From Octopus vulgaris (lineage: Eukaryota): a DNA stretch of 64,000 nt. The position numbers were made by a program, and so were the translations under genes. The notes beneath the pieces were generated by a model. It ran no database searches and was not told the origin of the DNA. It worked only from the letters and a program-made list of their open reading frames with translations. The stretch lies in assembly GCA_951406725.2 (NCBI GenBank), contig OX597819.1:56544001-56608000 (forward strand), read 5' to 3'. Positions 1-64,000 of this stretch are shown here, in pieces. Numbering within the stretch: the first letter of the stretch is position 1; every line of letters starts with the position of its first letter.

Positions 1-359
1 TTCTCTTTGCAGGCCTCGACTTGTCGTCGCAGAGTTGTCTGCAGGCGGCAAGACAATTTGCTTCGGGGACCTGACGGGGAGAATTGTTAAACACTTTTTG
101 AACATTTTGAACATTTTTAAACATGTTGAAGAGGAGGTTTATTACCTCCTCTGAAAAAATGTAATTTGAACATTCTGAACATTTTTGAACATTTACTAAA
201 TGTATTCATTGAACATTGTCTTAGAGAAGCGGGGGTCGGCGGGCGCTTTCGTCTTCTCCCATCACCATCTTCATTCCATCACCATCATTCATTAATGTCT
301 ATGTCCAGCCCGTAGCTACTATCTGTGTACTGCCCTTGTGGCAAATTAAATGAAATAAA
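1..359 (+). mobile_element. 3' end of a Tx1/L1-like non-LTR element (upstream member of a tandem insertion)
   Basis: 220-359 aligns with the 3' UTR at ~2390-2540 (ttagagaagc..gtcggcgggcgctttc..gtccagcccg..atctgtgtactgcc..ggcaaat..tgaaataaa) and is followed by the same SINE target sequence. Confidence 0.7.
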
Positions 360-380
360 GTAGCTTGCTAACCAGACATG

Positions 381-2540
381 CGCAGTTAGTCGGTTGCTTC
401 TTGTTGAGCTCGAGCGGACGTGAGTAACAAGCTCTGTCCAACTAAAGAAAAAAGACCAAAAACGGAAAGTTGTCGAGGTAAGTGATTTTGTTTATTGTGA
501 GTTGGGCATAATTTATTGCGTGCCAATTATTATTTCAGTAGGTTGTGTCCAACTCTGAGACAATTTCGCCTTCGCTGGGCGGCTGCCGTTTTTGTGTTCA
601 TTGAAAAAAAAGAAAAAACAGTGGAGGGGCGTATACTCAGGATTCAATACAGTTACTGTTAAAATTACCGTTGGCAGTAACCAGTGCTGTGTTTGAGTTT
701 GCTGAATTTATTCCCTTGTCAGAGTACTTCGCAAGAAAAGTATAAAAATAAGCCACTATTGGATTACCTTTCGGACCCATTTTTGTGGAGGTTGTGTTGC
801 AGTTGCGGCGTTCCAGGTTCAACCCAGGCCGGGAGTACCGCAGAATATTTTTGCTGTGTTTTTTCTGTTTATTAACTTTCTTTTGAACTTCATTTACCCC
901 CCCCCTTTTGTTTTTTCTTTATTGCGACTTTCCGTTAATTTCTTCCCTTCTGTTGTGCTTTCTCCTTTTTGTTTTTTCAAAAATCTATCAAATTTATTTA
1001 GACTTTTGAACTTTTTTCTTCCTGCTTTTGAGTCTAATTTGAATATATTTTTTAAAAAACATGGCAATGAAAAATAACAAAGTTTTGGAGTGGGAAATCA
1101 TACCACCCAAAAAGTGGTTGAAGGACCGTGAAGATAGGACGGTGGTGTTGAGAACCTACTCCAAGGCACTTGACACCATCGCCCTATTCGAAAAGACGGC
1201 AATTGAGGAGGAGTTGGAGGAGTATTTGCCAACAATTAAATTCATTTCCAGGGGTGTCAAATATGGAACGGTGTGGTTGCTGTTTGACACACCTGAAGAG
1301 GCTTGCAAATTTGCTAGCGAACCCTTGGAGGGTAAGGAAATCTTATTCCTGCCCACTTACAAAAAAAGAAATTAATGAAAGCTTGGATCTGCGGACTGCC
1401 ACCCGACATAGAACCCGAGTGGATAGAGGAGACTATCCGCCGGGGTCTGGGTGACAGCGAAACTAAGCTCCTCAATGTAAAAGTTCTTCCTGCGGCTGCT
1501 TGGGTTGGCTCGAAAGCAGTTTTGACCCTGTGGACCCAATCAGCCAATCTGGTTTTTCCAGATTTTTTGAAAATGGCCGGGTGCAGGTACCCGGTGATGC
1601 TTGAGGGTCGCCCCCCTAAGTGTCATCGGTGCTTGGAGTCCGGCCACATAAAGAAGAACTGTCCTCGGGAACAAAATAGGATCCCGGAACAGTTAAGTAA
1701 AACCCCTCTAGAAGAGGGAACGATAACGGCCGAGAAAGCAGAGGATTCCTCAAGCAGAGGCCGAAAGAGGAAGGTGAGCAACAATGGGTGCTCACCAAAG
1801 GATAATAGGGATGAGGAGAGGAGGGCGAATCTTCCAGCCACGGAGGAGACGCACCCTCCCTCAGTTGAAAAGGGAAAAAAAAAGAAAAAGAGGAAGAAAA
1901 ACGGGACGTTGCCGGCTGTCAGTGTGGCACCGGAATGTCGCGGAACTACGTCGGTTGGGGTTGTGCCACCGACAAGAGAAGGAATACCGTTGGCGGAAAC
2001 TGTGCCGCCAACGAAAGAACTGAATGTATTGGTCCTCTTCTATAGAGGAGGAGAAATTGAAAAAGTGATGGAAGAGCACTACAAGGGAGCACCTTTAGCC
2101 TTCACACAGGACCCCGAATGGCCTCCGCAGGTAGCTGTGGAGGCCGTGGCGTTCGACGTGACGCTAGGGCTAAAGGAGCTCAATGAAGACTATAACTTGG
2201 TCCCGGGCGACGCGAACTCGGAACTTGACTACGTTCTGAGGGAGGCGTGGTTGATGGTGGAGGGCGCGGGCACAAGCTATTTCGAGGACGATATGTATTA
2301 TTAGTAATGGACTTAAGTCCAAAAATTGAAAAATTGTAAGAGGTTTAATACCTCGTTTTGTGTTAATCTTTTTTTAAAAAGAACAATGTTTTAGAGAAGC
2401 AAAAGTCGGCGGGCGCTTTCTGTCTTCTCCCATCCTTATCATCTTTCTTTCATTATCATTCACCTCATTAATGTCCTCGTCCAGCCCGCAAAGCTAACTT
2501 AATCTGTGTACTGCCTTTATGGCAAATGTTTTGAAATAAA
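381..2540 (+). mobile_element. ORF1-only (HAL1-like) Tx1/L1-clade non-autonomous retroelement
   Basis: Long 5' UTR, ORF1 with a CCHC knuckle, ~236-bp 3' UTR ending aaataaa, no RT/endonuclease ORF. Flanked by gtagcttgctaaccagacatg (360-380) and gtagcttgattaccaaccacatg (2541-2563), a TSD-like copy of SINE sequence. Confidence 0.75.
1061..2304 (+). pseudogene. ORF1/Gag-like nucleic-acid-binding protein with one frameshift near 1361-1375
   Basis: ORFs 1061-1375 and 1375-2304 join across an A-run. Contains KCHRCLESGHIKKNCP (CX2CX4HX4C), the preceding motif WICGLPP, and basic runs (RGRKRK, KKKKKRKK), typical of L1/Tx1 ORF1. Confidence 0.75.
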
Positions 2541-2862
2541 GTAGCTTGATTACCAACCACATGGATCTGACTTCAGTCCCACTGAGTGGCACCTTCGGCA
2601 AGTTTCTTCTATTATAGATTTGCGCGGAAAGAAACCTGTCGTACACATTTGTATATATTTGTGTATGTGTGTTTGTGTGATTGTGTTTGTCTCTGCAACA
2701 TCGCTTGACAACCAATGCTGGTATATTTACGTCCCCGTAACCTAGCGGTTCGGCTAAACAGTACTATGCTAAGAAAGAATAAGTCCTGGTGTCGATTTGC
2801 TCGACTAAATGCGATACTTCAGCATGGCCTGCAGTCAAATAACTGAAACAATTAAAATAAAA
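2541..2862 (+). mobile_element. tRNA-derived SINE family A, 5' part separated by the Tx1-like insertion
   Basis: Matches the full copy at 47486-47890 from gtagcttg onward (cagtcccactg..caacatcgcttgacaacc..gcatggcc..cagtcaaat..actgaaacaa). Confidence 0.85.
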
Positions 2863-2865
2863 GAA

Positions 2866-2901
2866 AACACACATACATATATATATACATGTGTGTATAC
2901 A

Positions 2902-2933
<32 letters not shown>

Positions 2934-3025
2934 CACACATGTATATATATATATATATATATACACACATGTATATATATATATATATATACACATGTAT
3001 ATATACATATATTATATACACACAC

Positions 3026-3082
<57 letters not shown>

Positions 3083-3186
3083 TGTATATATATATATATA
3101 TAGATATATATATATATATATACACACACATATGTATATATATATATATATATATATACACATACACACATATGTATATATATTAC

Positions 3187-3224
<38 letters not shown>

Positions 3225-3290
3225 CACACACATATGTATATATATATTACATTATATATCATATATACATATATATATACATATACATAC
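2866..3290. repeat. Compound (TA)n/(CA)n microsatellite
   Basis: Direct inspection; explains the YI-repeat ORFs. Confidence 0.95.
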
Positions 3291-3862
3291 ACTAGTATAA
3301 TCGATGGTAGATGTTCTTCTAGACAGTAAGTAAAACGAGGCTGTGGAGACGGAGAGATAGTCAAATAAAATGTAGTATTGTTTTTTGTTTGGTATTTCTG
3401 TTGTAGATGGGCCTGCGACGAAAATTGAATTATTTCAACCAAGTGATAAATCTAGATTAATTTTATTGGTTTTGTAATTATCGGTACTCTTTTTTCTTTC
3501 TTGCTTTAGATAAACCTTGTCCTCATCTGGTGATCTATTTAAGATATAATATCATCTAATTTCTGAACAGTAAGTGGATTGTTGTATAGAGTTGAGAATG
3601 TTTGAGAACGCATGCGATTTTGTATTGAATTAAGAAATCTATTTCCTTAAACAATATAAGTTGGTAAGATACGAACAAAAAGTTAAACACAAACAGATGT
3701 GTCTTTCTTTATGTTTGAGAATATGTTTGTACGAATTTCAACGTGATTAAGAAGGTTATTTTACAACTATATATTTTCATGTTCGATTCTAAGCTTGCGG
3801 AACTGGATCTTGCATTCTTAGTTCGTGAAATATGGTCGACGCAAATACTAAAGAGGCGTACA

Positions 3863-3949
<87 letters not shown>

Positions 3950-3956
<7 letters not shown>

Positions 3957-4800
3957 TAATCTATCCTCTATTTGATATATTGAGGTCTAATTCTTTTTGT
4001 GCATACTTCAATACAGCAATATCTATACATTATCTGCAATGTATACTATTAAATATCCATCACGGCAGGTCTTATCAGTCGGTTTCGCATAAAGAACACA
4101 ATGGAGTGTTAAGAAACAAAACCCGGTTATATAACTTTATGCTCATCAGAGTTAGCCGATATATATGGCGACTGCTCTTTATTGTAGGAGATGGATTAGG
4201 ACAACCAGTCAGCTGCTGTTGTGAAAAAGGTGGTGAAACCCAAAATAGGTCATGGATTAGTTTAGGAGTTATGTCCCTTGCTATGAAGCCGGAAAGAGTT
4301 ATCTCCAAGTGGAGAAAGTGCATATTATTAATGTGGTGCTCCTGTGAGGATGGGGTGTGTGCTATGTGTAGCAGTGCCATATGTATGATTTTTTTCCGGG
4401 GGTGCAGCTATATATAGCTGTGTTCGTTGGTTTATTTTCTTTCGGTAAAGGATAAAGTCGTAGGGAGAGGGTTTATGTTAGCGTGTGGTGTGTAATATGT
4501 GTCTGTGTGGGGTTGTGTGTATGTGTGAAGGGTTTGTGTTGTGGGGTGTTCGCCTTAGAGTCCGCCTTATAGGGGTGTGTACGTGTGTGTACATTGGTGC
4601 TTTGGTGTCTGTTTTGGTCATATTCTTTTTGTCGGGCCCAAGGGCATTGCTAGAAGGTCATTTGCAGAAGATCGGGGCAGGTGACATGTGGTTGTCATGG
4701 TCGGGTAGACAGGTACGATAGAATGTACTTCCTTTCATGCGGGCAAAGATTAAAGACCTCACTCCTGCTAGTCAGGTAAACATCCAGGCGATGGGTACCT
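3950..4800 (-). mobile_element. Decayed Penelope-like element 3' end with hammerhead-bearing pLTR remnant
   Basis: The minus strand at ~4700-4770 reads SRSEVFNLCPHERKYIL, resembling the CNLCxxEK motif at the end of PLE GIY-YIG proteins. A hammerhead core lies downstream on the same strand. Confidence 0.5.
4071..4153 (-). ncRNA. Hammerhead ribozyme core, stems I/III decayed
   Basis: Minus strand CUGAUGA-GCAUAAAG..CUUUAUGC-GAAAC with a perfect 8-bp stem II. No good stem I or GUH triplet. Confidence 0.6.
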
Positions 4801-4838
4801 TTTATATGTATATATGTACACATATGGGGTGGGGTAAA

Positions 4839-5060
4839 GGCACATGGCTTAGTAGTTAGGGCGTTGCACTCACAAGTGCGAGATCATGGGTTCAATTCTC
4901 AGGCCGCGCGTTGAGTTGTGTTTTTCAGCAAAGCACTTCATTTCACGTTGATCTGCGATCATTTCTTCATCTGACATGTGGCACACGGAGCACCTCTGCA
5001 GGTAATGTCGACTTGATGGAGAAAATGTGTACAAACTTATGTGCACAAACATTTGATGAC
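4839..5060 (+). mobile_element. Decayed tRNA-derived (CORE-like) SINE
   Basis: A-box-like tggcttagtag and B-box-like ggttcaattct, followed by tgtgtttttcagcaaagcacttcatttcacgttg. Confidence 0.6.
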
Positions 5061-5133
5061 TATAAACAAATTAATTGTGTGGTTGTTCGGTAAGAACTTG
5101 CCGAAATCTCATACATATATAGCCACTCACTCA

Positions 5134-5213
<80 letters not shown>

Positions 5214-5308
5214 GAAGAACATGCGTGGCGTTCAATCATAAAATAATATAAATAATATGTGTATAAATGCATATATACATACGTATATGTACATATTTAC
5301 ATCTATAC

Positions 5309-5351
<43 letters not shown>

Positions 5352-6195
5352 TATGCATATGTGGGGCACAGGACGTCACGAAACGTGTACGACAAAAAAG
5401 TACGAAGCTCGAGTACGTGGAACATAAACTATTCTTTCGAACAACGAATGGAAAACAAAACAAAACAAACACAAACAACGACCCTTCATCAGTTGTTGGC
5501 TGTTTTTCTAGTCTCGTATTTCGGGTATTTAACAACAATATACGCTTTCGATAAAACAGTTGCTCCCGCAAAGGAAATCAAATAAAATTTGGGATTTTGC
5601 GGAGGGGGAAAATAGGTAACAAAAACAAGACAGGAAGGGCTGCTAAGCCTAAACGAGGCTGTGGTGGCGAACGCGTAAATCAAGCTAGGACGGGAGACAA
5701 ACAAGAACACGTATTCCTTGTTCCAGCTACAACGGAGAGAAAGAAAGAAAGATGACCGATGGCCACGTGGGAGCCACGTAAGCATGGGAAAAGGAATGAG
5801 GGAGAGAGTGACAGAGTAATAGTATAGAATAGTAGAGGAAGAGGTAAGAGAATAAGAGAGAGAAAAAGAGAGAAAAACGAAAGAGTAAAAAGATCGTATA
5901 GAGTGCCCATCTATATATAAGTACGTATATATGTGTATGTATGTATGTATGTATGTATGTATGTATGAATGTATGCATGTATGTATGTATGTGTGTTGTA
6001 TGTATGTATGTGTGTTGTGTATTCAGATGTACTTTTTCTTTTCAATCGAGAGTTTGGGATATAGTATTTTTTATAAGCTATGAACAAAGCTTTCGGCCCG
6101 TGACTCAGTATCCTAACTTTCTGTACAATAGAAATAAAAAGAAACAGAGCACTGATGACTGAGTTTATTTTCCCATTTATTCAAGCTGGCACACA

Positions 6196-6250
<55 letters not shown>

Positions 6251-7588
6251 ACCTATATGTAAATGCATATGATAAAACACACGACGAGAGCAGTGAAATA
6301 TTTGGAGAGGAAAACTATTCATCATTCATTGAATGTGAGATGAATACCTTTCTCAAGGTTGACCCCTCAAATTTCTCCCTTTTTATAAAGCTGGCTGCTC
6401 TTCTGATATTTGCTGTAAAAGTTTTGTATTCAAAATCGTAAGGTATATTTTCTGAAACATGAATTCCCTTTGCAAAATTTATAACAATCATCATAGTTGG
6501 ACAGAACAACAGCGATACTATAAAAGAATCGTACCAAAACATCAAGAAATACAAACGTTCTTTAATTGTAGTTATAGAAGAAGGTATAATTATAAAATAT
6601 ATGTGTATATATATTTAGTCATGAGTACAATAATGATATTGTTAATTGCTATAAAGTTGCAAAATGCAGATCCAGATGTTGTTTTTGAAAGCATGAAAAC
6701 ATACTGGGACGAACTGCATTCAGAACAAAAATGTTTTATACTAATGAGGGACATTTAATGAACGAAGAATGGGATATTAAGGTAATATTGTTTCCGAGAA
6801 ATGAGTGTAATACAAATTGAAAATATAAACATTGTACAAATATATTCGCGTGGGAATTCTAGATTAGGAATGTATTCGCGAGTACACTGCGTCCCTGCAG
6901 CCTAAGGGTGAGGTTGTACGCGTTTCTACTACTATACCATCGCGTGCCCAAACTGTCCCCCCCCCACAATTTGCTGTTACCGAACGGCGAAAATATAGCC
7001 TTTACACCAAAAACAAAATATAGCTGCATCAGCCTGTAAAAATTTGTGTGGCGCACCAGCAGTGTTCTTCGTCTTGTCACATACTCAGCATTAAAGATTA
7101 AAAGACCAAGCACATCATATCCTTATGCCTCAATCCATTCAATAAATATCAAATCGTTTTACGCTTTTTCAGTGATTTTACAAATTCTACTTTAAGGCTC
7201 CCTGAAAAACTCTTTCATTTCCAGGAAAATACAAGCATGTTACGCTCTTCCTTGCCAGTTTTCCGATCACCTCCAAAGCAAAGAAACCCTGCTCATTGTA
7301 ATATAGCTTTCTCGTGTTCTTTTCCTGCAGGTGGTCACACGTAAATCTTGTATATCATCAAATTTAAAAGTTTCCTTTGTCTACTTGTTTAATGATAGTC
7401 TTTTTTTTACTACTTGTTTCTTTTAAACTTGTGCTGATGTTTCACCAGTTTGCTTTTTTCTGTTAGTTCTTTAGCAGCGTCTTCAGCAATGTCTTTCACG
7501 CTACTATGTCAGATGTCTTACTAGTAAACAAACACACGTTTGTAGAAAATGATACATGGCTAAAGCACAAAACTTTCAACTACACCAT

Positions 7589-7883
7589 ATTTATTTATTT
7601 TTTTTATTTATGCGCCCTTTTCAAGCCTAGCCAAGCTCATGGGCTCCGTTTCCCGGTTTCTATGGCGTATGTTTGTCCCCCCCCCCCCACACCCAGCTGG
7701 ACGGAACGCCTGTTCATCGCAGCGTTACTCAAGAAATAGGAAGAAAGAGTGAGAGAAAGTTGGGGCCTCGTGGAGCTTTAGGTGTTTTCGCTCAATAAAC
7801 ACACACAACGCCCAGTCTGGGAATCGAAACCGCGATCCTCCAACCGCGAGTCCGCTGCCCTAACCACTGGGCCATTGCGCCTC
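7589..7883 (-). mobile_element. tRNA-derived SINE family C with 12-bp TSD
   Basis: Minus-strand head gaggcgcaa-TGGCCCAGTGG..GTTTCGATTCC (A and B boxes) and an A-rich tail. TSD caactacaccat at 7577-7588 and 7884-7895. Confidence 0.9.
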
Positions 7884-8029
7884 CAACTACACCATGTATT
7901 GAAGAATATTTCTAAAAATTTAAATACCTTGATGACAATGTAATGAAATTAAAAAACAATCATAGAGAACATCGTTGCAAATCCGACTCTCAAGACATCG
8001 TTAAAATACGTCATTTGCTTTGCAATTCG

Positions 8030-8427
8030 GGCAAAAGGCCAGCGGTTTTGAGGGTGATGGATTAACTGATTACACCGACCCAAGTGTTCGTTTGATACTG
8101 ATTTTATCGAGTCCCACAAGATGAAGGCGAATTCGATTTATGTAGAATTTCAGTAAGACGGAAGACATGTCGCTTAACATTTTGTTTGGAGTGCGAACGA
8201 TTCTGCCAACACACCGCCTTATCAATAATAGCAAAAAAAATCCTTCTAATTGTTGGCACACGGCCAGCAATTTTGAATGAAGGGTACGATCGATTACACC
8301 GACTTCGTTTGTTGACCCTGAAAGGTTGAAAAGCAAAGTCGATCTCAGTGGCATTTGAACACAGATCGTAAAAGGCCAGAAGAAATGCCGTTAAGCATTT
8401 TGTTTGGCTCGGTAACGATTCCGCCAA
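8030..8427 (-). mobile_element. Two decayed SINE family B copies in tandem
   Basis: Reverse complement of the ggcagaatcgtt..ttcaaat..gactttgc..gtcg..gtaatc family seen at 20001 and 41914. Confidence 0.75.
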
Positions 8428-10159
8428 CTTGTTGAACTTTTGGTAATATGAATAATAACAATTCGTAACTAACGTAGATTACGATAGGAAATATTAATTA
8501 ATAATGTCCCAGAGCGTGCATAATATATAAGTATTTCATTAGTTGTTTGATTTTATCGACGCCTGGTATGAAATAAATGCAAAAATATTCACTGCAGATT
8601 TTTGAACGGGAACATAACTAAATACGGTAAAACTTTCACGATTTTATATCAATAATAATAAACTAATATAAATTTATGGAGTGTTCAAAAGTAAGAAAGA
8701 TATTTTATATAGAAACAGCTACATAAATATTGTAGATGTTGAATAATTATAATACATTTACGGCAACCTGTCATACACCTAAAACTTCAACATTCAATAT
8801 ATTTTATTGTAGAAGAACACTTGTCAGCAGTTTTGTATGCACCATTATTTACGTTAACATAGAGTATAGTTATCTAAGAAAAAAGTATCTTTTTTTAGCA
8901 GTTACAAATGTCTGAAACACAGAGCTAATAGTGGAAAGGATTAAGAAACGTCAATGGTGACAAGAAATGTCTGTGATGGTGTAATGTGCATTTGAAATTA
9001 AATATTTTCCATTTAGTGCTCAACCATTTCAAAACTTTCCAATTTGGCAATGCTGCAAAATAAAACTAATGCGAATTTCACAATATAGAACGAAAGTTGA
9101 TCAAGCTGTTAGTAATACCTATCGAACTGAAGTAGTTGGAAAGAGTGTAGCTCCTGTCATTGTAAATTTGTTGCAAAATATAGCTGGCGCTATATCGAAG
9201 ACTCTGTTTACAATGGTATGGAATGTTTCAGCTAAGGAAAGTGTCGAATAACATTTTGGTCCATTAAATAGAGAATTGCTAGGGGAAACAATTGAAAGTA
9301 TATTCTATTGCATCTACCTATTAACAGTTTTCAGAATGTACAGCTGATAAAGCGTAGAATTATAAACACAAGTGAAACGTCCTACACACAGTAGGCGAAA
9401 TACTTAGCCGTTTGGAGAAATTGATTTTTTGAAAATGCACAGACGAAAACTTTGCAAATTCTCACTCTCAGAGACCAAAGAATGATTACATTAATACCTG
9501 GAACTTAAAGTGAAATCAATTACTAAAAGTAATTGAAAGATTTATAAGTGAGTAGTTTCCATTATTATGAAATATGTAGCATCAAACAGGATGGAAACAA
9601 AAGTCAGACTTTTGGAAACCGGGTATTAAATATGCAATATGCACTAGAGATGGCTTAAATAAATGGTATTGCTAGTTTGGAAATACACCCTATGAACCAA
9701 CAGATTTGAAGTTTAATTTAAGAGAAAGCCTATACGTCGTCATTCTGCCTGCTAGATGCAGAAGCCAAATCACCTTAGAATTAAAATCTCGCCCTCTGAA
9801 AATAAAAGAAATACAAGGGATAATGGATTCTGATGTTTCAAAAAGAAAACAAATATTCAAGCATGGAATATCCTTCGTTTGAAGTCTACTCAAGGTGGTC
9901 CCATTTCAGCTGAATGAACAGCAACAACCCGTTTTGAGATAACCGCGAAGTTTATTTCGTAGTTAAGCTGAAAGATGGTTGTGTGGTTAAGAATCTTGCT
10001 TTGCAACCACATGGTTTCTGGTTCACCACGTTTCACATCATTGGTGAAATGTCTTCTGCTATATCTTCGGACCAACCAATGCCTTGTGAGTGACTTTGGC
10101 GGACGAAACCCATGTGGAAATCTGTTTTAGTCGCCTGTGTGCATCTATGTACGTGCGTG

Positions 10160-10207
<48 letters not shown>

Positions 10208-10306
10208 TAACATCATTCAGTTTTATTTCTTGCTAATAGAAAAAGAGCCAGTGTCTAATGTAGATCCAATTTGTTGTAATTTCAACATCAGCAACAGGGT
10301 ATTTTT

Positions 10307-10475
10307 GTATGTATGTATGTATGTATGTATGTATGTATGTATGTATGTATGTATGTATGTATGTATGTATGTATGTATGTATGTATGTATGTATGTATGT
10401 ATGTATGTATGTATGTATGTATGTATGTATGTATGTATGTATGTATGTATGTATGTATGTATGTATGTATGTATG
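10307..10475. repeat. (ATGT)n tetranucleotide microsatellite
   Basis: Direct inspection; similar arrays at ~5935, ~12053, ~45007 and ~61571. Confidence 0.95.
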
Positions 10476-10554
10476 CGTGCAGATTTGTATGTTTTGCATT
10501 ATGTATGTCTTCTCATGCATATACCTGCATATGTAGACATGTTCACAAACGTAA

Positions 10555-11995
10555 ATGAGAAACTTCTGATAAGTTTTACAGATTTTTTTACAGCTCCAGT
10601 CATAGCTTGCATCTATAGTCTTCGAATCAACTTCATCCGTTCTGGTTTTGAGAAGCTTAATTTCTCAAGATTGGTATTTAGTCAGTGTGTAACATATCCC
10701 AGTGCCCCAGTAATTACAGGTATAAACCTGAACTAGTAATCTGGATAGAGTAACTGGAGATTTATCAATAGTTCAGCGTAGGTATTCTCTTTTTCACCGA
10801 CTTTCAGATTTACGTTAACATCCACTGGGCAGCTGATTTCCACAACTGTACACAGCTTATCTTCTCTATCCCAAATCATTATATCAGGTCTGCTGTGCTT
10901 ACATTTTATTAAGCTTTTCACTGGGACATTGCACCAGTATTCCTTTTTATTATAAGTAGCTATGGCTTCTATCATACTGTGGGTTTCTATTTCTTTGTTC
11001 TTGCGGTTATCCTTCTGACGGATTTCATTATAGATTTCCTTGCTACAATATCATGTCGCATCGGTGGATAATATCGTGATGACATTTTCAAACTACTGCT
11101 TATAATGTAGGTGATATCGTCGGTGTTAACTCCACAAAGTCTATATCAGTTATCGCATTTTACTGCTTTTCGTGCATCTCTATGTCTTTTGCGCATCAGG
11201 TATTTGGTCAATAATTTGTTCCTGGATTGCAAACGCATATCCTACAAAGTGTGAGATAGTAATACGGCTACTGGTCCATGATAGACTGCTCTGATAATCG
11301 ATGTTGCAATAATCTCGGACCTTTCTACTAACATAGCTATGCATAATCTTCTGCTCATATAGGCTCATCCTTTCATCTGATGATATATTGCGACAGAGTC
11401 GTACGACTCCTTTGTTCATGTATTTGAGGTTATCAGGCAAGGAATGTTCATTAAGGAGCTGCCATCTAAGTCTCATGCTGTTATCAGCCTCATGTATGTA
11501 AACTTGGTCAAATGACGCACTTTAACACTTGGTGGTTAAAAGATGTTGCCAAAGCAATATGATATGACATTCAAAAGCAGCTTTGATCGATGTTAAGCCT
11601 CCGCCGCCCTGTTTTCGTTTTATATAGAGGCGATCTACGTCACTGTTGATAGGGAAATTATGTGTTCTTGTTAGTATCTACCTGGTTTCCGTATCGATGA
11701 CTCGGATCTCATCAAGCGTCCAGTTAATCAGCCCAAATGCTGGTATGAGCACTGACACTGCAAAGATATTGTGAGCCACTAATTTATTGAATTCAGAGAG
11801 GTCCGAGATGCAAATTTTCTTTGTTCGGCTGCAATATTCTTTAGTGGCACAGATTTTGTTACAGGAGCCATTCTAAGATATGTTTTCATTTACCTCTAGA
11901 TACCTGTAGCGTTCCTCATCAGATATAGGGGAAACAGTTAAGTCTTGATGTAGATGTTGCTAGTCTGGTTTACAGTTTCGCTCTTTTCACTATCA
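10555..11995 (-). mobile_element. 5'-truncated, decayed RLE-type non-LTR retrotransposon (R4/Dong/NeSL-like)
   Basis: Minus-strand fragments give the late-RT motif GGGGLTSIK, a decayed CCHC region with RHDIVA, and the RLE motifs HSRPDIMIWD..VVEISCP..KENTYAEL..IPVITGALG. Many stops and frameshifts. Confidence 0.85.
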
Positions 11996-12702
11996 TATAG
12001 CAAGATTTATCCATTTATCCTGACCAAACTCCAACTCTATAACCTGTGAGCGTGTATGTATGTATGTATGTATGTATGTATGTATGTATGTATGTATGTA
12101 TGTATGTATGTGCCTGTATTTGAGTTTGCCCCTGTATAGCTGCAATCCTATCACGGAGACAACTAAACGATAAGAAAAGATCATTAGAGGAAATAAGTAA
12201 GACACTCAAGTTCAAAGTAGATCAAGTGCAAATCAATTTGAAAGTCAAACACGACAAATTATCTTTTATAATTTAATTTTCCCATTAACATCATATTGCA
12301 GTGTAAAGTTTAATGGAGTTAAATGGCATGAATAGAATCTATATTAACTATCAGAGATCTCAAAATTCAATTCAACTGAAGGCTGCACATAATCTAATGA
12401 GAAAATCTAGTAGAACAAATGAATAAAACTATAGACTGAAACACATTTAAGTTGCACCAATATCTTTTCTATGGAATATGTATTCCGCATTTCTTCAATG
12501 AATTATTAAAAGCAATGTAAACTATAATGAAAAAAACGAAAGACCTACTGTAAAATGATCAACAAAGTCGCTGTTATCCTGGGAAGTTACGCCATGCATT
12601 TGATGTAGCATGTCGCCATCTTACCTTTCATTTCAGAAATTAGATTTAAAGTTGCTATGTACAAATTCCTGGGTACCTTCATGAAACCAAGGTATATATA
12701 TA

Positions 12703-13041
12703 TATATACGAAAGAAGGTTTGAAAATGCAATTAAAAAGATGTTTATTTACTTAACCGGTTTCACTCTGCCATTTTTTCCAAATATTCTCATCACACTGT
12801 TGAACTTCTTTATCCCCTTAACATATCCCTGTTACCAAACACTATATTTATACATGTAATGTGACAATTATGTAAAAAAAAATTTTTTGAATTCATAATA
12901 TTCAATGTGGCAATTATGTAAAAAACTTTTTTGAATTCATAATATTCTATGTTACTTTTGACAATCTTTTTCCAAAGAGTGAAACCGGTTAAGTAAATAA
13001 ACATCTTTTAAATTGCATTTTCAAACCATCTTTCGTATATA
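12703..13041. repeat. ~66-bp inverted repeat (2 mismatches) around a decayed hammerhead, probable inverted pLTR
   Basis: 12703-12768 is the reverse complement of 12976-13041. The plus strand at 12952-12996 reads TTACTT-ttgacaa-tcttt..aaagagt-GAAAC-CGGTT-AAGTAA. Confidence 0.8.
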
Positions 13042-13915
13042 ATTCCACTCGTGCGATACCCCACAACTCAACTTTGTTATATATATTAAGGTGGCAATTC
13101 GCAATTTACAACCGAAAGGCACCCTAGTGGCCTAGCATATCTTTTAAAAAATCCGAAGACAAAAATTTTTTACATACAAAATTTAGAGGACAGCCTGTAT
13201 TGTAGATATTGACGCCAAATCGCCATTTACCACGAAGGTGTACCCCATCCGGTGAAAGATAAATATTGTTTAATGTACATAGCTACTTATAATTTTATTC
13301 ATTGAAGGTTTAGGTATGTTTTAAAAACTCACATAGTGTCTCTAAGTAATCTGCAGGTTCTGATCACATTGTCCATACAAGTCATAAATCAGGACAAGCA
13401 CAAGAGAAATCAGAAGTTACAAGATGAAGGTGGTTGTAAAAAAGGGAAGAGTAAAAGAACAATAAAAGAAAGGAAAAAGGGAGAATAAGTGTTATGTTCC
13501 TTAGAGTCATAAGGCTAAGTGGAGAGGGATCTAAAGTTTGGATTCAAATCAGAGTGGGTGGTATTCTCCAATTCGTCAAAAGAAACTTGTCCATACATTT
13601 GTTATTGCTGAAAAATTCTGATCTGGAATTCAGCAGCGCGGTGGAATTCTTAGATCTTAAGAGGATATGCGATCATGAAACTACGCGTAATTTACATTTT
13701 TTTGTTCTTTAGCATATGACAAGAATTTTTCAACAATTTATCCCTTGATTATATGTGGCGTGTATTTGGTCATCAAATCCCATACCCTGTTAACGAACTT
13801 AGTGGCGTTACTTTTGTCCTTGTGACGGAACCTTGAGGCTGGAAGCAAAATCCAAACCACACAGCCACGCCTGCAACTCTGTCTTTGTGTGTATATATAT
13901 ATATATATATATATA

Positions 13916-15225
13916 CAGGGTAGGGCAGAGAGGATTGACGTTTTTGAAATGCCTATTACTCAGTCCCAATGGAAGACACGCATGTCTGACAGGCACCATT
14001 CGGTATGTGGTGTTTCAGCATTTTTTCTTCTTTTAGGTGGAGCCATGTCGCTGTCGACGATGGACCATCGCGTGTTTGCCTACGACATTTACGCGAAGAA
14101 TGACGAGTCTGTCACAGCAGTTCAGCGTGAGTTTCGGCGTTTCAGCGTCACTTCGATATTGACCGAAATCAGGCTGTTCTCACCCGTAGCACAATCTTAC
14201 GTTGAGTGAATGCACTTCGTACACGAGGTACACTAATGAACCGGAGACTAGTGAGAGAACAACGAACATTAGGGACCTAGGAAAATGTGAAACGCGTCAG
14301 ACAAGCTTTGATACAGAGTCTGAATCGCTCTACTCGGAGACATTTCACTGAACGTGGCATCGGTAAGGCGTATTTTGCATGAAGACCTGCATTTGCACCA
14401 TTGGACAACAGTTGAAACCAAGGCACTATGCACAGCGGCTTCACTATGCACGTCAGATGAATGCAATTATGGACGCAAATGACAACCTCATTTTGGTAAT
14501 GAGCAATGAAGCTCCTTTTCATCTCAGTGGCACGGTGAATCGATGAAACTGTCGTTATTTGGCTCTTGAAAATCCGAGAGATTTGCACGAAAAACCACTG
14601 CATAGCCCAAAAGTGACAGTTTCGTGTGCTGTTCGAAAAGCTGCCTTCATTGGTTCTTACTTTTTTGAAGACAATAATGGAAATGCTGTTACTTCAAGTG
14701 TTACATCGAGACGATGAAGAACTTTTTTTATACCCAAATTACGACGAAAACGTATACCTATTCGATGTGTGTAGTTTCAGTTGAATGGAACGACGGTCCA
14801 CACAGCCAGAGCATCAATAGACGTTATTCACGCTCTCTTCGGTGACTGCCTCATTTTCCAGGTTTGCTGACATTCCTTAGCCTCACCGGTCCCCTGATTT
14901 GTCTGTGTGTGATTATTTCTTGTGGAGAAAACTCAAGGTTGCTCATAAGCCCCGTACATTGAACGATTTGAAGGAAGCTATTCGCGTGGGAAGTCGCCCA
15001 AATCGACTGACGAATGCTGGAGAGAGTGGATGTCAACTTCCAAGAACATCTTCAGAAGTGCATTAATAAAAACGGACAACACATGATGGATATTGCATTC
15101 TACATTTAATTTCGACTAACGCTAATTCAATATGAACACATTTATGTCAATAAAATATGTTCGCAGCTAAAATTAATAATTTTATGAAGTTTTTCAAAAA
15201 CGCCCGAACTCTCTCTCTCACCCTA
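13916..15225 (+). mobile_element. Tc1/mariner superfamily DD41D (rosa-type) transposon, decayed
   Basis: Imperfect TIRs (cagggtagggcagagaggattgacgtttttgaa / ttcaaaaacgcccgaactctctctctcacccta) flanked by TA. Transposase remnants ESVTAVQREFRR, NEAPFHLSG, PLHSPKVTV, IGSYFFED, RSPDLSVCDYFLW. I count 41 residues between the 2nd and 3rd catalytic positions after correcting one frameshift. Confidence 0.85.
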
Positions 15226-15318
15226 TATACATACATACATACATACATACATAGGTGTGTGTGTGTCTATATAGATATATATACATATACATACATACAT
15301 GCATATACATACATACAT

Positions 15319-15365
<47 letters not shown>

Positions 15366-15709
15366 TGGGTGGGTGGGTGTTTGCGCGCGTGTGTATAAGT
15401 GTGCAACGTATACAAAATATATATACTAGGTCGTTAAGTATGAAATCTGTAGAAAAACAAGTTTGCTGTTGTTTTATAAGTACAAGGAATATTTTTATTC
15501 ATCAAAGTATGCACCCATATTGTCAATATACTTTTTCCCTTTCAGTGATAGCTTGTCTTGCCCGGAACTGTAAAAGCCTGGGAATCTAGAGTCAATAAAA
15601 TCTTGGAAGGCCTGTTTTAAAGCGGATCTAGGTGAAATTTGAACTCAGAATATACAACTTATTGCTCAGAGATATAACAGTAATTACCAGAAGACACGAT
15701 GTCCACTCC

Positions 15710-15751
<42 letters not shown>

Positions 15752-15890
15752 TATTGATACTTGGACCGGGATATTCGTTAGGAAGCTATCCCCTAGATAA
15801 TGAGAATGCATACATGCACTCACGCGAACACACACAAGCACACCCATACAAACACACACACACACATATATGTATGTAGGTATATATTTG

Positions 15891-15921
<31 letters not shown>

Positions 15922-17814
15922 GCGTGTCTGCATGTTTGTGTGTGTACGTGTGTCTGCACATATTAATCCCTGTCGCCTAAATCAGGAAAAACAGAACGGC
16001 CAATCGATAATCAAGAACTAGATGACTTGTGTCTAAGAAGAAGATTTTAAGAAAATCATTATCCTTATTATGATATACTATAAGAACTATATCCATATTG
16101 TGTACATTCTAGATCTCATTGAAAGAAACCGAATAGCTCATTATAAAGAGATGTATATTCTTGGCAATGATAGAATTTAGTTGGCGAACGGATTTATAGA
16201 CCGAGGACCAGATATGTATACTTACCTCTAAGAATTGATAAAATTATTTGGAACTCTCACCTTCCTGTTAAATGTATTATTATTGAGGGTTGATGAAATA
16301 AGTTTAATTAATCTTACTCGAATTATCAGACTGTTTTTTTTTTTGCTGGGTTCTACACGTTCAAATATTGGATCTATTCTGCTCCAATAAAAGCCATGGT
16401 GAAAATATAATTCCGTCGTATTTATATGAAAAAGTCAAGTATGTGGGTAAATATATTTCGATCAATAACACGTACAAAACTAAAAGATGAAAATAAAGGA
16501 TATTTACTTCTGGAAACACTTGAGATATATTGATATAAAAACAATAAATTTTCAAGAGAAATTCTTAAAGAAGAAAATAATGATTCGAAGTACACAACTC
16601 TTATTGTTAGTAACAAAATTCTTTCTGCTATTTTACCATTCGCAGCCACTGTTGCAACCGCTGTTATCCCATTGTGGTCAGAATCGCCCTTCGCATCACA
16701 CCCAAAATAAATAATTTGGAAAATATATCGACCATATATGGTCTTGAAACCAAATTTTCGATTCTAACGAAGGCAGAGTAAATTTTATTAAACCAATGGA
16801 AAATTCAGAAAAAGAGGATAAAACCAGAGAAAGAGGGTGTTATCAAATAAGAAAAACAAAAACAATGTAAAAACAAATAAAAACACAAAAATACCGAGAA
16901 TCCTGAAACAGATTTGGATGTGGAATTTGCTCTGTTACTGTGCATAGCAGTTCTATTAGAACACAGGGAGATATTATCTGAGCGGCCATATATAGCTATG
17001 AAATAAGATGTCGAATAAATCATGTGGAGTAATTGAAATGTTATGTCTCTCTGACAGGAAAAATATATTTGAAAAAGAAACTAAGAAGTGTTCCAAATAT
17101 AAAGACTAAGACGTGGAACTAAAAAAAAGACGTGGTTTATGGATACTATCTATTTCTTGAAGTAGTATGAGAATTCAGTTATGACGAATGAAACAGATAA
17201 AAACATAAGAGAAACGTGTGGTTATCACTCAATATAAGAAATCCGAAAGATAATTGTATTGTTAGGAAGCGCCTGTAAAAAACAAACAAACAAAATTAAC
17301 CCTTTTTATTCGAAAAAAACCCCCCAGAAATACATAGTGGTAAAGGGAAATAATAAGCAACAGTGAGTGGAGAGTTACTATATGCACGTATCTCTCAGCT
17401 AATACCCGTGAAATATTTTTACACCAAATTATGCGTGCGTATATTCCTATCGACACGGAAAGGCAGGAACATAGATACAAGTAGATGCAAACCGAGAGAC
17501 ACGTAGAAATGATTTTGAAAACAGGAAATCTTGAAATGTGGAGGTTTCTGTGCAAAGCAGAAGATTTACATACGAAATCCGATATGGCAATTATGGATAG
17601 GGATAGAAACTGCAATAACAACACCGGCAGCAGCATAAGGAGAAAAGAAGAAGAAGAAGAAGAAGAAAAAAAAAAGAGGAGGAAGAGGATACTCGAAGTC
17701 GAGGTGGAGGAGCAGTAGGAAGAGGAGGTGAACAAATGCAATCATCGTAACAACACGAACAATATTAATTCTTCCTTCAAGGAAGTAAAATAATGATGAT
17801 GATAGTAAAGACAG

Positions 17815-17970
17815 TATAATAATAATAATAATAATAATGATAATAATAGTAATAATAATAATAATGATAATAATAATGATAATAATGATAATAATAATGA
17901 TAATAATAATAATAATAATGATAATAGTAATAATAATAATGATGATGATGATGATGATGATAATAATGAT
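17815..17970. repeat. (AAT)n/(GAT)n microsatellite
   Basis: Direct inspection. Confidence 0.95.
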
Positions 17971-18145
17971 GTTGATTTCATTTAGTTGCCACAAGAGCGA
18001 AGTATAAGGGGGACAATGCGCAGACAGACATAAAGTGTAGGGTTTTATATAATGAAATGATAAAAAAAGGGCGGGGCAAAGAAAGTAAGTGTACACGGTA
18101 TACACTGAAACAGAAGGGACACATGCATAGCATACAAAGGTTAGA

Positions 18146-18180
<35 letters not shown>

Positions 18181-18543
18181 GTTTCAAATTTTTGGGGAGA
18201 GGATGGGTCGATCGCACCGACCCCAGTGTTCAACTGATACTTATTTTATAGATTCCGAAAGGATGAAAAGCAAAATCGACCTCGACGGAATTTGAACATG
18301 GTGTGGTTGGCAGACGAAACACCCGGCGTGCTAACGATTCTGTCAGCTCCGCACTGAATAACAACATGGATGTACTAAACCGGGCTCTCCATTCAAAAAC
18401 AAATCTAATACAATAACATCGATGGAATTAGATAATAATGCTGAGGAAAACTTGAAGGAAGCGGCCTTTTAACGAAGACACTAAGAAAAAAACGAAATTT
18501 TACTGCCATACAAAGTACAGTTTCTCCTACGCACGGTGTCTCA

Positions 18544-18740
18544 ATTCTAACTGGGCCCCACCTGCAATGTCATGCGCTGCTTATCTTGATGTGAGATCAC
18601 CATGTTGCGCACATATTGTTGTGATGCATGCGCCTGGTGTGCCCTTGTTAGACGGGTAGTCATGATGGGTATACTGGGCTTCGTATATTTTACCCCAGTG
18701 TCACTTTGATGGCATGCACTGCTCTCTCACTCAATTATAA
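18544..18740 (+). repeat. 3' fragment of the ~550-bp non-coding repeat at 60301-60847
   Basis: ttctaactgggccccacctg..gagatcaccatgt..cagtgtcactttgatggcatgcactgctctctcactcaa is shared with ~60672-60847. Confidence 0.85.
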
Positions 18741-19259
18741 TGATGATGATGATGATGATTTTTGCATAATGTCAAGCAATTCATTGTGTTTTTGGTGCAG
18801 GTGCTTAGTAGATTACAATGAACCAGTATTTCATTGTTTTTTTTTATTCTGTCGACCTCCAAAGGAGAGAAGGCAAATTTGACCTCGGCGGAATTTGAAC
18901 TCAGGGCATAAAGAGCCGGAGGAAACGTAGCTAGATATTTTCTAGTATAGTCTTTATCCCCATCGTTTTCGTCATCATCACTATTACCACCAAATTGAGT
19001 AGCATCCTCATCGGTTCAACTAACAATAATGCCACCACTATATAAAACGAATGGAACTAAAAAGGTTCACACATCAAAAAAAAAAAAAAACAAAAACAAA
19101 AACATTAACGTCAATAATAAGAAAAACAAGGGCAATAAAAGTAATAATTGTACCAATCCCTTTCTTCGGCAGCTGTCAGTATTAAAACGAAGAACGACAA
19201 CAATAGAAAAACAACGGTAACAACATATTAATAAATATATAAAATGTGACCTTGTACAC

Positions 19260-19325
<66 letters not shown>

Positions 19326-20000
19326 AGAAAGTTATCAGTAATTCATTTTCCTGTTGCCTCATCTACAATCATATTGGTTTTCTTTAAGCACGTTGCAGAA
19401 AGAAGATAATCCATGGTGGTTTTGGAGATGGTGAGAATTAAAACTGTACGTCTTGCAAATGCATTAGAAAAAAACATCAATAGCACAATAAGTGCATAAA
19501 AAAATAATAATAAATAAATTACTATTATAGTTATGATGATTAAAATATGCACGTCAACGTTCGTTACTGAAAACACGGAAGAGAAAATGCTATTTTTATT
19601 TTGAATAAGTGTGTGTCTTTCGACATTTTTGAAGCAGTTTTCCCATGAATTTACAAATAAAAAGAAAAGAAGAAACACTTATTTTAGTTTCTATAGAAAT
19701 TGTTATTATAATGAATCCTATAACCTGACGAAAGTGCGGTTGGAAACCGCTGAACTCTTCGTTTCCATGTAATGTATTGATGGCAATATTGTCTACAGGA
19801 AACGAAACCCTTCTTTATGGGTGGAGGAAAATATAGGTGTGTAAATCAAGTACTTAATCGTAAATTGTACAGTTTCTACCTATCATATATCGTAATTATG
19901 TTGCGTATGATATTTATTTGCCGCCCAGCTGACTGGACCACTCGATGTTAGAATGTAGAAATTATGACTGGAAAGCTTCGACCATTATAGTATTATTTCT

Positions 20001-20404
20001 AAGGCGGCGAGCTGGCAGAATCATTAGCATGCCGGGTGAAATGCTTAGCGGTATTCCGTCTGCCGTTACGTTCTGAGTTCAAATTCCGCCGAGGTCGACT
20101 TTGCCTTTCATCCTTTCGGAGTCGATTAAATTAGTACCAGTTACGTACTAAGGTCGATATAATCGGCTTAATCCATTTGTCTGTCCTTGTTTGTCCCTTC
20201 TGTGTTTAGCTCCTTGTGGGTAGTAAAGAAATAGGTATTTCATCTGTCTTTACGTTCTGGGTTCAAATTCCGCCGAGGTCGACTTTGCCTTTAATCCTTT
20301 TTTTCGGGGTTGATAAATTAAGCACCAGTTGCGCACTGGGTTCGATGTAATCGACCGGACCACTCCCCCAAAATTTCGGGCCTTGTGCCTAGAGAAGAAA
20401 AGAA
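20001..20404 (+). mobile_element. Dimeric SINE family B inside one 15-bp TSD
   Basis: Head ggcggcgagctggcagaatc, with ttcaaattccgccgaggtcgactttgccttt present twice. TSD tatagtattatttct (19986-20000) / tatagtattgtttct (20405-20419). The central gcctttcatcctttcgg.gtcgat.aa...agtacc block resembles the Meta-SINE domain (from memory). Confidence 0.85.
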
Positions 20405-20717
20405 TATAGTATTGTTTCTCTCAACTGATATTTATGACCTATTCGGTTACTAAGTTACTGTCGAACAACATTTAGTATTACAATTAAATTATCAGGGATG
20501 GCCACATCAAGGTCTTATATAACTTGTTTCTATATATAAAGACCCGAATCTTTTGCTGATGTTAAGTAAAATAGCTGAGTTTCACCAAATATTTCGAAGA
20601 GGAATATTTACTAGTGATTGGTATCAGAGAAAAGGTCTGTGTTGGATGTGGATTTACTCAAGATTGATTAGTGACCATTGAGCATCTGTGTGTATATATG
20701 TATGTACGTGTGTGTGT

Positions 20718-20767
<50 letters not shown>

Positions 20768-21284
20768 AAGAGAGTGATGTAAGGTGTTGTAGGAAGTTGA
20801 TAGATGTGCAGCGACTCTGAAATGTTAGAAGTGAGACAATTATTGGCAGAGTCATACTGGTTGTTCTTGGAAAGAGAATACACTGTAGCACGTTTCCTAA
20901 AAATTAAGATACATGACTGAACAAATTGTTAGATATACGGAAAGACAGGGAGAGAGAGAGAGAGAGAGAGGAATTTGGTTGCGTTGTGGTTATGGGATGC
21001 ATTGTTTGACATGGTTGGAAGGAGTATTGCCAGAGCCAAATATTTTGTGAAAGAAATGCTAGGAGATATATTCGATATCAATTCTTGAATACAAGATTTT
21101 TTATCGACCTACGCCCCGGAAGGATGAAAAGCAATAGTGACCTCGGTGGGATTTGAACTCAGTAAGTAAAGATACAGGAATAAATCCCGCTGGGTATTTC
21201 ACGGACACACAGGCGATTCTGCCAATAATAATAATAATACTAATACTAATAATAATAATAATAACAACAACAACAACAATAATA

Positions 21285-21316
<32 letters not shown>

Positions 21317-22332
21317 AATGGAAATGGTAATAATAATAAGAAGAACGCTAAATATATTCTATCACATTTAATTTGATTCTAGAATTATTATTGAGATATA
21401 ATTCTGTTAGTGTTCTTGTATTTGCTTCAGGTTCTCGGATGATTTATTGGTTCTGCTAAAAAAACAAACAAACAAACAAAAAAAAACAAAAAGCAAAAAC
21501 AAATAACAAGTATGGCAATAAATCAAAAGTAAAATGAAAAATAAAATGTTTGGTAATGACATCAAAACAAAGAAACATAAAAGGAACAAAATCAACAAAG
21601 ATCACAAACATGAATTGATCACACAGACATTGTCAAACAAATTTACAAATAAATCCGAATTCGAAGCGCGCGCGCACCCACCCGCGTATCCACATACACA
21701 CACGCACACACAGAAACATCCATTCGCATATAAAATTGATTCCGTTATTTTATATCACAATGTTATTATGTCTAGCACAGGCATAAGCACAGAATTTTTT
21801 TGAGGCTGAGGTTAGTCGATTAAATTGATCGCCAGTTCTTGATTGGTTCTTTAATTTATTGACCGCACCGTACCCCAAATGGGATGAAAGAGATAGTTGA
21901 TATCTACGAGATTTGAACTTCTAATGTAAAGAATCGTAAGAAATACAAAGCCACCACGGGTTTTAACAGGCTAAAATATAAAAATGTGCAACTAAAATCT
22001 CAAGGCATGGTATTGACGAGGGATGTCTTCAAAACGGTTTCCGTTCTTAGTTGATGTTTCGCTTCCTATTCTAATCATTCGAACGTAAGGTTTGAAGTCT
22101 CACTTTGCTATTATCCTTGCTTACGTAGAGACTCTGGTCACACGAGTGACAGATTCGTATGAATCTTTGAAATTTACAAAATTAAGATAAAATTTTTAAG
22201 AAACAATTAACGTATTGAATGGATCAAATATATTAATTGATAATGTATTTAATCGAACCCTGAAACTTGACAAGTAGTGTAGAGACAAATGTGATTTAAA
22301 ATTAGAATTAGTCAATATTAGATACGAAACTA

Positions 22333-22520
22333 AGATGGTGAGCAAAATGTTTAGCTGCATTTCGTTCCTCTTTATGTTCTGAGTTCAAATTCCGTCGAGG
22401 CCGACTTTCCTTTCATCTTTTCAGGGACGATAAAATAAGTACCAGTTGAGCCCTGGGGTCGATTTAATCGACTTACCCACTTCCTGAAAACTAGTGTATT
22501 TGTACTGAAATTTGAAACCG
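22333..22520 (+). mobile_element. Decayed SINE family B
   Basis: gttctgagttcaaattccgtcgaggccgactttcctttcatc..aagtaccagttg..gggtcgatttaatcgac. Confidence 0.8.
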
Positions 22521-23743
22521 ATATTAAATATATGAAATTTTATAACTTAAGATTCACCCGTCAAAGAAGTATGGTAAGAAAATTTATCAATGAAAAGTGG
22601 TTTTCTTTCTTGCAAGACAAAAGAACTTCTCGACTAAAGAACTAACATTTTACGCAACCACAAATGGAAAGATTTTGTGGAGTTAACGGATAGATTAAAA
22701 GAACTTAACTTGTTCAATGAACCTGAGTCTCAAACCCAGCATAATGAAAAGTTGAGTTGTGTTCTATGGAGCCACTCGGGTATAGGCTATTATCAGTGTC
22801 ATAACCAGCAACATGGAACATTTTCTTTGATAGCATTTCGATTCCTGGTAAAATGTATTATTCATTTACATTGTTCATAATTTCGGGTTTGTTAGTCATT
22901 TGACAAGCGACTTGATCTAAGATAATATGTTAAAATTGAAAGAATTGCATTGTGGAAGAGTCGTTTTATCCATTTTAACACACGCAGATCAGTCACATTC
23001 AGTTTTATTTATTTATATATATAGAGATTAACAGTATTGTTTGCTATAAAGCATCAAACATTTTTACCGCACATCTACAGTTCTGAAAGAAGTCAATTTG
23101 TGTCAGAGACTAGAAAACAAAAGTTCGACGAAACTTTTTGGCACTTCTAATAACAGGTGTAATTAAAGAAATAAAGTATGTGAATTCAAGAATAGTGTGT
23201 AAGCTGTAAAACGGTCAAATGACACTTTCACGAAGTAATTGTTAATACTGACCATGTAATCTATCATAGTGAAAGACTTTTAGTATGAATTTTGAAATGG
23301 CTTACTCTGTAGAAATGATAGATTGACTTACCTTTCTCCAATTCCTCTCAGTGAAGTGAAAGGTGTTGTTAATACTGAACAGCCCCAGTCGATTCTACAG
23401 TATTGTAATGAAAAGAAAGTATTAATAAAGCGGGGCAAGTATAACACAAGTACTATGATTCTTATAAGTGGCTGATTTTCAACGAAAGTGATGTTCTTCC
23501 ATCATGTTAGATATGAGATCTGAGGTCTTTTAAAAATGGCTGATACGGGATACTAGAACAAAATTCGTGCATGTATTTTGTAAAAGTTTTAACGAGAAAT
23601 CAAATTTAGATCTAATTTAGGGAAGCTGACTTTTAAACGACAAGCCATTGTTGTGTATATTCCCACTTTGCGTAATTGAAAGCTGATGTCTTCTTCTCTT
23701 TCTTGTATGCCAAAGATTGGAAATAGGGTCTTGGGAAAATTAT

Positions 23744-23774
<31 letters not shown>

Positions 23775-24091
23775 CATACACACACACGCACATATAACTA
23801 CCCCACACATTCCTGAGGCGTTCCCAGGATTCGAGACAGTGTACGGGGGATTTTCCTGAAGTTCAGATATAGTGACATCTTCACGTTCTGATTTCAAATC
23901 AAACGAATCTAAATTTTGCTTTTTATTCTTCAGGGTCTCCCTCTTGATTAGCAGTCAAGTACTTCAGTTTGATAAACTAAAACATTTCATGCGTGGCCTT
24001 GTAACTACATTAGCATTCGATATTTTGTTTTTATCATTCCTGATTCGTTTGAGGTCAAACTACAGAGGTCAACTACGATAACTTCATGAAA

Positions 24092-24305
24092 TACTACCAC
24101 CACCACCACCACCACAACCACCACCACCAACACCAACAACAACAACAACAAAATCACCAACACCACCACAACACCGACACCAACACCAAAACCGACACCA
24201 ACACCAACACCACTCACGCCTCCACTGCAACCAACGGATGGTTATCATCATCACTGTATCGATAATGTTCACTATACTCATTCCTCCACTTCTTCCTCGT
24301 TACAC

Positions 24306-24369
<64 letters not shown>

Positions 24370-24373
24370 CACC

Positions 24374-24407
<34 letters not shown>

Positions 24408-24550
24408 GTACTACTCGTGCTACTACTACCACTATTACTCGTGCTACTACTACCACTACTACCACAACTACTACTACCACAACAACAACAACAACAACAA
24501 CTACTACTACTACTACCACTAAAACTACTACCGCTGCTGCTGCTGCTATG
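24092..24550. repeat. Compound trinucleotide repeats (CAC/CAA/CTA)n
   Basis: Direct inspection; a similar (CAC)n tract lies at 25750-26120. Confidence 0.95.
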
Positions 24551-24836
24551 GCTATTCCCGATCCCCAACATTGTCATCTCACTACTTTTTGCCACTATTT
24601 CTCAGCCTCTCCCTCTACGCGTCTCCTACTCCCTCCGACACCAACGTGTCACCTCCCATGTAAAATTATATAGTTCCCATTTAATACATATTCCAGCCTT
24701 TATTTCGAATGGTGATTATCTCCCGCTTTGCTAAAGTCTAAAACTATTGGGTGATATTTTATGTATCTTATCTAGTTTCCCGCTTTCTTGTAGCCATTAC
24801 GACTAATTTCATGCTAGACAAGTGGCTCCTATAAGA

Positions 24837-25110
24837 ACATACATACATAAATATATACATACATATGTATATATGTATATATATATGAAAAGGCATATAT
24901 ATATATATATATTTATATATAATATATATGTGTGTATTTTTGTGTGTGTGTGTGTGTATTTGCATATGCATATGTATATATAAATGTATATATGTATATA
25001 TGTATACATTTATATATATATATATATCCATACACAGAAATATATATATTATATATATGCATATATATATATGTGTGTACACATATAAATATACACAGAC
25101 ACAGACACAG

Positions 25111-25145
<35 letters not shown>

Positions 25146-25164
25146 CATACATTTATATACATAA

Positions 25165-25206
<42 letters not shown>

Positions 25207-25300
25207 GAATAGATGGCATGTAAACATATATATATATTTATTTCTATATGCATACGTGCACATAATATTTGTACGGATATACATTTGTCTGTCTGTATGA

Positions 25301-25376
<76 letters not shown>

Positions 25377-25378
25377 GT

Positions 25379-25418
<40 letters not shown>

Positions 25419-25428
25419 ACATATATAG
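24837..25428. repeat. Compound (TA)n/(CA)n microsatellite
   Basis: Direct inspection. Confidence 0.95.
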
Positions 25429-26121
25429 GCTTGTGTGTGTATGCTCGATGTGTGGACTCTTGACGTCTGTGTGCGCACGCGCAAGCATATGAAAACTAAA
25501 GATAAGCAGCAGAATCTATGTCCCTTGGAAATTCAGATGAAGGATTAAAGATAACGTTAAGTGATTTTTTGCTGGTCGAGAAGTTCTTAGCCATCATTTA
25601 TCTCATGGGATGACCAGTCGTTGCACAAAAACATCATTGCATATTATGCACTCTTTTTCTTGCTGTCGTCGCTGATGCAAACTAACTACTCTGTATCCTC
25701 AATCTTATTCTTCGCTAGACATCTCCGCGAACGTCTCCGCCATCAGTTACCACCACCAGCACCACCAGCAGACGCAGCAGCAACGCCACCACCACCACCA
25801 CCACCACCACTTCATCACCACCATCAACAGCAATACCGTCAGTGACAACAGTCCATCGCTAGCAGCAACACCACTAGCATCACCACCACCACCTCCACCA
25901 CCACCACCACCACCACCACCACCACCACCACCACCACCACAACCATCACCACCACCACCACCACGACAACCAGCACCGACACCACGAATACCACCACCAC
26001 CACCACCACCACCACTACTACCTACTCCACCAACAATAGCATCAACGATAATAACATCAATAGCAGCATTCCATCACCACCACCATCACCACCATCATCA
26101 CCACCATAGTCACCATCATTA

Positions 26122-26997
26122 TGCTTAGCTGTATTTCGCCTGTCGCTACGTTCTGAGTTCAAACCCCTTCGAGGTCGATGAAATAACCATAAGTCGAACA
26201 TTGGGGTCGATGTAATCGATCATCCCCTCTCCCAAAATTGGCAAAATTTGAAACCATTATTAAAAAGGAACGTTAGCACGCCGGGCGAAATGCGTTGCCG
26301 TATCTCGTCTGCCGTTACGTTCTCAGTTCAAATTTCGCCGAGGTCGACTTTGCCTTTCATTCTTTCGGGGTCGATAAATTAAGTACCAGTTACGCACTGG
26401 GGTCAATGTAATCGACTTAATCTGTCTGGTATTTCGTCTGCCGCTACGTTATGAGTTCAAATTCCGCTGAGGTCGACTTTGCCTTTCATCATTTCGGAGT
26501 TGATAAATTAAGCACTAGTTGCGTCCTGGGGTCGATCTAATCGACTGGACCGCTCCCTCAAAATTTTGTGCCTTGTGCCTTGAGTAGAAAGGAATATCAT
26601 TATTAAGGCGGCAAGCTGGCAGAATCGTTAGCATGCCGGAAAAAATGCTTAGCGGCATTTCACCTATTGCTACGTTCTGAGTTGTAATTCCGCTTTCGGG
26701 GTCGATAAATTAAGTACCAGTTGCGTAGTGGGGTCGATCTTATCGACTGGACCCTCTCCCCAAAAATTTTTGGCCTTTTGCCTTGAGTAGAGAAGAAGCG
26801 TTAGGACAGCGGGCATAATGCAGAGTGTCATTTCGTCTGTCTTTACGTTTTGAGATCAAATTCCGCCGATGCCGTTTTGCCTTTGATCCTTTTGGAGTCG
26901 ATAAAAAAGTACCAGTTGAGTACTGAGGTCGATGTAATTCATTCCCTCCCACCCTTCCCAGAACTTTCTGGCCTTGTGCCAATATTTGAAACCAATA
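26122..26997 (+). mobile_element. Head-to-tail cluster of about 5 SINE family B units
   Basis: The tttcg..tacgtt.t.agttcaaa..gaggtcga..gggtcgat.taatcgac core recurs at ~26135, 26305, 26432, 26660 and 26832. Confidence 0.85.
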
Positions 26998-27214
26998 TTA
27001 CAATTGCTAACGTTTTTGACGATAATTGTTTCAAATTTCTGCAGAAGCTCTTGGCAGCAGGTGTATTATTGGTATATTAAATTAATTAATGTATCCACGT
27101 TCAGTATAGTATCACAGAAATAACAATCGACATCGTCGTCTTAGTGGTAGTAGTAGCGGCAGCATCTGTAAAAAATTACATCATGAATACGAGCAGGTGT
27201 TACAACAACAGCAA

Positions 27215-27566
27215 TATATAACATATATGTTAATTTTGAAAGAAAATCTGAAACTCCGCGCCTGCGCAGAGGATTTTCAAAAGTTATAACATATAAACAC
27301 GAGGCATGTTCTTTATCGCCTCGTGTCTATATGTGAGCCTTGGCCTCCTGCTGAAGAGGCAACACCAGTTGTAAATTAAAAATATTTTATTGTATTTACA
27401 TAAGATTGCCGAAACTATGCATAGTCCAGGAAAGATAGCGTAAATGCTTTCTATTTTTCATTCCCTTTCAGATTTGCAACTATTAGTGGCTTGGTGTTTT
27501 AACTGCTTTTTCTAGTGAGTCAGATGTCCTATTATGGTCATCTCTTATGTGTTTAAATGTACACTG

Positions 27567-27572
<6 letters not shown>
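27215..27572 (+). mobile_element. ~350-bp non-coding hammerhead-containing element (solo pLTR / retrozyme-like)
   Basis: Contains the intact hammerhead, an upstream 9-bp hairpin (27297-27326) and CTGCGCAG, and ends at (TA)n. Boundaries approximate. Confidence 0.6.
27346..27431 (+). ncRNA. Type I hammerhead ribozyme, intact
   Basis: Stem I UCCUG/CAGGA, core CUGAAGA, stem II GGCAA..UUGCC with inner UGUAAAU/AUUUACA, GAAA, palindromic stem III ACUA-UGCA-UAGU, GUC triplet (cut after 27426). Confidence 0.9.
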
Positions 27573-27612
<40 letters not shown>

Positions 27613-27758
27613 ATATGTATACATTAGTGAACTAATGATACAAAATCAGGACCTTATATTCATGTTATCATACAAACAAACACACGCACGCACACGTGAG
27701 TTTAGGCGAAAATACATATGACCTTCCCTCCCTCCCTCTCTCCCTCTCTCTCTCCCGC

Positions 27759-27794
<36 letters not shown>

Positions 27795-27975
27795 CAGAGT
27801 AAATAAATAGTATATAATTATGTACTAATTATATACTCTTTATTTATTATTTCGTACATTATTTAGTTCTAGGTAAATGTTTTATCGTATCTTTAAGGTT
27901 TTTTCTATATGGTATGATTTAAGTATTTCATTGTTGAATTGCTACATGGTGGTTCTTCTCTAATTTATATACATG

Positions 27976-28019
<44 letters not shown>

Positions 28020-28359
28020 GCAAACACACACACACACACATGTACAGTAGAATTAGAAAGAGAAGTTATCCTTGTTCAACAAAAAAGTACTCCATCTGGT
28101 GAAAGATAAATATTGTTTAAGAAAGCAGAGTATTTTCTTTTACGAGCTGTCAATAATTTCAAGTGAGGAAAATGACTCAGATGTTATTCTATGACACATC
28201 TGGTGCCTGAAGATTGCGTAAAGGCACTAGATGTTGTCTGAATCAGTTTCATCGCATGGAACTATTTGTAGCTCATAAAAATATATACTGTGTTTATTAA
28301 TCTGCCTGTCTGTATGTCTCTCTCACTCTCTCACCCTTTCTCTCCCTCCCCCTCTCTCT

Positions 28360-28408
<49 letters not shown>

Positions 28409-28418
28409 CATATATATA

Positions 28419-28579
28419 GGCGCAGGAGTGTCTGTATGGTAAGTGGCTTGCTTACCGACCACATGGTTCCGGGTTCAGTCCCACTGCATGGCATTTTGGA
28501 CAACTGTCTTCTACTATAGCCTCGGGCCGACCAAACCTTGTGAGTGGATTTGGTAGACGGGAACTGAAAGAAGCCCGTC

Positions 28580-28580
<1 letters not shown>
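28419..28580 (+). mobile_element. SINE family A, 5' half
   Basis: ggcgcaggagtgtctgtatggtaagtggcttgcttaccgaccacatggttccgggttcagtccc..gaaagaagcccgtcg, then (TA)n. Confidence 0.9.
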
Positions 28581-28616
<36 letters not shown>

Positions 28617-28678
28617 TAGATATAGATATATAGATATATATATATATAGATATAGATATATAGATATATATATATATA

Positions 28679-29336
28679 TGTGGTCAGGATGAAGGATTCA
28701 AGGATGCCAAAACAGCTCTTTCATGGAGAGTTAGCTAAAGGAGAACGACCTCCACATAAACCAAAAAAGAGGTATAAGAACTTGCTGAAGGCTTCCTTAA
28801 GAGTTGCTTGCATCTCTTCTGACACATGTGAGGGCATAGCTATTGATCGTAGCCGGTGGAGAAGGATTGTGCACGAAGGGACAGCTACTTTTGAGAAATT
28901 TCGAGTTGCACATGAGAAAGTAAGGAGATATATCAGGAAGGACATCGCTGTTACACTTCCAGATCGGAAGGGTCTTCCTATGATGCTGACATGCAGTCTC
29001 TGTGCAAGACCCTGCCTCAGTAAAGCTGGACTCAAGAGTCATCTTCGTAGTCATAAAGCAAGACAGATGAGTGACAGCCTGGCCACACACCATACTAATC
29101 ATATCTGTCAGGCATGTGGAAGAGAGTGTAATTCGGCAGGAGGACTTAAACGACATGCAAAGGTACATGAAGCCCAGTTACAACTACAGCCGGCTATTAC
29201 CGGTAAAGGTTTTAGCTGCCAATTCTGTACAAGACATTGTAGATCTCTAGCTGGGTTAAAAAGTCACATTCGATCACAGCACCACTAACAGTTAAGCTTC
29301 GTGCAATGGACTTACTCGATAACGAGGGGGCAGCCA

Positions 29337-29340
<4 letters not shown>
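28679..29340 (+). mobile_element. 5'-truncated RTE-clade LINE (3' end) inserted in (TA)n
   Basis: Translation VRMKDSRMPKQLFHGEL..GERP..KPKKRYK..DRSRWR is the typical RTE ORF2 C-terminus. Short 3' UTR with hairpin ctcg-ataa-cgag and a (TA)n tail. Confidence 0.88.
28680..29288 (+). CDS. Open C-terminal fragment of RTE ORF2 with three C2H2 zinc fingers
   Basis: CSLC-x12-HLRSH, CQAC-x12-HAKVH, CQFC-x12-HIRSQH. No stops over 202 codons. The start codon is only a truncation point. Confidence 0.7.
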   Translation: MVRMKDSRMPKQLFHGELAKGERPPHKPKKRYKNLLKASLRVACISSDTCEGIAIDRSRWRRIVHEGTATFEKFRVAHEKVRRYIRKDIAVTLPDRKGLPMMLTCSLCARPCLSKAGLKSHLRSHKARQMSDSLATHHTNHICQACGRECNSAGGLKRHAKVHEAQLQLQPAITGKGFSCQFCTRHCRSLAGLKSHIRSQHH

Positions 29341-29385
<45 letters not shown>

Positions 29386-30132
29386 AAATTCATTATGTTC
29401 TTGTAAATTCCCAACTATATATATGTGTGTGTGTGTTTGTGTGTGCGTGTGTGTGCGCGTGCACATCTGTTGCAACAGATATTTGAGCTTATGTTCTAAC
29501 TTCAACATAGAGAATGAAAATGAGGAGAAAATTAGAAAAAAAGAATAAAAAGAAAATTTAAAAGCATCAACAATTTTGATCGCAAGCTATACGGGATACC
29601 TCATCATATTGCCTTGATTTTACACATGCAATACGCTGCTTTTTACCACAAACTCCACCATCGCTACCACTACAACAACCACTGCCTTTATCATTATCGA
29701 TCACCATCCATCACCTGCACACTATTTACACTCCAGAAATCGTCAAAACGCTGCAGACGGGTTTCACGTCTCATGTCTCCCTTAATTTTTTTTTTACTTA
29801 TTTCTCATGGTTCATATTTGTCTTCTTATACCACTTGCTTAACACTTTATAATATAAATCTATGTTTTTGAATTTTCTCTCTAATTTTCCTCCCAATCAC
29901 TTTGTTCAGTTTTCATTTTATACTCCATCTTCTACAATATTGAAAAAAAAATTTCTTTGTATCTCTTTTCTTCGATTCTACACTCTTCCACATTTCCGTT
30001 TCCCACCATTTTACTTTATGGTAATGAAATACTCCAGACTCCCACAGATTTCTTACCTTTTGTTTTGCTTTTCATTTTTCTCTCATTCTGCTGCCTGCGT
30101 CTATTCTTCTCTCTTTGTTTCTGTCACCGTCT

Positions 30133-30191
30133 TTCATTCATTCATTCATACATTCATACACTCATTCATTCATTCATTCATTCATTCATTC

Positions 30192-30251
<60 letters not shown>

Positions 30252-30254
30252 CTA

Positions 30255-30317
<63 letters not shown>

Positions 30318-30325
30318 TTCACTCT

Positions 30326-30369
<44 letters not shown>

Positions 30370-30370
30370 A

Positions 30371-30405
<35 letters not shown>
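30133..30405. repeat. Compound (TCAT)n/(TC)n/(TATC)n/(TA)n microsatellite
   Basis: Direct inspection; explains the 308-aa ORF 29862-30788. Confidence 0.95.
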
Positions 30406-30410
<5 letters not shown>

Positions 30411-32880
30411 TATATAACTATCTACCTTTTTTCTGTTTTTTTTATTATAAAATTTAATCTTCTTATCGCTGATTTTGTTGTTGTTTTCTACCTTCCTTTT
30501 TTCTTTCTAATCTATTGTTCATTTGCACTCATTATTCAACTTCATGTTTTTCATTCATTCATTCTTCCTTCCTTTCTTTCTGTTGATTTTGTTTTGTCTC
30601 TCCTTATTTCTTTCTCGCCGATTGGTGAATTTTTCTTTATGTCGCAACTAGATGAAACCACTCTATTTAATCATGACATCTCATATTCTCTCTCCCTTAT
30701 ATTTATTTTATTGCCGCGAATACTTTTTCCTCTTAACTTATACTCCATCTTCTACAATATTGAAAAAAGTTTCTTTGTATCTCTTTAACTACATATGTAA
30801 TAATCAATCGGATTTTCAAACTCCATTCTGATCTGCATATCTCTCTATTTATCTATCTTCGATCCTCACTCAATGTCACTGTTAATATCTTCGCCGTATC
30901 ATTTTATCTTTCAACCGACTTGCTCTATACTTTGCATATTTTTATAAAACTATCTAGCTATTACGTAATTACTCGAATAGCTACCGACCTACATGCATTT
31001 CTGTATTCTTCTCCATATACATATCATGCATTTTAATTTTAGAGTATAGCAAGGAGAATAGCTCTTTGAAAACATACTGACTGATGGGTATTTTCCCTCG
31101 GTATTTTACAGAATTCAAACGGGTGAAAAAAACCCACCCAAAACAAAAACAAACATGAAATAATTGTGAACTTACTTCTGAGAATATCTTTAAATCGAGT
31201 TGAAAAACTGGGTGGGCTTCTGTAAAATATAGTGTGTGATTGTAAGATAATAAAATTCATTGTATTGTGGAGACGGGACATGGTCCCGAAATTCACCTGA
31301 AGTAGAATACTAATCAGTCGAACCAGTTGGTAGAAGTCTCACATAAATGAGGGTCGTCGAAAGGTAGGTCGCAGAACGGTGCGCGAAGACCTCCCTGAAA
31401 TCCACTGGTATCCGCCAGGCAGAGCTTTCACTGACCGCACTTGCACAAGCAAGCTGTTTCCACAGTCTCAATAAATGAATGCAAGAGACAAGAATGATAA
31501 ATCAATGTTAGTCTGCTTAATCAGGGCCTCGTGTGTATTTGAAAATTCTTAGCAGATACACGAGGATGTGGCAGTCTTTCTTTAAAAATTCCGAATTTTT
31601 GTTCAGATAAGTCTCAGAACGATTGAATTCTATTATTTTTTAGCTATACCAAATGAGCGCATTTTAGACTGATTAATGTATGATCAGTATCATTCTAGCA
31701 TTTTTCAGTTCTTGCGAATGAGTCTTCTAGTTGTTCTCATTCTCTTTTAAATGTTAGATGTATATCGAGAATGTTGTTGCATCTATGTTCTCTATGTGTT
31801 TGAAGAGCGATATGCGTTTACGTGCAGCTGCCGCCATAAATAAAGTCTACACGACATAGATGCTGTTCACTTTAATAGGCACGGACTCTGTTTCATATAC
31901 TATCATTTCAATATTGCATGTCCGTCCACGTGGACATGAATTCGTATTGTCTATATGTACATAGCTTCTATGAAATTATTTTACTTGTGTATTATGTGAT
32001 CTTTCATATTTGGAGTATTGCTGTTATTTGCAAATAGGCCCTGTTGAGGTGTCTGTAGCGGTGGTAAACGAGGAAATGATTACCTGTCTGGTTTACAACG
32101 TATCTGGTAATATTCTACTTAAGATCTCTAGTTTAGAACAAAAGACTTTAAAAGCACATAATCTTACTTCTATTCTGGGTATTAGAAGGCTGTATTGAAG
32201 TGGGGTAGGTGATTTTATCTTGCAACTTACAAACATTGAAAGCCATTTTGTAAGATGCTAAAATATAATTAGATGTACGTTCAGTAAGACAACTACAAGA
32301 CTCAATGATTTACTTGAAATAGATTAATTATTGTAATCTTTCTACGACTACATTCTTTAATGTCTCTTTCACTTTTAAGGCATGTGTGACAAAAGGGATA
32401 TTTGGGAGCTATTTCGAGCAGTTCAAGTGTCCAATTACATGCCTGTTGGTAACGTTGGTAAAATACAGAGAAAGGTGATCTGGAAGATCACTGTATTACT
32501 GTATTTCGCTTTGTTCCTCTCCAAGTTCATATCACAGAGACAGACTCGAATTCTACGCACCATTAATTTTGATATAATATATACTAGTAAAAATTGATTA
32601 TTGATTGAACTGAAAATCTTTCAGTATTATCAAATGTGTCAATGTTCAATGTTGCAAGAAATAATTATCAAATTATAATTAATCGTTATAGGCACAGTTT
32701 ACAAAGTGGTTAAAAAGGACGACTAGATATTTATAATTTATACTTTACAGCATATTCTAACGGGATTAAGCTAAACGCTGTTCTGTTTATCATAGAACAG
32801 CTTCTATAATTATAGTTTTAATATTAAATTTATTCATTGTTCTTCGACTAGCCTGATACTAGTCCATGAGCCACGTCGGC

Positions 32881-34645
32881 TAGCGGTACCATCTGGAGCG
32901 AATACACCTAAGTGGTATCAAAATATGTATAGGGTCACAATGAGTGTAAAACAATGTGATAACATTTTTCACTTCGGCAGCTTTGTTCTTTGCAGGTTTA
33001 TGAAATTTCACTAATACTCATACTGAAGTACTTCTGTGCGTGATGACTACAACACATATGGCATCGTTGATATATCTAGCAGAAATTCGAATGACCAGAA
33101 CAATCTCTTCGTATACCCAAACAGATTTTCCATGGATGATCTTGTAAAAAAACACCACAGACTGGATCAGGAGCTGCGAGAATAAAAGACAATTCTGTCT
33201 CAGAATTCACTACAAAGCAGCAGTGCAGCTAAGACAGCAGATAAAGAAACAAGATCTCCGTCAAACATGGCCAACAAGCAACAACCAAAATGTCATTCCT
33301 GACACTGCTACCAAATTTTTCTATTCCTTACTGACTGGGCAAAATGAGTGTACAAATACCTCAGAAAGGGTCAAGCGTCTTGTTACTTCTTTTCGAAGTG
33401 ACCTGGTGTTTGCTGTTACCTGTAGCAAAACAAACCTGAGGATACAGATCTTCTGATTTTGTACCTGGGCCCCTGCAGCAAAACCTCGTGCTCTCTGTTC
33501 CAGAAGTGTAGTACAAAGAATAGAACGAAAATGAGTCATGCACTGGGAGGTGGCATCTCTGATGCTTTGATTGACATGCATTGCAGGCTATGATACAGTC
33601 AGAGCCTTTGTTGGTCGTGGAGAGCTGACAACGTTCAAACAGAAAACATCTAACAAGACCTTCCAAGAAACCTTCCGTGAACTGGTGCGGTTTTGGAATG
33701 TATCTCCTGAACTGTTTTAAATGCTACATATGATAACCTACCAAATGTACATGCCTTCTTGCTTCAACAACTGAAGTAAATAAACTTCGATACAAGATCT
33801 TTTGCGTTAGACGTGGAGAAATTGAGTCGAGTCACCTATCTTCTTGAGAGGACTGCCTGTTCATGCATGTACTTCGTGCAAACTATACAGCAGTCATTTG
33901 GAGTAGACATCTACAGGCTCAACCATTTGTTCCAAGCCCCATCGACTGTGGTTGGATGTAAGACGAAGAGAGTGATCTCGCCAATGCTTGGATACGCAAC
34001 TTACCTGCACCGGATGCTGTTCTTCAGCTTTTGTTCTGAAAATGTGTGCGTTCCTGCAAACTACCAGCATGCAACTGCCTCAGCATTGGCTTGAGGTGCA
34101 CAGACATGTGCAAACTACTAACATGCGACTACCAAGCTCCTGAATTTTGCGACAGAGAGCCAGAATTAGAACTGACGGATTCCGAGGATAACCACGATGA
34201 CTAGCTTCATGGTATGCTGGGTACACATGGTCGATCTAAAATCTGGCTAACTTGCAGCTGCTGAACTACCAGAAAATCATTGTTGACTTGAAAACAATTG
34301 ATACAATCTTTCCCAGGGGCATTATTTGTGTGCACATGAGAAAACTGGACAGGCTTGATGCGTCATGTCTGGTTTTATGTTCAAGACATATCATGCATAT
34401 GACATTCAATTCAATTCTATATTAAGTATAAACACACATTTATTAACTTCTGATCTGTGTATCATTTCTTTGCCCTTGCAATAGTCAAAATAAAAGATGT
34501 TTGTGAAGATTTTGTTTGCGGTTTCTTATGAAGAGTATGTTTATTTATACTACCATTCTGACAAGGCTGCCATATATAAATACAACTGGATATATTGCAA
34601 ATCAAAAATTACCATGAAAATTATTTGCCCCATGTGGTACCGATA
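32881..34645 (+). mobile_element. Internally deleted AcademX-like DNA transposon remnant
   Basis: Candidate TIRs tagcggtaccatctggagcgaata (32881-32904) vs reverse complement of 34622-34645 (19/24 identical), starting TAG. XPG/FEN1-like motifs EDTDLL and AGYDTVRAFVGRG, then HVLRANY..IW..PSP..CGW and a Cys-rich tail KCVRSCKLPACNCLSIGLRCTDMC. Confidence 0.7.
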
Positions 34646-35651
34646 CAAAGATTTTGAGGTCTGGGTTCAAGGAATATTCAGTAAATTTATTGTGTATAGT
34701 CAGAAAGTGGAACAGCGTTCATAGTATTCACTATCCATTGACTTTCAATAATATTCATCGAATATGCACTCATACTACACTGGAGTCATTACTACAAGAT
34801 ACTGTGGAACATCAGTATTTCTACGTACTGTGTCTCATCACAACATGTCGAGACCAATAAATGAAGAAAGAAGGAAACCAATGGATCTAACAAGAGCCAA
34901 TATTTTCGTTGCTGACCCACGTCGAAACATCGTCGTCCCAGATCTCTTGTTCTATGACGAAAAGAACAGCGATCAGAATATTTACATTTGAATCTGGTAG
35001 ACACAATTAACAATAAATATGCAAGCCATCGCCATTATTAAAGGAAAATGTGAGCTATTGAATTAAGACGAACGATTTCAATCTAAAATATGACTGTGAT
35101 GCAGTTTGGAATTTCAATTACGAATATTTTACTTTAACACTTAAAAATATTTCAAAGGGACCGATGAATATGTAAAAATCCTTATCTTCACATTACGTTT
35201 CTGAGGTCTTCTACATGTGCAAGACAAACGGTAACAGCTATCTACAAAGAACTGCTCGAGTAAGTAACGTAATTTTGAATGTTGTTTGAAAGCATGGAAT
35301 CGAAATAAATGTTAAGGTCTACGATTTAAACCGGCATTAAGTTTATGCAAACGAAGAATACAGTTATTTGTAGATATAGTTTAGGTGTTAGATGAAATAC
35401 GAACAAATGTTGTGTAAATATAGTGTGACACTGTTGAAATAAGAGAAATACTGTTGTAAGACGAATAGCGACAGTTATCAAGAGAACACATTAATTACTT
35501 AGAGGTAATCACAAGAACATACACGCGCGCAAATGCGCATGCGAGTATACACATGCACCCACACGCATGCATACACATATATAAAGGTAAATACACATCT
35601 GTAAATACATACATACACAAACATCTATCTATCTATCTATCTATCTATCCA

Positions 35652-35708
<57 letters not shown>

Positions 35709-35743
35709 GTGTGTATATATATGTGTGTGTGTGTTTATAAATA

Positions 35744-35819
<76 letters not shown>

Positions 35820-38369
35820 AACACATATCTAAATATCGATATATATACGCACACTCTGTGTGTATTTGCGCGTGTGTGCTTGTGTTGAGACTTCCTAGAC
35901 ACAGACAAGAGAGGAATATTATTGGCATAAAATTATTAGCCTGTCAGAAATGCCTTGTTACTATTCTTTAACTACCCCCGATATAATCATATCAATGAAC
36001 AGTCAAGAAAAGACGGCGAATTTTTACTTTTGCCGTTTTCCTTATTTTTGCCCGTTAATCTGTGAATCTCTTGACAATGTACGATTTTCTTGTTAATTAC
36101 ATTATTTTGGAGCATGTTTAATTGGAGGAAATTGGCACGTACGGTTCGGAATTTTCTGTCTGATAACGAAAGTGTAATTTATTTTCGATCGATAGTTTGT
36201 CCAATACTGTATCTTTGAGGATCACAACTAACACGTGTTTCTGCAATTTCCTGACAGAACTGTTATTTTGTTGATGCTTCTCTGAAGAGTCTCAGACATT
36301 CCAAATTACTGTAACTAAGCTGTGATAGGTAATATGTCTCTTTAACAAGATCATTAAATCAGTCAATTTAAAAGAAAATTTACTACAGAAACTAGTCTTA
36401 AATGCGTTTATGTGTTCTCTTTCCTCCTTTATATCAATATCCATTACTGGCTGACAACGACCCAAATAGAACATTAACGCTGCTATGTTTTTTTCCCCAT
36501 CTATCACTACGTGTAACGTTCGAAGCAACATTAAACAAAAACAAAATTCTCTAAACATTCCTTTCTCTGTTTTATATTTGAACTTTTAGCCTCCGGTCAT
36601 CTCAATATTACATAAACTACCGCAGCTTTTCTTAATTTTCCCTCACATTTATCTCGACCACCTGCAGATCTACCACTCTATAAATTTATCAGAATCCACA
36701 TTATTCATCTTGATCTTATATTCGCGGAAAGTATTTAAAATCTATAACTGTAGCTATTACTTTCTTTATCAATGTAATAATTATCGTTTCCGAGGTTTCT
36801 TGTAATAAATAGTTCCTGTTGCTCACGTTGATAGAGTCTCGACTATTTGCAGAACAGGAGACAATTTTTATCCTGTTATTGACGTAGCGAAGTTGATTGA
36901 AAACAATTGTTTCTGACATTAAATTATTTCTCAGTGACTAAATTGGTTAATAGACTTGCCACCAACTCTTTTAATAACATACCAAGAAACTTTATCCAGT
37001 TATTTTTGTTCCTGCATATCTCTTTAACAGGAAATTAATTTCAAGTCGCGTGATAAAACATGTGTTATTATATCATAGGACAGCGGATAAAACAGAATCT
37101 TCCATCCTTTTTGTATTTAATAGTTATTTTCTCAGTCTAAGTTTATGGTTATCGGTGATCAGGTCATGACTGTACAATAAAGTGAATTACTTGCTATCTT
37201 TAAATTAAAAGTATTGAAGAAGTGAATATATTTCGAACGACTAAAAGCATCTCTAACGAAAATAATACATTGCATTCAATTAAATATGCATAAACTAGCG
37301 AATTAGTTAACTTATATCACTTGCTGATATACTTACATTCCATGACAATTTGCGAAAACACTTTCTTACACATTCTACTTGTAATTCTTTAAATTTAAAG
37401 AGAATAGTTTCCTTTTTTTTTTATTATTTTAATTCAATCGTGACTGTATCGTAATTCCAACGTACCGCCCAAGAATGTTCGTGCATTCCCAGAGCCTGTT
37501 TTAGTTTTACTTTTCACATTTCACTTCTTCGTTGTCGCTAGATGTACAGTCACGCTGGTTCAACTTAAGTTGGTGATTTAACGAAATGGCGGAATATCTT
37601 GGTTGTGACTGGAAGACAGCTTAATCGTTAATTGCGAAAAAAAATAATAATACTAGGAATTTCATTTGTGTTAACAAAATAAACTAAAGAAAGTTAATTT
37701 ATTTCATTGCAGCTTATTGTTTTTATATCCAAATGTAATTAAAATTAACGAAATAGTTAAATACTTTTGTATAGATATTTTAATTTGATAATACCAATCT
37801 TTTATAAATTACGTGTTTCCTAACAGCTTTGATAAATGTGACATCTTGTTTGTTTGTTTTCTGATTTATTATTCATTACATATGCAGTGCGTTGAAACTA
37901 GCATTAGTTTACAATTCTATTTATATTTAGAAGGACTAGATAGTATTTCATACCCTATATTTTATGTTATATTACATTATAACGTTATATATGATTCGAC
38001 AACGCATGTACCTGCATTTGACGGACTTTCATGTCGATTTCGATGTTCGAGAGCACAGTCCTTCGATTCGTTGAATGATCACACAATTTTACTGAGTATT
38101 CCTGAGACACGTGTATCCTCCAAGTCATGCTTAGGGGAAATCGGCGCAATCCTGCGTTACATCGTTGTGAATTACTAATACAGCTTAGTTTTCATTGTGC
38201 ATCCCTTGGGTTTGAGCTTGTGTTTCGTTACTTTATTTTTGTTGCACATGTTATGTTCATCTCTATGTTTTACATTTTCAGTACTTACGTTGTTGCTAAA
38301 TAACAACAACAACAACAACAACATCGAAATATACCTTAGGGATGAGAACCAAGGTTCGAAATTTCCCCA

Positions 38370-38415
38370 AGACCTGACGAAGGCTGGTGGGTATATTAGC
38401 CGAAACCTTGTGTTA
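38370..38415 (+). ncRNA. Decayed minimal hammerhead (Penelope pLTR type)
   Basis: CUGACGA-A-GGCUG..UAGCC-GAAAC-CUU. Stem III palindrome and stem I are imperfect. It lies in a ~150-bp unit between (AAC)n and the mariner. Confidence 0.55.
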
Positions 38416-38475
38416 CCAACAAACAAGATGAGGACAATTATCCGTCAATTGTAAATAATGTAAATAATGAATATA

Positions 38476-39756
38476 CGAGGGGCGTTCAATAAGTAATGCT
38501 TCTGACCCACTTGCAGTTATTTTATCTAGCTGAAATTTTGCATGTACAATTATTTATATCTTTATAGATTAAGTGGCAAATTGCAGCTCTGAACTAATTT
38601 ACAGGTGTTTGAACTGAGTCAAGTGTGAAATGGAGCCTGTTGAGTGTCGAGCAGTGATCCGGTTTTTGTATTTGAAAGAACGCATACCACGGGAGACTTT
38701 TGATGAAATGAAAGTAACTTATGGTGATGATGCCCCATCATGTAACCTTGTAAAACGCTGGCATCGTGAATTGAAACATGGTCGGAACTCTGTGGAAACA
38801 GCTCCCAGATCTGGTCGCCCCCTTCTGCCATTGATGAGGCATCTGTCCGTCATGTTGAGGTTGCCATTTTGGAAGATCGACGCACAACTATTCGCCAAAT
38901 AGCCCATGAGGTCAAGATTAGTACCGGGTCTGTGGAAACTATCATTCATGACCATTTGCATATACAAAAGCTGCCTGCCAGATGGATTCGCAGGTTGCTC
39001 ACATCTTTCCAGAAGCAAGAACGTGACGATTGCTCGAGGATGAATTTGGAGATGTGCCAAGAAGATGAGTCAAAATTTTTCAAAAGACTGATTACACAGG
39101 ATGAAACCTGGGTCCATCACTATGATCCAGAGACCAAAGCCCAGTCAATGCAGTGGACACACCGTGACTCACCTCCTCCAAAGAAGGCAAGGGTGCAGCC
39201 CTCTGCTGGCAAGGTCATGCTCACAGTCTTCTGGGACCAGGACGGAGTAGTGATGACAGATTTCCTGGCAAATGGTGCCACAATTACAGGAGCCTATTAT
39301 GATTCACTTTTGAGGAAATTAAGAGAAGCTATCAAAATCAAGAGGCGGGGCAAGATCAGCAAAGGCATCCTCCTCTTGCAGGACAATTCTCCGGTTCACA
39401 ACTCGCGTGTCACCAGATCAGAAGCACAGGCGTGCAGCTATGAACTCATCTCCCATCCCCCTACTCTCCTGCCCTTGTACCCTCTGATTTTCACCTCTTC
39501 CCAGCCATGAAGTTGTTTTTGAAAGGAAAGCGTTTTCCAGATGATGCAGCCTTGATTTCTAAAGTCATGTCGTGGTTGGAGGACCAAGCTGGGGTCTTCT
39601 ACAAAAACGGTCTTCAGAGCTGCATCAAACGATGTGAGAAATGCTGCGTAACTCTGGGTGGTTCCTAGGTAGAAAAAGACTAATAACTGTGCCAAGTTTC
39701 GTTGCTCTACTGCTATGAGAAGTGGATCAGGGGCATTACTTATTGTTCGCCCCTCG
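38476..39756 (+). mobile_element. Full-length mariner (DD34D) transposon, inactive
   Basis: TIRs cgaggggcgttcaataagtaatgc..tgacccactt / aagtggatcaggggcattacttattgttcgcccctcg, TA on both sides, 1281 bp long. Confidence 0.95.
38630..39685 (+). pseudogene. Mariner transposase with at least two frameshifts
   Basis: HTH region ending PRSGRP, then ITQDETWVHHYDPE, KVMLTVFWD, LLQDNSPVH, and HPPYSPALVPSDFHLF across a frameshift. Confidence 0.92.
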
Positions 39757-40196
39757 TATGATTGTCAAAAACAATACGAAGCGAAATGTCCATTAATACG
39801 TTATTGTGTGTATAGTATACATGACACCCACTTATTTCAGTAGAGGAATTAGTTTACTGATAGTTGCAGAATAACTAACTAGCGAAAATTTTAAGAGAGA
39901 CAATATAAAGAGCTGCAATTAAAATACCTCGATATACGTTTGTGTCGTTATCTTCCTAAACATATAGCTATAAATTAATTCTAAAAATGACAGGTCATGT
40001 TTACAAGTAAGTTGTTGTCAGTTAGACATAACGTTTAGTAATGTAAAAGCTATTACAATATTATCATTTCCTCGGAGACAGATGCTAGAATTACGTTCGT
40101 GCTACCGAGAATGAATCAGTTTATAAGACGGATACATATGCAACTGATTCTATATGATAACATATATATATATGTGTGTGTGTGTGTGTCCCCGCG

Positions 40197-40227
<31 letters not shown>

Positions 40228-40471
40228 GGATTTATGCATATATAAATTTATGTATATTTTTCATATATTTATGTATATATGTGTGTTTGTCTTTGTGAGT
40301 TTGTGTGAAGTTGATGACCCCGTATCCTAGCGATTCGGCAAAAGAAACCGATGGAATAACTACCAGGTTTGAAAAAAAATATCGACTGTGGTCGATTCCT
40401 TGGACAAGTTCCCTAACGCATGGGCTCAATCTAATGACTGAAACAAATAGAAGGTAAAAGATATATATACA

Positions 40472-40861
40472 TGTGGTAAGTAGCTTGCTTACCAACCACA
40501 TGGTTCTGGGTTCAATCCCATTGCGTGGTAACTTGGGCAAGAGTCTTCTACTATAGCCTCGGGCCGACCAAAGCCTTGTGAGTGGATTTGGTAGACGGAA
40601 ACTGAAAGAAGCCCGTCGAATATATGTATATATATATATATGTATGTGTGTGTATATGTTTGTGTGTCTGTGTTTGTTCCCCCAACATCGCTTGACAACC
40701 GATACTGGTGTGTTTACGTCCCGGTAACTTAGCGGTTCGGCAAAAGAGATCCGATAGAATAAGTACTAGGCTTACAAAGAATACGTGCTAGGGTAGATTT
40801 GCTCGACTAAAGGCAGTGCTCCAGCATGGCCACAGTCAAATGACTGAAACAAGTAAAAGAG
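40472..40861 (+). mobile_element. SINE family A, nearly full length
   Basis: Highly similar to 47486-47890, including the internal (TA)/(TG) tract. Confidence 0.9.
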
Positions 40862-40899
40862 TATAATATATATATGTATATGTGTGTGTGAATTATTTT

Positions 40900-41075
40900 A
40901 TTCTTTTATTCTCTTGTTTCAGTCATTTGACTGTGGCCATGCTGGAGCACCACGTTTAGTCGAAGAGATCGACCCTAGGACTTAATCATTGTAAGCCTAG
41001 TACTTATTCTAAAGGGGCCTTTCGCTGAACTGCTAAGTTACGGGGACGTAAACACACCAATCCCGGCTATCAAGT
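40900..41075 (-). mobile_element. SINE family A 3' half, inverted relative to the 40472 copy
   Basis: ttgtttcagtcatttgactgtggccatgctggagcac..taagcctagtacttattcta..ctaagttacggggacgtaaacacacca. Confidence 0.85.
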
Positions 41076-41247
41076 TGTAGTGAGACCCCCCCCACCCACC
41101 CACACGCGCACACATATAATGTCAAAATAAGCAACACGAGGTCAAGTAGTGATGTAGTACGGACTTTTCAAGCGACTCCATTTAATTGAACAATGCTATG
41201 ATTATATCAATTTTAATGCAGTGCAATCTTCAACTGCATAAATAAGA

Positions 41248-41522
41248 CCTTGTGAGTGGAGTTTGGTGGACGGAAACTAAAAGAAACCATCGTATATCAA
41301 TATATTTATGTGTGTGTGTATGTGTTTGTCCCCCACTACCGCCATCACTTGTCAACTGATGTTGGTGTACTTACGTCCCCAAAACCTAGCGGTACAGCAA
41401 AACAGACCGATAGAATATGTACTAGGATTAGAAAGAAAAAGTCCTGGGATCGACTAAAGGTGGTGCTCAAGCATGGTCGCAGTCAAATGGCTGAAACAAG
41501 TAAAAAAATAAAAGAATAAAAG
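41248..41522 (+). mobile_element. SINE family A, 5'-truncated and decayed
   Basis: ccttgtgagtgga..ggaaactaaaagaa..gcagtcaaatggctgaaacaagtaaaa. Confidence 0.8.
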
Positions 41523-41561
<39 letters not shown>

Positions 41562-41587
41562 ATGTGTGTGTAGTTATACATATAGTC

Positions 41588-42798
41588 TATATAAACGACA
41601 TTTCAGGAGTCATCAAACAGCAAAACTAAAATATTCGCCGATGACCCCAAGATCCACAACATTATCAAAGTAGAAGAAAACCAAACTGAACCCCACTCTA
41701 GTCTACATTGTAAGTCAATGGATAGACAAAAACAAAACGTGACTGAATGAGGGAAAATTGGAACTGAAGTATTTTGGAAAAAGACTATGCTAAAGCATCA
41801 ATACTCTCTTCCCTTCAGGGGAACTGCTCACGGCATCTAATAGTACTAAAGACCTAGGAGAAATTGCTGACAACAATCTCAGCTGGAGTGCCCACATCAA
41901 CAACAAGGACGATAAGGCAGGGAGCTGGCAGAAACGTTAGCACGCCGGGCGAAATGCATAGCCGTATTTCGTCTGCCGTTACGTTCTGAGTTCAAATTCC
42001 GCCGAGGTCGACTTTGCCTTTCATCCTTTCGGGGTCGATAAATGAAGTACCAGTTACGCACTGGGGTCGATGTAATCGACTTAATCCGTTTGTCTATCCT
42101 TGTTTGTCCCCTCTATGTATAGCTCCTTGTAGGTAATAATGAAACAGATATAGGTCGTAGGACGAGCTCCTGGGCCTTAAGAACCTTCTGGTCCAGAGAA
42201 TAAGGCGTCATCATTCCTTTGTACGCTTCCAACTCGAATACTGATGCTCCCAGTGGTCATTCCACACAAAACAAAACATTTCAGAAACTGAATCATCCCA
42301 GAGGACATTCACTATAAGAATTAAAGGGATGACTGATCTCGATTTTTGGGATTGCATTAAAGCACTGAAACTCTATTCTCTCCAGCACCACCGTGAGCGA
42401 AACATCATTTGCACATGTGGAGAATATACCCCCAGTATTGCTCAACGACCTCAAAATTTGTTTCAGAATTCATCTAAGGCTAGGACCATGGGCTATAGTC
42501 CCCTTCCCAATTCAGGATTACAACATTGCAACATATATTTTTTATCCTCAACAGGCCTCTCACTATTTAACATTGTCCCAAAACAGATCAAAGAGGAAAA
42601 GAATCCCATCACCTTTAAACGGTATCTGGAAAAACTTCTTCAAGGGATGCCAGATAAGCCACCTATATCTGGATATAACTCACTCAAGAAGAACTCCCTA
42701 CATGAATGGACTTGACTGAAAAAAGATTTAACAAATCCTATCAGGTGGTGCTATTACGTTACACATGAATCGGCCCAACCTTTCGTCGAAACATATCT

Positions 42799-42803
<5 letters not shown>
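41588..42803 (+). mobile_element. Decayed CR1/L2-group LINE 3' portion, interrupted by a SINE
   Basis: KIFADDPKI (RT motif), KDLGEIADNNLSWSAHIN, KALKLYSLQHHRERNII, LFNIVPKQIK..FKRYLEKLL..PDKP. Confidence 0.8.
41914..42146 (+). mobile_element. SINE family B, young copy nested in the LINE
   Basis: gagctggcagaaacgttagcacgccgggcgaaatgc..gttcaaattccgccgaggtcgactttgcctttcatcctttcggggtcgataaa. Confidence 0.9.
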
Positions 42804-42849
<46 letters not shown>

Positions 42850-42884
42850 GAATTTTCCATGGTAGGATAATTCATTCACCTACT

Positions 42885-42929
<45 letters not shown>

Positions 42930-43010
42930 TTAAGGGTAGAAATTGATATTTATCAATTAAAACCAGTGGTCTAGCATATTAAAAAAGAATCCGAAGATTA
43001 AAATATTTAT

Positions 43011-43116
43011 ATATACCAATTAAGGACTGAACACGAAAAGAGGACAGTCAACATGCTAGATATAGACGTCAAATCTAGCATGTTGACTGTCCACTTTTCG
43101 TATTCAGTCCTTAATT

Positions 43117-43123
<7 letters not shown>
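43011..43123. repeat. ~51-bp-arm fold-back palindrome with 11-nt loop
   Basis: atataccaattaaggactgaacacgaaaagaggacagtcaacatgctagat / atctagcatgttgactgtccacttttcgtattcagtccttaattggtatat, 2 mismatches. Confidence 0.95.
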
Positions 43124-43159
<36 letters not shown>

Positions 43160-43215
43160 ATATTATATGTATTTTCTACATATAATATATATAGCGACGT
43201 CCGTACCCTCTTTGG

Positions 43216-43264
<49 letters not shown>

Positions 43265-43645
43265 TGTATAACAATATATCATAATGTATATTCTCCGATT
43301 TGAAGCGACAATTTTTAATTACAAACAAAAGCCCGAAAACTACATATTATTATGGTATATTATTATTCTACTTTGAGTCTTTCATAGTAGCTTTCTCTCC
43401 GCAACTTACAAACTCTTTCTAGTTTGTTTACAAATATTATATGTACTGTATATATATATGTATATATATATATATATAAACAAATCAAATTGCGATAAAA
43501 TAAAAATAATTATAATCGCTGGTATTACTAACACAAGCCATATATTTTTCATATATCAGTACATTAAGGCGAAATATGTGCTAGGAATACAGAAGCTTGA
43601 TAAATTAAGTGAAATGACGATAAAAACATTTACTAAACCGGTAAT

Positions 43646-43717
43646 TCTCAGACTGCAGTTTCTTTCTTTTCAGCAATAAAGATAATTTATTTGCTCAGGG
43701 AGAATTCTTCAGTGAGA
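43646..43717 (-). ncRNA. Type I hammerhead ribozyme (downstream copy)
   Basis: Minus strand UCUCA-CUGAAGA-[aUUCU..AGCA-a-AUAAA uuauc UUUAU-UGCU..AGAAa]-GAAAC-UGCA-GUC-UGAGA, with 5-bp stem I and palindromic ACUGCAGU stem III. Confidence 0.85.
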
Positions 43718-44041
43718 CCCTGTCTTTCTGGGATCCTAACTCACTAGAAGCATGTGCTTCTAATGATTTACTCTCCCTAACTAATCATAACACTGCGCAG
43801 ACTCCGAACGTCCCGACAAAACTAGGGAATTCTGGTATATCGCCTGGCGCTCGTAATTTATCGAGAAATATGTAAACAAATCAAATTGCGATAAAATAAA
43901 AATAATTATAATCGCTGGTATTACTAACACAAGCCATATATTTTTCATATATCAGTACATTAAGGCGAAATATGTGCTAGGAATACAGAAGCTTGATAAA
44001 TTAAGTGAAATGAAGATAAAAACATTTACTAAACCGGTAAT

Positions 44042-44113
44042 TCTCAGACTGCAGTTTCTTTCTTTTCAGCAATAAAGATAATTTATTTGCTCAGGGAGAA
44101 TTCTTCAGTGAGA
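44042..44113 (-). ncRNA. Type I hammerhead ribozyme (upstream copy)
   Basis: Identical to 43646-43717, offset by exactly 396 nt. Confidence 0.85.
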
Positions 44114-44166
44114 CCCTGTCTTTCTGGGATCCTAACTCACTAGAAGCATGTGCTTCTAATGATTTA

Positions 44167-44207
<41 letters not shown>

Positions 44208-44219
44208 CACACACATATA

Positions 44220-44250
<31 letters not shown>

Positions 44251-44524
44251 GTATGTATGTAAAACAAGCAAGCTGCCAAACTTGATAGTTTTCGTGTTTG
44301 CTAGCCAGTTACATATATATGTGTGCATGCAGGAGCTACTTAAATCTTTGCAAGCTCTTCTAAATCTGTTCCAATGGTGAAACCCTTCTGTATCGTCAGC
44401 AGTTATCCCACGGTCACAAACGTTTCGCACATTAGTCAGTGAGAGAGAGAGAGAGAGACAGAGAGAGGGAGAGAGAGAAAGAGAGAGAAAGAGAGAGAGG
44501 TCTTATAGATGCGTACATTTTATA

Positions 44525-44713
44525 TTCTTTTATTCTTTTATTTCTTTCAGTCATTTGACTGCGGCCATGCTGGAGCACCGCCTTTAGACGCAGAAATCGA
44601 CCCTAGGACATATTCTTTGTAAGCCTAGTACTTATTCCAAAGCACTCTTTCGCACAACCCCTAAGTTTTGGGGGCATAAACACACCGACATCGGTTGTCA
44701 ATCAATGGCAAGG

Positions 44714-44744
<31 letters not shown>

Positions 44745-44907
44745 CGACGGGCTTCTCTCAGTTTCCATCTACCAAATACGCTCACAAGGCTTTGGTCTAT
44801 CCGAGTCTATAGTAGAAGACACTTGCCCAAGGTGCTGGGCAGTGGAAATGAACTCGGAACCATGTAATCAGGATGCAAATGTCTTACCTTGCAACCACAC
44901 CTGCGCC
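44525..44907 (-). mobile_element. SINE family A, full length, decayed
   Basis: Reverse complement from ggcgcaggtgtggttgcaagg through gcggccatgctggagcaccgcc to an A-rich tail. Confidence 0.85.
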
Positions 44908-44924
44908 TATATATGTATATAGAG

Positions 44925-44963
<39 letters not shown>

Positions 44964-44964
44964 G

Positions 44965-45009
<45 letters not shown>

Positions 45010-45075
45010 CATACATACATACATACATACATACATACATACATACATACATACATACATACATACATACATACA

Positions 45076-45123
<48 letters not shown>

Positions 45124-45977
45124 ACGTATAAACGTTCGTGTGTGTACTTCTCTTGTTTGGACGTGCTTTCGTAAAACTGTGCAAGCAGAGAAACGTATAA
45201 AATTTATTAATTATGTAGTATATAGAAACACATTATCTTCTTTTGTTTGTGACAAATCACTTACAAAACTGTTTGAACCTTAAGTTTCAATAAACACTGC
45301 GTAAGACACATACTTCGCTGCCAAGTCTGACAGTTATGGAAGTGCGTATTGACATCGTGGTTACAGTGATGTTTGCGCTGGATGTGGCAATGGTGGTAGC
45401 TGTGTCGATTATGGTGGCTGTGGCGATGCTGGTAGCGCTGATGGAGGTGGTATTAGCGAAAGTCAATGGATAGTGAATACGACGGATGCGTCTAAATTTC
45501 CGGTTCCATTTTCTGACTATAAACAATAAATCTACCGTAACAGACTAGACGAGGAACAATGAATAAATTTAATGATATTAAATCTATAAATTTTGCCATA
45601 AAGTATGAATAAAACTTAGAAATCACTGTAAGGAAGGAGGGTGCTGGGGAAATCAATAAATTAGAAAATGTCCTATTATAAAGGCGATTCAATTGGACAA
45701 TGGATGTGCTACTAACGGTGCTGTGCTCTAGATCAGCGATCTAATATCTGATCAGTAAATTGTAATTTTCGAACTTATCAACATTTAATATGCAACTAGA
45801 AGATTTCATATTTATATATTTGATAATACACTGAGTGTATGGAAGCGTATTAATTCACGCATATGCGCACATAAGCACACTTGCACATACACATATCTCC
45901 GCATTTATACATATATTCACACATACGCACTTTCACGCTCACTCTGTGTATATGTGAGTGTGCGCGCGTATGTGTAA

Positions 45978-46035
<58 letters not shown>

Positions 46036-47485
46036 AAGAGAAAGAGAGAGAATGTGTGTGTTTTTGAATTAATGCAGGATGATATCAGTGAATCAGTCTT
46101 TATATCTGCAAAACACCATATTTCGTTATATTTCATGAACTACTACCCTTGTGTGAGTGTATACGGATATATGCATATACGCACACTGATATATGCATGC
46201 ATATACATACATGCATATATACATACACACAATTTTCTCTCTCTCTCTCTCTCACACGCACACACATACATAGTGAAAGAAGGAAGAAGCAGAAAACAGA
46301 CATGGATAAATCCAACTCAGTAGTGAAGATTTTGTTCAGAGTTAATACTGCTTCGGTACTAGAAAAATATGTCTGGAAAGCACCAGAGTAATAGCAAAAC
46401 AGAACGAATTTGAGTCTTACGAGGAAAAATACACAGGATTGACACATGTGACTGGTGCGATAAACATTAACAAATTTGGAATATTAACGGAGTGCCGACT
46501 TGAAAGAGAAACAACCGGAGGAAATGCTTGCGTACAGGGAAATTAGAAATATACTTTCGTCTTAATACCACGTGATGTAGAGAGAAATTTTGAATCTGTG
46601 TGATGTACGTGCAAGTAGTGTTTGAGATAAGGAGGAACAGATTGCATGGAAGGAAATAGAAAAAAATAGAGGGTAAGGAACAGCGAAAGTTAGTCTGAAT
46701 CAAAGTAAGAAAAAACAAATCTGTTTCGAGGAAAATTAATAGTGTGTATGGAGAAATGGAATCAAAATTACAATAGAAGATGGAGTGATAATTCATGGAA
46801 AGGGCAATGTCGACCTTCGCAAAACTTGAACCTACAATGTCTTTATGTGTCAATAGACTAGTGACGATATAACACACACAAATGAAGATAATGTTAGAGA
46901 ATAATGTAGACGCATTAGATTAATAAATAAAGCAGAACTAGAGGTAATAGGCAACAATATTCTAATTTTTCCAGTAATAGTTAACAGTCATAATACTTTT
47001 ATCGAAATGAACTAGCTAACGACCCCTAAAGTAATGGCTGCTTTTTTTTTACACATCGCATATAATCTCATAGAGGACGTTTATATTTATCACAAATACA
47101 GGCGGAAAGTAACTTATGCACATAGAAAACTGATATGAAATATACAATATAAGTCTAAGTATATAGATATTTGGTGTAGAACGGTGGTAAAACCTTAAAA
47201 GAGGATACAACTGCGAACAAAATAAAAGTATGTTTTCTGAATTCAAATGCCAAATACATACCGGTGGCTGAAATGACGGACAGTACCAAAAAGAAAGGAA
47301 TACGGCAGAGATTGTAAAACAAGAGAAACACTAAACTAAAATTTGCGCTATGATTTGTTATAATAGAACATTAATAGAAAGAACATCCTCCATAAACGAT
47401 GTATAAAAGAAGTATCAGAAATCTTCCAACACTGAATGACATGAAGTTACTGAAGGATTTTTCGCCTTTTCATGAGAAACCCAGA

Positions 47486-47890
47486 GGCGTAGGAGTGGCT
47501 GTGTGGTAAGTAGCTTGCTTACGAACCATATGGTTCCGGGTGCCGTCCCACTGCGTGGCACCTTGGGCAACTGTCTTCTACTATAGCCTCGAGCCGACCA
47601 AAGCTCTGTGAGTAGATTTGGCAGACGGAAACTGAAAGAAGCCCGTCGTATATATATATATGTAAATGTATATGTATGTGAGTGTATATGTTTGTGTGTC
47701 TGTGTTTGTTCCCCCAACATCGCTTGACAACCGGTGCTGGTGTGTTTACGTCCCCGTAACTTAGCGGTTCGGTAAAAGAGACCGATAGAATAAGTTCTAG
47801 GCTTACAAAGAATAAGTCCTGGGGTAGATTTGCTCGACTAAAGGCGGTGCTCCAGCATGGCCGCAGTCAAATGACTGAAACAAGTAAAAG
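47486..47890 (+). mobile_element. SINE family A, full-length reference copy
   Basis: tRNA-like head with A box TGGCTGTGTGG and B-box region GGTGCCGTCCC (GGTTCAGTCCC in the 28419 copy), CORE-like ccttgggcaa.tgtctt, internal (TA)n/(TG)n tract, tail gactgaaacaagtaaaag. Confidence 0.92.
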
Positions 47891-49899
47891 TGTAAACAAG
47901 AAGAGACACATGTAATCAAGTAGTTTTAATTAAGTAATTAATGGAAGTGTTAATGCAACAAGCAATCTCTGGCTGTCCAAGTAGTTTTATCAACAATAAA
48001 TACACGAGTTGTGCTGATGAAAAAGTACTTAAGAAAGCATTCAGCACGAGTAGAAACAATATAATGCAATGCAATGTAACACAATGAGTTGGAAAAGTTC
48101 GATTCACATCATCTGTCTTCACAAGTGGGGGGTGAAAAATTATTTCAGGTATGCTTAAAATGTTAAACAATGAGAGAGATATCTCTTATAATTTCAACTA
48201 AACCAGAAATGAAAGCAAAGCAGGATTAGATCCCGTTCTGCAAATAATCAGCTGAAGGAAAATATATATTATGATCTTGGTTTTCCTCATCAACGAAGCA
48301 TATTTACCGGCTGGCTAGATGTAAAAGCGATAAGCATACATAGAGATAGAGAGGAAGTCAGACAATAGTTACACTGTGTAGCAAAATTTTTATTGATTTT
48401 GTCTTTGGTCTGTAACTGTTATTTCTTGTTTTCTTTTATCTAGAAATCAAAAGAAATGACTACGATTCCCTTCAAAGTCTGCTTTTGTGACCTGGATATC
48501 AATGTTTTGAAACTGATGTATTTTCATTTCTGACGTATTTACATTTCTGACAGATTCAGCGCTGAGATGCTGAAGCAGATATAACGTTATAGAAAATATT
48601 CTCCTAACACAAATTTGTTCGTCTGTTGCATGGCTTTTACAACTTGAATACGTCCTTAATGTGTCCTTAATGACAATGTGTGCATCTCTGAATATGAGTA
48701 GGAGTAGTGGGGCGCATCATAATGTTGAGAGGGATTCTTTTGTGTTTGAATGAATGTAACAAAAATAAAGTTTGAAGGAAATATGAGCCATTTTTCATAC
48801 TTTCTAGGGATAAGCCGATAAGAAATAAGTGTTGCTACCCAAAGACAAAAATGTGTTACAGTGTCAACAATAGGGCTATGATAAAAAAAAGCAAGGAGTC
48901 GAAGTAGATTACATTCAGTATGTTAAATACACTTATAGAATATCACAAATGTTATATAGCAAATATACTATATTCGTTAATATGAAATTACCTTTGTAAT
49001 TAGAAAACAAAACTCCCTCTTGACGGGTTTAAAAATATAAGAACCATAAAGAGATCATGGCGATAATATCAGTTAAACGAAAGTTATTAGTCAATGCAAT
49101 TGAGAGTGGATTTTTTCGGTGCGAAAGTGTCGATGCTTACAAACGTTGACAGTATACAAGAAATTACAGCAAAAAAATATGATTTATCGAACATTCAAAT
49201 CTGTCTAAGAGAAAAACAAAGCAACGATACCATGAAACTTTCTAATCCACAGACAAGTAGATCAAAGCTAATCTGCCAGATATTGTTATCAGGGACGACT
49301 GAATAACACTCCTATTCGAAGTGTAATCCCCAAAGAAAGCGATATATCGCTCGAAAGAAATTCATGGAGAAATTGTTCAGATAATTCTGGAACTTGAAAT
49401 AAATAGAATATTTGTTGTCCAAACCGAATCAGTGTATATAATAATAGGTAATGTAGAAAGCTTAAAACAAGTAAACAAGTATACACACGTGCGGGCGCAC
49501 ACCCACACCCACAAACACACTCTCATACACACTCACACACAGTCTCACATACACACTCACACACATATGAATATATATATAGATTGATATTTATTTATCT
49601 ATCATTCTAACAGTCTATCAATATGCGCGCGTGTGTGTGTGTAAGTGTTTTTGTATACACACATATGTATATGTATGTATACAGAGAAGTCTCACAAGAC
49701 TTACAGATATACCTTACAAATACAACCAACATATAGAATATATCAGTACATGACATTGAACATACGTAGAGTACTTTCCGTAAACATGAAACACTGCACA
49801 TGATTCAGAGATCAATCATCGAAGAAAGAGGTCATAGATAAAGAATATAAAAGGAAAAAGGATGGTCAGGCTGTCTTTCGGATTATGCTCCAGAAATCT

Positions 49900-51100
49900 T
49901 TTGAACCTGTTACAGTGATCATGGCGTTAAAATCGTAAGTGGAGCATCGTTGATGATAAGTGGGAACTACAAACATGACATGAAAGAACGATACTGCGAG
50001 AAAAACAAAAGAGGGAATTATAGAAACGAAACCCAGCTGATAGATTAATATCGTAATCCGACTCTGAGTCTATATTTTACGGTAATGCTCTACATACTGC
50101 ACTTCCACACCGAACCAGCAGAACACCGATACCAATATTATGGGAGCAATATGTGTCCAAATTGCATATATATATTTCTTTACTACCCACAAGGGGCTAA
50201 ACACAGAGGGGACAAACAAGGCTGACAAACGGATTAAGTCGATTACATCGACCCCAGTGCGTAACTGGTACTTAATTTATCGACCCCGAGAAGGATGAAA
50301 GGCAAAGTCGACCTCGGCGGAATTTGAACTCAGAACGTAACGGCAGACGAAATACGGCTACGCATTTCGCCCGCGTGCTAACGTTTCTGCCAGCTCGTCG
50401 CCTTCAAACTGCATATATAGATGTAGAGATGACTTCAAGTTTTACGCTGCAGTTAAGAAAGAACTGGAAATACAGCCACAAAAGTATGTAGATTCAGTAG
50501 ACTAATTACCATGAAATTGGGGTTAGGGAAATGTATCATGGCGACCTTGAAGGAAGGAAAATAAATAAAACTCATTTATATCATGGGAGATAAAGATACA
50601 CTATTTGCATTTTCTAAGTATTTGCAACTCAGAGATGTAAATACTTAGGAATTAATGAATCAGACATAATACAAAAGACACAAGTGAAAGAGAAAACAGT
50701 TAAGAACGAATATTATAGATGCATTAGCTTAATACATAAAACAGCGGGAATTGTTCAAAATACGATAATACATACCAGTATTCTGTCTATAATACGTAAT
50801 AGTTAAATATTCTCTACAGGAAGTTAAGTGAATTAGAAAGACTAGACAGGAAAACAAGAAAAATAATGATCGCATTTAGAATACTGTCTCAGAATGTCTG
50901 AAAGAAAGATAGCATTTAAGACGAAAAGTAGGAGGAAGGGTTTTCATCAACTAGAAAATTTATATAAAATGTGTATTGTGCGAATACAGTGTAAGATTCA
51001 AGAAAATATCAATGGCCAGTTGAAATAAATAGCAATGGAACATGGATTATGATTTCTTTTCTGCCTTGAAGCAGGCTAGCAAATATAGATACGTGGTTAA
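49900..51100 (+). mobile_element. Highly decayed R4/Dong-like RT fragment interrupted by a SINE
   Basis: DDFKFYA (~50428), LGKCIMATLKEGK, KYLGINES (~50640) and ERLDRKTRKIM are collinear with the RT of the 56-60 kb element. Confidence 0.6.
50172..50404 (-). mobile_element. SINE family B with 14-bp TSD
   Basis: Reverse complement of the 41914 copy. TSD caaattgcatatat (50158-50171) / caaactgcatatat (50405-50418). Confidence 0.92.
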
Positions 51101-52760
51101 GGTAACAGGCAACTGCGAGTGGGATTGGAAAGAAGAATTAAAAAAGGAGAGATGTAAAACAAAATTTGTTATATCCCTTAAGCTTTCCTCTTTATACTTT
51201 TATTTAAGTTTCCAACTTCACAGCCTACTGTAAGTTAACTTAATCTTGAAGGGATCATCTCCCCAGTGATAGCTAAACACCAGTGGTAAAATACGAGTTT
51301 AAACTACGCCAGTTGCAATTTCTTAAAATATTCATTGCAAACTATTCACAAGAGACGCAACAAGATGAACATAAAAAATGTCTCTTTTAACACATTATGA
51401 CAGCTAGAACATGGAATAGCAGCCTGAAATGTTTATAGGCACCCGGATAGAAAATACCTAAATAGACTTGTGAAATTTGTTCGTAGTGAAGGCATTAATT
51501 GTAACTACATGAAGAACTATTCTGCAAGTGATACTGGCTCTGTCGAGATTTGGAATCTTGGACAGAAGGTGATGGGGGGCGATATCAGAGAAACAACCCA
51601 TCTGCTGGACCGATTCCCTAGTGGACTGGCATGAATCCTTCTAGATAAACTCTTTTCAATCGATTTCAGTTGAAATGATCCGTTCGGCTGGAATGTGAAG
51701 ATCAAATTTATCACTCTTCATTAATATCATATTCTGCGTACGGAGCACAAGTGTCTCGGGCGTCATTGGCAGCAGCTTTGGAACCTTAATTAAAATCGAA
51801 GAGAGATGTTTGTGAAAGATCCTTTTATTCTACTTGACAATTCATCGATATATGTCGGAAAGCAGGTAAAATATATTCAAATTCCAAAAGCTAAAAACAA
51901 AAGTTACAGAGGAAGTATGGTGCTTAAAGAAAAAGAAAAAAAGGAAAACAAACATGAAATCCTAGGGCGAAATATTTTCATGTTAATTTAAATAACATTG
52001 GCAGGAAAGAAGCAAAAAATATCTGTGAATCCAACATTATACATCTTCTTTAGTGAATATGCTTGTTCCACACCTTGATATTAACATTTAAAATGGGTCC
52101 CATCATTATGAGATACTCTGTATAAATAGGGCTATTTGAATATTAAGAAATGCAGTCAACGTTAAAGGAATTAACTATTGACGTATTGCTTGGGTAAAGC
52201 AGCCAATAATTTAAGGATTCCACAGCAAAATAAAACATAGATAAATGTATAAAGCATAAAATGTTTAAATTTGCAGTTCTTTGGCTGCCCAGAGACAAAT
52301 ATTCTGAAGAAAATAATAACTGAAAACTGTAAGTAGAATCATACGCAATCATGCTTCTCTTATATGATATTAAAACAGTTTAGTGAGAAAATATTTATTT
52401 TACACAAGCAAAATATAAAACTACATAAAATTAAAATAAAAAAAGTGCGAGAATTTAATTTATCACTATGAATAGAAAAGATCACATCTATAGCTTGAGG
52501 AGATATCTGTAAACTCCAAGTGTCATTTTCAAAACGTATATTTATGGAAGATAGTTGCAAGTAGTATTTCTTTTGCAGAGATTGTTTTAAATCACTGGCA
52601 GAAGATTGAAAAGAAAGTTTTATGAAATTACATTCTATTCAATTAATCAATATCAGTGAATTTTAAGTTAGAAAACTCCAGTAATACAGAGGAATTATTA
52701 AAGATATGTATACATATATCAAGAGAAATAGACACAGGTGTGTGTGTATATGTGTGTGTG

Positions 52761-52799
<39 letters not shown>

Positions 52800-53166
52800 T
52801 ATATACATTGACACATATATGCACACTCACGGTCACACAGATACATACACTCACAAACATATATGCGTATATATTTATATATATGCGTGCATGTGTGAGT
52901 GTGTACGTGAGCTTGTAGAAAGACATTAACAAGCATTTAATATTGGAATCAGTCTTGATTTGTAAAATTGCTTGCCATTTATTTTCATTTCTTTCTTGTT
53001 ATGGCGTTGTACAGCAGAGAGGGTTTGAAGCAGTATCACATAACCAGTATTCTCCTGGTCGATTCAATTATAACTAATTGGAAACCAACCGTCCCACGAG
53101 TATTTTAATTTGTTCAATAAGAATAGTATTGCGGTCATAAAATCTGGTGTCATTGTTGTTAGTAGC

Positions 53167-53402
53167 GATGGTGATGAAAATGATGAAAATGATGATGATG
53201 ATGATGATGATGAAAACGGTGGTGATGATGATGATGATGAAAATGATGATGATGATGAAAATGATGATGATGATGAAAATGATGATGATGATGAAAATGA
53301 TGATGATGATGAAAATGATGAAAATGATGATGATGATGATGATGATGAAGACGGTGGTGATGATGATGATTGCGATGTTGATGAGTCTGATAAGGATGAT
53401 AA
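53167..53402. repeat. (GAT)n tract with periodic GAAAAT interruptions
   Basis: gatgatgatgatgaaaat-type higher-order units. Confidence 0.9.
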
Positions 53403-53786
53403 TTAAGTCAATTAAGCCAGAATTACATTTTTTTTTCAAATGAGGAAATGTAACACTCTTTCCTTTGATTTGTGCAATTTGTTCAATTAAAACTCGATTG
53501 CTTGGTCTCGTAATGATAGTGAAGAGAACAATAACGTATACACGTGATAATAACAATGATTTATTTCATTGGAACAATGCCATAGACTTTTCAAGAGAAA
53601 GTTATAGTCAATTCAGCGGGTAACAGGAGATTCTTGGTAGCTGCATTACTGACCTTGGAAGGGGTTACAGGTAAAGTAGAACCCAGTCGTGTTTGAAGTC
53701 GGAACGTAACATCATATAAATAAACAGCGGTAAAAAAATCTGTTAAAATAACGACCAAATACACACTGAACAACAACAACAACAAC

Positions 53787-53841
<55 letters not shown>

Positions 53842-53843
<2 letters not shown>

Positions 53844-54997
53844 GTATAGAAGGTGGTAGAGGCCTTATACAGCTGGAAAACTACTATAAAATAACCACCA
53901 TAGGACTGCAAAAATACCTACTTCAGAAGGAAGGAAAACTGATCCAGATAGCAGCAAAACACGAGCAAAACAAAAAACTGTTCTCAGTATTTAAGGAAGC
54001 TGACAAATACAAACAAGAAATCATACCACCTAATAAACACAAAGAAGAAGAAGAAGATGATGAAGAAACAACAAAAGCTATAAAACAAATGAAATCCAAA
54101 CTAAAAATAGAACAGCAACGAGCCATGATAAAACGATGGCAAGAAAAACCCCTTCATGGTAAATACTGCACTAAACTAAACGCAAAAGAAATAGACAAAG
54201 AAAAATCCCAGCAATGGTTGAGAAGCTCAGGACTCAAAGCAGAAACAGAGGGATTTTTAATTGCAGCACAAGACCAAAGCCTCCCCACCAGAAATTACCA
54301 AAAACATGTAATGAAAAGAAATATTACAAGTAACTGCAGAATATGTGGAGATGGACAAGAAACAATAAATCATATTATCTCTAGCTGCCCAGTCCTGGCT
54401 AAGAAGGAATATATTCACAGACATGACAGAGTTGGAACCTACATACATTGGAAGCTATGCCAACATTATGGAATAACAACAGAAAAAAGATGGTATAGGC
54501 ACACACCAGAAAAGGTCACAGAAAACGAGAAAGCAACCATACTCTGGGATATGCCGATACACACAGATAGAGAAATTAAGGCCAACAGACCAGATATAGT
54601 TGTCAGAGATCATGAAGAAAAAAATGCTTTCTAATTGATGTATCAATACCGGCAGATGACAACGTGTCTCTAAAAGAAATGGAGAAACTCTCAAAATACA
54701 AAGACCTGGAAATAGAGGTAACTAGAATGTGGAACCTGAAAACAGAAACAATTCCTATCATAGTAGGTGCATTAGGCATGATAAAAAAATATTCAGACAA
54801 ATACATAACAAAAACACCAGGACTTACAAACACATATAACATACAGAAAATTGCACTACTAGGCACTGCACACATCCTACGCAGAACACTTTCCATACAA
54901 TAACCATCAGAGCATCACAACAAATCACAGCACATACCCAAGGCACACAGAGCTGTGCTCGGTAGTGAAGTGAAAGCACGCTATAAAAATAAAACTA

Positions 54998-55001
<4 letters not shown>
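53842..55001 (+). mobile_element. 5'-truncated R4/Dong-like LINE inserted in (AAT)n
   Basis: EGGRGLIQLE, WQEKPLHGKY, WLRSSGLKAETEGFLIAAQDQ, CRICG..ETINHIISSC (CCHC), RHD, NRPDIVV..LIDVSIP..KLSKYKDL (RLE). (AAT)n on both sides. One frameshift in an A-run near 54620. Confidence 0.93.
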
Positions 55002-55031
<30 letters not shown>

Positions 55032-55905
55032 GCCCTTCAAAATAAGTTAAGAAATTTACAAATTTACATATCTACAGTTTTCAAACATACATTCGTTCAG
55101 CTTTAAAAACTTTAATACCCACAATTGCCTCAGTAAACATCCTTTTTTTTTTCTTCTCTCTAAAAACATCACGCTTTTCTTTTTGTGGACTTACAAAACC
55201 GTAAAACTTTCTATGAAAATCTGACTTTTCTTTGCTTCCTCCCTGAATATTCAAATATAAATGTAAACATATATTTTCATTGCAAAAACACACCTGTTCT
55301 CCTAACTGGACATACAAACATATATAGAAAAGTCAACTTCAACCTCCACAATATTACCTTACACGAAATATAGAAACAGTTTTTATTGCAATAACACAAA
55401 CGCACATGGGAAAATAAATAATAATGATGCTAAGATTCTCTCTGGTCGAACACAACTTCTCTATTCACAAACAATACAGAACAGCCCTTCCTTAATTTTT
55501 CTTAAGTCTAGTAGTAGCAGACATTTGAACTTTTTTTGACCTAAAAAAAATAATAAAAAATAAATAAATAAACATCACTGATGATGGTGATGATGGTGAT
55601 GATGATAATAATGATAGTAATAGTGCTGATAATCTATCTATCTATCTACACACACACACACACTCACAGAGTTCAGCCAACACAAACCTCACCTCGGCTC
55701 TTTAGATGTTAACCAAATATGAAAGTATTATTTGACAGGCAAGAATTCTGGCGTTGAAGACAGCCAGCCAGCCAACCACCCAGCCAGCCAACCACCCAGC
55801 CAGCCAACGAGACAGGCAGACACTACTGTGATGGTGATAATGATAAAAAAAACCAAAAATAACAATAATAAGATACTGCTGTGACTACACATAAAACAAT
55901 ATCAT

Positions 55906-55940
<35 letters not shown>

Positions 55941-56006
55941 GTGATGATAGTAGTTGTGGCGATAATGATAATAGTGATAATAATGGTGATGATAATAACA
56001 ATAATA

Positions 56007-59000
56007 AGCCGACTACGGCTGCTATAATGGTACGATTATAATTGTAACGGCAATGATGGCCGTCTCCCCACGAGTCAATCAAAGCTCAAAAATGATAATA
56101 TTATCGTAGCACCAAAATGTTTTTGGAAACTAAAAGGAAAACTAAATCAGTATACCAAATCGCTTGTCATATGGTTAATCTGGAAGCGCGTCCCCCAGGG
56201 AAGAGCCAGCCTGGGATCGAAAAGTCATCAACTGGCACAAACTCTTCTCCGAATACGGACATGGATGGTCACTTGAACGGGAAATTCCCCAACTCGAGCC
56301 CTCCAAGTTCACCACCACAACCACCACAGAAAGAAAAATGTAAGCGGAACAAATGGACCCGAGAAGAGTATAAAGAAGTAATATACGCTTATTACTATGC
56401 ATTAGGTAGGCCATCTCAAGAGAGACACACCTTACAGTTTATGGAGAACACGGAATCAAGACAGTAGGCCCTATTTGGACGAGAACAAATTGGCAAATGT
56501 GAGGAGGGATATCCTTAGAAATAACAGACTCACAGACAGTGAAATAAGCGCGATCAAGCACGCAACGGAAAATAAGACACAAAGGAAATGAAGAATCAGA
56601 TGAACAGTATAGCCCGCCACGAGGCTTAATTGAAAGACTGCCATCTGACCAAAGTACGCAAAGGCCTGAAGATACAAGAAATTCTATTGAACCTGTTAAA
56701 GATAGCCAGGAAAATGATAAAACAACAGTAACTAAAGATCTCGCATTTGCTGAAAAACACAGAGAGTCTATGGCAGAAATGAGGCAGAAAATCCTGAATA
56801 CGCTTGAAGTTGTAAGACATACAAGTATGAATGATAGAGAACCACTTCATAAATTCTCAAATACAAACCAAAATAAAAACAAATCCAAATTGGCAACTAT
56901 GTAACAAATGAAATAATACAAGAATTAAAACCTGATTTTACTGAGTTAAATGAAGTTATTTACGCTTCTGCTAGGGCAATTGAAACCAGCTGTATGCCCC
57001 CGAAAAAACAAAGAAAACCAAACCTGGGAAGAAACCAAACCTGGAGAAGTAAAATTGAAAAAGAAATTGAATTTATGAGAGGGGAAATATCAATATTAAA
57101 TGAGCTAATATGTGGAAATGATTAAGATCCAGAACAGGAAGAAAGATGAAGAGAAAATTTGGATCCCCACCAAGAGAAGAACTGATATCAATAAAAGAAA
57201 CGCTGAAACAAAAAGTCCAAGCAAAAGCCCAAAGAATACGAAGATTTGAGAAGAGAAACAAGTTTTACAAGCAAAATAAGCTGTTCACATCCAATGCCAA
57301 AAAATTCTACAGAGAAATAGGGAAGGAGAAAGTAACCGTTAAAGACCCCCCTCCCATGGAAGAAGTTCAAAACTTTTGGAAAAGGATTTGGAGTGACAAG
57401 AAGACATACAACACAAATGCAGACTGGATTATACAAACTGAAGGATCCTACCAAAATTTACAACAAGCATGGGAAGACATCACAATAGCAGACCTAAGAA
57501 AGGCACTTACGAAGGCCAATAATTGGAAATCCCCCGGTAAAGATAGGGTGCCGAATTTCTGGCTCGCATCGCTCCCATGTGCACGCGGTAAGCTAGTTCA
57601 GCTGCTCAATGGAATTATGAGAGACCCAAAGAAAACATCTGAATGGTTAGCAAGTGGTATTACTTACCTACTCCCAAAGAATAACGAAACCAACCTTCCA
57701 AAAAACTATCGGCCTATAACCTGTCTATCCACCACGTATAAAATCCTAACATCTATCCTGTCGGAGAAAACATATGCATTCATGGAGAAGAACAATATTT
57801 TCCCCATTGAACAAAAAGGGTGCCGCCGAGGCCCATACGGATGCAAAGATCAACTGCTAATTAATCGTATGATCCTTGAGAACTGTCACAACAAGCGCAG
57901 AAATCTCAGCTCCGCATGGATTGACTATAAAAAGGCCTTCGACAGTATACCGCATCCATGGATCTTGAGATCGCTGGACATCTTCAAAATTTCCCCTGTG
58001 ATTTCAAGCTTCCTGAAGCACAATATGTCGTTGTGGAATACGAATCTCCAATTATACCACTCTAATGGAGTACTTGCCTCAGAAAATATAAACATCAACT
58101 GTGGAATTTTTCAAGGTGACTCACTTTCACCTTTAATACTCTGCATAGCCCTAATACCCCTTACAAGTGAATTAAACAGAACAGGGTATGGGTATAAAAT
58201 TGCCAATAAAAAATAAGCCATCTATTTTATATGGATGACTTAAAACTCTATGGTAAAGACAATAATGAACTTGAAGGCCTATTGCGCACTGTGAAAGCAT
58301 TCAGCGATGACATCGGGATGGAGTTTGGGCTTGAGAAGTGTGTCAAGGCCACTTTCCAGAAAGGGAAAGTGAAGACCACAAATTCAGTCGTGTTAGATGT
58401 TGACACAGTCATAAGAGAGCTTGAGCAAGAACAAACATACAAATATTTAGGGATAAATGAAGGCTCTGGTATTCAGCATGCAAGCATGAAAGAGAAGATC
58501 AGGAAGGAATGTTATAGGAGAGTTCGTGCAGACCTGAAATCTGAACTAAATGCAGGTAACAAGGTGTTAGCTATAAATTCCTTAGCAGTTCCAGTTGTTA
58601 CTTATAGCTATAATGTGTTGAACTGGAATATGAGTGAAGTAAAGAATATAGACAGGAAAATACGCAAGCTGCTGAGTTGTAATAGGATGCACCACCCAAA
58701 GGCAGACGTAGATCGTCTTTACCTTCCCAGAGCCCAAGGAGGTCGAGGCCTGATCCAATTTGAACTAGCTTACAAAACAACCACGATTGGACTGGCCAAA
58801 TATCTTGAAATAATGAATGATTGGATGCTAAAGCTCGTGGAAAATCACGAGAGACGAAAGAAGCTTCATTCTATCATAAAGGAAAGCAAAAAATTTGCTA
58901 TTGATCTCGTGCAGGATACCCAAACTGAACAACCCGAGGGAAGTACGGCAACTATTGTTGCAAAGAAGGTGAAAATAATGGCAACGAAAAAAGCGCACGA

Positions 59001-59956
59001 GCAATTGGCTGATAGGTGGGAGGAGAAACCTCTGCTCGACAAATATGTGGCCCGTAGCAAACAAGCTGATGTTGACCAGAAGCAAACCCATCAGTGGCTA
59101 CGGAGCTCAGGGCTAAAAGCAGAGAGCGAAGGTTTCATCCTGGCTGCTCAAGATCAAAGCCTATTAACCCGGAACTACCAGGCCAATGTAATGAAAAATG
59201 GAGTAGATCCAAAATGCCGATTCTGCAATGACATGATTGAGACAGTGGACCACCTAATCTCTGGATGTAAAGTCTTAGCACCAGTGGAGTATAAATTAAG
59301 ACATGACAGAGTTGGCCAATATCTACACTGGCTAATAAGTCGGCATTACAATATCAAAACTGCCAACAAGTGGTATAATCACCACCCTGAAGCTGTAACT
59401 GAAGGAGAAAATGTAACGATTCTGTGGGACTTTCCAGTACATACAGACCGAACCATCAAAGCCAATAAACAAGATATTGTTGTGAAAGACAAAAACAATA
59501 AAGTTTGCTTATTGATCGACATGAGCATCCCCTGTGATCATAATATCTCGGCGAAAGAGTTTGACAAGCTCAGAAAATATAAAGACCTGCTCATTGAAAT
59601 TGAGAAAATGTGGCATCTCAAGGCGGTTACAATACCAGTGATCGTAGGAGCACTAGGAATGATCAAGAAGGGAACCGAAAATTATATGAGAATGATCCCT
59701 GGCTTACCATCCCTGCAAGAAGTGTAAAAAATTGTCTTAACTGGTACATCACACGTATTGAGAAGAGCATTGTCGATGTGAGAGCTGTTACTGTCCATGT
59801 ATTTTAATTTAACCTTAAAAAAGAAAAAAAAAATGAACGAACTATTGAGTTTGGTTTAATGGCCTACCAATGTATACTATGAAATTCTTTGCCCTAGGAG
59901 TCGGGAAGACGCTCGGCAAGAAATGGAAGCAAATTTGAAAGAAGAAAAAAGAGAAA

Positions 59957-59958
<2 letters not shown>
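56007..59958 (+). mobile_element. Near full-length R4/Dong-like RLE retrotransposon (~4 kb) in (AAT)n
   Basis: Starts right after aataataa and ends in (AAT)n. Single disrupted ORF with N-terminal, RT, CCHC and RLE regions. Confidence 0.92.
56117..59781 (+). pseudogene. RT-RLE polyprotein with several frameshifts and stops
   Basis: KWTREEYKEVIYAYY (Myb-like), KSPGKD, NYRPITCL, EQKGCRRG, WIDYKKAFDSIPH, GIFQGDSLSPL, YMDDLKLY, KYLG, GGRGL, CRFC..HLISGC, RHD, LLIDMSIP..KYKDL. Confidence 0.93.
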
Positions 59959-60847
<889 letters not shown>

Positions 60848-61607
60848 AAATAGTGGCAACGACACCATTCTTATATACTAGTTTCTTGAAGTTGTATGCT
60901 GCAAATGATAAACAACAAGAAATACATCTGCGTATGTTACTTGAAGTCATCAGAGAACTTGATGTAAGACACAGCTTAGAAGAGTTTTACGTACAAGGTC
61001 ATATTATATAAAGGCACTGGGATTGAAAAATTAGACTAAAAGCAGCTATAGAAATAAATATATATATTTTAGCTGGTATGTTATTTAATATTCTCTTTTA
61101 GTCTCATTTTTGAAGTAAATACCACAGTTTCCACTGTATTATTTTCCTTAGTTCATTGTCCATTCATTTATCAAAACTACACAGGTGATAGATGCGTCCT
61201 CCTACACGCCTCGACTGTTGAATTAAAAACATGAACATTTTTATAGTGAAGACTTGAATTTATGTCGAAACAATTTTCTATAGCTGTCCTATTTGACTCT
61301 CTGAACTTTTGGGCAACGCTTATATGTTTGTTTACAAAATGTTCGCACACTCCGAAAGCTATTATTTAGCATTATAATTAGGTGGATTCTGTCATCAGGA
61401 GTCTTCTAGCTTGATGGTTCAGAAAGATGCAGGTTTCGATTTCATGTGGAGGCTTGGTGACCATTTCTTTCCGTCTTCTAAAGGGCATTTAACTGATTTT
61501 ATATGCTGGCCTCAAAGCCTTTATGCGTACGCAAATTCATTTGACACACTCGGCCCAGTCGTTTTACAGTATACATACATACATACATACATACATACAT
61601 ACATACA

Positions 61608-61640
<33 letters not shown>

Positions 61641-63786
61641 GTAAACAAGCAAACTCAATTACTACATACACATATATATGTGGAATATATATATATATGT
61701 ATATATGCGTGTGCGTGTTCGTGTGCGTGTGTGTGTATACCTGCGTATATGATCAACAACTGTTGTTGGATTTAACACTGATTATGTATGTGTGAAAGCC
61801 GAAAACAAAACAACAGATACTGAGAAGTATAATTCAAGTAGGAGGATTGGTTTTGTGACAAAAATAAATAAATAAATAAAATAAAATAAATAAAATAAAA
61901 TTTGTGAGTGAATCTCTTCTCCTTCACTAACGAAGTAAGGGAAGGGATTTCATGCACGGTAACAAAGGAAAATTTAGAACGAAGTGTTAAGTGGATGAAA
62001 GATGCACACAAGAAAACAAAGGTGAACGTGACATGCTTCTAGGCAATGGAAAAGCGTGAATTGGTAAGATGTGCATATAAGCGAAGGCATGAAGAATGTT
62101 TCCTTTCAATTGTCTTTGTGTCTGAGGTTGATAAACGTGCTTGCATGTTGTCATTAATGCTAAGAGAATGGTAGAAAATATGACGTAAGTTGAATCATCT
62201 CATTCAGGGAATAAAAGTATGTTGGTTCTGTTTTATTTTTTCAAACTGACATGTAAATAACTGAAGACAATATCGTTATTTTTAATATGCATGGAATAAT
62301 CTTAACATCTCTGTAGGTATAACTGAATTCACGCGTAGAAAATAAACTATATTGCCTTGTGTTATTTATTTGTCTGTAACAATTTTAAAGAGCATTTTTC
62401 CTAAGCTTCTTTTCGATGTATAAAATAAACGTTCCTACCCCATATTAATGGTGAGCAAAAAGGCAACTATATGCAGGACGATGGTCAAGATATGTGCAAC
62501 TGATATTTATATCTTACAGATTTCCACGGCCCTTAACAAACAAGAATATCGACGAGCAAAAACTGTACAACATTCAATATTTTAAAGATCTTTATACTTC
62601 CATTCGATGCACGAATTTACTAAATTTCATGATGTTTTTTTTATGTTAAACATATTGATTCATATTCGTCCTATAGTTAGGATGATCGCAAGCATAATAC
62701 TTGAACTTGTTTCGTTACCTTAAGGGTTTCTGTTATATCCCCGATTTTGTTCTATAGTTAAGTTTCTTAAAAGAGTAAAGAAACCTATTGCAGTCTAACA
62801 ATGGCACGAAGCCACCCGGTTTTATTTCATTAGGCACCACCGTACTGTAACTAAGGAATGATCGATAAAGCTTCATATCTTGGAAAATGAGAGATAGAGA
62901 CGTTTGCATGGTCTAGGCTATTCAACTAGTATTTCGTTCTACTGTCCTGGAAACAAAATAGATGACGTCAATGCTGCGTAATTTGAACTCAGAATTACGT
63001 AGCACTTTGCCCGTCACTCTAAAAGGATAAACTTTAGATGAAAATAAAATTGAAATCAATATCTTAAATACTACAGAATAGCATAAAGATTGTAGAACAA
63101 ATTATACTTGCAAAAAAAAAAACAAAAAACAAAAAAAGAGAGAACATCTATACTATAATGGAGAAAGCTGCTTATGAATTAGGTAAATTTTTTTTATGAA
63201 TTCATGTTCTAAGAAATTTCTTATAATTTCGATTTCGCAAGTTTATTGAATTTTTTTAAAACTCCAATTTCTCGCAAAATTAAATATTCATTGCATTGAC
63301 TGCATCCAATTCTTCACAGATTTAAATATTCATTGCATTTACTGCGGAGTATTCCATTATTTCCATTTACAAAGCCTCTCACTTTCTGTTTAAAGTTTTA
63401 ATTCGCTATTTGGAAAAAACCGATAGTTTATTCTATTAATGTATACGTAATGTAAAAACATTATTTATTGAATAAAATATTTTAAAAATACCCGTATAAT
63501 ATTTGAACGCGGGATAGCTGTGAGAAGAGCGTAGAAAGTTGGGTAATTACAGTTAGAAGACGAGGAAAAGAAAAACGTAGCCGAGAAGTACTCCAACTTC
63601 CACCATATTCACAGTTCCCAAACAATGTATACCACTAAGCTAATATATACATAAACAAGTTGCATGGGCGACTTCAACAGTGACTCACAGACGCACAAAC
63701 ACACACACACAAATACACACTCGCGCACACACATATATACACATACACACAAATGAATGTGTATGTGTGCATGCGTGTGTGTTTGT

Positions 63787-63824
<38 letters not shown>

Positions 63825-64000
63825 ACTGTCAAAACTTCGTTCTACATCACTTTTGTGAAGTCTTGTCGGGGAACAGGTCGCGGTTTCAAAGCGACGAAAA
63901 TATTTTGATACAAAAGAAATTTTAATGTTGAAGTGACACTGGCAATACTTAAACACAGAGGTCCTTTAACGGTATTTCTTAAATACAGAGGTACCAGTTA

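What the first reader, a model, noticed from the sequence alone, without database searches (positions are those of the whole stretch)
27346..27431. Second intact hammerhead, unrelated in sequence, in a solo ~350-bp element
Seen: all core nucleotides are present (CUGAAGA, GAAA, GUC), with stem I 5 bp, stem II 5 bp plus a 7-bp extension, and a 12-nt palindromic stem III (ACTATGCATAGT) with the same UGCA loop as the 43-44 kb motif. The flanks do not align with the 396-nt unit, so this is a separate family. Inference: the 4-bp stem III may allow cleavage as a monomer. If the region is intronic, it could cut a host pre-mRNA on the plus strand.
Basis: partly seen in the sequence, partly recalled or inferred. 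Interest (0 to 1): 0.75.

Follow-up and report, generated by a model that had tools for sequence, protein, structure and literature searches.

The report
Old retrozyme copy carrying a hammerhead
The predicted self-cutting RNA motif is real but sits in one shortened, ageing copy of a protein-free repeat found at hundreds of places in this genome, a known kind of genomic parasite likely pasted in by Penelope-type jumping genes, and nothing found here points to a role for the host.

Summary
The type I hammerhead at 27346-27431 is exactly as described. It is not a solo element. It lies in a 5'-truncated 341-bp copy (27231-27571) of a ~478-nt non-coding, circularly permuted repeat unit: 914 genome matches to a 20-mer at up to 2 mismatches, control 0; mean identity between copies 88%. 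Copies show the Penelope-like (PLE) footprint: ragged 5' ends, 3' ends clustered ~140 and ~250 nt past the cut site, (TA)n after 78 of 100 ends, inverted partners at 27 of 70 loci, greater-than-unit runs at 16 of 70. A sister family (~70% identical) keeps helix II by five compensatory pair changes, so the fold was under selection. Verdict: a new, old family of non-LTR retrozyme, likely mobilised by Neptune-type PLEs present in the genome; no donor pLTR was found. Monomer cleavage by this copy is doubtful (fold 3.5 kcal/mol above the minimum). No host exon was found. The scan has already noted younger families of this kind on other DNA of this genome.

The parts
27231..27571 (+). 5'-truncated copy of the ~478-nt retrozyme unit (about unit positions 270-478 then 1-144, numbered from the cut site), with a private ~20-nt deletion near 27250
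   Evidence: a contig of run X1 spans 26976-27308 across the 5' junction
27290..27333 (+). Upstream hairpin of about 15 bp, kept in the family and the sister family; fold-back inversions in the sister family start here
   Evidence: sequence
27346..27431 (+). Type I hammerhead motif (stem I closes the ends)
27351..27357 (+). Core CUGAAGA (N7 = A; C or U in other copies)
27358..27410 (+). Long helix II: 5 bp, internal loop, 7 bp, AU-rich terminal loop
   Evidence: pair probabilities 0.77-0.95; compensatory changes in the sister family and a loop-only deletion in subfamily D
27411..27426 (+). GAAA, palindromic helix III (27414-27425) and GUC triplet; predicted cut 27426/27427
27427..27571 (+). 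144-nt stretch past the cut site, ending at the first of two preferred 3' end clusters (likely internal start of reverse transcription)
   Evidence: compared with PMC11167929
27439..27439 (+). Private C (G in the other copies shown) in the predicted distal helix I
   Evidence: alignment of 51 copies; folds
27567..27621 (.). (TA)n microsatellite, the likely insertion target; a TA-rich remnant also lies 5' of the element (about 27213-27228)

Best explanation
The motif is a type I hammerhead fold inside a truncated, ageing copy of a ~478-nt protein-free repeat (a non-LTR retrozyme) that was likely inserted into a TA microsatellite by the enzyme of a Penelope-like retrotransposon. Inferred cycle: tandem source copies were transcribed; hammerheads in successive units could cut out unit-length RNA, which may be circularised; a PLE protein nicked (TA)n DNA and began reverse transcription inside the RNA, ~140 or ~250 nt downstream of the cut site; it copied back across the cut site and stopped early, giving 5'-truncated copies, greater-than-unit copies and inverted pairs. 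Shown: the family, its unit, the ends, the target bias, selection on the fold, and PLEs in the same genome with the same end geometry. Inferred: cleavage, circles, which PLE did the copying. The template of this copy spans the cut site seamlessly, so it was either religated or uncut. This single-hammerhead copy cannot release a unit and is most likely a dead end.
For: 107 exact and 914 up-to-2-mismatch matches of a 20-mer, control 0; 1840 first-look candidates. Unit 478 nt, 36% GC, longest stop-free frame 64 codons, circular fold z -4.5, 0 of 40 shuffles. Of 70 distinct loci: 27 with an inverted partner, 16 longer than one unit, 4 with two same-strand hammerheads, 30 simple sub-unit monomers. 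Of 100 distinct 3' alignment ends, 33 lie at unit 130-149 and 41 at 240-269; 78 are followed by (TA)3+ against 381 of 2730 control windows. Sister family, 21 motifs: helix II pairs C-G>A-U (18), A-U>C-G (19), A-U>U-A (16), two more double changes in the extension, a different palindrome in helix III. Autonomous RT+GIY-YIG PLEs with a Neptune-type Cys linker and intact 781-aa frames are present, carry their own hammerhead-like motifs, and end in microsatellites 6-112 nt (19 copies) or 68-257 nt (20 of 21 copies) past them. These are the PLE features described in PMC8557442 and PMC11167929.
Against: No donor pLTR: the unit has no significant match in 56 GIY-YIG loci, and in 30 loci of a second PLE family the only match is a separate sister-family insertion; but only 150 of 6136 GIY-YIG candidates were scored. 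Within the family alone, core conservation is not significant (0 of 12 core columns variable against 55 of 291; P = 0.077; sample biased towards intact motifs). The unit is longer than the 170-400 nt of PMC7229834. Long tandem arrays were not seen (at most about 2.5 units). Circular RNA and cleavage are untested. One subfamily (14 of 14) has an A.A mismatch at the base of helix II and most sister-family motifs have U at core position 3, so fast cleavage may not have been needed.
Confidence: 0.8

Rival explanations
1. The copies are only the 5'-truncated ends (pLTR plus tail) of an autonomous PLE whose coding part is rare, decayed or was missed.
For: Most PLE hammerheads occur as single motifs from truncated copies (PMC4209133). 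End geometry equals that of autonomous PLEs here. One locus (L140) has a PLE coding fragment joined directly to the unit.
Against: In 16 of 70 loci the sequence runs on upstream into more of the same unit, never into an endonuclease end. Two copies 3.8 kb apart have no PLE frame between them. The L140 junction is in the middle of the coding region (about aa 613), not at its end, and is 1 of 70.
Confidence: 0.12
2. This copy has been co-opted or acts by accident to cut a host plus-strand pre-mRNA.
For: The motif is among the 17 of 51 copies that are fully intact by a strict test. Retrozyme copies often lie in introns in Xenopus (42-44%; preprint 10.64898/2026.07.22.740005).
Against: No host protein domain in 134 window ORFs of 62 aa or more (short exons would be missed). 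The copy is as diverged as its relatives (nearest neighbour 94.5%) and carries private lesions (deletion near 27250, C27439). The active fold is not favoured. One third of sampled copies are intact, so intactness needs no special cause. In the preprint 8 of 9 tested dimers did not cleave.
Confidence: 0.05
3. A SINE-like or satellite repeat moved by a LINE or by DNA recombination, with the hammerhead as a passenger.
For: LINE fragments and SINE-like repeats are abundant in the window.
Against: No poly(A) or single fixed 3' end; two internal end clusters, (TA)n targets and head-to-head inversions; copies are dispersed over most large contigs, not in arrays.
Confidence: 0.03

Closest known systems
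Metazoan non-LTR retrozymes (Cervera and de la Pena 2020, PMC7229834; mussel 350-390 bp repeats)
   Same: Non-coding low-GC unit with one type I hammerhead, head-to-tail copies, strongly self-paired predicted circle, coexistence with autonomous PLEs; mussel motifs also lack most classical loop 1-loop 2 nucleotides.
   Different: Unit 478 nt; mostly dispersed truncated or inverted copies, no long arrays seen; longer helix II and a 3-bp-plus-tetraloop palindromic helix III; old (88% mean identity); circles and cleavage not shown here.
Retrozymes as non-autonomous PLE derivatives (Li, Clavereau, Pollet 2026, bioRxiv 10.64898/2026.07.22.740005)
   Same: Monomer ('solo') copies, unit length within their 51-972 bp range, Neptune-type PLEs in the same genome.
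   Different: They found pLTR homology for 24 of 57 Xenopus families; none was found for this unit. They sampled no mollusc. Here the link rests on insertion structure.
PLE pLTR hammerheads and PLE tails (PMC4209133; PMC11167929; PMC8557442)
   Same: Palindromic helix III, optional extra nucleotide after A9 (subfamily B), 3' ends at internal sites past the ribozyme, AT-rich or (TA)n targets, partial tandems and inverted 5'-truncated copies.
   Different: No RT/GIY-YIG frame; helix III is longer than in minimal PLE motifs.

Membership tests
Type I hammerhead ribozyme | Core CUGANGA, GAAA and UH around a three-way junction | tested here: met
Type I hammerhead ribozyme | Helices I-III, stem I open; pairing kept by compensatory change in homologues | tested here: met
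   five double changes in helix II and its extension, second palindrome in helix III; stem I does not vary, so it is uninformative
Type I hammerhead ribozyme | Match to an Rfam hammerhead model | tested here: not met
   (long helix II may explain it; not checked)
Type I hammerhead ribozyme | Active fold favoured in this copy | tested here: inconclusive
   -14.9 against -18.4 kcal/mol; stem I probability 0.01; subfamily B copies 0.75-1.0; tertiary contacts are not modelled
Type I hammerhead ribozyme | Self-cleavage after the UH | not testable with these tools
   needs a transcription assay
Non-LTR retrozyme | Type I hammerhead once per unit in head-to-tail repeats | tested here: met
   4 of 70 loci with two same-strand motifs one unit apart; 16 of 70 longer than a unit
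Non-LTR retrozyme | Small, low-GC, non-coding unit | tested here: met
   478 nt, 36% GC, longest open frame 64 codons; above the 170-400 nt of PMC7229834, inside the 51-972 bp of the preprint
Non-LTR retrozyme | Expressed as unit-length linear and circular RNA | tested here: inconclusive
   family-like contigs in 4 of 4 presumed RNA runs, but contigs show no strand, ends or circles
Non-LTR retrozyme | Target-site duplication larger than 4 bp when present | tested here: inconclusive
   masked by (TA)n targets
Penelope-like element, non-autonomous | 5' truncation, partial tandems, inverted 5' copy | tested here: met
Penelope-like element, non-autonomous | 3' ends at discrete internal sites past the hammerhead; microsatellite targets | tested here: met
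   same geometry in two autonomous families
Penelope-like element, non-autonomous | Sequence homology to the pLTR of an autonomous PLE | tested here: not met
   none in 86 GIY-YIG/PLE loci; sample incomplete
Penelope-like element, autonomous | RT plus GIY-YIG reading frame between pLTRs | tested here: not met
Host-exapted intronic ribozyme | Lies in a transcribed host gene on the same strand | tested here: inconclusive
   no host domain in 134 ORFs
Host-exapted intronic ribozyme | Locus conserved across species | not testable with these tools
   no related genomes are held

The most novel reading that the evidence does not exclude
This lineage spread by Neptune-type PLE enzymes while tuning its ribozyme down: whole subfamilies fixed an A.A mismatch at the base of helix II, and the larger sister family fixed U at core position 3, so uncut or slowly cut RNA, not the circle, would be the true template. 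The L140 chimera (PLE coding fragment joined by 8-nt microhomology to the unit, with an inverted PLE end, TA at both sides) would be a template-switch scar that names the mobilising PLE family, which shares no sequence with the retrozyme.
Probability: 0.2. Interest if true: 0.55.

Novelty: new member of a known kind. Interest (0 to 1): 0.27.

Why it matters
It adds one more family, apparently in a cephalopod, to a known class of ribozyme-bearing genomic parasites. My five paper searches found no description of octopus retrozymes, only a count of 235 Rfam hammerhead hits in the giant squid genome (PMC6962438); unread supplements may list them. The use of the family is as a natural allelic series: subfamilies with intact, bulged, mismatched or U3 cores all amplified, which allows a direct test of whether hammerhead cutting is needed for PLE-driven copying, an open point in PMC11167929 and PMC8557442. 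The single copy in the window matters little.

Tried and rejected
Rfam scans: no hammerhead hit. Pair of copies 3.8 kb apart on C13 as a possible pLTR-ORF-pLTR: no PLE frame between them. Donor search: unit against 86 GIY-YIG/PLE loci, nothing significant; PLE DNA of 11 queries against the family loci gave a direct junction only at L140, other PLE pieces merely share TA tracts. A suspected large stem I variant subfamily: 1 match only. Stem III variants among 99 pattern matches: single changes, no compensatory pair. Sequencing runs: no RNA holder listed; the unique flank 27042-27233 has no cover in three presumed RNA contig sets; neither blank is evidence. Depth on the unit is concentrated downstream of the cut and partly comes from the sister family, so it says nothing on circles. 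Host exons: 134 of the 158 filtered ORFs of 62 aa or more were scanned (24 left out, mostly overlapping frames of transposons); only zinc-finger, mariner and RT domains were hit. Relationship to the 396-nt unit: not significant. Earlier notes by sequence and near this place: none. The supplement of PMC7229834, the preprint's supplements and the text of Lunse et al. (PMC5785218) were not seen; they may list cephalopod motifs.

Full report
Observation. It is the only hit of a type I descriptor in the window; 0 of 20 shuffled windows reach its level. Rfam does not detect it. It has no significant similarity to the 396-nt unit at 43-44 kb, whose minus-strand motif shares the UGCA loop and the long helix II layout.

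It is a repeat family. The window lies at G000:C6:56544001-56608000 of a 2.8-Gb assembly. A 20-mer of the motif has 107 exact matches and 914 at up to two mismatches, with 0 for the reversed control; DNA searches give 1840 and 1977 first-look candidates. Alignment shows that sequence past the 3' end of this copy leads back into its 5' part: the unit is ~478 nt and circularly permuted. It is 36% GC, has no frame over 64 codons, and as a circle folds at z -4.5 against 40 approximate shuffles. The window copy is 27231-27571, 5'-truncated, with a private ~20-nt deletion; a contig of an independent run bridges its 5' junction. Among 51 distinct hammerhead-spanning copies mean identity is 87.7%, the maximum 96.2%, and this copy's nearest neighbour 94.5%: the sampled family is old.

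Insertion footprint. Of 91 fetched loci, 70 are distinct: 27 have an inverted partner within 150 nt, 16 run longer than one unit, 4 hold two same-strand hammerheads, 30 are simple sub-unit monomers like this one. 5' ends are ragged. Of 100 distinct 3' alignment ends, 33 fall at unit 130-149 and 41 at 240-269 after the cut site; 78 are followed by (TA)3+ against 14% of 2730 flank windows. About 7 of the 100 are alignment breaks inside the unit and count as misses, and one of the three queries favoured long-tailed copies, so the ratio of the two clusters is biased. Partial tandems, inverted 5'-truncated copies, tails and microsatellite targets are the PLE features given in PMC8557442 (passages); PMC11167929 (parts 1-2 of 4) shows that a PLE enzyme nicks AT-rich DNA, starts at two internal sites of the RNA, and does not need hammerhead cutting in vitro.

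The genome has the machinery. A GIY-YIG search gave 6136 candidates, 150 scored, many in 781-aa frames. One such frame has RVT_1 and GIY-YIG domains and a C-x4-C-x2-C linker, the motif that PMC8557442 gives for Neptune and Nematis; no tree was built. These elements have direct and inverted terminal repeats, a U3-A8 minimal hammerhead, and end in microsatellites 6-112 nt past it; a second family ends 68-257 nt past its hammerhead-like motif. The unit matches none of their pLTRs in 86 loci, so descent from a given PLE is not shown. One locus of 70 (L140) joins a coding fragment of the second family directly to unit position 339 through an 8-nt microhomology, with an inverted end of the same PLE to the left and TA at both sides. 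A template switch or a later deletion between neighbouring insertions would both explain it.

Was the fold selected? Within the family, differences avoid the core (0 of 12 core columns variable against 55 of 291 overall), but P = 0.077 and the sample favours intact motifs. Subfamilies differ at tolerated places: N7, an extra base after A9 (24 copies), an 11-nt deletion confined to the helix II loop (5 copies). The stronger evidence is a sister family at ~70% identity (3819 first-look candidates): in 21 motifs three of five helix II pairs and two extension pairs change on both sides, and helix III is a different palindrome. Against fast catalysis: 14 of 14 subfamily C motifs and 12 of 21 sister motifs have A.A at the base of helix II, and 18 of 21 sister motifs have U at core position 3. 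That such changes slow hammerheads is my recollection, not tested.

This copy. It is one of 17 of 51 copies fully intact by a strict test. Yet the hammerhead conformation is predicted 3.5 kcal/mol above the minimum, with stem I probability 0.01 and helix II 0.77-0.95 (z 0.12), while subfamily B copies form stem I at 0.75-1.0 with a distal helix that this copy loses through C27439. With one hammerhead it can neither form a cis dimer nor release a unit. PMC7229834 (12 passages and section 14) reports monomer cleavage for coral and mussel motifs; the preprint 10.64898/2026.07.22.740005 (parts 1-3 of 5) found cleavage in 1 of 9 Xenopus dimers; PMC4209133 (parts 1-2 of 4) and PMC6765202 (passages) describe palindromic helix III and dimer cleavage. 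Monomer activity is therefore possible but unproven. No host domain was found in 134 window ORFs, so an intronic position is unknown. RNA data were uninformative: family-like contigs occur in 4 of 4 presumed RNA runs but show no strand, end or circle.

Mechanism and verdict. Shown: hammerhead fold, repeat unit, PLE-type ends and targets, PLEs in the genome. Inferred: transcription of tandem sources, cleavage, circles, copying in trans by a Neptune-type enzyme. Because the copy crosses the cut site without a seam, its template was religated or uncut; the data do not tell which. It works like, and meets the testable criteria of, a non-LTR retrozyme; homology to a PLE pLTR was tested and not found. 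Five paper searches found no account of octopus retrozymes beyond a count of Rfam hits in giant squid (PMC6962438, passages); supplements not seen may hold one. The scan's own notes describe younger 360-, 485- and 495-nt families of the same kind in this genome; none matched this sequence and I did not check them. New member of a known kind; interest 0.27.

Noticed in passing
window 43471-44170 (minus strand motifs near 43640-43720 and 44036-44116): 396-nt partial tandem (297 of 300 positions identical between units) with a type I hammerhead of the same long-helix-II layout and an A.A mismatch at the base of helix II; a younger, separate retrozyme-like family.
   Followed up: partly
L185-L214 (e.g. 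G000:C19:580956-581556): Sister family, ~70% identical to this unit, about twice as many first-look candidates, mostly U3 core, often head-to-head inversions starting at the upstream hairpin (the query favoured such copies).
   Followed up: partly
L140 / L183 (G000:C3:111.339 Mb): PLE coding fragment joined to the retrozyme unit by 8-nt microhomology, with an inverted PLE 3' end; possible template-switch chimera.
   Followed up: partly
L091-L096: Young Neptune-like PLE family with intact 781-aa RT+GIY-YIG frames, 456-504-bp pLTRs and a U3-A8 minimal hammerhead.
   Followed up: partly
L064, L068, L069, L079, L108, L110, L121: At least five further distinct type I hammerhead motifs with palindromic helix III near GIY-YIG hits.
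   Followed up: no
window 26300-27000: Several nested copies of a very abundant SINE-like repeat (129-nt tandem at 26300-26546) just upstream of the element.
   Followed up: no
window 53843-59727: Broken non-LTR retrotransposon frames with RVT_1 and zf-RVT domains; mariner fragments at 38618-39507; a C2H2 zinc-finger frame at 28656-29288 that looks like a LINE C-terminus (recalled).
   Followed up: no
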